From the NCBI GenBank assembly GCA_963835065.1, contig CAWIEK010000057.1:32001-96000 (forward strand): a DNA stretch of 64,000 nucleotides. Direction: 5' to 3'. A program made the position numbers and the translations under genes. How positions within the stretch are numbered: position 1 is the first letter of the stretch; each line of letters opens with the position of its first letter. The stretch comes from an uncultured Chthonomonadaceae bacterium. Its GTDB lineage: Bacteria; Armatimonadota; Chthonomonadetes; Chthonomonadales; Chthonomonadaceae. The notes below the pieces were generated by a model. That model worked only from the letters and a program-made list of their open reading frames with translations. It was not told the origin of the DNA and ran no database searches. This document shows, in pieces, positions 1-64,000 of this stretch.

Positions 1-1186
1 TGCCGATTGTCGTGTCTGTCGTGATACGCTGATCCAGCACGTACAGGTATTTGTTGGTGGATTCCAGCGCCAGCCGGAAGGCTCCGGCAGGTCCGGCGAA
101 CTTGTTGCCCGGATCGGTAATCGGCGTCAGGGACAGGTGGAACACTTCGGTGGGATTGAGCGGATCGTCCAGGTTGTAGGTGGACACGCTGTTGTCGAAA
201 GCGTCCGTCACGTACAGCCAGTTCGCAGTCGGGTCCACAATGGACCAGCAGGGCGCAGCGCCGGAGTTCTGGATGGCGCGCAGGAAGGTCAGCTCGCCCT
301 TATCGTCGTACACGTACACGCCGATCTGATCGTAGGTGACGAAGTTGACGTACAGCACCGGGAACGTTGGGTGGATGGCGGCATTAAGCGGCAGATTGCC
401 CGCGTCCGGCAGGAACGCATTGGTTGGCGGGGTGTAGACGGGCAGCTTGCGGGGCGAACCCGGCGCGGCCACCAGCTTGCCGTTGTTCTTTATTTTGAAG
501 GCATCCAGCGCGCCGCCGAATAACTGTGTGCCGAACAGCAGGGAGCCATCCGGCGAAGGGAGGGCAATCGTGGGCGAGGAGCCTGCGGCGATTTCCACCG
601 TCGAACCCGCAAGCGGCGAAATCGCGCCGTTGTTGGCGACTTTGAAGACCGTATAATTGGGCTTCACGGTTGTCGCGCGGCCCGGGTCGCCGCTCTTGTT
701 TACGACATACAGGTAGCCGTTCACGAGCGCCAGGCTGACGGGATTGTTGCCGCCACACGCGAAGGGAGAACCCGGCACTTTCGTCAGACTGCCGTCGGTG
801 TCAATGCGGAACACGGCAATGGTATCGCTGCCGGGATTGACGCAGTACAGGAACTTCTTGTCCGCGCTGACAATCAGGTCGCGGTCGGCGTCGTTGGGGC
901 CGATAATCTGGCCGGGGTTGCCGACGCCGGTTCCGCCGGTGAGATAGGACGCGAGCGGGGTCAGGCTGCCATCGTTTTCGCGGTGATAGGCCAGAATCTC
1001 GTTCTTGTTGGCGTTAGGGTTGTTGGTACAAACGTAAACGATGACGTTGGGTTTGGCGGCATAGGCGGGCCTGGCGGAAAAGGCTGCCGATACCATCACG
1101 GCGAACAGGGTCACGAGGGTAAACAGAAACCGATTTGCGCATACGCGCCCTCCAGCGCGACTTGCGACGTTGCAATGCTGCTGCAT
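1..1186 (-). CDS. Secreted lactonase-family beta-propeller protein (6-phosphogluconolactonase-like); 3' end runs off the window
   Basis: Translated by hand: MQQHCN...FLFTLVTLFAVMVSAAFSARPAYA|AKPNVIVYVCTNN...DKKFLYCVNPGSDTIAVFRIDTDGSLTKVPGSPF. Signal peptide plus propeller blades; GGAAGGA upstream of the ATG. Confidence 0.7.
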   Translation of the reverse strand, partial: MQQHCNVASRAGGRVCANRFLFTLVTLFAVMVSAAFSARPAYAAKPNVIVYVCTNNPNANKNEILAYHRENDGSLTPLASYLTGGTGVGNPGQIIGPNDADRDLIVSADKKFLYCVNPGSDTIAVFRIDTDGSLTKVPGSPFACGGNNPVSLALVNGYLYVVNKSGDPGRATTVKPNYTVFKVANNGAISPLAGSTVEIAAGSSPTIALPSPDGSLLFGTQLFGGALDAFKIKNNGKLVAAPGSPRKLPVYTPPTNAFLPDAGNLPLNAAIHPTFPVLYVNFVTYDQIGVYVYDDKGELTFLRAIQNSGAAPCWSIVDPTANWLYVTDAFDNSVSTYNLDDPLNPTEVFHLSLTPITDPGNKFAGPAGAFRLALESTNKYLYVLDQRITTDTTIG

Positions 1187-1221
1187 GTTTTGATCCTTCC
1201 TTGAGTGACTCTTGCGGAGAC

Positions 1222-1277
1222 ACTCTCCTGGAGTAACTTTCTTGAAGTAACTTTCTTGAAGTAACTCTCCTGGCGTA
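1222..1277. repeat. Four tandem 14-bp units (ACTYTCYTGRAGTA-like)
   Basis: actctcctggagta/actttcttgaagta/actttcttgaagta/actctcctggcgta. Confidence 0.85.
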
Positions 1278-1456
1278 TTTCTCTTCCCGGCGTCAGCGCC
1301 GAAAAGTGGTCTGTAGAACCGCGTCAGACGGCGGTTCTTTTTTAACGGCCCTGCCCAACTTCGCGCAGGCTGTCAAATTGGCGCGGCGTCAAAGCGCCGC
1401 GATACGAACAGGGCTGTCGAACGCGGAATGACAGGGTCCTGCTCGAAAACTGAAGA

Positions 1457-2305
1457 TTAACGAACCTGTCTGCGGCGGCGAGCGAGCAAACCCATCCCGA
1501 ACGCGCCCAGGCCGGCAAACAGGGCGCAGGCGGAGGGTTCCGGGACGGCTGCGCCCCTGCTGCGCGCGACGAAATTCTCAAACAAGATCGCGTTGTTCTT
1601 GTTGCCCGCATACGTCGCGGGCGGAACAAGCAGGTTCGTGAACAGCACGTCTGTGGCAATCAGGACGCTTCCGGCTCCCGGCCCCAACGCCTCCGGCTCG
1701 ATTTCTCCGAGTTCGGCGATTTTGTGGTTGGCTCCGAGGATCGTGGTGTGGCTGCCCGGAGTCAGGGTTTCCGCTTCCGTAGACGCGAACCGGACGCCGA
1801 AATCAAGCGCGCCGAACGGCCCCTGCGTTGCCAGCCCCGAACCCTTGATTTTGCCTGATTTTGCCCTTTGCGCCCCACCCGAAGGATTGCCGATCTTGCC
1901 GCCGTCCAGCGCCTTCACCAGTTTGTTCGCGCCGAGAAAGGAAAGCGTATCCGAAGTGATAATCAGGCTGTTGCCGGACAGCACGAAATTACGTAGCGCG
2001 CTTACTTCGGCGTTGGAAAGCGAGTCGGCTTCCGCCACAATGAAAACATCAATGCCGCTCAGGGAGGCCGTATTCGCCTTCTTAATATCCGGCGCAAACG
2101 TCACGGTTTCCGGCATCAGCCCCGCCGACCCAAAATTAGCCGGGTTTGCAAGGTCAGCGCGAATGTTGGAGTAGGCGCTGCCGGAAAAGGGGCGCGGCGT
2201 ACGCGAAGCATCAAAAGAGCCGAAAACAATCTGCGCTTGCGCACAGGAGGAAACAATCCCTGTGAGAAGGATGCCAAGTGACCATCCATAAAAGCGAATC
2301 CGCAT
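1457..2305 (-). CDS. PEP-CTERM sorting-domain secreted protein
   Basis: Signal peptide MRIRFYGWSLGILLTGIVSSCAQA; C-terminal VPEPS-hydrophobic-RRRR; AGGAGGAG RBS. Confidence 0.85.
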   Translation of the reverse strand: MRIRFYGWSLGILLTGIVSSCAQAQIVFGSFDASRTPRPFSGSAYSNIRADLANPANFGSAGLMPETVTFAPDIKKANTASLSGIDVFIVAEADSLSNAEVSALRNFVLSGNSLIITSDTLSFLGANKLVKALDGGKIGNPSGGAQRAKSGKIKGSGLATQGPFGALDFGVRFASTEAETLTPGSHTTILGANHKIAELGEIEPEALGPGAGSVLIATDVLFTNLLVPPATYAGNKNNAILFENFVARSRGAAVPEPSACALFAGLGAFGMGLLARRRRQVR

Positions 2306-2375
2306 TGAGACACTCCTCCTGCGATAAGAACATAGATGTGTAATGGAAAGTTCACATCTATTCAGATATTTATAT

Positions 2376-2391
2376 TGCAAGATTCATGCCA
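2376..2391 (-). promoter_or_regulatory. Putative sigma54 (-24/-12) promoter
   Basis: Minus strand TGGCAtgaatcTTGCA (GG-N10-GC), about 70 bp upstream of the PEP-CTERM gene. Confidence 0.6.
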
Positions 2392-2610
2392 AAACGCGCA
2401 TTTTTACCTGTCTAACCTGATTAAATTAGATTTAACGGGTTAAAATTACTCTTTAAGCGTAAATTATAGTATTCTTATCAGGTAGGTTTTTATAAGCGCC
2501 TGCCCGTTCTATAGGCTGAAATCACGAGAACAACGCTGTTGTCAGAAATCAGCCCTGCAAAAAAGATCAGGCAAAAAGGATCAGGCAAACTCGCTGAACG
2601 CTGCCTGCTT

Positions 2611-3024
2611 TCAGGAACGGTAGCGGCGTTCGGCTTCCTGTATGGGCATGTCGTTGATGCTGGCGTCCCGGCGCTGCATCAAGCCGTTTTCGGCAAATTC
2701 CCAATGCTCGTTGCCATGCGAACGATACCATTGCCCGGCAGCGTCGTGCCACTCGTACTCGAACCGCACCGAAATGCGGTTTCCTGTGAAGCACCACAGT
2801 TCTTTTTTCAGGCGATAATCCAGTTCCTTCGCCCATTTGCGGCGCAGAAAGGCTTTGATCGCTTCGCGCCCCTGAAAAAACTCGTCACGGTTGCGCCAAT
2901 GGCTGTCTTCGGTGTAAGCAAGGGCGACGCGCTCCGGGTCGCGCGTATTCCAGGCGTCTTCGGCGGCCTGCACTTTGGCGCGCGCCGTTTCCGCGGTGAA
3001 AGGTGGATAAATGATAGTAGACAT
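2611..3024 (-). CDS. DUF1348 / NTF2 (SnoaL-like) family protein
   Basis: [24 protein letters not shown]...WRNRDEF...GNEHWEF...RRDASIND family signature. Confidence 0.9.
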
Positions 3025-3121
3025 AGCGAATTTTGTCGAGTGAATGGGTCAAGAGCGTCGGGAAGCGGGCCAAAAACGCAGTCCGCTTCCTTTTCGCGTT
3101 GTTGGCGTTGAAGCGAACCTC

Positions 3122-3676
3122 TTATGCCGCTTGTGAATGGGTCAGGACTTGCACTTTCGGGAAGTCAATGTCGGTCTGCGCGGCGGTGTTGAAGTAGTTG
3201 GTGAAGATGTTCAGAGCGACATTGGCAATGATTTCGCCGACCTCGCCTTCCGTAAAGCCCGCCGCGCGTACCTGGGCGACATCGGCTTCCGACACCGCGC
3301 CGTGCCGGGAAATCAGGGTATGGGCAAACTGTAAAGCGGCCTGCGACTTTGGATCGGCGGCATTGCCCTGACGGCTGGCAAGAATACTTTCGTCATCCAG
3401 CTTTGCCATCTTGCCCAGCGCGGTGTGCGCGGAAAGGCAATAATTGCAGCCGTTCTGTTCGGCAACGGCCAGAGCGAGCTGCGCCCGCAACGCGGCGCTT
3501 AACGTGCCTTTGGCAAGCGCGCCGCTGAAACTCAGATAGCCTTCCAGCACGGCGGGAGATTGGGCCATAGTGCGCATCATGTTGGGGGTGATGCCGAGTT
3601 TGCCCTGCACAGCATCGAGCAGGTCTTTGGCCGTGCCCTGGGCCTGTGTGGGATCAAGGGCAGTCAAACGAGACAT
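3122..3676 (-). CDS. AhpD-like / carboxymuconolactone decarboxylase family peroxidase-related protein
   Basis: NGCNYCLSAH motif; C-terminal NYFN...DIDFP. Confidence 0.9.
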   Translation of the reverse strand: MSRLTALDPTQAQGTAKDLLDAVQGKLGITPNMMRTMAQSPAVLEGYLSFSGALAKGTLSAALRAQLALAVAEQNGCNYCLSAHTALGKMAKLDDESILASRQGNAADPKSQAALQFAHTLISRHGAVSEADVAQVRAAGFTEGEVGEIIANVALNIFTNYFNTAAQTDIDFPKVQVLTHSQAA

Positions 3677-3714
3677 AGGATAGCTCCTTTGCTAAAAGAG
3701 AAGAGTGCAGCAAA

Positions 3715-3800
3715 CTAACTGCTCATACAGTATAATACAAGTTAGGCGGATTTACTGTTAAATTTGTCACTAACCGCAAAATTATTTTTTCAAAGGTTAG
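3715..3800. promoter_or_regulatory. Two CTAACY-N19-RGTTAG palindromic operator candidates
   Basis: CTAACT(3715)-N19-AGTTAG(3740) and CTAACC(3770)-N19-GGTTAG(3795), in the divergent intergenic region. Confidence 0.6.
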
Positions 3801-3902
3801 ATTGAGCCGGAATAACGGAATAACAAAATTCAGGAAATCGGAAGTCGAACTCAGGAAAGTGGCAGACAAGATCAGGAAAGCAGGAAAGCAGGGGTTTATA
3901 CA

Positions 3903-4511
3903 GTGCAAGCAGGGACGATCCCGTTTTTGTTTTTGGGAAATGTGTTGTGCCTCGATTTTATCAACACGGAAATCATCGCAAAGGGGCAGCGGGTCAGTCT
4001 TATCAACGACTTTGCGGACTTGCGCAACTGGCTTGTTGCGGTGGGCGCGATAAGCGAAATGGAATTTGTGGCTGCGGAAGCCGCCTGGAACGGGGAGGAA
4101 AAGGAAGCCGCGCTGCGGGAGGCGTTGTCCTTCCGCGCGCTGCTGCGGCGCATGGCCGAGCAGGTAACGCAGGGCGCAGGCGTTTCCGAAGATATTCTCG
4201 ACGCCATAAACGAGCGCCTGACGGAAAGCAGAGGCCACGCCGGGCTGGTTAAAACCGAACAGGGTTACATTAAAACCTACCATTTCGCGTGGAAAACAAG
4301 CCTGTCGCTGTTAGCGCCCGTCGCGGCGTCCGCCGCCGACTTGCTTGCCGGGGGAGATTTGTCGTATCTGCGCAAATGCGAGAACCCGGCCTGCATCCTG
4401 TATTTTTATGATGTTTCCAAAAATCACAAGCGGCGCTGGTGCAGCATGAGCATTTGCGGCAACCGATTTAAGGTTGCCGCCCACTACAAACGGCAGCGCG
4501 AACAATGCTGA
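3903..4511 (+). CDS. ABATE / CGNR zinc-finger putative transcription regulator
   Basis: N-terminal LCLDFINT; C-terminal CENPAC..FYDVSKNHKRRWCSMSICGNR. Confidence 0.92.
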   Translation: MQAGTIPFLFLGNVLCLDFINTEIIAKGQRVSLINDFADLRNWLVAVGAISEMEFVAAEAAWNGEEKEAALREALSFRALLRRMAEQVTQGAGVSEDILDAINERLTESRGHAGLVKTEQGYIKTYHFAWKTSLSLLAPVAASAADLLAGGDLSYLRKCENPACILYFYDVSKNHKRRWCSMSICGNRFKVAAHYKRQREQC

Positions 4512-4554
4512 CCTGACATAGTTCTCAGCCCTCACCCCTCGTCTATGACTGGCA

Positions 4555-5153
4555 TTATTCCCGCGCCCCATGATGGTCTACGGGTACGAACTGCTTTTCC
4601 GCCATGATGCGCTTGACGCGCTCGTAGGAGATGGGCATGTAGTGGTGGCAGTCCACGCCCACGTCAAACGAAAGGCTGTTCGGATCGTCGGGCAAGGAAC
4701 AGTGACTATGCCCGTACAAATGCCATGCGCCGTGATGCGACTTGTTCCAAACCCGGAAAGCGTAGTGGCACAGAACGATGCGCCGCTTGCAATCCGGCGC
4801 GTCCTCGTCGTCCACTTTCAATTCGTAGTAGTCTTTGATCCACTCGAAAGCGTCTTTCATGGACTCGGCGGTTTTGTCATGGTTGCCGCGTATCAGGCAG
4901 ATGCGCCCGTTCAAACGGCGGCGGATCGCAATCGCCTGCGGCGTCGGCAGCATGAAAATATCTCCGAGATGATACACCACGTCCTTTTGGCCCACAACCG
5001 CGTTCCAGTTTTCGATCAGCGCCTCGTTCATCTCAGTCACATCTGCAAACGGACGCTCAGAAAAATTTGATTATGTTGGCGTGGCCGAAAGTGGCTGTCC
5101 GAAGTGAACCAGATTTGGGAACTGGGCTTCGGACAGGTATTACCTTGATTCAT
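4555..5153 (-). CDS. Calcineurin-like metallophosphoesterase (two apparent extra T bases near 5060-5090)
   Basis: IWFTSDSHF-GHANII lies upstream of the called ORF in shifted frames; HLGD, GNHD and HLYGHSH motifs. Confidence 0.85.
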
Positions 5154-5259
5154 TGGATTGAATCTCCTTTCACATTAGATTCTGCTGGATTTCTTCACGC
5201 CTGCGCCCGTTTGCTTTCTCTGTCTGCTGTAAAGACGATGGCGGGGTACAGACAATTTC

Positions 5260-6153
5260 TTATCGTTTCAGACTACGCGAAAAGTAAACTACAAAGCGCC
5301 GGAAGTTGCTGACAAACGATTTTCTTACCGGCTGCGTATTCGCGCCGTTCCCGCGGACCTGCTTCTTCTGGAAACGCCTGTATTCCAGCGCGCGCGTCAG
5401 CCAATCTTCAATAAGCGCTTCATCAGGGCGTAAAGCCAGCGCAGCGGCAAGCGCGGAAACCGCTTCACTTGAACGCTCATCCCAATCAAGGGACAACCCC
5501 AGCATAAAGTGACATCCTGCGCAGGATGGATCAAGCCGCGCGGCTTCACGGTAGGCCATTGCGCTCTGGAGGCTATCGCCGGATTGCTCCAGTACACAGC
5601 CCAAATGATAATAGGCATTGGCTTCATTGGGATCGAAAGAAATTGCTTTCCTGAATGCCTCGGCTGCGTTTTTGAAATCGCCTTGTTCTTCAAAGCACCG
5701 CGCAAGGTAGTAGTACGCGAAGTGATTGGAGGGCTTCAAGTCTATTGCGGCACGACAAGCGGCGGCGGCTTCAACAAAATTGCCTTGCTGAAACAGCGCA
5801 TACCCCAGATTGCCATAAATTTCAGAGTTGTTGGAAGCATTCGGATCAAGTTGAAGCGCTGTCAACAGTTCTGCGCGCGCTTCCGGGAACAAGCCCTGTT
5901 CCAGCAAAATCATGCCGGAATAATGGTGGGGGAGAGCGAGATGCGGATTTATGGAAGTGGCTTTGCGGCACATTTCCAGCGCGTCCTGTACGTTTTCCTG
6001 CTTGTTCAGCGCATACGCGAGGGTGCAATAGGGCTGTGCCAAACCGGGGTTGAGAGTCAGCAGCGCGTGAAATTGTTCAGCCGCGCCGCTCCAGTCATGC
6101 TGCTGAAGCAGTATAAGTCCCTGATTGTACATTGCCAGTTCGCGCGCATCCAT
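5260..6153 (-). CDS. Tetratricopeptide repeat protein
   Basis: Multiple 34-aa TPR units (YGNLGYAL, AYYYLARCF, AYYHLGCVL). Confidence 0.9.
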   Translation of the reverse strand: MDARELAMYNQGLILLQQHDWSGAAEQFHALLTLNPGLAQPYCTLAYALNKQENVQDALEMCRKATSINPHLALPHHYSGMILLEQGLFPEARAELLTALQLDPNASNNSEIYGNLGYALFQQGNFVEAAAACRAAIDLKPSNHFAYYYLARCFEEQGDFKNAAEAFRKAISFDPNEANAYYHLGCVLEQSGDSLQSAMAYREAARLDPSCAGCHFMLGLSLDWDERSSEAVSALAAALALRPDEALIEDWLTRALEYRRFQKKQVRGNGANTQPVRKSFVSNFRRFVVYFSRSLKR

Positions 6154-6341
6154 AGCGGTTTACCCCATTTAATCTCGAATGAAGTGTCTGACTTTTATTG
6201 CAGCATGTTACTCCGGTTTCAAACACGGCGCAGACGCGCCGACGTCAAATACAGTGACAGCAGTCTTGTCAGGGCAGGCAGGCTGTGTTATACTAACGCG
6301 GCAAGCAAAATAAAGTTACCACAAATCGGGAGGCGAGAACA

Positions 6342-6866
6342 ATGGCGGAAACGGTGATTAGCAGCGAAGAGATTTACAAGGGTAGGATCGTGCATCTGCA
6401 CGTGGATACGGTGCGGCTGGAAAACGGCAACGAAGCCAAGCGGGAAATCGTTTCGCACGGCGGCGCAGTCTGCATCGTGCCGGTCATGGAAGATGGAACG
6501 GTTCTGCTGGTGAAGCAGTTCCGGCTGGCGACCGGCAAAGTGCTGCTGGAAATCCCCGCCGGAACGCTGGAAAAGGACGAAGACCCCGATGCCTGCGCCC
6601 TGCGCGAACTGGAAGAAGAGACCGGCTACAAAGCCGCCCATCTGCGCCCGCTCTTCACCACCTACCTGGCTCCCGGCTACTCCACAGAACTCATTCACGC
6701 TTACCTGGCAACCGGCCTGACCAAAACCCAAACCCACTTCGACGAGGGCGAAGACCTGGAACTGGTTCCCATGCCCCTCGAAGAAGCCGAGCAGCGCGTC
6801 CTCGCCGGCGAACTCCAGGACGCCAAAACCATCGCGGCCCTCCTCGTCGCAAGAAGAGTAATGTAA
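6342..6866 (+). CDS. nudF: NUDIX hydrolase, ADP-ribose pyrophosphatase type
   Basis: Nudix box GTLEKDEDPDACALRELEEETG; LLVKQFR; DAKT. Confidence 0.88.
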   Translation: MAETVISSEEIYKGRIVHLHVDTVRLENGNEAKREIVSHGGAVCIVPVMEDGTVLLVKQFRLATGKVLLEIPAGTLEKDEDPDACALRELEEETGYKAAHLRPLFTTYLAPGYSTELIHAYLATGLTKTQTHFDEGEDLELVPMPLEEAEQRVLAGELQDAKTIAALLVARRVM

Positions 6867-7222
6867 CCACCCGCTGCGCTAGAGACACAGAGAAACAGAG
6901 GTTTCACAGAGGAAGAAAAGAAGAAAAGGAGAAGAGGAGAGAGGAAACCGCGAAACACACGAAATAAACGAAAAAAGAAGAAAAGAAAGAAGACAAAGCA
7001 AAAAGTTCGAAGAATGTTCCAAAACCGTTCGGCTTTTCTGCTTCCTTTAGCAATCCGGTTTAATCCTTGTAATCCTGTTAATCCTGTCTATTTCCTCTTC
7101 GCCTTTTTTTTCGTCTTGGTTCGTGTGTTTCGCGGTTCCCATCTCTCCTCTTCTCCTTTTCTCCTTTTCTTCTTTTCTCTGTGAAACCTCTGTGTCTCTG
7201 TGTCTCTAGCGCAGCGGGTGGT
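6866..7222. repeat. Family-A nested palindromic element
   Basis: ccacccgctgcgctagagacacagag...aaccgcgaaacacacgaa...ttcgtgtgtttcgcggtt...ctctgtgtctctagcgcagcgggtgg, between convergent nudF and cysH. Confidence 0.92.
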
Positions 7223-7230
7223 GAATTCTC

Positions 7231-7950
7231 CTACCGCGTGTGCAGGCCGCACTCCAGTTTGACGGAATTGGACCAGCGGCCCGCGCGCTCGTCTTCGCCC
7301 GTCTGAACGGCGCGGGTGCAATGGCGGCAGCCGATGCTTGGGAAGCCCTGATCGTGGAGCGGGTTGTAGGGAACCTCGTTGATGCGGATGTACGCCCACA
7401 CGTCGCGCTTGGTCCAGTTGGCAAGCGGGTTTACCTTGACGAGATTGAACTTTTTGTCCCATTCGATGATGTCGGCCTGCGCGCGGTCGGGAGTCTGGTC
7501 CCGGCGAATGGCGGAAATCCAGGCATCGTAACCCACAAGGGCGTTCTTGAGCGGCTCGATTTTGCGGATGCGGCAGCACTCGTCCGGCTGTGTGCCATAA
7601 ATCGGGCCACCCAACCGGCGTTCCATCTCTTCTACGGACTCGCGCGCTCGGACGTACTCTACGGTGATGCCGTACTGTTCGCGGATGCGCTCGCGCAATG
7701 CCAGCGTTTCCTGAAACTGGTAGCCGGTTTCCAGATTGAAAATGCGCGCGTCCCGCCCGCCGGGGATTTCCGACAGCATTGCCAGCAGGACGCATCCTTC
7801 CGCGCCGAAGGCGGTTGCCATCGTCAGCGAAGCGCCATAGGTCTGTACCGCCCACCGCAAAATCTCTTCGGGCGACTTGTCTTCAAACGTCAGGCTGAGA
7901 GCGTGAAGCTCTTCGGCGGAGTAGTGGGGTATGGTTGTTTGCGCGGCCAT
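7231..7950 (-). CDS. cysH: APS/PAPS reductase, 4Fe-4S APS-reductase type
   Basis: DECCRIRK, SIGCRHCT, ERAGRW, ECGLH. Confidence 0.93.
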   Translation of the reverse strand: MAAQTTIPHYSAEELHALSLTFEDKSPEEILRWAVQTYGASLTMATAFGAEGCVLLAMLSEIPGGRDARIFNLETGYQFQETLALRERIREQYGITVEYVRARESVEEMERRLGGPIYGTQPDECCRIRKIEPLKNALVGYDAWISAIRRDQTPDRAQADIIEWDKKFNLVKVNPLANWTKRDVWAYIRINEVPYNPLHDQGFPSIGCRHCTRAVQTGEDERAGRWSNSVKLECGLHTR

Positions 7951-7989
7951 GCGTGACTTCCTGACCTCCCGCGGCAACGGGAAATAAAC

Positions 7990-8019
7990 TTGACTAATCT
8001 GATAAGATTATAGTACAAT
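7990..8019 (+). promoter_or_regulatory. Sigma70-like promoter with an internal palindrome
   Basis: TTGACT-N18-TACAAT; TAATCT-N4-AGATTA at 7995-8010. Confidence 0.55.
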
Positions 8020-8076
8020 TGGCGCGGTTTGTCAAGACATTTTGCAGGGCAGGAACCAAAAGCGGGAGCCGAAAGT

Positions 8077-8625
8077 ATGGGGGCGCACAAGGGATTTATT
8101 TTGTGGTTTACCGGCATGTCCGGCGCGGGCAAGTCCACGCTTGCCGAACATCTGACGCAGGAATTTACTCAGCGCGGCTATAAAGCAGAGCTGCTGGACG
8201 GCGACGAGGTTCGCGCCCATTTGTCCAAAGGGCTGAGTTTTTCCAAAGAAGACCGCGATACCAATGTTCGCCGCATCGGGTGGGTGGCGCGGGTTCTGGC
8301 GCGGAACGGCGTGATTGCCGTGACCGCCGCGATTTCGCCCTACGCGGACATTCGCAACGAGATACGGGCGGAAACCGAAAAGGAAGGCCGCGCCGCGTTT
8401 GTGGAAGTGTTCGCCCATGCCCCTCTCGAAGCCCTCGTTGAGCGCGATGTAAAAGGGCTGTACAAGAAAGCGCTGGCAGGCGAAATAGCAAATTTTACGG
8501 GCGTGTCCGACCCCTACGAAGCCCCGCAAACCCCCGACGTCGTAGCCCGCACCAGTCAGGAAACGGTTCAGGAGTCGGCGGATCACATTCTCAAGTATTT
8601 GTCTGACGAAGGCTTGATTGGGTAA
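8077..8625 (+). CDS. cysC: Adenylyl-sulfate kinase
   Basis: [41 protein letters not shown]. Confidence 0.96.
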
Positions 8626-8732
8626 CGCGACCTGCCCCTGATCTACCCTCGGTATTTTAGACCGATGGAAATGTTAGTCTCCGCCTGGTTGCGAGTGGCG
8701 AACAGTTCTCAAATAAACGCGCCGCGTCACAA

Positions 8733-8775
8733 ACAGCCGCCTGTCTCGTTCCCAAATAGCGAAGCAGGCGGCTGT
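8733..8775. terminator. Hairpin downstream of cysC
   Basis: acagccgcctg...caggcggctgt, 11-bp stem, no clear T tract. Confidence 0.35.
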
Positions 8776-8937
8776 CCCTCCGCCAACAAGCAGCATCCGG
8801 CCTGTGCCACAACCTTCTCACGCTCCGGTTTTGGATAGAGAAACATGCCTCAATAGCTGTTAGAAAAAGAGGTGGGAGAAGTTGCTGTCGCCTGAACGCG
8901 CCTTGACCCGAAGCGGTTTGTGCCGTATACTGACGGC

Positions 8938-10397
8938 ATGACCGACAACGCCCAACCCAACCCCGAACACGACGCCGAACAAACCGCGCGGCGAACCTTG
9001 GAACGCCTGCGCGACGCCACGCGGCACAGTCCGTATGAGAACAAGCTGTATCTTGTCGGCGGGCTGCTGCGGGATCGCGCGCTTGGCTTGCCCCCCGGCA
9101 GCGACCTTGACCTTGTGCTGGAGGGTGACGCCGTTGCCCTCGCGCATTTTCTTTATGGGTGCCGATTGTCGCGCCATTTTCCCGTCACCTATCCCCGGTT
9201 TGGAACGGCCATGCTCCACGTTGGGGTTTCCGACGACTTGGACGCGCCCGAAACCGCCGTAGAACTGGTATCCGCCCGCATGGAAAGCTACCAGTCCGAC
9301 TCGCGCAAGCCCGACGTGCGGCAGGGCAGTTTGCGCGACGATGTGTTCCGCCGCGATTTCACCATCAATACGCTGCTGGAAAACCTGCATACGGGCGAAA
9401 CGCTCGACCTGACCGGAACGCGCCCTGACCGATTTGCAGGCGGGTATCCTGCGCACCCCGCTGGAACCCCATGTCACGTTTTTCGACGATCCCCTGCGGA
9501 TGCTGCGCGCGGTTCGGTTCGCGGCCCGCTTCGGGTTTGAAATCGAAGCCGGAACCTGGCAGGCGATTTGTGAGGAATCCGAGCGCCTGCGCCCGCCGCA
9601 GATCGCGCATGAGCGCATCCGCGAGGAGTTCGTGAAGATCGCCAAACTGCCCGGCCCAAAATTTCGGCGCGGCATGGAACTGCTGCGCGCGTCCGGCCTG
9701 CTGGAAAAGTTTCTTGCGCCCATGCTGTCGATGATCGGCTGCGAACAAGGCCACTGGCATCCGTATGACGTGTGGACGCATACCCTTGTCGCGCTGGAAC
9801 ATCTGCCCGATACCGCCCGCCTCGAAATCCGGCTTGGCCTGCTCTGGCACGACTATGGGCAAGCCCCAAACGCAAACCCGAACCAATGACGCCAAAGGCA
9901 TCCGCTTTCCCGGACACCCGCAGGCCGGGGCTGAACTCGCCCGCGCCCTGATGAACCATCTCAAATTTTCCAGTGACGAAATCCGAGACGTGACCGCGCT
10001 GATTGCCAAACACATGCGCCTGGGCGAATACCGCCCCGACTGGACGGACGCGAGCGTCAAGCGCCTGATACGCGACTGCGGCTTTTATCTTGACGATTTG
10101 TTTATTTTAACCCGCTGCGACCAGGCCGCCGTCAACATTCCCGCCGAACAAGCCACTGATCTGGCCGCCCTCCGCGCCCGCATTGACGCACTCAACGCCG
10201 TCTCGAACGTAATGCAGATAGACAGCCCGCTCGACGGCAATGAAATCATGCAGGCGCTCGGTGTCGGACCCGGCCCGCACCTGCGCGACGCCAAAGCCTT
10301 TCTGACGGATGAAGTCATCGAAGGCCGCCTGCCGGAAGGCGACAAGGAAACTGCGCGTACCCTGCTGCAAAACTGGTGGCGCCAAAGACAAGGGTAA
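8938..10397 (+). CDS. cca: CCA tRNA nucleotidyltransferase / poly(A) polymerase family with HD domain (frameshifts near 9418 and 9855)
   Basis: VGGLLRD, DLDLV, RRDFTIN, DDPLRMLRAVRF, ERIREEF and LWHD.GK spread over three frames. Confidence 0.88.
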
Positions 10398-10408
10398 CGG
10401 CAAAACCC

Positions 10409-10707
10409 TTCACCACAGAGGCACAGAGGCACAGAGGGGTCACAGAGGAAAACAAGGAGAGATAGAAACCGCGAAACACACGAACTAAACGAAAAAAGGA
10501 CAAAAAGAACAGAAGAACATATAGAAAAGTATCCAAAACCTGTAGAGTAACTGATTCCCTTTGCTCCCTTTGCCTCTTTGCGGTTCTTTTTGTTTTTCTT
10601 TTTTCGTTTAGTTCGTGTGTTTCGCGGTTCCCTCTCCTTGTCTCCTCTTCTTCTCTTCTTTTCTTCCCCTCTGTAACCCCTCTATGTCTCTGTGTCTCTG
10701 TGGTGAA
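10409..10707. repeat. Family-A nested palindromic element
   Basis: ttcaccacagaggcacagag...aaccgcgaaacacacgaa...ttcgtgtgtttcgcggtt...ctctgtggtgaa. Confidence 0.92.
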
Positions 10708-10741
10708 AGCGCATTTTGTATTGGTTCTGAATGGGGGCGTA

Positions 10742-11873
10742 ATGGTCAGTTTAATACTCGGCGTTGTGCTGCTGGCAACGATTTTGTGGGATACGTTTGA
10801 AACCATTGTGCTGCCCCGCACGGTGACGCGCAAGTGGCGCTTTACCGTGCTGTTCTTTCGCGGTTTCTGGCTTGTATGGCAGCAGATGATTAAGCGGGTG
10901 CGCAAGAGCAATCGGCGGGAAGCGCTGTTGAGCGCGTTCGGGCCGCTGTCGCTGCTGATGCTGCTGGTCGTGTGGGCGCTGTCGCTGATCTTTGCGTTTA
11001 CCTTAATCCACTACGGCCTGGGGTCGCACACTGTGTCGCCCATACACCAACCGGGGTTTCAAGACGGACTTGTACCTGAGCGGCGTCACGTTTTTCACGC
11101 TGGGCTATGGCGACGTGGTTCCCGACGGCACGTTCGGGCGGGCGCTTGCCGTGTTTGAGGCGGGGACGGGGTTGGGCTTTCTGGCCGTTGTCATTGGATA
11201 TCTTCCCGTGATTTACCAGTCGTTTTCGCGGCGGGAAGCGGGCATTTCGCTGATGGACGCCCGCGCCGGTTCGCCCCCCACGCCTTCGGAAATGCTGCGC
11301 CGCCATGCCGAAGCCGGATGTATGACGATGCTCGTGGATCAACTGCACGAGTGGGAAAATTGGGCGGCGGATATGATGGAAAGCACACTTTCCTATCCCG
11401 TTCTGGCGTTTTACCGCTCACAGCATGACCGGGAATCGTGGCTGTCAAGTTTAATAACCATGCTGGATACGTGCGCCCTGATTCGCGTCTGCCTGGACAG
11501 CGCGGACAATGTGGAAGCCGACTGGCACAAGCCTTTGATGTGGCAGGCGCAACTCACGTTTGCGATGGCGCGTCACGCGGTGGTAGATATTGCCCTGATT
11601 ATGAAATGCCCGCCCACCTATTGCCCGGAGGACCGCCTGCCTGTGGAAGACCTGCGTAAAATCAAAGACATGCTGCGCCAGCACAATGTTTCCCTGTGCG
11701 CGTCCGGGGATGAAGACGCGCAATTGCGAAAAATGCGGAGTGAGTACGAACCTTACGTATACGCGCTTGGCGAACGCCTGCTGCTCACGCTTCCCACCTG
11801 GCTGCCGCCCGCAGACGGCAAGGGCGACAACTGGCAGCGCAGCGCCTGGGACCACGCCGATCATTTTGCCTGA
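10742..11873 (+). CDS. Two-TM potassium channel family protein (frameshift near 11055)
   Basis: Selectivity filter TFFTLGYGD with flanking TM helices; extra G in a G run. Confidence 0.85.
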
Positions 11874-12014
11874 GTTCTTCCTTTGCGCTGTTTTTCTTTT
11901 GCTCTATCCAATTCTTCCTTCTAATTTTCTCTGCATATCCGTTGTGATGCAGGTATCTGCCTGGGCAAAAGGGAAATAAGAAGCGAGTGGAAGAACACAC
12001 AAAAGGAGTCAATC

Positions 12015-12767
12015 ATGGTACACCTTCCCATTGGACTGCAACTGTATTCGGTGCGCGACGACGCGCAAAAAGATTTGGCGTATGTGCTGAAAGAAGTGGC
12101 GCGGATGGGCTACGCGGGCGTGGAGTTCGCGGGCTACTACGGCCACAGCGCAAGCGAAATCCGCACAATGCTCGACGACCTGAACTTGAAATGCTGCGGG
12201 ACGCATACCGGCCTCAATACGCTGCTGGGCGATGAACTGCAAAAAACCATTGAGTTCAATCACACGCTCGGCAACATCTATCTGATTGTGCCCGGCCTGC
12301 CCAGAGAGCGCACGGCCTCCAAAGCCGCCTGGCTGGAAACAGCGCATATCATGAATGAAATCAGCGACAAGGTGGCTCCGCACGGTATGAAGACCGGCTA
12401 CCACAACCATCACACCGAGTTCCACGACATGAGCGGCGAACTGCCCTGGGACATTTTCTTCGGCAACACCAAGCCGGAAGTCGTGATGCAGTTCGACACG
12501 GGCAACGCCATGCACGGGGGCGCGGAAGCCGGCCCGTTCCTGCGCCGCTACCCGCACCGCGCTCTGACCGTGCATCTCAAAGAATACTCCGCCTCCAACG
12601 AGCAGGCACTGATCGGCGAAGGCGACGTAAAGTGGGATGAAATCTTCAACCTGTGCGAAACCATTGCCGGTACGAAATGGTACATCGTGGAACAGGAAAG
12701 CTACGCCTACCCGCCCTTAGAGTGCGCGGAAAAATGCCTGCAAAACCTGCGCAGCATGGGCAAGTAG
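12015..12767 (+). CDS. Sugar phosphate isomerase/epimerase (xylose-isomerase-like TIM barrel)
   Basis: GLQLYSVRD, GYHNHHTEF, QFDTGN, VHLKE, IVEQE. Confidence 0.9.
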   Translation: MVHLPIGLQLYSVRDDAQKDLAYVLKEVARMGYAGVEFAGYYGHSASEIRTMLDDLNLKCCGTHTGLNTLLGDELQKTIEFNHTLGNIYLIVPGLPRERTASKAAWLETAHIMNEISDKVAPHGMKTGYHNHHTEFHDMSGELPWDIFFGNTKPEVVMQFDTGNAMHGGAEAGPFLRRYPHRALTVHLKEYSASNEQALIGEGDVKWDEIFNLCETIAGTKWYIVEQESYAYPPLECAEKCLQNLRSMGK

Positions 12768-12778
12768 GCGAAATACGT

Positions 12779-13089
12779 TTTCACCACAGAGGCACAGAGA
12801 CACAGAGGGGTCACAGAGGGGAAGAAAAGAAGAGAGAGAAGAAGAGAAGAAAAGGAGATGGGGAACCGCGAAATACGCAAACCAAGACGAAAAAAGAAAA
12901 ACAAAAAGAACTGCAAAGAGGCAAAGGTGGCAAAGAGAAGTAGCGACTTTGCAGAGTTTTGCTTGTTCCTGGTTTTCCTCATGTCTTTTTGTTCTTTTTC
13001 GTTTATTTCGTGTGTTTCGCGGTTTCTATCTCTCCTCCTTTTCTTCTTTCTCTGTGAAACCTCTGTGTCTCTGTGCCTCTGTGGTGAAA
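12779..13089. repeat. Family-A nested palindromic element
   Basis: tttcaccacagaggcacagagacacagag...ctctgtgtctctgtgcctctgtggtgaaa, with inner aaccgcgaaa/tttcgcggtt and ctgcaaag/ctttgcag pairs. Confidence 0.92.
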
Positions 13090-13111
13090 GAATTTCAGGA
13101 GACAACAGCGT

Positions 13112-13861
13112 ATGCCCCGGTTTGTTGGAGCCGCCGATATTCACTCGCATCCCCTGCCCGGTATTGACGATGGCGCGGGTACGCTGCAAGACAGCGTGGC
13201 GATGGCCTGCCTTGCCGCGCGGTATGGCACGAGTTTGATGGTCGCCACGCCGCACCGCTGGTATGGCGGGCGCGAAAACACGCCGGAATTATTGCTGCGC
13301 CTCACGCATGAAGTGAACGAGGCGCTGAAGGCCATTCCCTGCGGGCGCTTTATTCAAATTATTGCCGGGCAGGAAGTGCCCCTGCGTCCCGAAACCGCTG
13401 AAGAACTGAAACACCGTCGGCTGCTCACATTCGGGGATGCGGGCAAATACGCGCTTGTGGAACCCCCGTTCGATCACCTGCCCGACTGGACGGTAACGGC
13501 GCTTGCCGACATTCTGGAAATGGGAGTCACGCCCATATTCGCGCACCCGGAGCGCAACGCCGACGTGCAGCGCGACCCCACCGTTCTGCGTGAAATCGTC
13601 CGGCTTGGCGCGTATGTGCAGCTGACGGCTATGAGCGTGGAAGGCGTCAACGGCGAACGCGCCCAACGCGCTGCCTTCTGGATTCTGGACAACCATCTGG
13701 CGACTGTGATCGCGTCCGACTGCCATTCCCCCACGCGCTGGCGTCCGCCCACCATGCGTGGCGCGTACCACGTCCTGTGCCAAAAGTACAACGAACCCCT
13801 CGCCCGCAAACTCTGCATCACCAACCCCACCGCCCTCGCCTTAAGCAAGCCCCTCCCATGA
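13112..13861 (+). CDS. PHP-family tyrosine-protein phosphatase (CpsB/CapC/YwqE-like)
   Basis: DIHSHPLPGIDDG, VATPH, AHPERN, IASDCH. Confidence 0.9.
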   Translation: MPRFVGAADIHSHPLPGIDDGAGTLQDSVAMACLAARYGTSLMVATPHRWYGGRENTPELLLRLTHEVNEALKAIPCGRFIQIIAGQEVPLRPETAEELKHRRLLTFGDAGKYALVEPPFDHLPDWTVTALADILEMGVTPIFAHPERNADVQRDPTVLREIVRLGAYVQLTAMSVEGVNGERAQRAAFWILDNHLATVIASDCHSPTRWRPPTMRGAYHVLCQKYNEPLARKLCITNPTALALSKPLP

Positions 13862-14136
13862 AGGCATCGGTGTTCAGGTATTCGGTGTTCAGGTATTCGG
13901 ATTGCCGCTTTTCGATTTTCGATTGCCCTTCCTCTGTCTCCTCTTCTCCTTTTCTCCTTTTCTTCTCTTCTTCCCCTCGGCAAATATGCCTGAGACTCGC
14001 CGCTCCGGTTGCCGATAATCGGAGAGAAGGCCATTCACAGCAACATATCTACTCCCGCTCGCGCTTGTACCCGGCTCTTCCAATGCGAACTCCCAACGCA
14101 TTGTCCCAATGCCTAATGCCTAGTGCTAATGCCTAA
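13862..14136. repeat. Composite repeat region: GGTRTTC and TTTTCGA heptamers, a CT-rich family-A arm, and a GCCTAAT arm before flgB
   Basis: ggtgttcaggtattcggtgttcaggtattcgg; ttttcgattttcga; aatgcctaatgcctagtgctaatgcctaa. Confidence 0.75.
14011..14018 (+). promoter_or_regulatory. Possible sigma28 (FliA/SigD) -10 element
   Basis: Perfect GCCGATAA about 130 bp upstream of flgB; -35 match is poor. Confidence 0.4.
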
Positions 14137-14149
14137 CCCGGAGCCGGCC

Positions 14150-14536
14150 ATGTTCGACAAACTTTTCGGCGGCGATGTCTTCGTTGCCAGTACGCGCGCC
14201 CTTGACGCCTACGCCCTGCGCCATCAGACCATTTCCAACAACCTCGCCAACATCAACACGCCTGGCTACAAGCGGCAGGAAGTGCATTTTGAGGATCAGC
14301 TTGCGGGCGCATTGGCGGCCCGCAATGCCCCCGCTGCTGGCGCGTTAAATTCGGTTTCACAGGTCGCGCCCACCGTCGCCACGATTGGCAGCACGTCCCT
14401 GCGCGCCGACGGCAACAATGTAGACATGGAATCCGAAAACATTGATCTCGCCGTCAACACCCTGCGCTTTGAAACCCTGTCGCAGCAAGTCGGCGGCTAT
14501 TTCAGCGGCTTGAAGTCAGTAATCAATTCAAAGTAG
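14150..14536 (+). CDS. flgB: Flagellar basal-body rod protein FlgB
   Basis: ISNNLANINTPGYKRQEVHFE; RADGNNVDME. Confidence 0.95.
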   Translation: MFDKLFGGDVFVASTRALDAYALRHQTISNNLANINTPGYKRQEVHFEDQLAGALAARNAPAAGALNSVSQVAPTVATIGSTSLRADGNNVDMESENIDLAVNTLRFETLSQQVGGYFSGLKSVINSK

Positions 14537-14657
14537 TCAGTAGCGAGTAGTCAGTAGTCAGTAGACAATGTTTGTTCTCTGATAGCTTTGTATGTCAACA
14601 CAATCTTAGAGTAGAAGGGCATTTCTACTGACTACTGACTACTCGCTACTGACTACT
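14532..14657. repeat. Heptamer hairpin (AGTAGTC)n...(GACTACT)n
   Basis: Perfect 33-bp inverted arms spanning the flgB-flgC junction. Confidence 0.97.
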
Positions 14658-14658
14658 T

Positions 14659-15114
14659 ATGGAGTATTCCATGCCTCTCGGTTCTTCCATGCACATCAGC
14701 GCGTCGGGTTTGACGGCGGAACGCCTGCGCCTGGATGTCATCAGCAACAATATCGCCAACGTCAACACGCCCAACTTTCGGCGGCAGGAAGTGACCTTCG
14801 CGTCCCGCGCCGGGGGTGGCAGCAGTTTCGCTTCCCAACTGGCGGCTGCGCGCGCAGGCAGCCTGTCCGGGGAGGGAGCGGGCGAGGGCGTACAGGTGTC
14901 CGCCATACGCCCGGATATGGACCGCCCGTTCAAAGTAGTTCACGATCCCTCCAATCCCGCCGCCGACAAGGACGGCAACGTCAACATGCCTAATGTCGAA
15001 CCCATCATCGAAATGGTAGACATGATGGCCGCCACCCGCGCCTACGAAGGCGGCGTCTCCGCCATCACCGCCGCTAAACAAATGCAGCAACGCGCGCTCG
15101 ATATAGGGAAATAG
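14659..15114 (+). CDS. flgC: Flagellar basal-body rod protein FlgC (start may be 14671)
   Basis: SASGLTAERLRLDVISNNIAN; MPNVEPIIEMVDMMAATRAYE. Confidence 0.96.
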   Translation: MEYSMPLGSSMHISASGLTAERLRLDVISNNIANVNTPNFRRQEVTFASRAGGGSSFASQLAAARAGSLSGEGAGEGVQVSAIRPDMDRPFKVVHDPSNPAADKDGNVNMPNVEPIIEMVDMMAATRAYEGGVSAITAAKQMQQRALDIGK

Positions 15115-15216
15115 GCATCAGGCATTAGGCATCAGGCATTAGGAAAATTCTTCATACGCCAAATTTTCCTTCTAACGCCTTGCTCCTAATGCCTAATGCC
15201 TAATGCCTGATGCCTA
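15112..15216. repeat. Heptamer hairpin (TAGGCAT)n...(ATGCCTA)n
   Basis: 33-bp inverted arms with one mismatch, spanning the flgC-fliE junction. Confidence 0.97.
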
Positions 15217-15220
15217 AACC

Positions 15221-15574
15221 ATGAACATTACCGCCATAACCCCAATTACAACCATTCTCGCGCCGGAACGGAGTTTGAAATCCGACCCGGTTCCCGAAGC
15301 GATTTCGTCCGCGCCCGGCGCGTCGTTCCCGATGGAAGCCGGCAGCGCGCCGACCAAATCGTTTGGCGCAATGCTTTCGGACGCCATTGCCGGAGTGAAT
15401 CAGGCGCAGGTACACGCCGGCGATATGACCGCGCGCTTTGCGGCGGGCGAACCGATGGACGTGCATCAGGTCATGATCGCCTCCCAGGAAGCCAGCGTCG
15501 CCCTGAGCCTCGCCCTGCAAGTCCGCAACAAACTCGTGGACGGTTATACTGAAATCATGCATGTGAATGTTTAG
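15221..15574 (+). CDS. fliE: Flagellar hook-basal body protein FliE
   Basis: DVHQVMIASQEASVALSLALQVRNKLVDGYTEIM. Confidence 0.95.
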   Translation: MNITAITPITTILAPERSLKSDPVPEAISSAPGASFPMEAGSAPTKSFGAMLSDAIAGVNQAQVHAGDMTARFAAGEPMDVHQVMIASQEASVALSLALQVRNKLVDGYTEIMHVNV

Positions 15575-15576
15575 GA

Positions 15577-15700
15577 GGTAGTCAGTAGTCAGTAGTCAGT
15601 AGCCAGTAGAAATGCCTCTCTCCTCACAGATGCGCGGCGCAGAAACATCTTACAGGAAACGGTTCCTCTACTGACTACTGACTACTGACTACTGACTACT
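15577..15700. repeat. Heptamer hairpin (AGTAGTC)n...(GACTACT)n
   Basis: Inverted arms spanning the fliE-fliF junction; right arm ends just before the AAGGAG RBS. Confidence 0.97.
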
Positions 15701-15719
15701 TCCCCAAGGAGACTCGACG

Positions 15720-17448
15720 TTGCTAGACCGCGCACGAGAGTGGTGGGAAAAACTGGGGCGTGCCAACCAACTGGCCCTGGTGCTGACGACGGTGGGCGTA
15801 TTGATCGCGCTCATCGGCTTTGTCACCTGGGCGGGTACGCCGGACTATGTGCCCCTGTTTTCCAATTTGTCGGCGCAGGATGCCAACGCCATTGCCGAAA
15901 AGCTGAAGGAATCCAACGTGCCTTCCAAGCTGGCGCAGAGCGGCGCGACCATTGAAGTGCCCGCGCAGTTTGCCGATGAGCAGCGCATAAAGATGGTGGC
16001 GGCGGGACTGCCCGCCGCGTCCGCCAATGCCACGACGGGAATGAGCGACGCGCTGACGGGCCAGCACATGGGCGATACGTCGGCGATTGAAGACCTGCGG
16101 ATTCGCTCCGCGAAGGAAAACCAGGTCAGCAAAAGCCTGATGATGATGGACCCCATCGCCAACGCGGTGGTGCAGTCCGCCGCTTCCGACAATAATCCGC
16201 TGATGTTGAGCAATCACGAAACGTCGGCAGCCGTGCTTGTCACCACCAAGCCGGGACATTCGCTGACGGATGAAAACGTGCATGCCATTGTGCGGCTCAC
16301 GCAGATGTCGTTTACCGGATTACAGGAAAAGAACATCAGCGTGACTGATTCGCAGGGCAACGTGCTTTGGGATGGCAACCATGCGGGCGGCGTAGGCGGC
16401 GGTGAGGGCATAGATAAAGCGCGGCGCAAGCTGGAAACTGAGAAGCGCGCGGAAATTCAGAACGCCCTCAATATCGTCTTTGGCGCGCACAACAGCATTG
16501 CCACCGTCAGCATCGAACTGAATTCCGATAGGCGGCAGGAGCACCGCGTGGAAGTGCTGCCCGGCGCGGTCACGATGAAGGAAAACAATGAAACGCATCT
16601 GGAAGGCGCAGGCAAAATAACCAGCACGACGGCTGCGGGCGCGACGGCCAACGTCGGCGGGCCGCCTCCCGCCAATCCCGCGCCGGGCGGCGGGCCGGGA
16701 GTTCCCGGCTATGCGTCGGCGGCGGTACAGCGAGCCTAAAGGCATTTTCAACGAATCAAAGTCGATCACGACTTCGGAACCCGGCAAGACGGAAATCACC
16801 ACGGAAAGCGGGCCGGGCAAGATCGAGAAAATGAGCGTCAGTGTGCTTGTAGACACCAACAAGTACAAAGACCCCGCTGTGCTGGCCGACATCAAAGCTA
16901 AGATCAAGGAAATGGTTGCCGTCAGCATCGGTATCTCCCCCACCGAAGCCGCCAATGGCCGCATGGTATCGGTTGTAGATATGCCGTTCGACCATACGCA
17001 GGAGATGCAGGATCAGGCGGCGGGCGAGCAAGCGCGCCGCGCCGACATGCTCAAACAGCTTGCCGGCCTGCTGATTCCCTTCCTGATTATGGGCATGGCG
17101 CTGTTCCTGCTGGCCCGCGCCCTGCGCAGGTCCAACCCGGCTGCGTTCGCCAAAAATTCCCTCCTGCCCGCCGGGGCCGGCGGGGGCATGGGAGCCTTGC
17201 CGCCGGGTTCGTCCCTGATGCTGGATGGGAACAGCCTGCCGATGCCCGGCCAGATGGTGGGCAGCGCGGACATGATTGATGGCGAAGACGGCCCGCTCGC
17301 GCTCTCCCATGGCAGCAGCGCGCCCAAGAGCTTTGAAGTGATCGAAGAAACATTCGACGCCAACCTGGAAAGCATCCTGCACCTGACCCGCGCCAAGCCG
17401 GACATGGTCGCCATGCTGCTGAAGAGTTGGCTGAGTGAGGAACAGTGA
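15720..17448 (+). CDS. fliF: Flagellar M-ring protein FliF (frameshift near 16720-16735)
   Basis: N-terminal TM plus YVPLFSNLSAQDANAIAEKLKE; PGKIEKMSVSVLVD; second TM; PDMVAMLLKSWL; position in operon. Confidence 0.92.
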
Positions 17449-17450
17449 GG

Positions 17451-17566
17451 AAGTTGATAGTTGATAGTTGATAGTGGTCGGCGGGAAGGCGCTTTCCTTA
17501 GCCGCGTAATACGAGGAGGCATGGTTGAACAAGCCTTCTGAACTATCAACTATCAACTATCAACTT
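17451..17566. repeat. Heptamer hairpin (AGTTGAT)n...(ATCAACT)n
   Basis: 25-bp perfect inverted arms spanning the fliF-fliG junction. Confidence 0.97.
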
Positions 17567-17582
17567 TTCCGAAGGAGATGCC

Positions 17583-18608
17583 GTGAGACCCAGTCCCGCT
17601 ACGCAATTGAACAGTCGGCAGAAAGCGGCCATTTTGTTGGTCGCGCTTGGCCCGGAAGCATCGGCCAAGATATACAAGCACCTGCGCGAGGATGAAATCG
17701 AGAACATGACGCTGGAAGTGGCGCGCATGGGGAAGATCGCCCCGGAAGCGCGGCGGCAGGTTGTGCATGATTTCCATGAAATGTGCATCGCGCAGGAAGT
17801 AATTTCCGAGGGCGGCATAGATCAGGCGCGTAAGGCGCTGGAAGCCGCGTTCGGGGCGGAAAGAGCCAACGAAGTCGTGAACCGCGTCACGCAGGCGCTG
17901 CAAGTGCTGCCGTTCGACTTTATCAAAAAGACCGACCCGACGCAATTACTGTCCTTTATTCAGGACGAACACCCGCAAACGATTGCTTTGATTCTGGCGC
18001 ATCTGGATTCCAAGCAAGCGGCTGCCGTTGTGTCCGGGCTGCCACAGGAACTGCGGGCGGAAGTGGCGCGGCGCATCGCCATCATGGACAGAACTCCCCC
18101 GGAAGTGATCCGCGAAATCGAGCGGGTTTTGGAGCGCAAACTGTCGGGCGCAGTCGTGACGCAGGCGTTTACCGCTGCCGGCGGCGTGAAGGCGCTGGTG
18201 GAAGTGCTGAATTATGTAGACCGCACAACGGAAAAGACTATTCTGGAAAACCTGTCGGAAACCAGTCCCGAACTGGCCGACGAAGTGAAAAAACTGATGT
18301 TCGTGTTCGAGGACATCACGCTTCTGGACGACGGCTCCATTCAGAAGGTGCTGCGCGAAGTGGACAGCAAGGAACTGGGCCTGGCCTTGAAGGGCGTGGG
18401 CGAGGAAGTGCAGTCGCGCATCTTCAAGAACATGAGCGAACGGGCGGCCACCATGCTCAAGGAAGATATGGAGTTTATGGGGCCGGTTCGCCTGCGCAAT
18501 GTCGAAGAAGCGCAGCAGCGCATTGTCGGCGTAATCCGGCGTCTGGAAGAAAACGGCGAGATCGTCGTCGCGCGCGGCGGTGGCGGCGGCGATGAGATCA
18601 TTATCTGA
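17583..18608 (+). CDS. fliG: Flagellar motor switch protein FliG
   Basis: QKAAILLVALG, EHPQTIALIL, MFVFEDI, NMSERAA. Confidence 0.98.
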   Translation: MRPSPATQLNSRQKAAILLVALGPEASAKIYKHLREDEIENMTLEVARMGKIAPEARRQVVHDFHEMCIAQEVISEGGIDQARKALEAAFGAERANEVVNRVTQALQVLPFDFIKKTDPTQLLSFIQDEHPQTIALILAHLDSKQAAAVVSGLPQELRAEVARRIAIMDRTPPEVIREIERVLERKLSGAVVTQAFTAAGGVKALVEVLNYVDRTTEKTILENLSETSPELADEVKKLMFVFEDITLLDDGSIQKVLREVDSKELGLALKGVGEEVQSRIFKNMSERAATMLKEDMEFMGPVRLRNVEEAQQRIVGVIRRLEENGEIVVARGGGGGDEIII

Positions 18609-18767
18609 TTTTCGATTTTTGATTGCCGATTTTCGATTGATGCCTCATTGCCACTCGATTCGCGTGAGTACAACTTGAAAGTGTCCCATTTGGAGAAGCA
18701 GGAACAGTGCAGAAAATTCACAATCCACAAGCGGCAATCGAAAATCGAAAATCGAAAATCGAAAATC
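18607..18767. repeat. Heptamer hairpin (GATTTTC)n...(GAAAATC)n
   Basis: Inverted arms at the fliG-fliH junction; right arm lies inside the fliH ORF (IENRKSKIEN). Confidence 0.93.
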
Positions 18768-19615
18768 CCTTTGTGCCTTTAAGCGAGACCTGTCTGCCGC
18801 GTGTCGGGCAGGAAAACGCGACCGTTGAGCCGGTGAGTTGGTTTCGAACGCTTGCGCCCGAACTGCCCGGACTGGTCGCGCCTGCCGTCGCGTTGCCTCT
18901 GCCGGTGCAGCGCAATGGCGCGGTTCCCACGTTTGCGGCGTTTCGGGACATGGGCGAGATCGAGCGCGAGGAGCGGGAACGGCGCATGATGGGTACGCCG
19001 GAACCGCCCGAAATCGTGCAGATGCGCTATGAAGCGGAACAAACGGCGCAGGAACTTGTCGGGCATGCGTACATGCAGGCGCAGGCGATTGAGGATGAGG
19101 CGCGGCGGCAAGGCTATGCAGCAGGTTTCGCGGAGGGCGCGGCGGCAGGGCGCGCGGAAGCGGAACAGATCGCGCAACGGCAGGCTGAAGTGGATAAAGC
19201 CATCTGGCATGAAGACATTGCCGCGTTTATCGCGCATGTCGAGACCGAGCGGCAATTGGCCTGGAACGCGCTGGAACCACAGATTATCAGCATGGTTTTT
19301 GAACTGGCAAAGCACGTTATCAAGCAGGAAGTGGAAGTCAGCCGGGATGTGGCTTTGTCGGTAGTGCGTAACGCCCTGCGCCGGGTCGTGGAGGGGGGAA
19401 GCCTGCGTATCCGCGTCAACACCGAAGATTTGCAGACCATACGCGGCAGCCGCGAGGAACTGCTCACATTAGTAGACAACATCCGCCACGTCGAAATCAT
19501 CGAAGACCGGCGCGTAGGCGTGGGCGGCTGCATCGTGGAAACCGACGCCGGCAGCATTGACGCCCGCCTCGAAACCCAACTCGCCGAAGCCGCCAGCCTC
19601 CTCGAATTGAATTGA
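18707..19615 (+). CDS. fliH: Flagellar assembly protein FliH (start uncertain)
   Basis: AxxxGxxxG repeats ARRQGYAAGFAEG; GGCIVETDAGSIDARLETQL. Confidence 0.92.
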   Translation: MQKIHNPQAAIENRKSKIENPFVPLSETCLPRVGQENATVEPVSWFRTLAPELPGLVAPAVALPLPVQRNGAVPTFAAFRDMGEIEREERERRMMGTPEPPEIVQMRYEAEQTAQELVGHAYMQAQAIEDEARRQGYAAGFAEGAAAGRAEAEQIAQRQAEVDKAIWHEDIAAFIAHVETERQLAWNALEPQIISMVFELAKHVIKQEVEVSRDVALSVVRNALRRVVEGGSLRIRVNTEDLQTIRGSREELLTLVDNIRHVEIIEDRRVGVGGCIVETDAGSIDARLETQLAEAASLLELN

Positions 19616-19657
19616 CCTTATGGAAGCATCATGCAAAAACGACCTGGCCGCGCTGAT

Positions 19658-19696
19658 ACGCGCCGCCGAGAACCCTATGGGAACTCGGCGGCGCGT
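19658..19696. terminator. Hairpin between convergent fliH and the ice-binding gene
   Basis: acgcgccgccgag-13nt-ctcggcggcgcgt. Confidence 0.6.
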
Positions 19697-19721
19697 TCTA
19701 TTCCGTACCATGATCGGCGCA

Positions 19722-20483
19722 TTATTTGCGGCGGCGCAGGGCAAGCGCCGCAAGCCCGACAGCGCCCAACAAAGCCAGTGACGAGGGTTCGGGAACGGTT
19801 GACGTGGGGCAAATCGCTACGGTGTTCGAGTCCAGCGTCACCGCGCCATTTCGCGCCAGTATACCGCCGTCAAGGACCGTGGCTCCCGTATTCAGGGTGA
19901 TGCTTGTCAGGGCAAGGATGTGCCCCGTGAACGCCGTGCCCGTGCCAAGCGTCGCCGAACTTCCGACCTGCCAGAACACGTCGCAATCGTCCGCGCTGTT
20001 GATGACGCGAACTGAAGAGCCACTGGCCGTAATGAGAGTGCTGCCGATTTGAAAGTCAAAACGGGCGTTCGGGTCGCCGAGCGTGTTGAGGGTAAGGGTT
20101 CCGGTCAGGAAAGCCGACGTATCAAAATGATAGACGCCCGGCAGCAGCGTCTTTCCTCCCAAATCCTGACCGGTAAAGTTTTGGCCGAACGGCTCGTTGG
20201 CTAACACATTATAAGCGGTCGTAACGTCGGATTGCGCCTGCATCGCGACCATATCGCCCGCGTGGATAGTTCCATTGGTCACGATGCCGGGCGGAAAGCC
20301 CGTAATCGCGTTCCCCGGCCAGACTCCCAAATTCCCTGAAAGCGTGGTCACGTTTGCGTTCGTGACTGTGGAACCACCCAGAACCGCAAAACTTTCGGCG
20401 GTGCCGAGAAACTGAGCGCGGGCTTGAGTGTGCAGCCCAAGAACAAGCAAAGTGGTTACTGCAGTTCCCAACCTATGTTTCAT
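19722..20483 (-). CDS. Ice-binding-like (DUF3494) protein with PEP-CTERM tail
   Basis: LGTAESFAVLGGSTVTN, LGGKTLLPGVY, VFWQVGSSATLG, ARNGAVTLDSNTV; VPEPSS-TM-RRRK; AGGAGG RBS. Confidence 0.9.
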   Translation of the reverse strand: MKHRLGTAVTTLLVLGLHTQARAQFLGTAESFAVLGGSTVTNANVTTLSGNLGVWPGNAITGFPPGIVTNGTIHAGDMVAMQAQSDVTTAYNVLANEPFGQNFTGQDLGGKTLLPGVYHFDTSAFLTGTLTLNTLGDPNARFDFQIGSTLITASGSSVRVINSADDCDVFWQVGSSATLGTGTAFTGHILALTSITLNTGATVLDGGILARNGAVTLDSNTVAICPTSTVPEPSSLALLGAVGLAALALRRRK

Positions 20484-20851
20484 CCCAAGCCTCCTGTCAA
20501 GCAACCCTGTCAAGCGTAGATACCCGTTGTGCTTCTTCTCAACGCCGAGAAAGCCCGAAGAGATGTTGTTGGTTTCCACAATAGTACACATATCTTCCCG
20601 TTTTTACCAATTAAAATGTACCTTATTTCATAGACAAAATTACCTATTTCTATCTTCCCCACACTATTTACTCCGTATTTTACCTGCTTATTTGTATGAA
20701 TTGGCCTTGCCTATTCCCGACTGCCATTGCCTGCGCCGAAAAATGCCAAATCATGTATAATATAGGTAGCAGTCTTGCGGATTCATCGTCTTACAATAAA
20801 CCGGAGTGGCGAGGAAGCGACGCGGCTGCGGGAAGCACAGGGAAAACTACC

Positions 20852-21517
20852 ATGTCGGTGTTCCTGATACTGATGATTGCCGGATTGTTTGGAATGGCGC
20901 TGCTGGCGATACCCGCGCTCGGGCATCACGGGCATGGGGGCGCGGGTCTGCACGGCCACGCGCTGCCCCACGCAACCCACGCCGCTATCGGACACGCGCA
21001 TGGAACCGGCACAACACTGCCGGCAAACGCGCAGCATGGCGCTCCGCCTGCCGCGCACAATCCCGGCGGCAAATCGGAAGCCGTTGCTAATGCGGCGGGC
21101 GCGGCCCGGTTCATCCCAACGCCGCGCATCGTGTTCAGCATTATCGCCGCGTATGGCGCGTTCGGCTATGCGGGCGTGGCGGCGTTCCACTTAGCGCCCG
21201 CCCTTGTCGCTGTTCTTGCCCTCGTTCCCGCCGTGCTGATGGAGCGCCTTGCCCTGACGCCGCTTTGGAACCTGCTGCTCGGCTTTCAGGGCGAACCCTG
21301 TACGCCCGTTACGCACTTAGTCATGGCCGAAGCCGAAGCCGTGACTCCGTTCCGCAACGGTAAAGGCATCGTGCGCGTCACGCATGACGGGCGCGACGTG
21401 CAGTTCAGCGCGCAACTGACGGGTGAACACGCCAATATGCCCATTCGCGTCGGCGACAAATTGCGGATTGAAGAAGTGGAAGCGGACGGCGAGCGCGTCA
21501 AAGTTTCTGTAGGATAG
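20852..21517 (+). CDS. NfeD-like membrane protein with His-rich loop
   Basis: Three TM segments, His-rich linker, C-terminal OB-fold-like GIVRVTHDG...IRVGDKLRIEEV; near an SPFH gene. Confidence 0.7.
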   Translation: MSVFLILMIAGLFGMALLAIPALGHHGHGGAGLHGHALPHATHAAIGHAHGTGTTLPANAQHGAPPAAHNPGGKSEAVANAAGAARFIPTPRIVFSIIAAYGAFGYAGVAAFHLAPALVAVLALVPAVLMERLALTPLWNLLLGFQGEPCTPVTHLVMAEAEAVTPFRNGKGIVRVTHDGRDVQFSAQLTGEHANMPIRVGDKLRIEEVEADGERVKVSVG

Positions 21518-21519
21518 TG

Positions 21520-21556
21520 AACCGCGAAACACACGAAATAAACGAAAAGAAGACAA
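21520..21556. repeat. Isolated family-A inner arm
   Basis: aaccgcgaaacacacgaaataaacgaaaa immediately after the stop codon. Confidence 0.85.
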
Positions 21557-21739
21557 AAAAGGCAGATAACAACCTGTAAATCAAAGCCGTTGCGGAACGT
21601 TTTATTGCTTCCACGACGGCTTGCTGTCTGAGTAGGCAAAGCAGTATATTGCCGCGCCGATGGCGAATACGTTGTGGAGATTAATTTCGCTTGGATAGAT
21701 ACACTCCCGGCAATTTGCTGCGGGGTGAAAAGGAGAATT

Positions 21740-22861
21740 ATGGCCGGCAAGAAGAACGAACTGACGCGGCGCGAACTTGTGCGAACTGCCGGGTATGGCA
21801 TGGCAGCTGCGGCGCTGGCGCTGCCCGAAATGGCGTTGGGACAGGAAGCGGGCAAGCCTATCGGCGTGGCTCTGGTCGGCGGCGCGCACATCCACACGCC
21901 GCAGTACGTCCGCGCCCTCAAAACGCGCAAGGGCGTGACGGTCAAGAGCGCGTGGGATCACGATCCTGCCCGCGCGCAAAAGCGGGCGCAGGAGTTAGGA
22001 TGCAAACCCGCCGCAGACCTCAAAGAAATCTGGAACGACCCCGACATTGCCGCAGTGGTGATTTGCTCGGAAACCAACCGCCACCACGATCTGGTCATGG
22101 CGGCGGCGCAGGCCAAAAAACACATGTTCGTGGAAAAGCCGCTGGGCATTACGGCCAAAGAAAGTTTTGCGATGGCCGAAGCCATTGAACGCGCGGGCCT
22201 GCTGTTTACGACGGGCTACTTCATGCGCTGCGCTCGCGAACATTTGTTCCTCAAGGAGCAGGTCGAAAAAGGCAGTTTCGGCAAAATCACGCGGGTTCGC
22301 GGCTCCAACTGCCACAACGGCGCATTGGGCGGCTGGTTCGACGGCGAGTACCGCTGGATGGCCGACCCCAAAATCGCGGGCGTGGGCGCCTTTGGCGACC
22401 TGGGCACACATGCGCTCGACATTCTGATGTGGATGCTTGGCCCGGTTGCCACCATCACAGCGGACATCAAGGGCGTTATCAACCGCTATCCCGGCTGTGA
22501 CGAGAGCGGCGAAGCGCTGCTTAAATTTGAAAGCGGCGTGACGGGCACGCTTGCGGCGGGATGGGTGGATACGGACAACCCTGTCACGTTCGAGATTAGC
22601 GGCACGGAAGGCCATGCCGCGATTGTGCAGGGGTTGCTGTATTTCCAGAGCGGCAAGGTTGCCAAAGCGGATGGGCGCGAACCCTGGGGAACGCTGCCGC
22701 CCGCCACGCCCCCGCCCATCACGCAGTTCCTCGACGCGCTGGAAGGCAAGCCGCATGAGCATCTCGTCAAGCCCCATGAAGCAGCTATGCGCGTCGCCGT
22801 CATGGAGGCCGCGTACAAGGGAGCCAAAGCGCAAACGTGGGCCAAAGTGACGCAGGCGTAA
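21740..22861 (+). CDS. Gfo/Idh/MocA oxidoreductase with Tat signal
   Basis: LTRRELV signal; HMFVEKP; GAFGDLGTHALD. Confidence 0.9.
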   Translation: MAGKKNELTRRELVRTAGYGMAAAALALPEMALGQEAGKPIGVALVGGAHIHTPQYVRALKTRKGVTVKSAWDHDPARAQKRAQELGCKPAADLKEIWNDPDIAAVVICSETNRHHDLVMAAAQAKKHMFVEKPLGITAKESFAMAEAIERAGLLFTTGYFMRCAREHLFLKEQVEKGSFGKITRVRGSNCHNGALGGWFDGEYRWMADPKIAGVGAFGDLGTHALDILMWMLGPVATITADIKGVINRYPGCDESGEALLKFESGVTGTLAAGWVDTDNPVTFEISGTEGHAAIVQGLLYFQSGKVAKADGREPWGTLPPATPPPITQFLDALEGKPHEHLVKPHEAAMRVAVMEAAYKGAKAQTWAKVTQA

Positions 22862-22870
22862 ATCAACCCC

Positions 22871-23032
22871 GCCTGTTCCCGCTCGCCCCTGTCCGCGCCG
22901 AAAAATGCTAAATCATGTATAATACAGGTAGCGGCCTTACGGATTCTTCGTCTTACAACACGCAAGCGTGGCGGTGACAAACTGCGGGTTGAGGAAGCGG
23001 GCTGCGAGCGCGTCAGAGTTTCTGTGGGTTGA
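22871..23032 (+). pseudogene. Internally deleted duplicate of the nfeD-like locus (upstream region fused to the last ~20 codons)
   Basis: 22871-22970 matches 20709-20810; 22972-23032 matches 21451-21517. Confidence 0.85.
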
Positions 23033-23033
23033 T

Positions 23034-23184
23034 TTCACCACCAATACGCGAAGAACACCAAGAGAGGCAAAGGAACGAAATTTAAGTTCGATGTGGACTT
23101 GTCTCGTTCCATGCTGTAGGGTGCAGTTTTCTTCTTTGATTTCTCTTCTTTTTTGCTTGGTGTTCTTCGTGTCTTGGTGGTGAA
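23034..23184. repeat. Family-B palindromic element
   Basis: ttcaccaccaatacgcgaagaacaccaag...cttggtgttcttcgtgtcttggtggtgaa. Confidence 0.9.
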
Positions 23185-23218
23185 TACTCTGTGTTGATGA
23201 GTTTCGTGGAGGTGCGCA

Positions 23219-24640
23219 ATGGAACTGATTGTTGTGTTGGGCGCGATATTCGCCCTGTTTGTGTTTACCATAGCGATGGTCACGGCGTTTCTGCGCAGCG
23301 TTCCCGCCGGGCAGATTCTGCTGGTGAAAGGCTGGAGCGGGGCCGGCCTGCATATTTTTCGCGGGCCGACCAAAGCGTTCGTCGTGCCCGTGTTCAACGA
23401 AGTGCGCTCCATACCCGCGCAGGCGATCAATGTAGACATTGAAATCACCGACCAGACGGCGGATGTGGACGCCAACGGCAGGCCCGCGCCCGTCAAAGTC
23501 ACGGTTCGGGCGTCGGCCATCGTCAGCGTGGGCGAAAGCGACGCGATGGTCAATACGGCGGCGAACAAGTTCTTTTCCAAGCCGCCCGGAGATCAGCTTT
23601 CCACGCTGACGGACGTGCTATCGTCTGCGGGACGCCGCGCCATCAACCTGCTTAAGCACGATCAGTTGTTTAACGCCCGCCCCGCGCAGGCCATTGCCCC
23701 GACCGGCAGCGCCCTTGTTGTGCCGCCGGTAGACGCGCTCACCGTCGCGCGCCCCGGCACGGATTTGACGGTGCGCGACGATGACGAACTGGCCGTGATT
23801 ATCAAGGATGCGTGTTCGCGCGAACTGCTGGATTTGGGATTGTCGTTCAACAGTCTGAACATCAAGGCGGTTTTGAGCGAAGTGGCCGAAGCGCGACGCC
23901 GCGAGTCCGCCGCCCGCGCCAAAGCCAGCGCGGATGTGGTGCAGGCGCAGGAAGAACAACGCGCCCGTATCGCGCAATTGGAAGCGCAGCAAAAAGTCAA
24001 CGATCAGGAACGCGCCCTGAACATGCAGATCGCCTCCAACGGCGCGTCCATTGCCCGCGCTGAAGCCGAAAAGCAGGCCGCCTTCCGCGAACAGCGCTCG
24101 GCGGAACTGGCGGCAACCCAGATCACGCAGGCCAACGCGGACGCGCAGCAAAACGTGATTCAGCAGGAAGCGGAAGGCAAAGCGCAGGCCGCGCGCATAC
24201 TCGCCATTGCCGAAGCGGAAGCCGCTGCGATTCGCATGAAAGCCGAAGCGCTGTCGCAAGTCGGCGGCGCGTACCTTGATCTGCGGCGTCTGGAAATGGC
24301 CCCGGCCCTGACCCGCGAAGTCGCCAACGCCCTTGCCAACGGGCAATTTGTCAACTTCGGCACATCAGGTGATGGCGGTCACAGTGCCGCCGCGTCCGGT
24401 TCCGATGACGTGATGCGCGTGGTGCAAACCCTGATGGCCGCGCAGGTCGTCACGGGCGGCAACGGCATGAACGGCAACAATAACAACGGCGGTAACGGCA
24501 ACGGCAACGGTAACGGTGTACGGCGCGAAATGCTTCCCGCCATCCCCGTAACCACCACAATGGATGTCGAAGCGCCCATTGTGACCCGCCCGACGGTGGC
24601 GCAAAACCCGCCGCCGCGCCCACCGCAAACACGCAGATAA
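23219..24640 (+). CDS. SPFH / flotillin-like membrane protein
   Basis: N-terminal TM, SPFH-like domain, AEA-rich coiled coil (AEAEAAAIRMKAEAL); GGAGG RBS. Confidence 0.8.
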   Translation: MELIVVLGAIFALFVFTIAMVTAFLRSVPAGQILLVKGWSGAGLHIFRGPTKAFVVPVFNEVRSIPAQAINVDIEITDQTADVDANGRPAPVKVTVRASAIVSVGESDAMVNTAANKFFSKPPGDQLSTLTDVLSSAGRRAINLLKHDQLFNARPAQAIAPTGSALVVPPVDALTVARPGTDLTVRDDDELAVIIKDACSRELLDLGLSFNSLNIKAVLSEVAEARRRESAARAKASADVVQAQEEQRARIAQLEAQQKVNDQERALNMQIASNGASIARAEAEKQAAFREQRSAELAATQITQANADAQQNVIQQEAEGKAQAARILAIAEAEAAAIRMKAEALSQVGGAYLDLRRLEMAPALTREVANALANGQFVNFGTSGDGGHSAAASGSDDVMRVVQTLMAAQVVTGGNGMNGNNNNGGNGNGNGNGVRREMLPAIPVTTTMDVEAPIVTRPTVAQNPPPRPPQTRR

Positions 24641-24923
24641 AGGAAGAAAAGGAGAAAAGAAGAAAAGGAGAAAAGGAGAGGGAAACCGCGAAAAACGCGA
24701 AACAAACAAAAACAGAACAATTAAAGAAATAGACAGGATTAATGGGATTAGAAGGATTAAACAGGATTATGAACCGAGAAGAGAAGCCTGTTTGTTCTAA
24801 ATATGCGGCGGCAACTGCAAATTTGCCCCTGTTCTTTTCGTATTTTTTCGTTTATTTCGTGTGTTTCGCGGTTCCCCATCTCCTTTTCTCCTTTTCTTCT
24901 TTTCTTCTCTCTTCTTCTCTCCA
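24640..24923. repeat. Family-A palindromic element lacking the outermost arms
   Basis: AG-rich arm, aaccgcgaaa, (caggattaa)-like 9-mers, tttcgcggtt, CT-rich arm. Confidence 0.88.
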
Positions 24924-24936
24924 TAGTTGAGATACG

Positions 24937-26041
24937 ATGATGAAGTCTTTGATTGGGTTGACAACTGAGGAATTGGGAGTGGCGGCGCAGGACGCGGGAC
25001 AGGCCGCGTACCGGGGCAAGCAGATCGCCACTTGGATTTACAAGCGCGGGGCGGAGTCGCTGGACGCCATGAGCGATTTGCCGCGCGAGTTTCGGGCGCG
25101 TCTGGCGGATACCTATAAGGTTGGCCTGCCCGATGTGGCGCATAAAGAAGTATCGGCGGACGAAACGGTCAAGTATCTGATGCGGCAATCCGACGGTTTG
25201 ACAATTGAAAGCGTGTTTTTGCCCTACCCGGAGCGTGTTTCGGTTTGCCTGTCCACGCAGATCGGCTGTGCCGCCGGGTGTACATTTTGCGCCACCGCGC
25301 AGGGCGGATTGGCGCGGAATTTGATCAACCGGCGAAATCGTCGGGCAGTTTTTGCGGATGCAGAAGGAAAGCGAGCGGCGTATTTCCCATGCCGTGTATA
25401 TGGGCATGGGGGAGCCGTTGTGGAACTACGACAACGTAATCAAGAGTTTGAAAGTGCTTGGTCAGGAAGTGGGCGTGTCGCTGCGGAACCTGACGATCAG
25501 CACGGTTGGCGTGGTTCCCGGCATCCGCGCCTTGGCGCAGGAAAGTTTGCCGATTACCTTAGCCCTATCGCTTCACGCGCCCAACGATGACCTGCGCGCG
25601 CAATTGATTCCGACTGCCCGCAAGTGGAAACTGGACGAGATTTTGGACGCCTGCGGCGAGTACGCACGCAACACGGGGCGTAACCTGACCTTTGAATACC
25701 TGCTCATCGGCGGCGTCAACGACAGGCCGGAACACGCGAGGGAACTGGCAAGCCTGCTGAAAGCCAAAAAACTGCCGGGCAACGTCAACTTGATCCCGTT
25801 CAACTATGTCGAAACCACGCAGGGCTTTCAGCGTCCGACAATAGAAAGCGTAACGCGCTTCCGGCAGGAATTGGAACGCGCCGGACGTATCGCCACGCAG
25901 CGCATGACGCGCGGCCACGCCATCGCCGCCGCCTGCGGCCAATTGCGCCGCAATGTAGAAAAGAACGCCGCACCGAATGACGCGCAGACGTTTATCCCGC
26001 TCCGAGTAATTGAGAACTCTTTGTCGCTGACACCGGGCTGA
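24937..26041 (+). CDS. rlmN: 23S rRNA m2A2503 methyltransferase RlmN (frameshift near 25327)
   Basis: CLSTQIGCAAGCTFC, MGMGEP, SLHAPND, NLIPFN, IAAACGQL. Confidence 0.95.
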
Positions 26042-26074
26042 TGGGCTTCCTTACCGGGCGTCCACTTATGGACA

Positions 26075-26212
26075 CGGCCCCTCTCCTGGCCGCGCAACGC
26101 GCTAGGATATGTTGATTACTCGTATGTCGCACTACTCGCCAGAGCATCTAACGTTACGTACTCCCCTCTCCTAGCGAGGAACGAGCGCCCAGGAGAGGGG
26201 CCGGGGGTGAGG
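26075..26212. repeat. CCCCTCTCC...GGAGAGGGG palindromic repeat pair
   Basis: cccctctcct-18nt-aggagaggggccgggggtgagg (26163-26212) and a degenerate inverted copy ggcccctctcctgg...gctagga (26076-26107). Confidence 0.75.
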
Positions 26213-26213
26213 T

Positions 26214-27005
26214 ATGTCGCTCACGCTGGAATTGCCGCCGGAAGTGGAAACGCGCCTTGTGGAAGAAGCCGCGCGGCGTGGCCTGCCTGTCTCCGAAATT
26301 GTGTCTTTGCTGGTGCAGGGGTATTTTTGGCCTGCCGAGTCGTCTCTGATAACAGAGTGGTATCGTCAGGAAAGCAGGCGCGGTTTGTTCGCAATACGGC
26401 AGAAACAGGCCGAGATTGAACAGCGAGAGCGCCTGGTTGAAGCGCTGACAAAGCAAAAGAATATAGAATCACAAATCGCGCATGAAGAACGCGCTATTAT
26501 TCGCTGTGAACGTGAAGCGGTTCTCGCGGCGCAGAAGGAAGAACGCGCGGACGCGCTGAAAGCCTATCAGACAAAAGTGCTGCATGAACAACGGCGCAAC
26601 GAACTCAAACTGAACCTACCGGACGCCGCAGCCATCACGGAAAAATTGAGCGCGGAACTTCGAGACCGGGGCACAAACGTATTGAGCAATGTGGTTGAGC
26701 AAACGCGCATGAGACTTCAGCGCAATCGCGCCGACATTTTGCTCGGTAAGCCTGCTTGTCAGCATATTGTAGAGTATGAATTGGAAGCCCGAATCCGCAA
26801 GTATGCTTCTGAAGCCGTATGGAACGCGCAGTATGCGGAGTGGATTGCGGCGCATGGGGATACCGTTCCCGACGAAGCGCCGTCTGAAATTGAAGTGATG
26901 CAGCAGGTCGGGGAACAAAACCAGCAGCTTTTGAACAAGCAGATTCAGCGCCTTGAAGAACTGCTGAACGCGGCAAAGCCCTCGGAACAGGAACCATCCG
27001 AATAG
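26214..27005 (+). CDS. Coiled-coil protein: antitoxin-like N-terminus plus PspA/IM30-like region
   Basis: MSLTLELPPEVETRLVEEAARRG; EALTKQKNIESQI...EREAVLAAQKEERADALKA. Confidence 0.5.
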   Translation: MSLTLELPPEVETRLVEEAARRGLPVSEIVSLLVQGYFWPAESSLITEWYRQESRRGLFAIRQKQAEIEQRERLVEALTKQKNIESQIAHEERAIIRCEREAVLAAQKEERADALKAYQTKVLHEQRRNELKLNLPDAAAITEKLSAELRDRGTNVLSNVVEQTRMRLQRNRADILLGKPACQHIVEYELEARIRKYASEAVWNAQYAEWIAAHGDTVPDEAPSEIEVMQQVGEQNQQLLNKQIQRLEELLNAAKPSEQEPSE

Positions 27006-27028
27006 AAGTTTTCACACACAAACGCATA

Positions 27029-27668
27029 GTGGCTGGCCTTGCCTTGAGTTTGCTTTGCCTGAGCGGGTGCGGCAAACACACAAAAGGACAGGTTCCGAAC
27101 GCGCAGGGCAACGCGGACGCGGCGAAGCAGAATGGAACCAGCAAGGCAGAAGAAGCGAAAGCAACAGAACTGCCGGGAGCCGTGCGCGGAACCGGCTGGC
27201 ACATCCCCTGGTACGCGCCCGATCCCAAACATCCCGATAGGCCGCAACAGCGCATATTGGTCGCGGACGCGAAAGCAGGCGCGATGGACAGCGACAATGA
27301 TGTTGCCACCGCGCGCTTGCAGGATGTGCAGGCCACGCTGTACCACGACGGCAAGCCGTCCGCAACCCTGACCGCGCCGCATGTCACCACGAATGAGCAT
27401 GACCGCGTGATTGTGGCTACGGGCGGCGTGACGATTCATTCGCTTATCAGTCCGCCCAGCAAGCGCGCGCATTCTGCCGTTCCTCCCAATTCGACGGTGA
27501 CTGCGGATAAAATGGTATGGGACTCTGCATACGACGAAAGTAGTCTGCACCGGCCATGCCCGACTTGTCAGCAAGCAGCCCGGTTCGTCCGCCCTTGAAA
27601 GTTACTCGGAAAAGATCATCTATGACACGGAAACCGGCGATGTGGATTTCCGCTACAACACGCGCTGA
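27029..27668 (+). CDS. lptC: LptC-like lipoprotein (frameshift near 27522)
   Basis: Lipobox LSGC; ATLTAP...IVATGGVTI...VTADKMVWD jellyroll pattern; shifted frame continues KVVCTGHARL...YDTETG to TGA at 27668; first gene of the lpt operon. Confidence 0.6.
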
Positions 27669-27676
27669 CGCTGAAA

Positions 27677-27706
27677 AGTTGATAGTTTGTAGTTGATAGT
27701 TGATAG
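27677..27706. repeat. Unpaired (AGTTGAT)n heptamer arm
   Basis: agttgatagtttgtagttgatagttgatag after the lptC stop. Confidence 0.8.
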
Positions 27707-27795
27707 GAATACAGGCACAGCGAACTTGCCGCGCTTTTTCGCTTAGTGGCTTAAAAAGTCTTGTTTTGTCGTTTCGCGCCCCGGAAAGTAATTTT

Positions 27796-29811
27796 ATGAG
27801 ATCGCTTGCTTTGCAACGTTATAGCGCCGCTTTGCTGCTCACGGCTTTGTGCGCCTGCCCGCCCTACGCCGCGCCACAGGGCAATGCCAGTCAGCCCGCG
27901 CCTGTCAACGCCACCGGCAAGCCCCAAAAGCCATCCAAGCCCGCGCCGAAAACGTCTGCCGCAGAGTCAGTGCAGGGCTTGAAAATCGGGGAAGATGTTG
28001 CCATTACTCACATGCGCGGAATGCACATCGGGCAGAAAGAAGGCGAGGTTATCTTTGCAGGCCCGGATGTTCATCTGGAAAGCGTCAACAAAGCAAAGGG
28101 TACGCATATTGATGTGATTGCCAATCACGCCATCGGAGTCAGACGCCCCAACCACCACGATACGGCAGACCTGACCGGCAATGTGCGCTACACGATCACG
28201 GAGAAAACGCCAGATGGTACGCGCATCGTGCAGGGAACGGCGCAGCGCGCTTACTATACGGAAGCGAACAAGGGACTGCAGCTGCTCGGCGGCGTCAACG
28301 CTACGCTGACCGACCCCCTCCACTTTGACGGCCCGGCAACCCTGCGCGTCGCCACCCTGAACATGCCGGAGGAAGGGCACATTGAACTGACGGGCGATCC
28401 GAGTACAACGGATGCGCGCTTTACGCCCCACATTCCCACCCCCGCCGAAGCAGCCAAGCCGAAAAAGCCTGCCGAAAACGCGACTGCCGCCAATCTGAAA
28501 ACCAAGCGCAAAGCAATTCCGGCTGTCGGCACGGTGCATGTCACCGGCTTCCGCACGGGGCATGTCAACCAGAATCAAGACGCGGCTTTTGAAGGCCCGC
28601 TTGTCACGGTTGAAACCAACAACGCGCAGACCAAAGCGCAAAACACGTTCAAAGCGCCGCGTATTACGGCGGGTTTGGAAAAACTCAAGCGAAGCATCAA
28701 CGCGCAGGGCGGCATTCAGTTCGACAGCCGCGCTGTGGACGCCCAACACAACCCGCAGCGTTTGGAAGGAACCGCAGCAACGGCTTCCTGGAACGAAGAA
28801 AACGCCACATTGGAGGTGGACGGCAATATCATCGCCACACTGACCAATCCCGTTGCCCTGCTGGAACCCGCCACGCTGACCGCCGGACATCTCACCGCCA
28901 CATTAAGCGACACCCCTCGCTACGTCGTCACCGGGACACCCGAACGCACCCGCTTTGCCTTTGCTCCACGTCCGGCAGCAAAGAAGGGAAAAGGGAAAAG
29001 GGAAAAGGGAAAAGAAGCCGTCGCCGCGAATCCGCAAACTGTGCCTGTAACGCCCAATACGCCGAACAATAGCGCAACGCCCGCTCCTGCTACTGCGCCC
29101 GACAAGCCCACAGCGCAGGGAACAATAACTCAGGGAACAGGGAACAGGGAACAGGGAACAGAGGGGAAGAGGGAAGAGTCGCCAGAATTAGAGCCACCCG
29201 ACCTTGACCAATCCGGCCCAACACCCAACACCCAACACCCAACACCCACTTCCCTGTTCGCCTTCGGCAACATCGTTGTATCGGGGTTTCAGACGGCGAC
29301 CTATGAACCGGGCAGTACGATTACGGTGGCGGGACCGAAGGTGCATTTCACGTCCACAAATGGCAAGACAAAAGACTTTGCCGAGATGTTCGCGCCCAAT
29401 CTATCCGCCGAGTTCGACGACGATAACAATATTGTGTCTACCAAAGCGTCCGGCGGCGTGACCTACAAGTTCGAGCAGCCCATCAAAGGGCGCAAGGAAA
29501 CGCGGTGGATGGAGGGCGATGGGCGCAATGTGGTGTTCACCAACACAGAAGATTCCCGCATGGTGCAAGTGGAAGGGATCAGCCGTTTGGACTACTACAA
29601 CATCATCGCGTTTCCCGATGTGCTACACAGCCGCTATCTCAACAAAGACGGTCAGATAACTTACAATCTGGCAAACGGGGATTTCGATGATAAAAGCCCG
29701 TCAACGCAGGTCAACGTTAATTTTTCCTTGTACGCGCCGCCGCCCAAGCCCGCTCTGCCTGCGAACGCGAAGAAGTCTAATGGAAAGCGCAAGGAAGGCA
29801 TTAGGCATTAG
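27796..29811 (+). CDS. Long LptA/OstA-like periplasmic beta-jellyroll protein with heptamer-derived inserts
   Basis: Signal peptide; three similar beta-rich modules (ADLTGNVRY/NAQGGIQF/KASGGVTY); located between lptC and lptB. Confidence 0.6.
   Translation: MRSLALQRYSAALLLTALCACPPYAAPQGNASQPAPVNATGKPQKPSKPAPKTSAAESVQGLKIGEDVAITHMRGMHIGQKEGEVIFAGPDVHLESVNKAKGTHIDVIANHAIGVRRPNHHDTADLTGNVRYTITEKTPDGTRIVQGTAQRAYYTEANKGLQLLGGVNATLTDPLHFDGPATLRVATLNMPEEGHIELTGDPSTTDARFTPHIPTPAEAAKPKKPAENATAANLKTKRKAIPAVGTVHVTGFRTGHVNQNQDAAFEGPLVTVETNNAQTKAQNTFKAPRITAGLEKLKRSINAQGGIQFDSRAVDAQHNPQRLEGTAATASWNEENATLEVDGNIIATLTNPVALLEPATLTAGHLTATLSDTPRYVVTGTPERTRFAFAPRPAAKKGKGKREKGKEAVAANPQTVPVTPNTPNNSATPAPATAPDKPTAQGTITQGTGNREQGTEGKREESPELEPPDLDQSGPTPNTQHPTPTSLFAFGNIVVSGFQTATYEPGSTITVAGPKVHFTSTNGKTKDFAEMFAPNLSAEFDDDNNIVSTKASGGVTYKFEQPIKGRKETRWMEGDGRNVVFTNTEDSRMVQVEGISRLDYYNIIAFPDVLHSRYLNKDGQITYNLANGDFDDKSPSTQVNVNFSLYAPPPKPALPANAKKSNGKRKEGIRH
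28986..29247. repeat. In-frame heptamer arrays (GGGAAAA)4, (CAGGGAA)4, (AACACCC)4
   Basis: Translate as GKGKREKGKE, QGTGNREQGT, PTPNTQHPTP. Confidence 0.95.
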
Positions 29812-29947
29812 ATATTAGATGTTAGATATTAGGCAGAAGATAGAAGGCAGAAGGCAGAAGGCAGAAGCCCAATACCTAACACCCGAATACCTGAACACCT
29901 GAACACCCTAAAACCTTAGAATAAAACCCTAAAACCCTAACCCAACC
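29797..29947. repeat. Composite heptamer junction element (ATTAGGC/ATTAGAT/AGAAGGC ... AAYACCY/TAAAACCC)
   Basis: Fills the whole lptA-lptB junction and supplies the lptA stop codon. Confidence 0.9.
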
Positions 29948-30850
29948 ATGCCTGAACAACTGCTGGAAATCACGGCTAAAAACCTTATCAAGAAATATCG
30001 CGGCAGGCCCGTCGTCAATGGCATCAGCATTGATGTGCATCAGGGTGAAATTGTCGGGCTGCTTGGGCCGAACGGCGCGGGCAAAACCACGACATTCTTA
30101 ATGGTTGTCGGACTCGTCAAGCCGCACCGGGGGCAGGTGCTGCTGGACGGGCAGGATATTACGCGCCGGCCCATGTACAAGCGCGCCCGCGCCGGTATCA
30201 GCTATCTGCCACAGGAAGCCTCGGTTTTTCGCAATTTGTCGGTGCAGGAAAACATTCATCTTGTGCTGCAAATGCAGCGACTGTCGCGCAAGCAGCGGGC
30301 CGAACGCGCCGATCAATTGATGGAGCAACTGCACGTCGAGAACCTGCGGCATCAGGTGGCGCGGACGCTTTCGGGCGGGCAGCGTCGGCGCGTCGAGATT
30401 GCGCGTTCGCTTGCCGCCAACCCGAAATTCATTCTGCTGGACGAGCCGTTTACGGGCGTAGACCCCAAAGCCATTGAGGACATCGAAGACATTATCGTCA
30501 GCCTGACCCGTTCCGCAGAGCGTATCGGTATCCTGATTACCGACCACAACGTCGAAGCCATGCTGCGCATCACCCAACGCGCCTACATCGTCGCGGACGG
30601 CCAGATTCGCGTTGCCGGCAAATCCAGTGAACTGATGTACGACCCGGAAGCCCGCGCCGCGTATTTCGGCGAACGCTTCGGCCAGCCCCGCGACTCCGCC
30701 CATGAACAAGCGGAACGCGAAGCCCGCCTCGCGGCGGAAGCCGATCTGCAAGCCCGCCTCGCGGCGGAAGCCGAACTCCGCCGCGCCAGTGGCGAGTGGG
30801 AGATGGAAGAGGAAAAAGGGAAAAGGGAAAAGGGAAAAGCAGAAGAATAG
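29948..30850 (+). CDS. lptB: LPS export ABC transporter ATP-binding protein
   Basis: GPNGAGKTTTF, YLPQEASVFR, LSGGQRRRVEIAR, LLDEPFTGVDP, ITDHNV. Confidence 0.96.
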   Translation: MPEQLLEITAKNLIKKYRGRPVVNGISIDVHQGEIVGLLGPNGAGKTTTFLMVVGLVKPHRGQVLLDGQDITRRPMYKRARAGISYLPQEASVFRNLSVQENIHLVLQMQRLSRKQRAERADQLMEQLHVENLRHQVARTLSGGQRRRVEIARSLAANPKFILLDEPFTGVDPKAIEDIEDIIVSLTRSAERIGILITDHNVEAMLRITQRAYIVADGQIRVAGKSSELMYDPEARAAYFGERFGQPRDSAHEQAEREARLAAEADLQARLAAEAELRRASGEWEMEEEKGKREKGKAEE

Positions 30851-30940
30851 GATGCGCAGCGCAACACTTTGAATGTTGTCGTAGGCGAAGGGTTTAGCCC
30901 GTTGCCTAAGCTAAACTTTTCCCTTTTCCCTTTTCCCTCT
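30811..30940. repeat. Heptamer hairpin (GGGAAAA)n...(TTTTCCC)n
   Basis: Left arm is inside the lptB 3' end (EKGKREKGK); right arm precedes the RBS of the permease. Confidence 0.92.
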
Positions 30941-30955
30941 CCAAAGGATACAAGC

Positions 30956-32125
30956 ATGAAATTAATAGATAAGGCCGTGCTGAAAGACCTGATTGGGCCG
31001 TTCATTAACGGCATGTTTATGTTCATCCTGCTTGTGTTTACCGCAGGGTTTTTGTTTCAGGCCACGACGCTGCTGGTGCAGGGCGTTCCCCTGCTCACGG
31101 TGATGAAGTTTATTTTGTATGTGCTGCCAAGCATTGTCACGCAGACGTTTCCGATGGCGATGCTGCTGGCGGCTCTGATGGGGTTCGGGCGGCTGTCCTC
31201 GGATCGGGAAGCGGTTGCTATTTTCGCCGCCGGAATTTCGTTTCCGCGCATGGCGCGGGCGGTGTTGTTGATGGGCGTCGTGGTGAGCGTCGTGGCGTTT
31301 ATGTGGAACGAGTATGTTGTGCCGCCCGCGAGTTCGGCTGCCGTGAAACTGCGAAGCGAAGCCGCGTCGAAGTTAGCCCAATCAGAAAAACAACTGTCGT
31401 TTCCGCTCATGTCTGCCGACAACAAGACTATTGAGCGCTTTATCAAGATAGATCACGGGTATGATGCGCGTACCAACACCATCAAGGGACTCACGCTGAT
31501 TCAATACAGCAAAGACCCGGCACACGCGGGCGAAGTGGAAGTGGAAGTGCATTGCGACCATGCCATTGTCAACGGCCAAAAAGGGCTGGACTGGAAATAC
31601 TACGACGGCTATGTCACCGTTCACGAATGGGACAAGAAGACAGGCCGGCTTGAAAGCGTTCAGCCCCTCAATTTCGATGTGCTGCAAGCCCTGCCCAAAG
31701 GCGCGAGCATGGGCAAGTCGTTCAGCGAGATTATGAACGCGCAGCGCGTGGACTCGGATACGCGCAGTTTCCGCGAACTGCGCGACGAAATCCGCTCCGA
31801 TTACAAAAAACAGCATTTGTCCGAAGCGCGTGGCAAGGAAGTGGATTTATACGGTAAAATTGCTCTGCCGCTTGCCAGTATCATCTTCGGGATTGTGGGC
31901 GCGGCGTTGGGCATCAGTACGCAGCGCGGAGCCAGTCGCACTGTCGGTTTTGGCATGGCATTGTTTATTGTGTTCGTGTATTGGGTCTTTTATCGCGCCA
32001 TGTGGGTAGCCGGTCAAAGCGGCAGCGTATCGCCAATCCTCGCCGCCTTCGCCGCCGATATTGTTGGCCTGACGGTCGGCCTGGCACTCGCGGTGCGGGC
32101 ATCGCAGGTAGGCATTAGGCATTAG
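30956..32125 (+). CDS. LptF/LptG family permease
   Basis: MKLIDKAVLKDLIGPF, PMAMLLAALMGFGRLSSDRE, KIALPLAS; six TM segments. Confidence 0.93.
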   Translation: MKLIDKAVLKDLIGPFINGMFMFILLVFTAGFLFQATTLLVQGVPLLTVMKFILYVLPSIVTQTFPMAMLLAALMGFGRLSSDREAVAIFAAGISFPRMARAVLLMGVVVSVVAFMWNEYVVPPASSAAVKLRSEAASKLAQSEKQLSFPLMSADNKTIERFIKIDHGYDARTNTIKGLTLIQYSKDPAHAGEVEVEVHCDHAIVNGQKGLDWKYYDGYVTVHEWDKKTGRLESVQPLNFDVLQALPKGASMGKSFSEIMNAQRVDSDTRSFRELRDEIRSDYKKQHLSEARGKEVDLYGKIALPLASIIFGIVGAALGISTQRGASRTVGFGMALFIVFVYWVFYRAMWVAGQSGSVSPILAAFAADIVGLTVGLALAVRASQVGIRH

Positions 32126-32228
32126 GCATTAGAGCAGACATAATCCTATAGTGTGTCGGCAACAATGTACTTCAACAGGCACAGGCTGAGAGGCATTCCT
32201 AATGCCTAATGCCTAATGCCTAATGCCT
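32109..32228. repeat. Heptamer hairpin (TAGGCAT)n...(ATGCCTA)n
   Basis: Supplies the permease stop codon; right arm abuts the GGAG RBS of DUF3084. Confidence 0.95.
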
Positions 32229-32239
32229 GGAGTTCTCCC

Positions 32240-33880
32240 ATGTTCTGGACACTGCTCGCCCTGCTGTTGATGATTGTGCTGGGCGGGTTTATTTCTTATT
32301 ACGGTGATTTGCAGGGCAGGCGCTGGGGCAAGCGGCGCGTGTCCTGGTTTGGCTTGCGTCCCAAATATACCGCCGTTGTCATTACCAGTCTGACAGGCGC
32401 GTTTATTGCCCTGATGAGCATCATTACGGTGCTGATTGCCTCCCCGACCGTGCGCGAAGTGGTATTGCGCGGCGAACGGGCGCTTGAGGAGAACAAGCGG
32501 GCGCTGGAAGAAAACCGGCAGCTTAACAACAAACTGGCGGTGGAGCGTAAAATCGCCACGCGGGACGTGGATGTATTGAAGGCGTCCACCAAAAGCCTGA
32601 ATGAAGCGCTGAAAACGAAAAAACAGGAAGTGGAAACGACAAAGCTGGAGTTGGAACTGGCGCGCAGGGATGTTACCGCCGCGCAGCAGAAACTCGTTCC
32701 CATGCAGGCGGAAGTGACTCAACTGCAAGCAAGACAGGCGGAATCAAAAACCACGCTGAAGCAGGAACAAGCCGCTATTAAGCAGAAATCCGCCGAACTG
32801 CAAACTAAAATCGTTGAAAACAAGCGGGCTTCCGAAATGAACATCGGCCTGAGCCAGCGATTGCAGGATTTGAACCAGCGAACGAAACAACTGGCTGACA
32901 AGAACCGGGAACTGGAACAGGGGAACAAAGAGCTTCAACAGACCAAAGACAGCATGACGCAGACGATTGATAATTTGTCGCAGGAAAAAATGCGAAAAAC
33001 GCATGAGAACGATGCGCTGCTGGAAGTAAATAAGCGCATGATTGCGCAGAACAACGATCTGGAAGCCAAAAACGGTTCCGTCGCGCAGGAATTGGATAAG
33101 AAGCAGCGTGAACTTGCCAAAGCGAACACGCAGTTGGATCAGGCAGCCGCCAATCTTGCGGGCGCGGGGCAAACGTTTACGCAAAACTACCATGCGCTGC
33201 GGCAGGGCGAAATCAACATTCGGGCGGGCGCGGAACTGGCGCGGCGCGTGATTGCGGCCAAACAAAGCAGTGACGCCGTGCGCAAACAATTGGTGCAGTT
33301 ATTGGAAGCGGCGGGCGATACGGCCAGCGTTTACGGGGCGGCGCGGGGCGACAACAACCGGGCGGTTCGCATAATCAGCAAGAAGCTGGTGACGCAGTTC
33401 GAGACGCAGGATGTGGACGAAAGTGCCAGCCTCAACGCGCAGTCGGAAGTGATTGCCAACAGTTCCACGCCGGTTGTCGTGATTGCCACAGCGCTCAACA
33501 ACAGTCTGCGCGGCGAACAGGCGATTGTGGAACTGCGCCCGTTTGCCGTCCGGCATGTATTCGACAAGGAGGAAGTGGTCGCGTCACGCCTGATAGACGC
33601 GGTCCAATCTCCGCAGCGCATCAAGGAAGCGATTGCCGAGTTTTTGCAGCAGAACGTGAAAAATGCGGCGGTACGCGCAGGCAGTATTCCCCATGTCAAC
33701 CCGGAAACGGGCCGCAAGGAGATCGGCGTGTATGACAGCATTGCCCTGGGACAGTTAGCCGATCAGGTAAAGCGCATGGGCGGCAGCGTCCTGCTCAAAG
33801 CCGTCGCCACCACCGCCATTACGTCCGCCGACCCGCTGGACGACGAACATCTGCACTTCGAGACGGTACACACTCCGTAG
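32240..33880 (+). CDS. DUF3084 domain coiled-coil membrane protein
   Basis: GGFISYYGDLQGRRWGKRRVSWFGLRPKYTAVVITSLTG signature; long coiled coil. Confidence 0.88.
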   Translation: MFWTLLALLLMIVLGGFISYYGDLQGRRWGKRRVSWFGLRPKYTAVVITSLTGAFIALMSIITVLIASPTVREVVLRGERALEENKRALEENRQLNNKLAVERKIATRDVDVLKASTKSLNEALKTKKQEVETTKLELELARRDVTAAQQKLVPMQAEVTQLQARQAESKTTLKQEQAAIKQKSAELQTKIVENKRASEMNIGLSQRLQDLNQRTKQLADKNRELEQGNKELQQTKDSMTQTIDNLSQEKMRKTHENDALLEVNKRMIAQNNDLEAKNGSVAQELDKKQRELAKANTQLDQAAANLAGAGQTFTQNYHALRQGEINIRAGAELARRVIAAKQSSDAVRKQLVQLLEAAGDTASVYGAARGDNNRAVRIISKKLVTQFETQDVDESASLNAQSEVIANSSTPVVVIATALNNSLRGEQAIVELRPFAVRHVFDKEEVVASRLIDAVQSPQRIKEAIAEFLQQNVKNAAVRAGSIPHVNPETGRKEIGVYDSIALGQLADQVKRMGGSVLLKAVATTAITSADPLDDEHLHFETVHTP

Positions 33881-34019
33881 GGGTAAGGGATAAGTGGCAA
33901 GGGAGAAGGGCGGAAAACAGGGAACAGAAAAAAACAGTGATGAATGCGGAATGATGAATGATGAATCAGAATCCCATTCATCACTCATCACTCATCACTC
34001 ATCACTTTCCCCAACACCC
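33878..34019. repeat. Composite heptamer element with TGATGAA/TCATCAC inner hairpin
   Basis: Core 33937-34004 is nearly identical to the reverse complement of 40584-40651. Confidence 0.92.
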
Positions 34020-34454
34020 TTGCCTCGTGTTCTGGCGATTGACCCCGGCACGGCAAAGTGCGGCGTGGCCGTCGTTTGTTCCGACGGCCACGTTCTGCAC
34101 CGGGGCATTGTGTCGGCAGAAACTCTTGTTGAGGAGACGCGAGCGCTGATTGCCGCGCGCCGGCCTTGCCTTATCATTTGCGGCAATGGCACGGGCGCAA
34201 AGCCGATTCTGCAAGCCCTGCAAGCCGCGCAATTCTCCATTTCCGTTCAGGCGGTTGAAGAAGCGCATACTTCGGAAGCCGCCCGAATTCGTTTTGTTCG
34301 TGAAAACCGCCCGCCATTCCTGCAGCGTTTGCTTCCCCGCAGCCTCCGAACACCCTGGCTCCCCTATGATGATTACGTAGCCGTGATTCTCGCGGAACGT
34401 TACTGGCAGGACGCTGCAACGCGCGGCAATTTTCACCATGAACCTGTCAAGTAG
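33894..34454 (+). CDS. YqgF/RuvX-like RNase H-fold protein (start GTG 33894 or TTG 34020)
   Basis: VLAIDPGTAKCGVA, ICGNGT, VEEAHTSEAAR, DDYVAVILAERY. Confidence 0.85.
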   Translation: MAREKGGKQGTEKNSDECGMMNDESESHSSLITHHSSLSPTPLPRVLAIDPGTAKCGVAVVCSDGHVLHRGIVSAETLVEETRALIAARRPCLIICGNGTGAKPILQALQAAQFSISVQAVEEAHTSEAARIRFVRENRPPFLQRLLPRSLRTPWLPYDDYVAVILAERYWQDAATRGNFHHEPVK

Positions 34455-34516
34455 ATGGTCAAGTAGATGGATGGTTCAATAGCGCAACCAAAGCGTTTGC
34501 AGGTACAATAAAAATT

Positions 34517-34864
34517 ATGCGTCTGCTCAACCTGCTGAAAAGCAAAATACACCGCGCGGTTGTCACCGAAGCGGACTTGAACTACATCGGCAGTATCACC
34601 ATTGACCTCGATTTGATTGAACGCTCCGGCCTGGTTCTCAACGAACTGGTACACGTCTGGAACCTTGACAACGGCGAACGCTTTGAAACGTATGTGCTGA
34701 AAGGCGAACGCGGGGCGGGGCAGATTGTCGTCAACGGAGCCGCCGCCCATCGCGTCCGCGTCGGGCACAAACTTATTATCGCGGCCTTCTGCCTGACCGA
34801 CGAACCCCTGACGCCCACAGTGATTCTCGTGGACGACCACAACCGCTATGTGCGCGACTTGTGA
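34517..34864 (+). CDS. panD: Aspartate 1-decarboxylase
   Basis: LKSKIHRAVVT, YIGSITID (G-S cleavage site), NGERFETY, NGAAA. Confidence 0.97.
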   Translation: MRLLNLLKSKIHRAVVTEADLNYIGSITIDLDLIERSGLVLNELVHVWNLDNGERFETYVLKGERGAGQIVVNGAAAHRVRVGHKLIIAAFCLTDEPLTPTVILVDDHNRYVRDL

Positions 34865-34991
34865 AGGCATTAGGCATTAGGCATTAGGCATTAGGAAGAC
34901 CGCCCCGTTTACTGTTACACCGCAAAGAAGGCTAACGTCACTTCAAGGTGGGTTGATTTTCCTAATGCCTAATGCCTAATGCCTAATGCCT
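34865..34991. repeat. Heptamer hairpin (AGGCATT)n...(AATGCCT)n
   Basis: 33-bp perfect inverted arms starting at the base after the panD stop. Confidence 0.97.
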
Positions 34992-35002
34992 CGAGCCTAA
35001 CT

Positions 35003-35746
35003 ATGATTTACGCAATCGGCGACATACACGGCAAATTGACGATGCTGCGGCAGATGCTCACAGAGATTATCGCGCAGCCGCTTCAGGAAGACGACACGGT
35101 GATCTTTCTGGGCGATTACATAGACCGGGGCGAGGACTCGCGGGGCGTGATTGAGGAAATCATCCGCTTCAAAGCGGAGCGTCACGCCAACACGGTTTTC
35201 CTGCGCGGCAACCATGAGCAATTGATGCTGGATGCGCGTGAGGACGATCCGCCCCGTCCCGCCCCCCGCGCCGGGTTTATTTTATTCGAGGAGCGCACCT
35301 TAAACTGGCTGCAAAACGGCGGCGTGGATACCCTGAAGTCGTATGGCATGGAAGACTATTCCCAGTGGGCAGACAGCATCCCGCCCGAACATTGGGAGTT
35401 TCTGAACCAGACGCGCTTCGAACACATGATCCCCGGCTACCATTTCGTTCATGCCGGCCTGCTACCTCCCGGCGTGAATTGGGAAATGCGCAGTTGGGGT
35501 TTGGACCCGCGCCTGTGGATACGCGAAGAGTTTCTGCACAGCGTAGCGGATTTCGACGGGCGTATCGTGGTCTTCGGACACACGCCGCAGCGGGAAGGCA
35601 AGCCCCTCGTGCAGCCCAACAAAATCGGCATTGACACGGGCGCGGTCTTCGGCAAGCCGCTCACCGCCGCCATCCTCGACCCGTCTGCCGCGCCCGTCGC
35701 CGCCAACGCCCGCTTTATCCAGATTGCCAACCCCGATGAGGAGTAA
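35003..35746 (+). CDS. Ser/Thr protein phosphatase family metallophosphoesterase
   Basis: IGDIHG, LGDYIDRG, LRGNHE, FVHAG, VFGHTP, IDTGA. Confidence 0.92.
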   Translation: MIYAIGDIHGKLTMLRQMLTEIIAQPLQEDDTVIFLGDYIDRGEDSRGVIEEIIRFKAERHANTVFLRGNHEQLMLDAREDDPPRPAPRAGFILFEERTLNWLQNGGVDTLKSYGMEDYSQWADSIPPEHWEFLNQTRFEHMIPGYHFVHAGLLPPGVNWEMRSWGLDPRLWIREEFLHSVADFDGRIVVFGHTPQREGKPLVQPNKIGIDTGAVFGKPLTAAILDPSAAPVAANARFIQIANPDEE

Positions 35747-35796
35747 ACCCTCCCTGCTCCCGTACTCCGCTATTCTCGTAAAGGAGATTTGCTGCT

Positions 35797-36918
35797 GTGG
35801 AAAACGAGAACACGCCCTCAGAAAACGTAACGCTTCCTGCCGAAGAAATCATTGCGCCGGAGTACGACAGCATTGTGAGCGACATTGCGCAGTTGCTCGA
35901 ATCGGCGCGTCGCCAAGCCGCGCGTTCCGTCAACGCCCTGATGACCGCGACGTACTGGCTCATTGGTCAACATATCATAGGACTAGAGCAAAACGGTAAG
36001 GAGCGCGCCAGACGAGGCGACTCATTGCTTGAACGGCTTTCAAAAGATTTGACAGCGAAAGCAGGCAGGGGATTTTCCGTGGATAATCTGGAGTCCATGC
36101 GGCTATTTTACCTTGCTTATCCCGCGCCGCCATATTCCGAGACAGTGTCTCGGAATATGGAATTAACACAAATTGCCGAGCGTTTTCCCTTATCTTGGTC
36201 TCATTACGTGCTTTTAATACGTAGACCGCGCTCTATAGAAGCACGGACCTTCTACGAAATTGAAGCGCAACGGGGTGGATGGTCGCTGAGACAGTTGGAG
36301 CGTCAGATGAATTCAATGTTCTACGAGCGCACTGCTCTTTCGATTAACAAAGCAGCAATGCTTACAAAAGGCATGGAGGTTAAACCGGAAGATGTTATGA
36401 GCGCGGAAGCCGAAATTAAAGACCCGTACGTGCTTGAGTTTCTCAACTTGAAAGATGATTATTCGGAGTTGGAACTTGAAGAGGCGCTTATCAAACATCT
36501 GGAAAGTTTTCTGTTGGAATTAGGCAACGACTTCGCCTACGTAGCAAGGCAAAAACGTATACAGATCGGGCATAGCTGGTTTCGTATGGATTTGCTGCTA
36601 TATCATCGTCGCCTGCGCTGTCTGGTCATTATTGACTTGAAAACAGGCGAGTTCAATCACGCAGACGCAGGGCAGATGAACCTGTACGTCAACTATGCAG
36701 CCGAACATCTGACTTTGCCTGATGAAAACCCGCCTATCGGCCTGATTCTCTGCTCGGAACCCAACGCCGCCGTCGCGCAGTACGCGCTGAACGGCCTGCA
36801 CAACGCGGTTTTAACGGCAGAATACCGTCTCGCCCTCCCCGATGAACAACTGCTCACGGCAGAATTGGAACGCACCCGAAAATTGCTCGAACAACATAAG
36901 AAACCAGATGTCTGCTGA
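35797..36918 (+). CDS. DUF1016 / YhcG PD-(D/E)XK nuclease-domain protein
   Basis: YWLIG, LSWSHY, KDPYVLEFL, FLLELG, DLLLYHRRL, GQMNLY, PPIGLILC. Confidence 0.93.
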   Translation: MENENTPSENVTLPAEEIIAPEYDSIVSDIAQLLESARRQAARSVNALMTATYWLIGQHIIGLEQNGKERARRGDSLLERLSKDLTAKAGRGFSVDNLESMRLFYLAYPAPPYSETVSRNMELTQIAERFPLSWSHYVLLIRRPRSIEARTFYEIEAQRGGWSLRQLERQMNSMFYERTALSINKAAMLTKGMEVKPEDVMSAEAEIKDPYVLEFLNLKDDYSELELEEALIKHLESFLLELGNDFAYVARQKRIQIGHSWFRMDLLLYHRRLRCLVIIDLKTGEFNHADAGQMNLYVNYAAEHLTLPDENPPIGLILCSEPNAAVAQYALNGLHNAVLTAEYRLALPDEQLLTAELERTRKLLEQHKKPDVC

Positions 36919-37018
36919 AAATAGTTTTCCTTCGCTAATGGTACACCTTTGCTGTAAATCCAATTCCGCAGACAGTGTCTGCGGAATTGGAACTGTAAGC
37001 GCTTCGTATGGGGGTAAG

Positions 37019-37745
37019 TCAGGATACAAATAATTGCCACCAACTGCGTTTTTTCACGCCCGCTGCTGTTAATGCTTCGGAAGCCCTGACACGTACCTTC
37101 TTATGTTGATCTTTAAGCAATCGAGTAAAATGGGGAATAGCGCGTCTATCTCCGATTTCGCTTAATGCTTCCACTGATGAGGCACGTATTTGAGGATCAG
37201 GATCATCAAGCGCCTCGATAAGTGGTACTACGGCGCGCACATCTTGGAGGTCGGCGAGTATCCGTATTACTATCATGAGACGCCGTTGGTGAGTATCGGT
37301 GTGAAGAATCTGGATCAGCGGTTCGATTTCGGCTTTCCCAATAGAAATAAGCGCCTCCCAGGCCATAGTTGGGTTGATTCTATCCTCATCCTCAATCATT
37401 AAATCCAGAAGAGGTTCAATGGCCCGCGTATCTTTCAGCTGACCAAGCGCATGAGCCGCAAGACCACGCTGGTTTGGAGATTCATCTTTCAAAGCCAAAA
37501 TGAGCGGTTCGACGGCAGTTGCATCGCCAATCTGTCCAAGAAGATAAGCACTAAGAAAGCGTAGATGACGATTGTCACTCCGAAGCCCGACGGTGAGAGG
37601 CACAATGGCGGGTTTGCCTATAGATTCAAGCGCATCTAGTGCTGCGTTTATATATATCTCTATCTTCTTCCTTCAGTGCTTCTATATGCTTTGCTATCTC
37701 ACTTTGAAGATGCGCTGGCGCGCTTTGAAACTCATCGTTCTCCAT
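37019..37745 (-). CDS. HEAT/PBS-lyase repeat protein (frameshift at a TA tract near 37650)
   Basis: Repeated LG.IGD..AVEPL..AL.D units; the upstream frame MENDEF...EDRDIY joins NAALDALESIGKPAI. Confidence 0.8.
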
Positions 37746-37888
37746 TTGTGATTTCTACTTAACTTGCTCCATGTGTTATACTTACGATAACCCTGTCGAA
37801 GCATCTCATGTGAGAGTGACATCAATACGCTTCTGAGTTGAAATGTTGCGATTCTAAGGCGTAAATTCCCCACGGGGCTTGTTCTTTA

Positions 37889-39809
37889 TCAGGCGGGAAC
37901 CGTATCCGCCCACTGTCGGCTCCGGTCTTCAATCTCTTTAATCGCGTCTTCTTTTACTTTCATTTCTTCGCTATGCTTCGCGGTTTCCGCCAGTGCTAAC
38001 AACTGCTTGATCGTGTCCCGCCGCGCCGGGTTGCTGCGAATCAAGTCCGAAAGTTTCAGTTGCTTCAAGCGCATACTCAGGCTTTCCAAACGCGCGTCCA
38101 GTTCGGGTGTTGGGTGTTGGGTGTTAGGTGTTGGGGGGGCAGGCAAGGATGAAGGATGAGGGATGAAGGATGAAGCCGCTCCTCCTGTTCCCTGTTCCCT
38201 GTTCCCTGTTCCCTGTGTTTCCTCTTCCTCCTCCGCCTGCCCCGTGTAGCTCCACAACACGCGGACGCGCTGCGCGGATTCGTCAATATCGCGGGCGGAG
38301 CGGCGGGCGTCGTAGCGGAGGGGCAGGATTTTATCCGTGCCTTCGATTCGGGCTTCCAGCGCCATCACCGCGTTTTCATCGTACACGAACAGCACGGACA
38401 GCGAACGCCGCGCGCCCGTTGTGGAAACGGGAATATCGTGGATGGTTTCTTCGCGCAGGCGGGTGGCGCGGGCATCGGTCATCAGGCTGTCGGACGTGGC
38501 GTAGCCCTCATATAAAGTGATAGTTAAGGTTTGCTGCGTGGGGGATTTCAGGGTCAGGTCGGAGCGCAGCTTGCGGAACGGCAGTTCGGCTCCCGGTGGG
38601 ATGAGCAGGCCGTAGCGCTCCTGATGCGTGTGCGGGTCCTCGTAGCTCAGGCCCAGGCCGTGACTGGCAACGTCCTTGAGTTCCAATCGCCGCCCGCTTT
38701 CTTCGCTTCCGAGCAGTCCCAACTGGTCGGCGGCCAGAATGGACGCGCCTTCCGCAACCGCCGTAAGCGGATCGAAGGACAGGCAGCGCGCGCCAAACCG
38801 GGCTTCCATCATTTCGCGCACGGCGGGGATTTTGCAGGTTCCGCCGACAAGCAGCACATGCCCGATGCTTTCGGGCGGCAGATTGCTTTTGGCGACGGCT
38901 TCGTCCAGGCAGGCGCGCGTGGCATCTAAGCAAGGGTTTGGAAATCTGCTCGAACACTTCCCGCGTAATGGTGGCGCGCAGGGAATAATCGCGCCCGTCT
39001 TTTTTGCCGACGTTACGCAGAAAGACGCGCGTGGTCGGGTCGGTAGACAATCGCCACTTGATTTGTTCGGCCTCGTTACGCAGAATGCCGTCCAGGTCGG
39101 GGGCGGGCGTAACGCCGGGTTCGATCTGCTGCCGCAGCCATTCGCGGACGCCATAATCGAAGTCAATGCCGCCCAATTTCGGGTTGCCATGCGTGGAATG
39201 GACGCGCAGCGCCTTTTTGGATTTGGCAAGGATGGTAATGTCCAGCGTACCGCCGCCGAAGTCGAACACGAGCAGGTTTTCCTCGGTTTCAGGGCGTTCG
39301 ATGGTGTAGGAAAGCGCGGCAGCCGTCGGCTCATTGACCAATCGGAGCGGGTTCAGGCCGACGATTTTCGCCGCCGCCAGCAATGCTTCCCGCGCCGCGC
39401 CGCCGAAATTGGCCGGAATGGACAAAACCACATCCTTAATCGGTTCGCCGATTTTAGCCTGCGCGTTGGTGACGATATGCTTCAAAATCAGCGCGGCCAC
39501 TTCTTCGGGCTTGTACGCCTGCCCGAACAGCATAAACGTCTTGTTCGGATCGCCCAATGACCGCTTCACTTCGCGGATCGTATCGGGCGACTCCAGCAAA
39601 TCCCACGCCCGCCAGCCAATCGTGATTTCCGGCGTACTGCCCGGCGCGTCATCCTTCCACGCGGCCACGACGGAGGGCGTCCACGGAGCCTGGTACTGAT
39701 CGCGGGTGTTCGGGTCTGACAGCACACTCGCCATGCCGTACTGGTAGCGCGCCACAAGCGACGTGCTGGTTCCAAAATCTATGCCGATGGCAAACGTCTG
39801 CTGCGCCAT
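37889..39809 (-). CDS. Atypical Hsp70 family protein (frameshift near 38928)
   Basis: GIDFGTSTS, NEPTAAAL, VFDFGGGTLD, LGGIDFD, LLVGGTCKIP, AVAEGA. Confidence 0.88.
38105..38215. repeat. In-frame heptamer arrays inside the Hsp70 gene
   Basis: Coding strand (CAGGGAA)4-(TCATCCY)4-(AACACCY)4 = QGTGNREQGT..SSFIPHPSSL..TPNTQHPTP. Confidence 0.95.
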
Positions 39810-39852
39810 GCTTGCTTTTCTCTCCTCAAAATCCAAAGTTTATAGTACCTCC

Positions 39853-39984
39853 TCACCACCAAGACGCCAAGAACACCAAGAGAAAAATGCAATCGAAGAC
39901 AGTTTCGTCCTCTCATGCAACTTCACAATGCAATTCTTCTCATTCTTCTCGTTTTGCTTGGTGTTCTTAGTGTCTTGGTGGTGA
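39853..39984. repeat. Family-B palindromic element
   Basis: tcaccaccaagacgccaagaacaccaag...cttggtgttcttagtgtcttggtggtga. Confidence 0.9.
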
Positions 39985-39995
39985 AGAGTTAAATT

Positions 39996-41042
39996 TTATT
40001 CTACATGCGGTTTGCGGGCGATTTGTTCCAGTTCCATGGTCACATCGCCAAGCGCGGCTTCCAGGTCGGCGAGCAGGGGCGAGGAAGCGCGGGCAGCGGC
40101 TACGTCTTCCAGATCAATGACTGCGCGCAGTAAACATTCTTCGGTTTGATTGCCGATGACCTGCACGTTGCCCCAGGGGTCTATGACTTGCGAGTTTCCG
40201 CTGAACCCTTTGCCGCCCTCGAAACCGACCAGGCCGGAATACACGACCCACACATTATGCTCGTCGGCAATTCCGGGCAGCAGCACGTTCCAGCGCGCCA
40301 CGTTGCCCACATGCTGCCCGCCAAAATCGCGCCCCGGACTGGCGCTGATGATGTAAATCACCTGCGCCCCCTTTAATGCCGCCAGCATTGCCGTAACCGA
40401 GTGCCACACGTCCTCGCAAATCAGCACGGCAACGGTTCCAAACCGCGACGCAAACGCCCGCACCGTCCGCCCCCGCGACACAAACCGCTTCTCATCAAAC
40501 ACGCCATACGTCGGCAGGAAGAACTTGCGGTGAACGTGAGAAATCGCGGGTGTTGGGTGTTGGGTGTTGGGTATTGAGGATAATGATGAGTGCTGAGTGC
40601 TGAGTGATGAATGGGATTCTGATTTATCATTCATCATTCCGCGTTCAGCATTGTTCCCTTCTTCCTGACCCCTGGCCCCTGATCCCTGACCCCTTGTGAG
40701 CGTGGCATACAGTGCGCTGTTGAAATACTTGCCTTCGCCTAATTCGTAAAAGCCCAGGCAGATGTCGAGGATGGCGTCGGGGCGGGTGACGCGCTCGCGG
40801 TAAACGCGCAGCAAGTCGGCAAATAATTCTTCGCGCGTTTTGGCGATTTCGCGGACGCCGCCTTCCAGAAAATACCCGGACAGAACGGTTTCGGGCAGGA
40901 CAAGCACATCCGGGGCGGGGGCGTCGGCTTCCAACTGCGCGAACAGGTCGCCGATCCGGTTGAGATTGTACGCATAATCGCCCTTTTTCGGCTTAATTTG
41001 CGCTACGGCCACATTCACTTTCACGGTTGGTTCCCTCCTCAC
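39996..41042 (-). CDS. Nitrilase-superfamily carbon-nitrogen hydrolase (stand-alone NAD-synthetase glutaminase-like) with repeat-derived insert
   Basis: E-K-C triad: LPETVLSGY, HRKFFLPTYGVFDEKRF, ICEDVW. Confidence 0.88.
   Translation of the reverse strand: MRREPTVKVNVAVAQIKPKKGDYAYNLNRIGDLFAQLEADAPAPDVLVLPETVLSGYFLEGGVREIAKTREELFADLLRVYRERVTRPDAILDICLGFYELGEGKYFNSALYATLTRGQGSGARGQEEGNNAERGMMNDKSESHSSLSTQHSSLSSIPNTQHPTPAISHVHRKFFLPTYGVFDEKRFVSRGRTVRAFASRFGTVAVLICEDVWHSVTAMLAALKGAQVIYIISASPGRDFGGQHVGNVARWNVLLPGIADEHNVWVVYSGLVGFEGGKGFSGNSQVIDPWGNVQVIGNQTEECLLRAVIDLEDVAAARASSPLLADLEAALGDVTMELEQIARKPHVE
40548..40693. repeat. In-frame composite heptamer element inside the nitrilase gene
   Basis: Coding strand (GGTCAGG)4-(TGATGAA)4-(TCAKCAC)4-(AACACCC)4. 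Confidence 0.95.
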
Positions 41043-41210
41043 GTCCTTCTGTACGCTTTACTGACGCCGCGCGGTTCAGGTTTCATTGTACCCCGAATTG
41101 GAAAGGACGGCGTTCAGGTGTTCGGTATTCGGATAGTTTGGCGATTTGCGCCGTATTTCATAATAGCAGGAGGACGCGCGATGTTCGACAGGAAAGTAAT
41201 TGGAGATAAG

Positions 41211-43454
41211 ATGTTTAGAAGGAAGCAATTTGTACAATTATCAATTCTGTTTCTGCTGACAGGAAGTTTGATGGCGGCAATTTTGTGCGCGGCGCGGGCG
41301 CAGTCGCCGCAGACGGTGAAAGCGTTTGAAACGGAAGCGCATGTCGGGCCGGTGGAAAAAGCGCTGGTGGGCGTGGAAGTGAGCCGTTTGGCGCAGAATG
41401 GCAATAGGGTTGTGCGGCATGGAAACGGAATTGTTATTCGCTGCGATGGGTTTGTGCTGACCGCGCAGGCGCTGTTTGGCGAAGTGGTGAACAGCGCGGG
41501 CCAGAATGTAACCGTGACTTTATTTCCCGGCACAAGCGAAGCAAGGCGCGTGACGGCGCGAGTCGTGGGCGCGGCAAACATGGCGCGGCGGGCGTTCGCG
41601 GGCAAGCCGGAACCGCTCGTCGTTCTTAAATTGGCGGATGTACACACGCCTGCCCTGCGCCTGCTCCTGCCGGATGCGCTGTCGGAAGAAAAGCAGGCGA
41701 CGTTAGCCTGGAGCGCATGGGATGAGGCCGGCGGAAAATTTCTGCCGATTCAAAAACGCGCCCTGGCGCTGTCGAACTCTGCGCGGCAGCGTTCCCAATA
41801 GCGGCAATCGTCTGCTGTTTGCGCAGGGCGAAGCGGTTCCGCTTCCCGGCGCTGTTGTTATTGGGCCGGAGGGCATGGGCATTGGCCTGATGACAACGAT
41901 TGCCGCTTCCGCGCCCGATGCCGCTTCTTTCGCCACGCTCAACTCCCTGACCAACTGCGTCACGCCCCAATCGGCAACAGACGCGCAATTCGCAAGCCTG
42001 CGCAGACAGGCAACAGAAGGCGAGGAAACGCAGACGCAAACCAAAGGCGGCGCGGAAACGGCAGCAGCAAATACCGAGGGAACGAACATCCGGGAACGAA
42101 CATCGGCGGCATGGTGCGCATTCCGGGCGGGACAGTGCGCCTGAACGCCCTGCTTCAGCAGTATCAGCCGGACATGGCGCGGCTGCACACGGCCTGCGTC
42201 GCGCCGTTCCTCATAGACCGCTATGAAGTAACCAACGCGCAGTATTGGAAGTTCTGGCAGGCGCTTTCGCACGAAGACCGGCAAAACCGCAAAGCCGAAT
42301 TGTACCCGCTTTCCTGGGCGGATAATCCAGCGCCGTTTCCAAAGGAACTGGATACTGTGCCTGTTCTGGGCGTTCCCCTCGCGGGGGCGCAGGCGTATGC
42401 GAAATGGGCGGGAAAGCGCCTGCCCACGCCGTATGAGTGGTGTTTGGCCGCGTTTGGGCCGGGTGGCGGCACGACCATGCCGGATTGGGTCAACCGCTAT
42501 GTGGCGGATCGGCAGGAAACCTGGAACCGGATCGTCACGGCGCATAATGAGTATGCGCGGCAAAACCCGGACGTTTTCAATACGGGAATGGAGAATGGCG
42601 CGAATGGCATTGCCGCGCAAACCCTGCTGCCCTGGCTGTTCTGGTATCCCTTCGAGGCGCAGCATACGCGCTGGTCGCATGACACGATCATGCGATTAAC
42701 CGCGCATTTGTGGAAGGATTGGATTGATCCGCAGCACATCCTGCCGGGCGGCAGCCGCAAGTTCGATGTCAGTCCCTATGGCGTGTCGGACATGATTTTC
42801 AATGGCGCGGAAATGGTGATGCCGGGTCAAGCATGGCCGGGCGTGGAAAACGGGCAAAGCGCGGACGGCTACATTCAGGTCGGCTTTCCCAATCTCAGCC
42901 CGGACGAACTGGCGAAATTGGGCGACATCCGGCAGTACGCGCCCCGCGCCGTCCGGCTGGAACCGGCGCCCCACTTCGTTGTTTTGCCGGAACCCCTGCT
43001 GTCGCGCCGTCTGCGCGGCCCGGTCACGCTGAACACAACGGACGGCGGCATTTACGCCGAATACATGAACGTCAGCGCGAACCTGCGCGAAGTGTCCGAT
43101 ATGATGGCCCCCGTCGGCAGTGGCGTTGTTGGCATTGCGCCCGGCCCGCAGCGTTTGTGGCCGGACTATGGCTATCTCACGCCCGCGTACCGGGAAGAAA
43201 ACGCGGCGGACGCGCGGCAGCGCTACGGGCCAGGGTTTGCCCCCGAACCTTTCCATGATAACGCGGGGAAAATTCACATTTCCTTTGAAGATGCCGCGTG
43301 GTATGCGCTCTGGAAAACAACCGTTCTGCCCACGCATCGAGAAATGGGCCGGGACGTGACCACCATGCCCCTCGCCGCGCCTCCCCTTGCGCGTGAGCAA
43401 GACCCGACCCTTTCCACCTACCTCGTTCCCGGCGGCTTTCGCTGCGTTCGCTAA
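41211..43454 (+). CDS. Secreted degenerate trypsin-like plus FGE-sulfatase (SUMF1/EgtB) domain protein (frameshifts near 41790 and 42095)
   Basis: HGNGIVIRCDGFVLTA; FLIDRYEVTNAQY, AYAKWAGKRLPTPYEW, SPYGVSDM, GFRCVR. Confidence 0.7.
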
Positions 43455-43514
43455 CCGCCAGAAACAATCCCATTCCAACAAGGTGAAATTTACTTTATTG
43501 AAATGGGATGGGCT

Positions 43515-44840
43515 TTAGAATCGGAACAGGGCGGCTATGGTGGCATTGTCCGGCATGGTTTCGGGGGGCAGCGCGTACACCGTTCCGCTGTGTAGCAACA
43601 CCTGCATGGCCGCGAAGTTGATTAATTCCTCATCCCCGGCTTCCCGCGTTTCGTGCCGGGATACTTGATTGGCTTCGGCATCGAACAGCCCGTAACACTC
43701 CGCGCCAATGGCTGTGAACAGCGTATCCACGCGCCCGAACGCGGCGGCGGACACGATTTCTTCCAGCGATTGCGAAGTGAGGTTGTCAATGGCTTTGGCT
43801 TCCCCGTAGCGCGTCAGCGCGTTTTCCTGCGCCGCGAGGAAAAAAGGCTGCACGAGCGGCCAGGCGCGGTCATGCAGTTCCTGCGCGGACAGTTGCTTGG
43901 GAGTGCCATAAATACCCTCCTCCACGAGATGCTGATAGGTGTTGGACTTGCGATAAATGGGCAGTTCGTACTCCACGCCGGCCAGCACGAGCGGCGCGGT
44001 CTCGTTTTTCAGGTAGGGGTGCAGTCCCTTGTCTACCATGTGGAAAAAGCGGTACAGGCGATCCGCCGTATCTTCGGGAGCCTGGCTGTGCCCGTGAAAC
44101 TGCTGCCCTGCCCCGAAAGCGTTGTTGCGGTTAAAGGCGTGGCGTTCCGGCTCTTCATTCAGCGCTTCGTTCATATCGCCGGGCACATTTTCCAGATGCA
44201 CTTCCTGCAAGCCCGTCCGGTTGCCGCGCAGCAGGCGAATGTTGTTCTGGCCCAGCGTCAGCACGTAAAACCGCCCGTCGCCATTTAGCAGGGGAAGCAG
44301 GGGCTGAATCTGGAAGTGGTCGTTGACCAGCGCCAGATCGGTAAAGGGCTGCGCGACGCGGTACGCGCGAAACAGTTCCGGGGAGCGGAACACGGCGAGT
44401 CCTTCATTGGTGGCTTGCCAGAAGGCGCGGTGTTCCAGCAGTTCCTGCACGGGAACGAGCAATTCCCGCGCCTGATCCGCGTCCATGCCGAGCGTCACCA
44501 GTTGTTTTTCCGCCGAGCGCAGCAGGTTCTTGAATTCGGTCAGGTTCTGGGCGATATTGCCTGCGGGCTGCGTGGACATGTGGATGGACACGCAAACGCG
44601 CGTGGTATCCGCCAGCAGGGTTTTGAGTTCCTCCTGATTGAAGGTATCCACTCTGGGGCTGCCGCTATGCGTGGCGGAGTCGCCGTCCGCTTCCGTAAAT
44701 ATCCCCTGTTCGTCCGCTTCCGCCGCTTCCCGGTCGCGCTCATGACGCTCATGGCGTCCCGCCCGCGTATCGCTATGGCCGGGAGCCTGTTTGTCCAGTA
44801 TCTGAGGCACTTTGGATGGGCTTCTTCTTGATTCCGACAT
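43515..44840 (-). CDS. Bacterial archaeo-eukaryotic release-factor-like protein (baeRF3/7 type)
   Basis: CVSIHM, GLAVF, FQIQPLLP, FYVLTL, PLVLAGV, AAAFGRVDTLF, GTVY, IAALFRF. Confidence 0.82.
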   Translation of the reverse strand: MSESRRSPSKVPQILDKQAPGHSDTRAGRHERHERDREAAEADEQGIFTEADGDSATHSGSPRVDTFNQEELKTLLADTTRVCVSIHMSTQPAGNIAQNLTEFKNLLRSAEKQLVTLGMDADQARELLVPVQELLEHRAFWQATNEGLAVFRSPELFRAYRVAQPFTDLALVNDHFQIQPLLPLLNGDGRFYVLTLGQNNIRLLRGNRTGLQEVHLENVPGDMNEALNEEPERHAFNRNNAFGAGQQFHGHSQAPEDTADRLYRFFHMVDKGLHPYLKNETAPLVLAGVEYELPIYRKSNTYQHLVEEGIYGTPKQLSAQELHDRAWPLVQPFFLAAQENALTRYGEAKAIDNLTSQSLEEIVSAAAFGRVDTLFTAIGAECYGLFDAEANQVSRHETREAGDEELINFAAMQVLLHSGTVYALPPETMPDNATIAALFRF

Positions 44841-45259
44841 ATCTTACTTCCTCATTTCTGATGCGCTTATTGTCTGATGCTTTTGCGTCGCAAACACTAC
44901 ACACCGCGCTCACAACTACAGGGATTGTGAGAGCAAGGCTGTGAAACCGACGGAAATAAGACTGACGCAAACAGGCCATTGGAAATCAACGTTTGTTTTA
45001 GCGCGGCCTATATAATTAGTCATTCTGAACCCCCCTGCGAATGTGAAACGCTTGTCTAATCCAGCCACAACTTCACGCGGCTTGTCCATCCACTAACTTT
45101 AGGCGGATACCTGTATGGGAAACATTCCATACGGGGAAGTAAGGCATAAGTTTGGCGACATTGAGCGAACTGATTCGATCTTTCTACAGACTGCCACATG
45201 GCGTCCTGATGATCGGTTTCGAGATCATTTGCGAGGAACTAACGGCTTCTATAGAAACT

Positions 45260-45303
45260 AAGAGGTCACAGGAAGATCATCGAAAAATCATGGGAAGATC
45301 ATT
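45260..45303 (+). promoter_or_regulatory. Four 11-bp-phased direct repeats (GGAAGATCAT-like)
   Basis: aagaggtcaca/ggaagatcatc/gaaaaatcatg/ggaagatcatt, ending 36 bp before ATG 45340. Confidence 0.5.
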
Positions 45304-45339
45304 TCAGAACACGTTTCAAGAAATCGTGAGGAGAACAGG

Positions 45340-45939
45340 ATGAAGACTCGAAACTTATGGGTGGCAACCGTACTTGCCGTTGGAATGACAGGCATCATCG
45401 GCTGCGGCAATAAAGGCGACGACACCGGTGGGAGCGGAACAACGGGCACGTCGGGCGGGGCGTCAGGCAGCGCGTCGGGCGGCAGCGGTTCCAGTGGCAG
45501 CAGTTCTACCGCAAGTGGCGGGTCAGGAACTTCCGGCGGTGGCGGCTCCACCAGCGCATCGGGCAGTGGCGGCGCGTCGGGCATGTCCGGCAGCAGCGGG
45601 GGAACTTCCGGCGGCAGTGGCGCATCCGGCAGCATGTCGGGCGGCAGTGGTTCCAGTGGCAACGCGGGCGGCATGTCCGGCGGCACGGGCAGTTCAGGCG
45701 GAATGTCGGGTGGCACAGGCAGCAGTTCCGGCACATCGGGAAGCGGCGGCACATCGGGCGGCATGTCGGGCGGTTCCGGCAGCGCGGGTGGCATGTCCGG
45801 TGGCGCGAGTGGCGGAACCGGAACCAGCGGCGGCACAACCGGCGGAGCCGGGGGCGGCATGAGCGGTGGCGGTTCCGGCAGTGGCAGCACGGGCAGTGGA
45901 AGTGGCGGCTCCGGTGGTGGGACGGGCGGTGGCGGTTAG
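45340..45939 (+). CDS. Gly/Ser-rich low-complexity lipoprotein
   Basis: Lipobox IIGC; mature part almost only G/S/T/A/M with recurring GGMSGG; GAGGAG RBS. Confidence 0.85.
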   Translation: MKTRNLWVATVLAVGMTGIIGCGNKGDDTGGSGTTGTSGGASGSASGGSGSSGSSSTASGGSGTSGGGGSTSASGSGGASGMSGSSGGTSGGSGASGSMSGGSGSSGNAGGMSGGTGSSGGMSGGTGSSSGTSGSGGTSGGMSGGSGSAGGMSGGASGGTGTSGGTTGGAGGGMSGGGSGSGSTGSGSGGSGGGTGGGG

Positions 45940-45965
45940 CGCTGATACCGTTTTCTGAACAGTCC

Positions 45966-46037
45966 GCATGAACTACGTTCACCTTGAAGCATGAACATGC
46001 CGAACACCGAACACCGAATACCAAACACCGGCATTTT
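45966..46037 (+). repeat. Family-C element (GCATGAAC units plus GAACACC heptamers)
   Basis: Homologous to the reverse complement of 55538-55611. Confidence 0.85.
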
Positions 46038-46632
46038 ATGAACAGTCCAGTGTTCTTTTCCGCGTTTCCAAACAGTGTCCGCAGGGAGTGATAATCACGC
46101 CTCTGCGGACGCTTTTTTCAGCGCCCTTATATCCAGCAAAGCGTGGTTTACCATGATTTTGCCCTGGCGCTTTGCCGCGTTTTTACCTGACAGTCCCCAT
46201 GAACTACAATACCCCTGCGGAAATGGACGCGCTGGCGCAGGCCGTCGCCCGTATCGCTGCCGGGTAGGATTACAAACAAGTTCTTAAATAGATTAGTCTC
46301 TACGCCCCCATTTGTTTACCATGTTCCTACCTCTCCCGGTATCCGCCGTAAGATATTGCGTCAGTGCCGCTTTTATAAATAGTCGACGCTACATGTGATT
46401 TCATAGCCATAAGCAAGTCAATGGTTTGGCGCAATTTGGGTTTATAAAACGATCATTCCCCTGACAACATTCGGCAGGCAGCAGGCAGGTGAGCGCATAC
46501 CTGCCGAATGTTCACGGATACCGGGACAGGATTCCGGTTTATCTACTATGGCAGGATAGTCGAATCGCTTGCCGTCCAAACAGCCAATGCTTTTGGAACG
46601 CGCAGGCAAAGGATTGAGAAAGGATTTTCTGA

Positions 46633-46981
46633 ATGGGAACGCGACGTAAATTGTGCGGGATGGTATGCCTTGCCGGCGCGCTTGGCTTCAGCCTGCTGTC
46701 GGGGTGCGATGGTCACTCCTCCAATAATGGCAGCACGGGCACAACCACCGGAACGAGTACAACTACCGGGACAGGCACAAGCAGTGGGACGGGCACAAGC
46801 GGCTCCGGTTCCTCCACAGGAACCGGCGGAACGTCCGGCACAGGAACTGGCACAGGAACCGGCACCGGGACGGGAACGGGTAGTGGAACCGGGACGGGCA
46901 GTGGCGGCACCGGCGGCACCGGACGGCAGTGGCGGCACAGGGTCAGGGACCGGCAGTGGCGGTTCCGGGGGAGGTGGTTAG
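46633..46981 (+). CDS. Gly/Thr-rich low-complexity lipoprotein (frameshift near 46920)
   Basis: Lipobox LSGC; (GT)n tract; shifted frame ends GSGGSGGGG*. Confidence 0.78.
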
Positions 46982-47163
46982 GAACTTTTACCAAAATAAG
47001 TGTTCCGGCTATAGACCGGTTGGCGCAACGCTCTGTAGACAGGGCGTTCACGACTTGCCAGGTGGAACGTTCATTTTGTTGAAAGTCTTAAAAAAGCGGT
47101 CTGCCGCGCGTTGGGCGGACCGCTTCAAACCCGGTTGCTTCAAGGCAGCAAAACACCGCAGTC

Positions 47164-49149
47164 ATGAAAAGAAAGGCAGTATTCAACATGCAAAAGCAAC
47201 ACACGCGACAGCACGGCTCTTCAGTCTTCGCGCTGCCGGGATTGGTGGCGTTGGGCTTGAGCTATCCGCAGTTGGCGCTCGCGCAAACCGATGCGGGCAG
47301 CCAGGCAGATCAAATCAAAACCCCCGCTTCCTCGCAAACTTCCGGCACTTCGGATAATCAAACTTCCGGCAAGGCTACGCCGCAAACATCCGGCCAGGCA
47401 TCGGGTTCGCAGTCGGGGCAGTCTTCGCCTGCCCAATCGTCGCAATCATCTCAGCAGTCACGGTCTTCGCAATCTACTTCACGGTCTTCTTCGCAGAACT
47501 CCTCACAGAACTCCTCGCAAAGCAATGGACGCTCCACGCAAGCCTCCGGCGCCGGTTCCTCTCAGAACGGAACCGTCTCCGGCAGTTCAAGCAGTTCCGG
47601 CCAGCAAGGGAACATGCAAATAGGCGGGCGACAGCGCATGAATAATGGAGCGGTGTCGCTGGCCGCGAATGGAGAGTTTGTGTATGTGATGCGCAGTGGA
47701 ACGGTTTATCAAATGCGCAATACGGACCTGTCCCTCGTGTCGCGGCGCAGCATAATGCCCGACGCTATGGGTGGCGCGGACAGCACGGGCGCGGGGGCAT
47801 CGGGAACAGGCAGTCCCGACAGCGGCGGGGGAACAAATGGCGGTTCGGGAACCGGAACTTCCGGCACTGGAACTTCCGGCGGAGCCACGTCGGGCGCGTC
47901 TTCGGCTTCCGGCGCGGATACGAACGGGACTGAGAGCGGAAGCGGGACAGGCAGCGCCGGCAATGCCACATCGGGAACCACGTCCGGGACAAATAGCGGC
48001 GCGAGCGCCGGGACAAATAGCGGTGCGAATACGGGTGCCAATGGCACGGGCAGCAGTGGCAATGGCGGCGGCAGCAACTCCTCGATCAGTGGCGGCGGAG
48101 CGCAGCAAGGCGGCGCTTCGGGTAATTCCGGCAATGGCCTGGGAAACAGTTCCGGTAATGGGCTGGGGCGTCAGAGCGGGGCGCAGCAGTCGTCCACCGG
48201 CAGCACAGGCTCCTCCGGGAACAGCATACACGCTTCGCAAGGCAGCCAATCCACCCGCGCCCATCGTTCCGTGTCCGGCTCTGGGAACCGCTCTGCGTCA
48301 CGGGGCAGTACGCGCTCCAACCGTATAGCCGGTGGCAGCGGCAATTATAACAGCAACAGCGATGCTTTTGGCAGCAGCAATGGAGCGGGTATGCAGGGCT
48401 ATCAAGGCAACACCTTCCATTCAGGATCAAACGGCGGGTCTGTGGCTATTGCCCAAACGACCGGCTTTCAGAGTAACAGCCGGGCGTCTGGAGGACAGAA
48501 CAGCGGGGGCCGCAACGGCCAGAATGGCGGCAGCGACCAGAACGCTAACAGCAGCGGCCAGAATAGCGGCCTGCAAAGCGGAAGCCAGAACAGCGGGCAG
48601 GGAATGTTCCGACAAAGCATGGATGGCATGGGCAGCGGCTTCGGCGGCGCTATGGGGATGAATGGCGTCTCGATGGTTGCCACAAGCGATTACATCTACG
48701 TGCTGCGCGGCAACATCCTGTACCAGTTGCGCGCGTCCGATCTCTCCACTGTTACTCAGCGCGACATTTCCCCGGCCATTCTTGAGCGTGAAGCCATGAG
48801 CTTGTCAAGTGGCAGCGGAACGGGCACATCCGGTACAGGGCAAAGCGGCACAGGAGCAGGAACAGGTAACGGTTCAGGAACCGGGACATCAAGAACCGGC
48901 ACATCCGGTGGTTCCGGCTCAGGAACCGGTAATGGTTCCGGCACGGGAACCGGCAGACAGGGCGGCTCAGGAGCCGGCACGGGAACCGGCAATGGTTCCG
49001 GTACGGGAAGTGGACGGGGAACCTCCGGCAGTGGAACCTCGGATAATGGTTCCGGCGGGAATACAGGAACTACCGGCGGAACAAATGAATCCGGCAGCGA
49101 AACCAACAATCCGTCTCCGTCAGCCTCAGTGAGCGAATCGGACGAGTAA
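47164..49149 (+). CDS. Large secreted Gly/Ser/Gln-rich protein with two copies of a short beta-rich motif
   Basis: Signal ...LGLSYPQLALA|Q; motifs VSLAANGEFVYVMRSGTVYQMRNTDL and VSMVATSDYIYVLRGNILYQLRASDL. Confidence 0.85.
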   Translation: MKRKAVFNMQKQHTRQHGSSVFALPGLVALGLSYPQLALAQTDAGSQADQIKTPASSQTSGTSDNQTSGKATPQTSGQASGSQSGQSSPAQSSQSSQQSRSSQSTSRSSSQNSSQNSSQSNGRSTQASGAGSSQNGTVSGSSSSSGQQGNMQIGGRQRMNNGAVSLAANGEFVYVMRSGTVYQMRNTDLSLVSRRSIMPDAMGGADSTGAGASGTGSPDSGGGTNGGSGTGTSGTGTSGGATSGASSASGADTNGTESGSGTGSAGNATSGTTSGTNSGASAGTNSGANTGANGTGSSGNGGGSNSSISGGGAQQGGASGNSGNGLGNSSGNGLGRQSGAQQSSTGSTGSSGNSIHASQGSQSTRAHRSVSGSGNRSASRGSTRSNRIAGGSGNYNSNSDAFGSSNGAGMQGYQGNTFHSGSNGGSVAIAQTTGFQSNSRASGGQNSGGRNGQNGGSDQNANSSGQNSGLQSGSQNSGQGMFRQSMDGMGSGFGGAMGMNGVSMVATSDYIYVLRGNILYQLRASDLSTVTQRDISPAILEREAMSLSSGSGTGTSGTGQSGTGAGTGNGSGTGTSRTGTSGGSGSGTGNGSGTGTGRQGGSGAGTGTGNGSGTGSGRGTSGSGTSDNGSGGNTGTTGGTNESGSETNNPSPSASVSESDE

Positions 49150-49305
49150 CCGGTCAACAGACAGGAACCCGCTTTTGCAAAGCGCGATTGTCCAACACTG
49201 TCCCGGCACACTCATCCATAATAGGTACGCCAAAACAAGCCAATGAAGGATTGAGTTACAAAGGCTTGGATTGTAGAATAACAGCAGGATTGATTTACTC
49301 ATTTC

Positions 49306-49341
49306 CGCCTTCCGGCAGAATTGCCGGAAGGCGAACTTTTT
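49306..49341 (+). terminator. Intrinsic terminator
   Basis: cgccttccggca-gaat-tgccggaaggcg followed by aacttttt. Confidence 0.7.
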
Positions 49342-49376
49342 CCCGTTTGTGTTTTTTCGGATAGGATAGGTTTCTC

Positions 49377-49604
49377 ATGCAGCAATTAGCGTGTGATGTT
49401 GTCGGCTGTGGCCGGCCTGCCGCCTGGGCGCGGGTAGCGAACGTACAGAAAATGCAGGAAGATTTTCTGTGTAACCATTGTTGGGCCAACCTGCGGGTTT
49501 CCAAGTTACGCGAGGCTGCGTGTTACATACCATGTGACTACGAACTGCCTGAATCTGCGTTTACCGCCTTGCGGGACAACGATGAAGTGATTTACATTCG
49601 CTAA
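49377..49604 (+). CDS. Small Cys-rich putative zinc-binding protein
   Basis: CDVVGC...FLCNHCW; GGATAGG upstream; hairpins on both sides. Confidence 0.5.
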   Translation: MQQLACDVVGCGRPAAWARVANVQKMQEDFLCNHCWANLRVSKLREAACYIPCDYELPESAFTALRDNDEVIYIR

Positions 49605-49656
49605 AGGAAATGTAAGCGCCGCTTCTTGCGAATTGTTTACGAAGACAGACAGAATC

Positions 49657-49689
49657 AACAGACCTGCGGGAATTTCCCGCAGGTCTGTT
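49657..49689. terminator. Perfect hairpin between convergent genes
   Basis: aacagacctgcggga-att-tcccgcaggtctgtt. Confidence 0.7.
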
Positions 49690-49849
49690 AGCTGCGCGTA
49701 AAATGCGCGCAAGCACAGATGTCGAACCTCTAGCGCATCACGGCATAAATACGCCGGTAGTTCTTTCGTCCGCAGGACGATTGGCCGAATGCCCGCGTAA
49801 CCGGTATTTTATATACCGGTTACTACGGGCAGACTTACGCCGCAGTGTA

Positions 49850-50367
49850 CTAGCCGCGCCCGGAAACGCCGGAGCCGCTGCCGCCGGAACCACCGTTCAT
49901 GGAACCGCCCATGCCGCTGCCGCCCATGCCGCCGCCGGAGCTGCTGCCGCCGGAACCGCTGCCGCTGCCACCCGAACCACCGGTGCCGGAGCCGCTGCCC
50001 GTATCATTGCCGGAACCACTGCCGGAACCACTGCCGGTATCGCTGCCGCTGCCGGAACCACTGCCCGACTGTCCGCTGCTGCTGGACTGTCCGCCACTTC
50101 CGCCGCTGCCTGACCGGCGGCTGCTTCCACCCGAACCGCCACTGCGCCGGGAAGTTCCGCTGCCCGTGCTGCTTCCGCCGGAACCGCTTGCCAGCCCGAG
50201 CCACCGGTTTGGCCCGAACCACTGCCCGTGCCGCCGCCCGAACCGCCGGTGCCCTGTCCGCCGGTGCCCTGTCCGCCACCATTGCCTGCATCCTGGGCGT
50301 ACAACGCCACCGGAATCGCTGCGACCAGGCCCATCCACAGAGCCGCCGTTAACCACCGTTTTCTCAT
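49850..50367 (-). CDS. Secreted Gly/Ser-rich low-complexity protein (frameshift near 50190)
   Basis: MRKRWLTAALWMGLVAAIPVALYA|QD then GGQGTGG repeats; continues in the 49850 frame to GVSGRG*; AGGAG RBS. Confidence 0.78.
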
Positions 50368-50537
50368 GATACATCTCCTGAGGGATCGAGGAGGCAGCCC
50401 GTCCAGAATTTATTTCTGAATGTTATGGAGGAAGGACTGCGCCCGTTGCGTATGTTCCCCGCGTGAGGTTACGCGAGTGACATACAAGAGACGGCGCAAC
50501 TATGGTTCTTGTTCGTAAGCCATTTATCTGTTAATAA

Positions 50538-51836
50538 ATGCGTATAATGAGTGACCCTGTACTCAGCAGTAAGATAGAGACCGGCATGAACACGCAAAGG
50601 TACGTGGACGTATTTACCGGTATGAAACCTCCAAACACCGGCGCCACTCCTGAAATTTCTTCACTCGAGAAATTCACTCTCCAGAAGAACGTTTCTGCTC
50701 ACGAGAACCTGGCGCCTAACACGGAATCCTGCGAAGCCGCCTCGCCACCTGCCCACGCTTACAGCGGGCGTTCGGGCGGGGAGGCGCTGTTGTCGGCGCT
50801 GGCGCTGATCCTGGCATTTACCCTGTTGCCGGCGCGTCATCCCGTCGGCGAACCGGCCACCCTGCTTTCCGTTGCCGAGTCCCCGCCACCTTTTGCTACA
50901 ACGCTGCCTCCCTCCGAAGCGAACCTTTCGCGCTTGCCGGGAAAAGGGGGCGCTGCCGTTCGTTCGCTTTTTGAGCCGGTTGTGGGCAGGGAAGCGAAAT
51001 ACGCGGCAGACTACGCCTCGCCCCTGCTCGACGTTGCGCGGGCGCACAACACGGATGCAGTAACGCTGGCGCAATTGAATGGGCTGTCCGGCAGCGTGGT
51101 TCGGGCCGGGCAGGTTTTGCGCCTTCCCTCCCGCTACATTGTCCCGTACAGTGTGCCGGAAGGGGTGGTGCTCAACATTCCCGAACGGGGCGTTTATCTG
51201 TTTCGCAAGGGACGCCTGCTGGCGCGTTACCCGGTGGCTATCGGCATGAGAACGTGGGAAACGCCCCTGGGCCGGTTCCGGCTGGTGCGTAAAGTCGTCA
51301 ATCCGACGTGGATACCGCCCAAAGTCATGGTGGAGCGGGAAGGCATTTCCAGCGCGGACGTGCCGCCGGGAAACGATAATCCTTTAGGAGATCGCTGGAT
51401 GGGCTGGAGCGCGCCCGAAGTGGGGTTTCACAGCACATTTGCCGTCCATACCATTGGTCATCTCGCTTCCCATGCCTGTGTGCGTATGTATCCCGAAGCG
51501 GCGCATCAATTGTTCGAGCGGACGTATTTGGGGATGCCTATTTATGCGGTCTACGAGCCGATCAAACTTGGCAAAAGCGGCAAGGACATTTATCTGAGCA
51601 TATCTCCCGACGTGTACCATTTGGGCCGGGTATCCCTGCAACAGGTGAAAAAGCGTCTCAAACAGGCGGGCGTGGCGAACAAGGTTGACGAGGCGGCGAT
51701 ACGGCAGATGCTGGCGCGACAGGACGGCTACCCGCGCCGCATTGCCCAACTGGACAAAAAAGCCTCAACGCCAACCGAGAAGCCTCCACACCTTGCGGCA
51801 GAAAGCGCTGCGCCACCAGTAAAGGCAATCCTTTAG
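50538..51836 (+). CDS. LysM plus L,D-transpeptidase (YkuD) protein (start uncertain)
   Basis: LAQLNGL..VVRAGQVLRLP; YPVAIG, NPTW, NPLG, GFHST...SHACVRM. Confidence 0.9.
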   Translation: MRIMSDPVLSSKIETGMNTQRYVDVFTGMKPPNTGATPEISSLEKFTLQKNVSAHENLAPNTESCEAASPPAHAYSGRSGGEALLSALALILAFTLLPARHPVGEPATLLSVAESPPPFATTLPPSEANLSRLPGKGGAAVRSLFEPVVGREAKYAADYASPLLDVARAHNTDAVTLAQLNGLSGSVVRAGQVLRLPSRYIVPYSVPEGVVLNIPERGVYLFRKGRLLARYPVAIGMRTWETPLGRFRLVRKVVNPTWIPPKVMVEREGISSADVPPGNDNPLGDRWMGWSAPEVGFHSTFAVHTIGHLASHACVRMYPEAAHQLFERTYLGMPIYAVYEPIKLGKSGKDIYLSISPDVYHLGRVSLQQVKKRLKQAGVANKVDEAAIRQMLARQDGYPRRIAQLDKKASTPTEKPPHLAAESAAPPVKAIL

Positions 51837-52426
51837 AAAGTGGGCAGGGCTGGGTACAGCGTGGCGAGGGTGTTCTGGTCGCGGACGGTAATGCGCCAGG
51901 CGTGTCCCATCTGGTGAACCGGGTACATCACGTCGCGGGGGTCGGAACTGTGCCCGTCCAGGCCGAGCGCATGGCCGAACTCATGGGCGGCAATGCAGGC
52001 GATATCGCTCGCGTTCCCCCGCCGCACTCCAATACGAACTTTCGCTGTTTCAAGCTTGCCGTCGCGGAATAAGGTATTGGTGTAGCCGTCATTGGTGGAT
52101 GGGTCGAAACGCGCGGTAATAGAAGCCCGCGCCGGATCGTCCACGACAATATAGCGCGTCATTCCGCGCGTTGCATTCAGCCAGGCATCGAAGCCGCGCC
52201 GCGCCCACTGTTCGCGGGCGGGACTATAGTTTGCATCGTGGGCAAAGGCGACAGCAACGGGAAAAGCAGGCCAAACAGCGCGATTACGCAAATGGGACGC
52301 ATAATTTACAGGAAGGACAGCGGCAGGAGCGCGCTTAACAGGAGGTGTCGTGGCTCCGATTATGGACAGGTTCATCAGTAAAACAGTGGCAGCGCCAGCA
52401 AATCGTATAATACTTTCGGGGTACAT
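51833..52426 (-). CDS. Matrixin-family (M10-like) zinc metalloprotease
   Basis: HEFGHALGLDGHS and Met-turn DVMYP. Confidence 0.88.
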   Translation of the reverse strand: MYPESIIRFAGAATVLLMNLSIIGATTPPVKRAPAAVLPVNYASHLRNRAVWPAFPVAVAFAHDANYSPAREQWARRGFDAWLNATRGMTRYIVVDDPARASITARFDPSTNDGYTNTLFRDGKLETAKVRIGVRRGNASDIACIAAHEFGHALGLDGHSSDPRDVMYPVHQMGHAWRITVRDQNTLATLYPALPTF

Positions 52427-52520
52427 GGATACCTCAAATATGGGTTAGGGGCAAGTAAGTCTTCTGCTGTATTATACGGTATTTAGACGCTTTTCCATAC
52501 CCATTTTTGAACACAAAATT

Positions 52521-54356
52521 ATGGAACAAACATCTTCTGAATTTAATTTTATGCCTGAGAGTGACAACGCCGTACCGGGGCAGGGAGTGAGCAATCCGCT
52601 TCCGCGCGCCGTGCAGCGCCCGAACTTCTATCAGCTTCTTGATGGCGAATGGCGTTTTGCCATTGACCTGAAAGACTGCGGCCTGCGCGAACACTGGTGC
52701 ATGGGGCACGAATACGAGCGCGGGGCGCATTGGCCCGGCTCCATCGAAACCCACATGGCTGCGGCGCGTCAGGAGCAGCAGCGCACTCCGGCCTGGCAGG
52801 ACAAGGTCATCGTCTGGTATGAGCGCGAGTTCACGCTGCCGGAGCCGTCCGCGCTGCCGCCGAACGGCATCTGGCAAATTACCTTCGGCGCGTGCGGCTA
52901 TGAAACCCGCGTCTGGCTCAACGGCAAACCGCTGCGCACCCTGGAAGGCGAGGAAGTCCATTATGGAGCCTACACCTCCTTCTCCTACGAATTGCCCCTC
53001 GAAACCCTGCGCCCCGTGAACCGCCTGACCGCGCGAATTGCCGATACGATGGACGCGGAGATTCCACGCGGCAAGCAGGAATCGCATGTGTACAAGCGCG
53101 GCGGCATCTGGTATCAGACGCATACCGGGGCTGTGCGCAGCGTGTGGCTGGAAACCGTCGAGCGCAACCGCCTGCGTTCCCGCGTGGGCGTCATCAGCCT
53201 GTTTGCGGACAGCCTCGTCCGCTTTCGCCTGACCACGTATATCCACGATCCGGGCCTGTATACGGTGCGCCTGAACATCTTTGCCGACGCAAAGGCAACA
53301 GAGCCGCTTGCCACCTCCGATTTTCCGCTGCGCCTGGAAGCGGGAGAAAAGCCGCAGCAGGTGATTATGGAAGTGCCCAACGCGCAAGCGTGGTCGCCCG
53401 ATAAGCCGCATCTGTATCGCCTTGTCGCCCAGCTCATTGACGCCAACGGCCATGCCGCGCAAATCGAAACGCGCTTCGGCCTGCGCAAAATCGAAGCGCG
53501 GGGCCGCCAGGTGTTTCTTAACAATGTCGCCACGTATCTGGACGGCATTTTGTACCAGCCGGGCGCGTCCACGTATGAGCAGATTGCCCGCCATTTGCGC
53601 GGCATCAAAGAATTGGGCTGTAATCTTGTCCGGGTCCACATTACGGGCGTGGACCCCCGCGTGTATACGCTTGCCGATGAAATGGGAATGTTGGTGTGGG
53701 TGGAAGTGCCCAGTCCGCACAGTTCCACGCCGCGCAGCCGGGAAAACCACCGAGCGGAACTGCTGCGCCTGCTGGCCCTGATTGAAACGCATCCATCCGT
53801 TGTGATCTGGAGCCTGTACAATGAGGACTGGGGCGCGCAGGACATTGCCACCAACCCGGATACGCGCCGCTACATCGTTGACCTTTACCACGATATGCGT
53901 CTGCATCATCCGCAATTTCTTGTTGTAGACAATGATGGCTGGCATCATGTGTCGTGCGAGGGGCGGCTGAAGTCCGACCTGCTCACCGCCCACCTGTACA
54001 CGCCCGATTTGAAACGCTGGAGCGAACTGCTCGATTGCTTTTCGGCAGGCGAAATGGAGGATGTGGCCGCAAACCCGCTTATCGTGGGCGATCCGTTCTT
54101 TTACCGGGGACAAACGCCCCTGATTGTCAGCGAGTGGGGCGGCTTCGGCTTTGCGGATTACGGCGGCCCGGAGGCGGGAGACGAGCGCGTGGAGCGCATA
54201 CGCGCCTTTAAGCAGGAACTGCGCCGCCATGCCATTGCGGGGGATGTGTATACGCAGGCGACGGATATTGAGGACGAATGTAACGGGCTGATAGACGCGA
54301 ACACGGGCGAACTCGCGGTTCCGCCCGGCCTGCTCGCGTCCCGCGCGACGGAGTAA
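52521..54356 (+). CDS. Glycoside hydrolase family 2
   Basis: LDGEWRF, VWLNG, RGKQ, HPSVVIWSLYNEDWG, VSEWGG. Confidence 0.9.
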   Translation: MEQTSSEFNFMPESDNAVPGQGVSNPLPRAVQRPNFYQLLDGEWRFAIDLKDCGLREHWCMGHEYERGAHWPGSIETHMAAARQEQQRTPAWQDKVIVWYEREFTLPEPSALPPNGIWQITFGACGYETRVWLNGKPLRTLEGEEVHYGAYTSFSYELPLETLRPVNRLTARIADTMDAEIPRGKQESHVYKRGGIWYQTHTGAVRSVWLETVERNRLRSRVGVISLFADSLVRFRLTTYIHDPGLYTVRLNIFADAKATEPLATSDFPLRLEAGEKPQQVIMEVPNAQAWSPDKPHLYRLVAQLIDANGHAAQIETRFGLRKIEARGRQVFLNNVATYLDGILYQPGASTYEQIARHLRGIKELGCNLVRVHITGVDPRVYTLADEMGMLVWVEVPSPHSSTPRSRENHRAELLRLLALIETHPSVVIWSLYNEDWGAQDIATNPDTRRYIVDLYHDMRLHHPQFLVVDNDGWHHVSCEGRLKSDLLTAHLYTPDLKRWSELLDCFSAGEMEDVAANPLIVGDPFFYRGQTPLIVSEWGGFGFADYGGPEAGDERVERIRAFKQELRRHAIAGDVYTQATDIEDECNGLIDANTGELAVPPGLLASRATE

Positions 54357-54691
54357 GGCTTCCTTCGGTATTCTTGTATTTTCAGTGGCGTTTGCAGGAT
54401 TGGGGCGAAATAGGCTAAAATGTTTGTGAGGAAGGCAGGAATGTAAGGATTTACGAAAACATTTGTCGAATAAGGCTGTCAAAGGAAGTGCGCCGCCGTC
54501 CGTTCCGGCTGCCGCGCTCTCTCGCCGCGCCCTTTCTGATTGTTTTTCGCTGCTCGTTCTCGCCTGAAACGGCTGTCCGAACGTTCACCTGCATGTTCTC
54601 GCGCCGTTTTGAAAAGGAACATTTTTCGAGGCACTGAACGCCGATAGGCGCGCTTGTGGCCTTGCCTGTCTCGCGCCAATGGAGGAACCGT

Positions 54692-55528
54692 ATGCTGATC
54701 TCTCGTTTTGCCCGCCTGGGCCTGACCCTGGCGACCCTGCTGACTGCGCTTGCGCTGTGGAGCCAGCCGGCCCATGCCTACAAAGCCTATGCCATGAAAG
54801 AAGGCAAGACGTGTAACTACTGTCATGCCGGCGGCGGCGGTACGCCCCGTAACTTCCGCGGCACGTATTACAAAACGCATGGCCTGTCCTTCGCGGATTT
54901 CGACAATCTGTATGAAGCGCGCCGCGCGGGCGTTACCGACCCGACGGCTATGGGCGTGGACGCCAAAGCCACCGTCGCGGGCTACCCGAACGTGAAAACG
55001 GACGTACCCGACATCCTGAAGTACACCATGAAAGACCTGGACGGCAACCCGGTCAACCTGGGACGCTATCAGGGCGATGTGATCATGATCGTCAACGTCG
55101 CGTCCAAGTGCGGCAACACGCCCCAGTACAAGGCGCTGCAAAAGATGTACGATGACAACAAGGACAAGGGCTTTGTCATTCTCGGCTTCCCGTCCAACGA
55201 CTTCGGCGGGCAGGAACCGGGCAGCGAAAAGGAAATCAAGCAGTTCTGCACCGACTTGTACAAAGTGACGTTCCCGATGTTCTCCAAAATCGTGGTCAAG
55301 GGCGACGACACGGCTCCGCTGTACAAGTACCTGCTCGATCCCAAAACCGATCCCAAGTTCGCCAAGCCCATTGACTGGAACTTCGCCAAGTTTCTCGTCA
55401 ATCGCAAGGGCGAAGTGATCGCGCGCTTTGCCGCCAAGACCACGCCGGATGATCCGTCCGTCACGAGCGCGGTGGCAAAAGCCCTCAAAGAAGCGAAGCC
55501 GGAAGATAAATCCCTCGGCGCTCAATAA
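54692..55528 (+). CDS. Exported monoheme cytochrome c (CxxCH) - glutathione peroxidase fusion
   Basis: Signal AHA|; CNYCH; VNVASKCGNTPQY, GFPSNDFGGQEPG, WNFAKFL; GGAGG RBS. Confidence 0.88.
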   Translation: MLISRFARLGLTLATLLTALALWSQPAHAYKAYAMKEGKTCNYCHAGGGGTPRNFRGTYYKTHGLSFADFDNLYEARRAGVTDPTAMGVDAKATVAGYPNVKTDVPDILKYTMKDLDGNPVNLGRYQGDVIMIVNVASKCGNTPQYKALQKMYDDNKDKGFVILGFPSNDFGGQEPGSEKEIKQFCTDLYKVTFPMFSKIVVKGDDTAPLYKYLLDPKTDPKFAKPIDWNFAKFLVNRKGEVIARFAAKTTPDDPSVTSAVAKALKEAKPEDKSLGAQ

Positions 55529-55537
55529 ACCAACCTG

Positions 55538-55611
55538 AAAATGCCTGTATTCGGTGTTCGGTGTTCGGACACTCCGGCATGTTCATGCTCCGGGGTGAAC
55601 ATAGTTCATGC
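55538..55611 (-). repeat. Family-C element
   Basis: Reverse-complement homolog of 45966-46037. Confidence 0.85.
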
Positions 55612-55636
55612 AGCCTCTCCTGTAAAAAGAAAGGGC

Positions 55637-55652
55637 TGTGACACACTTCACA
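55637..55652. promoter_or_regulatory. CRP-consensus site TGTGA-N6-TCACA
   Basis: TGTGAcacactTCACA, intergenic, about 150 bp upstream of 55805. Confidence 0.5.
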
Positions 55653-55804
55653 CTCCTGCTGTGACAGGTTCCAACGCTCAAATAACCAGGTTCGCGCATA
55701 ATAGAGTTGTCTCTTATGCGCGAACCTTGTTGTTCTTTTTGATGTTCGCTATTTGAAGTTTACCGTTTGACGCCATGCCGATTTGATTGAGGGAGTTTCA
55801 CGCG

Positions 55805-56182
55805 ATGCACCACACCACTGCCGAACCCAAAGCCCTGCTGCTTTCCAAAGAAGAGACTCTGGCCCTGCTGGATATGTGCCTGAACAGCGCCGTAGAAATG
55901 CGGGCCGCGCATGAGCAAGCGCTGATCAAGCTGGGAGACATGGCGCGCAGTTATCTGGCGGAAGACCGGGACGCGGAAGCGGCCTGCGCGCCCATCATTG
56001 CGCCCATTGTTTGCGCGCCAACGCCTGCGCCGGTTGTCTGCGCGCCACAAGCCGCGCCCGAAGTCCTCCATCCCGCTTACAACCAAACGCCCGCGCGCGT
56101 CGCCTTCTGGACCCAGTCTTCCATTCGCTCCCGCCTGCGCAGCCTTCCGCCGATGCCGGAAATGGAAGCGTGTCGGGGGTGA
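55805..56182 (+). CDS. Hypothetical protein
   Basis: GGGAG RBS; GTGA stop/start overlap with the next gene; APII/APIV/APVV repeats. Confidence 0.55.
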   Translation: MHHTTAEPKALLLSKEETLALLDMCLNSAVEMRAAHEQALIKLGDMARSYLAEDRDAEAACAPIIAPIVCAPTPAPVVCAPQAAPEVLHPAYNQTPARVAFWTQSSIRSRLRSLPPMPEMEACRG

Positions 56183-57096
56183 GGAGGAAGACACAAACCA
56201 TTTTTGACGCGGTGATGACACATAATGTCGTGCCGATGCGGGCGGAGCCGAACGGCGGGAGCGAACAGGTCAGCCAGGCGATTTGGGGCGACAATGTTTT
56301 GCGGCTGGCGGAAGAAGGCGAATTTGTACGCATACGCGGCGCGGACGCTTACGAGGGGTGGGTATGGCGGCGGCATCTGCGTCCGTTCGATCCCGCGTTG
56401 CCTTTTGAAGAGCAATGCTGGCCGTTCGGGCAGCAAATCGGGCAGGCCGTCTGCGTCACGTCGGATTTCGCCGTGTTGCGCGAACATGCCGGAAGCGACG
56501 CCCCGCCCGTGACAAAACTGGTGTTCGGAACGTGGGCGCAAGTCCCGCTGACGGAACGGCCACGAGAAGCCGAAGGACTGCTGATTCAACTGCCGACAGG
56601 ATATGGCGTGGAAGAAGCGAAGCGCGTACAGGCGGGCTATGTCGCCGGGGAAGCGGTAAGTTCTCTTGCGAATTGGCCTTACCCGCGCAAATGGGAGGGC
56701 GAAGCGGCCTGCCGATTGGCGCGTCGCTTTCTCGGCACTCCCTATCTGTGGGGCGGCACAACGCCGTTCGGCTTCGACTGTTCCGGTTTCGCGCAGCGCG
56801 TTTATTCCACGTTTGGCGTTGTCCTGCCGCGCGACGCTTACATGCAGGCCGAGAGCGTTTTGGGCGAACGACTTGCCCCGGACGTTCCCACGCAGGCGGG
56901 CGATCTGGTGTTCTTCGGCGGGCGCAGCGACCCGCGCAAGCGAGTCATCACGCACGTCGGCATAGCCCTCAACACCGCTTCCTTCATTCACGCAGTCGGC
57001 AAAGAAGGCGTCATCATCACGCCCTTCGACGATCCCTACTACTCTGCGCAGTACACTTATCACGGCGCATGGCGTTATCCCACATCTGTCAAGTAA
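56179..57096 (+). CDS. NlpC/P60 (C40) peptidase with SH3-like domains
   Basis: VSQAIWG, DAYEGWV; FLGTPYLWGG, FDCSGF, LPRDA, THVGI. Confidence 0.92.
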   Translation: MRRKTQTIFDAVMTHNVVPMRAEPNGGSEQVSQAIWGDNVLRLAEEGEFVRIRGADAYEGWVWRRHLRPFDPALPFEEQCWPFGQQIGQAVCVTSDFAVLREHAGSDAPPVTKLVFGTWAQVPLTERPREAEGLLIQLPTGYGVEEAKRVQAGYVAGEAVSSLANWPYPRKWEGEAACRLARRFLGTPYLWGGTTPFGFDCSGFAQRVYSTFGVVLPRDAYMQAESVLGERLAPDVPTQAGDLVFFGGRSDPRKRVITHVGIALNTASFIHAVGKEGVIITPFDDPYYSAQYTYHGAWRYPTSVK

Positions 57097-57207
57097 AACT
57101 TGCCCCTGTCACAAACCGAACCGGCCCCCGTTTTGAGAGAACGTTCCCGAAAAAGACAGCCCGGTGTTTTCAGCGCAGCAGCCGGGTTGATGGAGGTTCG
57201 TTTTCCC

Positions 57208-57372
57208 TTGACAATCACAATCAACCGTTCGCGTCCCATCCCCCAACGCCTGTTGTGGACGCGACTTTACCTGACCGCCTGCCTGCTTGTCAGTCTGGCC
57301 GCGCTCGTTCCCCCGCCCGCTCACGCGGGTACGGAAACGACGGGCGCTCCCCCGGCAGGACTGAAGAAGTAG
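57208..57372 (+). CDS. Short signal-peptide ORF (small secreted peptide or truncated gene)
   Basis: GGAGG upstream of TTG; LYLTACLLVSLAALVPPPAHA|GTETTGAPPAGLKK*. Confidence 0.4.
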   Translation: MTITINRSRPIPQRLLWTRLYLTACLLVSLAALVPPPAHAGTETTGAPPAGLKK

Positions 57373-57376
57373 GAGG

Positions 57377-57524
57377 AAGATATAAGATATAAGATATAAG
57401 ATATAAGCAGGACAGGCTTTTAGATTGCTCTGTGAAGCGGTTGCTTGTCGTCAAAAACATGCCACACAGTCCCCTGCAAGCTGCCATCCCAAACTTATAT
57501 CTTATATCTTATATCTTATATCTT
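57377..57524. repeat. Heptamer hairpin (AAGATAT)n...(ATATCTT)n
   Basis: 31-bp perfect inverted arms; right arm overlaps the aminopeptidase stop codon. Confidence 0.97.
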
Positions 57525-60129
57525 ATGGAGCTTCGATCTTCTCGATTGCCGTTTTCGCCGCGTCCTGTGTGAAGGCGCTGGGCGCGTTGGCGGCAAGGGC
57601 GCGCAGGGCTTCCAGCGCGCCCTTGTCCTTGCGGGCGGCGAGGACGCTGATGGCGGTGCGTTGAACAAACTCCTGCGGGTCGTTGAGCATCGCCATCAGC
57701 GCGTCATGCACGCCGGCATCTCCGAGCGCGAGGGTTTTCAGAGCGCTTGCGGCTTGTAAGCGCGTGAACGCATTGTGTTCCGGCTTCATTGCCTGCAACA
57801 GCAGGGGTACGGCCGCATCGCTCTTCGCCGCTGCCAGCGCCTCCACGCTTGCCAGAGCCAGCGTTTCCCCCGGCGTGACCTGCGCGATGTAATGCTGAAA
57901 CACATCCAGGTTTTGAGTGACATTCGACCCGCCGAGTCCGAGCAGCGCGCCGCGCACAACCGCGTAGGGTTCCGTATCGCTAAGAGCGATACTGCGCAGC
58001 AAGCGGTTGTCCTCGTCTGTGGGCGCTAATTGTCCCAGCGCGGCAAGCGCGGCGGCACGGCGGTAAGGCAATTTGGACAGCGCTTCCGCGTGGAAAAGCG
58101 GGCGCAGTTCCTCGCTCTTGGCGCTGCTCAGGCTTCTAATCAGGGTCGCGCCCAGGCTGTTGCCCGGTTCCACCTTCAACACGTCGGTGAACAGGGCGAT
58201 TTTGCCGGCATCCAGGCTTTCCCCCGTCAATTTATTTGCCGCATAAGTTCGGTCTACGGAATTGGGCGCGACACGCAGCAGCAGCGCCATGTCCGCGTCC
58301 GTCCAATGGTTGTCCGGCACTTCCTTGAGCAGATCGTGATCCGGGTCCAGCAGCACAAGCGCGGGCTTTTCCGCGCAGGGCAGATGGAACTCCTGCGTGG
58401 CCTGATTGAGAACCACCCGCTGGCGCTGCAAGGCTTTGCTTCCGGTCTGCGCTCCGCTCCGAGGTTTCTCGCTTGACAGGGCCGCTTGCTTCAAGCCGGA
58501 TGGGGCGGTTCCCATTCCACGCGCCAGGCCGAACGTCACGGGCATGGTGTAAATGGGTGTGCCGTCCGTCGTGTTTTGCAGTTGCTTGACCGTCGCAACC
58601 ACTTCCTTGCGTCCCTCATCATACGTCCACGTCATGTCCAGCACGGGATGGCCGGGCTTGCGTATCCACTGGTCGAAAAACGGCTTGATGTCGTGGTGGG
58701 TTTCTTCCGTGATGGCTTTTTCCAGGTCACTGGTTTCCACCGCTTTATACTCGTTGGCTTTCAGATAGCGGCGCAGGCTGGCGAAAAAGGCTTTGTCGCC
58801 GAGTTCCCGGCGCAGCATGTGCAAAATCACGCCGCCCTTCGCATAAGTGTGCCCCTGCTCGAACATGGCATCGTAGCTGGCATAGGTGTTGGTGCTGAGG
58901 GCGCGCTTGGAACGCGCCGCCGAAGCCAGGTAGGAGCGCGTGTTCCCCTCCACTTCGGCTTCGTAGGTTTCCCTGCCGTTGAGATGTTCCATATAAAACA
59001 TCTCCATGAAGGTCGCAAAACTCTCGTTGAGCCAGATGTCGCCCCAATCTTTACACGTCACCAGGTCGCCGAACCACTGGTGGCCGAGTTCGTGCGAGGT
59101 CAGGCTGGACATGGGGAATTTGTCGCCACGCGGTTCGGCCAGGCTGCGCGATCCCAGCGTGGTCGCGCTGACGTTTTCCATGCCGCCGGGAAAATCGAAC
59201 ACCCAGTCCTGCGCGTACTTGGGCCAGGGATACTTGACGCCCAGATTGTCGGAAAACCAACTCAGCATATCGGGCGTATTGCCGAACGATTCGGGAATCT
59301 GCTTTCCCATGCCTTTGGGAACGACATAATAAAGGGGAACGCCGCGCCACATATCTTTTTGCACGTCCAGTTCGCCGCCGACAAGGGACAGCAGGTACGT
59401 GGAGTGGGGCTGCTTCATTGTCCAGTGAAACGTGCGGGTGTGCGCGTCGGCGTTGAGCGTGGCGGGAGTCTCGAAGCCATTGCCGATGACGGTCCACTCT
59501 TCCGGCACGGTGGTATGGGTTTCGCTGGTGCATTTGTCATTGGGATAATCGTAGCAGGGAACCCACGAACTGTTGGTGTTGGTTTCGCCCTGCGTCCAGA
59601 ACCCCGGTCGGCGGGCCGGCTGATTGGGGCGGGGGTCAATCCACGTGAACCCGCCCGCGCCGTTTGCGCCCGCTCGTGTGCGCGCGCCGACAGCAGGCAT
59701 CGTATAAGCGATTTCTACGGCCACTTCCTTGCCGCCGGCCAGGGGCGCGGCGGGCGTCAGGGTCAGCTGGTTGTTCTGCTGCGCAAAAGGAACATCCGTG
59801 CCGTTGATTTTGCAGGTTTCGATTTTCAGGTTGTCGCGGGCGTCCAAAACTACGGTTGCCAGCGAATCGCGCAGGGGCGTCAGGTAGTGCGTGACGACGC
59901 CATGCGCGGAGTGTTCTTTGGCATTGACATCGAAAATAAGTTTGAGATGCCGCACATGGTAATCGCGGACGCGCTCGGCATGGACGGTGGCGACGGGACG
60001 GTCATTGCGCCGCGCGTTCTGGCCGAATCCGCCCTGCGCCCCTGACATGGGCGCGAGCAGGCTCAAACCGGCAATGGCGGCAAGCGCGGCGAAACCGGCG
60101 CGAAATGGCAACATGGAAAAAGGCTTCAA
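57523..60129 (-). CDS. M1 family aminopeptidase with C-terminal HEAT repeats
   Basis: GGMEN, HELGHQWFGDLVT...WLNESFA, YAKGG; AAGGAG upstream of TTG. Confidence 0.93.
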   Translation of the reverse strand: MKPFSMLPFRAGFAALAAIAGLSLLAPMSGAQGGFGQNARRNDRPVATVHAERVRDYHVRHLKLIFDVNAKEHSAHGVVTHYLTPLRDSLATVVLDARDNLKIETCKINGTDVPFAQQNNQLTLTPAAPLAGGKEVAVEIAYTMPAVGARTRAGANGAGGFTWIDPRPNQPARRPGFWTQGETNTNSSWVPCYDYPNDKCTSETHTTVPEEWTVIGNGFETPATLNADAHTRTFHWTMKQPHSTYLLSLVGGELDVQKDMWRGVPLYYVVPKGMGKQIPESFGNTPDMLSWFSDNLGVKYPWPKYAQDWVFDFPGGMENVSATTLGSRSLAEPRGDKFPMSSLTSHELGHQWFGDLVTCKDWGDIWLNESFATFMEMFYMEHLNGRETYEAEVEGNTRSYLASAARSKRALSTNTYASYDAMFEQGHTYAKGGVILHMLRRELGDKAFFASLRRYLKANEYKAVETSDLEKAITEETHHDIKPFFDQWIRKPGHPVLDMTWTYDEGRKEVVATVKQLQNTTDGTPIYTMPVTFGLARGMGTAPSGLKQAALSSEKPRSGAQTGSKALQRQRVVLNQATQEFHLPCAEKPALVLLDPDHDLLKEVPDNHWTDADMALLLRVAPNSVDRTYAANKLTGESLDAGKIALFTDVLKVEPGNSLGATLIRSLSSAKSEELRPLFHAEALSKLPYRRAAALAALGQLAPTDEDNRLLRSIALSDTEPYAVVRGALLGLGGSNVTQNLDVFQHYIAQVTPGETLALASVEALAAAKSDAAVPLLLQAMKPEHNAFTRLQAASALKTLALGDAGVHDALMAMLNDPQEFVQRTAISVLAARKDKGALEALRALAANAPSAFTQDAAKTAIEKIEAP

Positions 60130-60365
60130 CGGAAACTCCTTGCAAAATCGTGGGCACGAGGGAAGAGGATCAAAAATAGCGAATACAATCACGCGAACAC
60201 AGCCCTATCAACGGACGCGCAACCTACCGCTATATTACCACAATCCGGCGCAATCTAGCAGGTATGAAAGAGAAGAATACAGAGGAAAGGAGAATTCCAA
60301 CCAACATAAAAAGTTTAAAATGTGGAACAACCATCACGAGATTATCAATTCACCGCCGGGAGTTA

Positions 60366-60725
60366 TTACACGCGGCCCAGAACATCGTCTCCAATGCGAA
60401 CGCCATACAGAGGAGCATCAGGACGTTTTTCCAAAATCATGTCGGCGGCAGCGCTGACAGTCTCGCCAATTGCATATTCTTCCGTATCCATTGCAATTAC
60501 AAGAATCAGGCCGGCGTACTTTCGGGGTGAGTTGATGTCCAGATGCACGAACGGAAAGTAGATGCGTTTCGTATTTCCTTCCCAACCGGTCGTGACAATC
60601 ATGTAGCGGTCGCGCTCCTGATCGAAAATGGCCTCATTTGTCACACTCGGGCTGGAAAAGCGGAGTTGCGCGAGGGGCATAAGAACATCGCGCACAATGT
60701 GACGATAACATTCTATTTTATCCAT
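60366..60725 (-). pseudogene. Truncated XisI-like gene fused to an unrelated small-protein C-terminus
   Basis: MDKIECYRHIVRDVL...IFDQERDRYMIVTTGW...VHLDI, then unrelated sequence. Confidence 0.7.
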
Positions 60726-60785
60726 TGCGTTATCTTCTCCCTCTCCGTATCGAACACGATCAGGCGCAATGTCTTTCGCGGACAT
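60713..60785 (-). pseudogene. Internally deleted XisH-like remnant
   Basis: MSAKDI joined out of frame to LRLIVFDTEREKITQWIK*, overlapping the XisI start. Confidence 0.65.
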
Positions 60786-60853
60786 GGTGTTTTGCTCTTG
60801 CTGAATTATACCATAGCCCGTCAGGAGTGAATAGTCGCAACCGCCAACACGCC

Positions 60854-60884
60854 GCGAAGTCCTGCCGACACAGCAGGACTTCGC
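60854..60884. repeat. REP-like hairpin (copy 1)
   Basis: gcgaagtcctgc-7nt-gcaggacttcgc; second copy at 62702-62739. Confidence 0.8.
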
Positions 60885-60972
60885 AGGCAGTACTTTGGCT
60901 TCAGGAGGCCGCTTGTACAACACATTGAAACCCCTGAGATTGGTGTATAATACGGATAAGGAGATAGCGATT

Positions 60973-61344
60973 ATGCAAACGGCTCTGCGCCTGCAAACGA
61001 CGGTTCTGCCCGGACAGCGCATTGAGGTTTCTGCGCCCGAACTGCTGGAAGGCGATACGGTAGAACTGATTATCCTCAGCGCGAACACGACTTCTGCGGG
61101 GCGGTATCCTGCCGCGCTGGAGGCCGCCTACGATACGTTGATCCAGAAGAAATTGGCGGGAACGCTGACCTCCGAAGAGACTCTGCGCCTTCAGGCGGCG
61201 CGGGAAGAGATAAGCGCCATAGATCAAACTTATCCCGATATTCGCGCGCAGCAGGCGCACAAATTAAGCGAGGAACTGGCGCAGATACGCGCTGAATTAC
61301 AAGCCTTGCCTCCAATCTGTCAGCCGACACCCCCATTGCCATGA
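60973..61344 (+). CDS. Hypothetical antitoxin-like protein
   Basis: MQTALRLQTTVLPGQRIEVSAPELLEGDTVELII; TAAGGAG RBS; TATAAT upstream. Confidence 0.6.
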   Translation: MQTALRLQTTVLPGQRIEVSAPELLEGDTVELIILSANTTSAGRYPAALEAAYDTLIQKKLAGTLTSEETLRLQAAREEISAIDQTYPDIRAQQAHKLSEELAQIRAELQALPPICQPTPPLP

Positions 61345-61406
61345 TCTTTGCTCGCAGCCAACCGGAACGCGAAATAGTCAGTAGCTCATGTCTTGCCTGA
61401 TTTTTA

Positions 61407-61829
61407 TCAGACAGACCAATCTTCCACTTTCAAGCCGGGTACTCTCTGGAAGTCGGACAGATTACGGGTCAACAGAACGGCATCATTGGCAAGCGCGATA
61501 GCGGCAATCTGCAAATCTTTTGTGCCAACGCGAAGACGTGACTGCCGCAAGCGTTCGTAGATGGCAGCGGCGTTCTCGTCATAATCCAGAATAGGAATGC
61601 GGCGAAACCTTTCCACATGACTCCGCAATTTCGCATACGCTTCAATCTGCTTTGAGGGCGTATTTGCTCGCGCGACATAAGCCAGCCAGCCGCGCATTTG
61701 TTCTTCATACGTGATAATGCTAACGGCAACGTCCTCTTGCGGCAATGCGGCCAGACGCCTGCCGAGATTGAAAGCCTCGATGGTATCCAAATCCAGTATG
61801 CTGAGATGGTCGGTATCCAGAACGCGCAT
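61407..61829 (-). CDS. vapC: VapC-type PIN-domain toxin
   Basis: VLDTDHLS, ITYEE, DLQIAAIAL, LLTRNLSDF. Confidence 0.92.
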   Translation of the reverse strand: MRVLDTDHLSILDLDTIEAFNLGRRLAALPQEDVAVSIITYEEQMRGWLAYVARANTPSKQIEAYAKLRSHVERFRRIPILDYDENAAAIYERLRQSRLRVGTKDLQIAAIALANDAVLLTRNLSDFQRVPGLKVEDWSV

Positions 61830-62044
61830 CAGGAGCCAGTTTCCTCGTCTTCTACCTGCTGCGATTGCCGCCACTCGCGCCCTAATTGCATGGCTTCGAC
61901 GTACGCCGGATCGTTCTTGAACGTGCCGCGTATTTCTTCCCACCAGGGTTTTTTAACAGGCGCGGCATCCGCGCGTTGCCGCTTCAACGCTTCCACTTCC
62001 GCTTCCAATCGCGTCAGACGTTCTTCTATTTCGGTGACTGCCAT
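61829..62044 (-). CDS. Cognate antitoxin
   Basis: 71 aa; TGATG overlap with vapC; GGAGG RBS; PWWEEIRGTF. Confidence 0.8.
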   Translation of the reverse strand: MAVTEIEERLTRLEAEVEALKRQRADAAPVKKPWWEEIRGTFKNDPAYVEAMQLGREWRQSQQVEDEETGS

Positions 62045-62701
62045 AAAGGAAACCTCCTCCCTAAATTGCTCTGCACAGCCAGATTATACCACAGCCCCAC
62101 TCTCACGCCATGCGTTTGCGGCGTATCTAGGCGCCTATCGCGTCAGGCCGGGCGTTTCCTCCTGAATCCACCCGGCAGGAAAGCGCAAGCATCCTGCGAA
62201 CGCCCTCCCAAGCTTGTCAGGAGAGGATCGAGGCAAAAGCAAAGGATGAAGGATGAGGGTATGTAGAGACAGCGTCGAAATCTTGGCAATGCAGCGCTTC
62301 CAGCCCAGTGTCTCGTTGTGTCAAATTGTAAGTAGAGGCGTCGTGACCTCAGAGGCGTCAGGGCGAACGGGAAGAGTTTACAGGCATCTTCTTGCACCTC
62401 CCTTCTGTGTTAGGGTTTTAGGTTGTTAGGTTGAGAGTTGAGAGTTGATAGAAACTACGAACGTTCTACGGCCCACCACCTGGCTGATTAGTAGACGTTT
62501 GTATCTAGTAGACAGGAGGAGTGGGGCGATAGTTTCGGTTTTTTAGCGCTGTACGGCTTTTTTGCTGTCTTTTTGCTGGATTGTGGCTGTGGGAAGAATC
62601 GGGAGAGGGCGCTTGCTTCGGTTCGTGCCTCTATCCCTTCCCGGTTACAGCTCCTGAAATCATTCGCACATTATCGTAACGTTTGCGAATTGCCACAAAA
62701 A

Positions 62702-62739
62702 CCGCGAAGTCTTGCCGCCATAGCAGCAGGACTTCGCGG
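62702..62739. repeat. REP-like hairpin (copy 2), possible terminator
   Basis: ccgcgaagtcttgc-10nt-gcaggacttcgcgg. Confidence 0.8.
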
Positions 62740-62791
62740 ATAGGATGCCTTGAACTGTAGGGTCCCTGTCTTGGAAGATGATTCGCGCGGG

Positions 62792-64000
62792 TTAGCGGCT
62801 GCCCTGTCCGGCCAGAACCCGCGTGGCGTAGGTGATGGGCTTGCCGGTGTCGCTGTTGGTGAAATCCAGCGTCACCGTCACGCTTGCGCCTGCCGCCATA
62901 TCGCCCGCCTGTATGGTGAGGTACGGACTGCCTGCCGGTGTGGTCGCGCTCGTGACGCCGGTTTTGTTGAACAGCGCGGCATTGCTGCTCAGGCCATCCA
63001 GCACCAGCGAAACCGGACCGGCAATGGCGGAACTGCCCGTGTTCTTGACCGTGACGCGTCTGCGCGAAACGCCCGGTGGCGCGGTTGAAGCGGAAGGCGC
63101 TGCGCGTGACGCTGACCTGCGAAGAAACGTCTGTAGCGATGTTGGGAAGTTGCGTGACGGTATCCGGCTGCGAGTGCGCGTTTTCCAGGTTGAAGGTGTT
63201 GTCCCGCGCCTGACTGTAAAAGGCATACGTGTGCCCGCCCACGCCCGTAAACGTCGCGCTCGTGTCCGTCGTATTCGTCAGCCAGGGCGTGTACGCGCCG
63301 CCGTTGTCCGAAACATAGATGGTGAAGTCCCGCAATCCCGAACCTACATCCTGCCCCTTCCACGACACAGGGAAGTTCAGCGCGTTCTGCACCCCCGCCA
63401 GTGGGTTTACCTGACTGCTCGGCTTGTCGTTGTCAATGGTATTGAACCAGATGGGTGTGAGCATGGCGGCATTCGCATCGAACACGATGGAAGCCTGATC
63501 GCGGACGATGGTTCCGGTTTTCAGGTTCTTGCGCGGCATGACGGTGAACAGCATACTGCCTTCCTGCCCCGGATCAAGGAAGCCGTTGGGATCGTCGGGA
63601 GCGAGCGGCAGACCAGTAGCCGGATTGATGGAGGTAAACGTCCACGCCAGTAGGCCGTTGTCAAGGTTCAGCTTCGCATTGACATGCACCAGCAGATTCT
63701 TCGTCGGGCGCAGGTCTACGTCGGCGTCGTACTCCCGAACGCCCGCAATGGGGTTGATATGATCTTCGGGCGTGACGGTCTGATTGCCGATAGTGATGGT
63801 TCCCAAACTTAGCGTACTCAGGTCCGCGCCGGGCAAGTCCAGTTGATCCGTGACTTTGATCACCTGCGCCGCCGCTGTCGCTTCCGGCTTATTGGCGAAG
63901 AAGACGGTATACGGCATAGGCTGTGAGCCTGATACCCACTGCGGAGCGCCGAACCCTATCGTTCCAGCGATGTCGTTTGGATCACCGGATGTGATATTCT
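62792..64000 (-). CDS. C-terminus of a large extracellular Ig/FN3-rich protein (5' end outside the window; frameshift near 63056)
   Basis: SGDPND...YTVFFAN...TDQLD...QASIVFD module; FN3-like VSWKGQDVGSG...YAFYSQARD; terminal VTVKNTG...VLAGQGSR. Confidence 0.75.

Follow-up and report, generated by a model that had tools for sequence, protein, structure and literature searches.

Heptamer-array hairpins at the junctions of a flagellar operon in an uncultured Chthonomonadaceae bacterium: kept positions with differing content

The window, a stretch of 64,000 nucleotides from an uncultured Chthonomonadaceae bacterium, contains a flagellar operon on the + strand with flgB (14150..14536), flgC (14671..15114), fliE (15221..15574), fliF (15720..17448), fliG (17583..18608), and fliH (18707..19615, start codon uncertain), encoding FlgB, FlgC, FliE, FliF, FliG, and FliH. 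An apparent frameshift near 16724-16731 splits fliF into two ORFs; this is likely an assembly error, as it is absent from the compared contigs of other public runs. Stems of 25-37 bp follow the stops of flgB, flgC, fliE, fliF, and fliG, and their arms hold 3.4-4.7 heptamer units each (sequence reading, TRF, and inverted-repeat search). Hairpin 1 (AGTAGTC, flgB-C, 14531..14658) possesses 35-nt arms (14531-14565 and 14624-14658) that are 100% complementary by inverted-repeat search, contain one variant unit mirrored on both sides, and surround a 58-nt loop; the TAG stop of flgB lies within the 5' arm. Hairpin 2 (AGGCAT(T/C), flgC-fliE, 15112..15216; arms 15112-15144 and 15184-15216) shows 97% arm complementarity and a 39-nt loop, hairpin 3 (AGTAGTC, fliE-F, 15574..15703; arms 15574-15610 and 15667-15703) 95% and 56 nt, and hairpin 5 (GATTTTC, fliG-H, 18607..18767; arms 18607-18639 and 18735-18767) 91% and 95 nt, with its 3' arm falling in the fliH open frame if GTG at 18707 is the start. 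Hairpin 4 (AGTTGAT, fliF-G, 17451..17566; arms 17451-17475 and 17542-17566) has a loop of 66 nt. None of the five was assigned a strand and none carries a gene.

These words and places agree with the first-pass annotation of this DNA, which also had claimed that each operon junction is occupied. Because the next called gene past fliH is on the opposite strand, all five internal junctions are indeed filled. Its description of the spacers as unique did not hold, for the loops of hairpins 1 and 3 (flgB-C and fliE-F) belong to one ~57-nt core family and lie in opposite orientations. A lone 3'-type array of the word AATGCCT (14108..14136, no strand), lacking an inverted partner, is situated 13 nt 5' of the flgB start. 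The RNA-fold z values of the flagellar hairpins were -12.1, -11.0, -8.6, -7.0, and -4.3, equalled by 0 of 200 shuffles, and an RNA-family search returned miRNA models only, far below gathering score.

Period-7 arrays (median length 30 nt) numbered 2109 in the 8.0-Mb genome versus 1 in 4 Mb of order-5 Markov sequence. A downstream inverted partner was present for 600 of 2591 arrays, compared to 39 of 2591 at random places, which bears out the inverted pairing assumed at the outset. The arms recur on contigs of independent public runs (up to 18639 in X1 and up to 15609 in X3), so this assembly did not create them. The notion that long reads folding back at assembly made the arms is hardly credible: the assembly does have errors (apparent frameshifts in fliF and probably in rlmN within the window), but the arms in contigs of other runs, in the operons of 20 relatives with other words, and at more than 200 public loci have already refuted it.

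Genome-wide, 540 paired hairpins of ~120 bases apiece were collected automatically, a set from which hairpin 5 with its degenerate 5' array is missing. Their typical dimensions are narrow (arm 30-35 nt, loop 50-65 nt). With gene positions from a simple purpose-made gene caller, 419 of the 540 pairs sit in co-oriented gaps, and 414 of 4468 co-oriented junctions (9.3%), 55 of 795 convergent gaps, and 27 of 800 divergent gaps were filled; terminators were rejected, occupancy being lower in convergent than in co-oriented gaps. Runs of at least three filled junctions (11 versus 2.9 expected) occur in ribosomal, respiratory (NADH dehydrogenase), flagellar, and other operons. Flagellum-specific regulation was rejected given this 9.3% occupancy and the long runs elsewhere; the flagellar operon is simply one old core operon where elements pile up, and its location is not special.

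Placement relative to genes was anchored at one end. The stem began within -10..+12 nt of the stop codon in 291 of 393 cases, and the anchoring persisted in roomy gaps (78 of 128 versus 20.8 expected) and with stop-free words only (23 of 41 versus 7.8), whereas anchoring at the start codon was rejected (24 of 128 versus 23.6 expected). TAG may be a pre-existing target: it preceded 211 of 378 elements compared to 1582 of ~6100 genes, but at the partner genome's unfilled site it stood in 11 of 19 cases in one direction of comparison and in only 2 of 9 in the reverse direction. After folding, the median stop-to-start distance is 20 nt and 202 of 252 cases have an SD-like word clear of the stem, in keeping with the original suggestion that folding brings stop and ribosome-binding site together. 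Near-matched pairs were outnumbered by unmatched ones within ORFs (13 versus 89) and exceeded them outside ORFs (400 versus 55). The stems are symmetric with respect to strand: G-U numbered 108 versus 133 for A-C, and of 403 hairpins the sense-strand fold was more stable in 208 and the antisense fold in 194, so this test of the mRNA strand revealed neither a G-U excess nor a sense-strand advantage.

Each arm is composed of tandem direct words with the G-rich word on the 5' side, and this polarity is fixed: of 59 words, 0 were used on both sides, and neighbouring arrays were ordered 5'-type then 3'-type 665 times, as the same type 193 times, and back-to-back 9 times. Deviations in the left arm were repeated in the element's own right arm in 148 of 233 instances, compared to a mean of ~39 and a maximum of 54 with permuted same-word partners. 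Stems reached at least 5 nt into the non-periodic outer flank in 10% of cases with the own partner versus 3.9% otherwise. Arm words are species-specific; in this genome (G000), G001, and the congener G002, AGTAGTC matched 289, 4, and 2 times and AGGCATT 414, 0, and 5 times, respectively.

The loops form ~57-nt families present in either orientation. One such family comprises 62 aligned members with few indels and a median of 67% identity to the consensus, of which 29 run with the mRNA and 27 against it. The same core lies beside other arm words in 13 of 68 matches having a left arm and occurs in G002 with 8-mer arms; only 1 of 70 matches to the core profile was outside arms. Genome G023 possesses a separate core family at four flagellar junctions in both orientations, Pyrinomonadaceae have another, and the core profile gave nothing significant against Acidobacteria loops (best E 2.3). 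A structured core was rejected, with loops folding barely better than shuffles (mean z -0.46, n = 371) and showing no covariation, as was a coding remnant, the conservation being without codon-phase pattern (0.70/0.63/0.64). Base conservation in the core was 0.71 for A, 0.68 for T, 0.62 for C, and 0.60 for G; diversity-generating retroelement (DGR)-type mutagenesis was rejected for want of an adenine bias here, and a second analysis gave the same result. Long identical runs were shared by 95 of 1891 core pairs versus 33 of 1891 in column shuffles. Among nine near-identical locus pairs, the differing sites were 20/617 in cores, 7/600 in arms, and 13/10580 in flanks, although a single pair accounts for 14 of the 20 core differences and each pair may consist of two assemblies built from similar data, making assembly error possible; for locus L307, whose core has the 14 differences, the loci fetched contained no donor copy.

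Comparison with relatives showed junction positions that are kept while their content differs, a turnover that is what this work adds. At 260 orthologous junctions of G000 and G002 (mean 83% amino acid identity), 47 were filled in both species, 21 and 9 in one only, and 183 in neither, for an odds ratio of 45. A word was common to both species at only 4 of the 47 co-filled junctions, loop scores showed no gain at orthologous (13.0) over non-orthologous sites (13.2; n = 33), and the word-to-word correspondence was weak (22 concordant pairs versus 10-11, p 0.003-0.005). The site of hairpin 2 is empty in G002 and has other letters in the X1 and X3 contigs; in a contig 94-98% identical in flgC/fliE, the flgC-fliE junction holds 98 other letters. 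Empty junctions, which the first-pass annotation had proposed to look for, are found in many relatives, in which the same operon junctions are 3-60 nt long and stemless. Target-site duplication was checked at nine filled/short pairs and none was established; the arms overlap TAG stops, and the empties may be losses. A nested-stem age test yielded 0 usable pairs. The 236 collection loci include no close relative of G000, so the strain-level view of its elements is limited to the contigs of other runs.

Full-length versions of the elements carry genes. All three four-helix-bundle (PF05635/TIGR02436) genes of this genome lie inside periodic inverted arms, as do 20 of 22 near-full-length PF05635 loci across the order (enclosing-arm score at least 17, versus at most 10 for controls). 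GxxExxY genes also are carried, and so two of the cargo families proposed earlier were recovered; the other, DUF559, was flanked by a different palindrome rather than heptamer arms at the one locus viewed. The four-helix cassettes of G002 and G023 use the arm words of their own flagellar junctions. Hairpins occur together with the absence of a PF05635 match in G001, G003 (79% complete), and G015, and G005 has a PF05635 gene, no flagellar hairpins, and a flank that is laid out differently. Among genes enclosed on both sides none was transposase-like. The PF05635/TIGR02436 ORF within a long stem (three of three genes) resembles ORF-bearing 23S rRNA intervening sequences, which are excised by RNase III; unlike those, all three genes here are located between protein genes and none in an rRNA gene, and most elements are gene-free. 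Similarity of the four-helix protein to Avd of diversity-generating retroelements was weak (27-32 bits against a family cut-off of 80), and adenine-specific variation was absent. The inverted doublet, spacer hairpin, and high extragenic copy number of REPINs are all present, as are the terminal inverted repeats around a conserved-length interior of MITEs. REP ends are short palindromes with a GTAG or CGTC tag; here such ends were not found, GTAG being confined to some arm words, nor was a cognate RAYT with the same flanking repeats, since the two best of four PF01797 (Y1) matches, those viewed, both had unrelated palindromes flanking them.

To our knowledge, bacterial heptamer repeats have no accepted explanation of origin and role. 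In most bacterial genomes surveyed, no other long simple repeats are as abundant as heptamers (Mrazek 2007, summarised in PMC4679880). The earlier statement that no such system has been described was too strong: paired heptamer arrays are already in print, unexplained, with convergent pairs in Xanthomonas (PMC4692102) and Geobacter (PMC2700814) given without mechanism in the portions available. The elements share with that paired heptamer simple-repeat class the tandem 7-nt units, the co-oriented intergenic location, and convergent inverted pairs with a spacer. Xanthomonas and Nostoc arrays consist of approximately four 7-nt units, are intergenic between co-oriented genes and at most 50 bp from stops, and in Xanthomonas form 70-75 convergent inverted pairs per genome with a G-rich word (Rehm et al. 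2015, PMC4692102), resembling ours in unit count, placement, pairing, and word. As far as the available text goes, those systems use one word, are read as G-quadruplex formers, and mostly keep their sites in two species (PMC4692102), whereas the present elements use dozens of words, mostly unable to form G-tracts, have cores in common, enclose genes in some copies, and show replacement of content. In Geobacter metallireducens, 7- or 8-mers repeated 3-5 times in tandem are likewise similar, forming pairs on opposite strands that are separated by a spacer of variable length and lie both in and between genes; they were catalogued as "global regulator binding sites" of classes 1-4 plus heptanucleotide elements and read as regulator sites, with mobility, polarity, core, and cargo absent from the available part of the analysis (Aklujkar et al. 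2009, PMC2700814). REPINs with RAYT resemble the present elements in that two inverted ends flanking a spacer fold into a hairpin of ~70-120 nt, that a genome has hundreds of extragenic copies in several flavours, that insertion occurs into copies already present, and that repeats surround a small gene, but their ends are short palindromes and the flanked gene encodes an HUH transposase (Bertels and Rainey 2011, PMC3116915), unlike the tandem direct words and the four-helix bundle or PD-(D/E)xK protein genes here. The TAACTGA repeats of Beggiatoaceae match in having 2-6 heptamer units, a location at gene boundaries including ribosomal operons, and a patchy distribution over phyla; in contrast, nearly all are unpaired and 5' of starts, and the source, as available, gives them without mechanism (MacGregor 2015, PMC4679880). 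The literature covered, with subscription journals mostly outside it, held neither a link of heptamer arms to the four-helix protein nor content replacement; material supplementary to PMC2700814 may be relevant here.

On balance, we consider it probable that the elements are non-autonomous, REPIN-like mobile DNA, likely re-inserting at occupied junctions and replacing the elements there, and we infer a mobilising factor. Just past the stop, each element comprises a G-rich arm of tandem words, a core of ~55 bases, and a reverse-complement arm; its spread would be a DNA-level process with the extruded hairpin as substrate. Occupied sites would be preferred, the newcomer entering between the old arms, which then would decay or be deleted. 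Arm-to-arm copying by template switching, rather than RNA selection, would maintain complementarity, and elements would survive where the folded stem spaces stop and ribosome-binding site by ~20 nt, matched pairs being purged from coding sequence. The trans-acting factor probably comes from small genes inside the same arms, with the TIGR02436 four-helix bundle as candidate for 7/8-mers and the GxxExxY PD-(D/E)xK nuclease for 8/9-mers. This last is the weakest step; no enzyme activity is known for the four-helix protein, and its mobiliser role is putative. Several points count against the proposal. Hairpins without a PF05635 match occur in G001, G003, and G015, and G005 has the gene but lacks flagellar hairpins; sites now empty may have lost an element; a fixed minority of permissive or hairpin-selected junctions would likewise produce co-occupancy; stop anchoring implies some tie to translation or mRNA selection; and whole replacement does not predict that words of G000 and G002 correspond even weakly. 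The mobile-element branch of the original interpretation is supported by empty orthologous junctions, dispersed loop families, gene-carrying versions, and the stop-to-start spacing left after folding, whereas tuning of subunit stoichiometry finds no support in sequence tests that saw neither a G-U excess nor a sense advantage and found empty junctions in the same operon of relatives.

It is unlikely that the hairpins are instead host-selected mRNA elements, any member of which would supply a post-stop stem wanted at certain junctions for RNase III cutting, 3' protection, or ribosome slowing. The stop anchoring, the filling of the same junctions by two species, and the excess of runs fit such selection, and REPs at most 15 nt from a stop, reported to slow ribosomes, provide a precedent in the available text of PMC12306157; the strand symmetry, the core without covariation, the stemless junctions in the same operon of many relatives, and the elements in convergent and divergent gaps speak against it. 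Quite unlikely, too, is an origin without any dedicated mobiliser, by which polymerase slippage, which according to the summary in PMC4679880 was put forward for heptamers by Mrazek 2007, grows arrays, template switching makes the partner, ordinary recombination and gene conversion homogenise copies, and genes hitch-hike. The mirrored arm variants, stem extension into the outer flank, and identical core runs are as expected from these processes, which leave unexplained the polarity fixed in 59 of 59 words, the tight size ranges of arm and loop, the hundreds of copies of few species-specific words, and the enclosure of 20 of 22 four-helix loci. Spread through RNA, with the stem cut from mRNA and reverse-transcribed with help from an Avd-like four-helix protein while cores are rewritten, appears very improbable: the genome has two reverse transcriptase genes, core divergence is star-like, near-identical pairs differ most in their cores, and some Avd similarity exists, but that score is far under the cut-off, adenine bias is absent, core orientation is independent of transcription, and most core differences come from one pair, with assembly error a possible source of the differences between pair members.

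For the puzzle of the heptamer repeats, the polarity, stop anchoring, mirroring, family cores, same-site new content, and two enclosed gene families provide testable predictions and candidate proteins. A more specific version of the favoured reading, which we offer tentatively, is that the four-helix-bundle and GxxExxY proteins constitute a widespread, hitherto undescribed cassette-exchange machine that recognises G-rich-first post-stop hairpins and exchanges what they contain, whether or not a gene is among it. If so, each species would rewrite, in a 7-9-base vocabulary of its own, the hundreds of junctions it inherited; bacterial heptamer repeats would then have their missing origin in cassette exchange, and TIGR02436 a first function. 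At a single junction, the four-helix genes of different genomes are just 69-70% identical, with flanks that are 95-97% identical.

The first-pass annotation had placed heptamer stems at five flagellar junctions, and sequence reading, TRF and an inverted-repeat search bore out their positions and words. The stems began inside or at most 3 nt from the stop codons of flgB, flgC, fliE, fliF and fliG, with arms of 25-37 bp (3.4-4.7 heptamer units each, 91-100% complementary) and loops of 39-95 nt. Each hairpin folded better than 200 of 200 shuffles; the one at fliG-fliH, when folded with part of one arm missing, gave a z of only -2.2. An assembly artefact, to which we assign a negligible probability, was ruled out because the arms were present on contigs of other public runs. 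Extra bases at window:16724-16731 split fliF and were without counterpart in contigs of three independent public runs (X1, X3 and X4), so this is likely a frameshift from assembly error. Another frameshift is probable in the rlmN-like gene at window:24937-26041, whose RlmN_N and Radical_SAM parts fell in separate, overlapping ORFs.

The five-hairpin observation is real and is not specific to the flagellum. The 8.0-Mb genome (G000) contained 2109 period-7, 347 period-8 and 135 period-9 arrays versus 39 of period 6, and a 4-Mb Markov control sequence yielded 1, 1 and 0 arrays of periods 7, 8 and 9. Inverted pairing was in excess genome-wide, with a downstream partner for 600 of 2591 arrays compared to 39 at random places. 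The sizes of the 540 pairs at most 300 nt apart peaked at 30-35 nt for the arm, 50-65 for the loop and 110-125 in total. Using our own hexamer gene caller (an imperfect tool; 6992 genes), we counted filled junctions at 414 of the 4468 sites between co-oriented genes, at 55 of the 795 between convergent genes and at 27 of the 800 between divergent ones. Runs of at least three filled junctions numbered 11 versus 2.9 expected. They fell in flagellar and pheST operons as well as in those for ribosomal proteins and NADH dehydrogenase (operons named from the beginnings of the predicted proteins), so the flagellar operon behaves like other core operons.

The elements obeyed rules of polarity and position. 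None of the 59 distinct words used as 5' arm also served as 3' arm, and all 59 had at least as much G as C. Neighboring arrays were ordered 5'-type then 3'-type in 665 cases, of the same type in 193 and back-to-back in 9, indicating that elements nest instead of abutting. Stems started at -10 to +12 nt from the upstream stop in 291 of 393 cases. In gaps with more than 40 free nt, 78 of 128 stems were anchored to the stop (20.8 expected), and the same 128 stems showed no pull toward the downstream start codon (24 versus 23.6 expected). Anchoring also held for stop-free words (23 of 41 versus 7.8 expected), and of 252 cases, 202 had an SD-like word that the stem did not cover. Among 437 elements of 18 words, left arms deviated from their word 233 times; 148 of these deviations were mirrored in the element's own right arm, versus a mean of 39 and a maximum of 54 when right arms were exchanged between elements sharing a word (200 permutations).

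The loops, which had been described as unique, instead formed families. Of the 540 loops, 371 were 35-90 nt long and free of inner arrays; among these, 563 pairs scored at least 32 compared to 3 in shuffles, and one cluster had 111 members. The AGTAGTC family possessed an asymmetric core of ∼57 nt, to which the flgB-flgC and fliE-fliF loops belong in opposite directions. Core orientation was independent of transcription (29 versus 27 in co-oriented gaps). Alignment of 62 of its 78 members (the rest being duplicates, off-length or weak) gave a median identity of 67% to the consensus and a pairwise identity of 52%, with few indels, no covariation and no adenine bias. A core-only profile matched 70 places at E ≤1, 62 of them between two arms; 55 had AGTAGTC arms (by construction) and 13 had other words. 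The same profile matched elements with 8-mer arms in the relative G002, and in another relative, G023, four of the flagellar junctions contained a core particular to that genome. Pyrinomonadaceae combined the same AGTAGTC arms, of a polarity imposed by the search pattern, with a different core.

Among 26 relatives with a FliG match, we read by eye the flagellar regions of 20. Periodic hairpins occupied 4 of 5 junctions in G002, 5 in G023, 4 in G003 and 2 each in G001 and G015, with words nearly always other than those of G000; in most other relatives the junctions were short and empty, as the first-pass annotation had proposed looking for. Some of the same junctions in G021, G024, G017 and G013 (loci L011, L007, L006 and L014) held unrelated REP-like and CCCTC-type palindromes. 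At fliE-fliF of G001 (L005, G001:C2:5036785-5036903), the hairpin shared both junction and AGTAGTC word with the window, and was the sole AGTAGTC hairpin of that genome by exact pattern. Comparison with 2.0 of the 7.5 Mb of G002 provided 260 orthologous co-oriented junctions, of which 47 were filled in both genomes, 21 and 9 in one only and 183 in neither (OR 45, p 4e-26); with both gaps at least 90 nt, the counts were 36, 8, 6 and 56. Sharing is understated because several junctions scored as filled in one genome hold degenerate arrays. The word was the same in 4 of the 47, and orthologous loops were no more similar than non-orthologous ones. A weak word-to-word correspondence between these genomes persisted (p 0.003-0.017), and the two top words of G000 were nearly absent from its congeners. 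Among run contigs recruited at 85% likeness, and therefore including other organisms, one from X1 had flgC and fliE 94-98% identical yet 98 different letters at their junction, and the flgB-flgC junction was short and empty in contigs from X1 and X4. Sites that differed between more distant Acidobacteria locus pairs made up 31% of the core, 8.5% of the arms and 18% of the flanks. For near-identical pairs the counts were 20 of 617, 7 of 600 and 13 of 10,580, respectively, to which assembly differences may have contributed; 14 of the 20 core differences came from the 65-nt core of one pair (L232 and L307, flanks identical over 583 nt), reflecting either strain-level rewriting or an assembly difference.

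Small genes were enclosed by such arms, in line with the suggestion that gene-carrying versions might exist. All three four-helix (PF05635/TIGR02436) genes of G000 lay inside arms, as did 20 of 22 selected near-full-length PF05635 loci (score at least 17; control at most 10). G002 and G023 each had one four-helix cassette bearing its own genome's flagellar hairpin word. At one junction in two genomes, the flanking proteins were 95-97% identical and the four-helix genes only 69-70%, which suggests that cassettes are swapped too. The three PF13366 (GxxExxY) genes of G000 had 8/9-mer arms by eye, and the motif was visible in their products. Elements with two or three nested stems, built from 8/9-mer words that recur in a set order (window:6866-7222, 10409-10707, 12779-13089 and 24650-24908), had arms resembling those flanking all three genes. 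Hairpins without a PF05635 match in G001, G003 and G015, and the reverse in G005, count against strict dependence. The four-helix gene of G005 (L048) was flanked by local hairpins with a C-rich word adjoining the start, unlike other loci. Non-heptamer palindromes, different for each gene, enclosed one DUF559 gene and two genes for Y1 transposases (G000:C49:487382-487699, C42:76532-76870 and C51:103107-103445), which are parallel small-gene-in-palindrome systems. The genome also encodes two reverse transcriptases (G000:C49:681660-682277 and C50:52695-53327).

The earlier statement that no such system had been described goes too far, since convergent heptamer pairs are on record for Xanthomonas (PMC4692102) and Geobacter (PMC2700814). 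Unpaired heptamers are reported from Beggiatoaceae (PMC4679880), and PMC12306157 places REPs near stops. The elements are a variant of this known yet unexplained paired-heptamer class; by the membership tests applied they are not REPINs, rRNA-IVS or DGRs, and they work like REPINs, their functional analogue (PMC3116915). The literature searched gave no account of in-place replacement or of the four-helix link to heptamer arms.

We lean toward REPIN-like, non-autonomous units that would spread by a DNA-level process, preferring junctions already occupied; arm-to-arm copying (template switching) would maintain the match between arms, and copies would be tolerated where folding leaves ∼20 nt between stop and start; cargo genes may have a role. 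A cassette-exchange machine is possible, if doubtful. Selected mRNA elements would account for stop anchoring and co-occupancy, but we consider them unlikely given that no strand signature at all was found: there was no G-U excess on the mRNA strand (108 G-U versus 133 A-C mismatches), and the more stable fold was sense in 208 and antisense in 194 among 403. Slippage and conversion without a mobilizer appear rather improbable, and an RNA/RT route highly so.

Arm matching was mostly present outside ORFs (400 near-matched pairs and 55 with at least three differences, plus 11 and 16) and mostly absent inside them (13 near-matched, 89 with at least three differences, 18 pairing arrays of unequal period). 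At window:28984-29248, 38105-38216 and 40548-40694, heptamer arrays without matching partners were stacked in frame within a 703-aa ORF, an Hsp70 and a carbon-nitrogen hydrolase. They add peptides to these proteins, GTGNREQ and PTPNTQH among them; on the coding strand, 5'-type words preceded 3'-type words. The junction at window:29796-29940 was crowded with words that did not match one another, first three or four of the 5' type and then two or three of the 3' type, and looks like the remains of repeated occupation.
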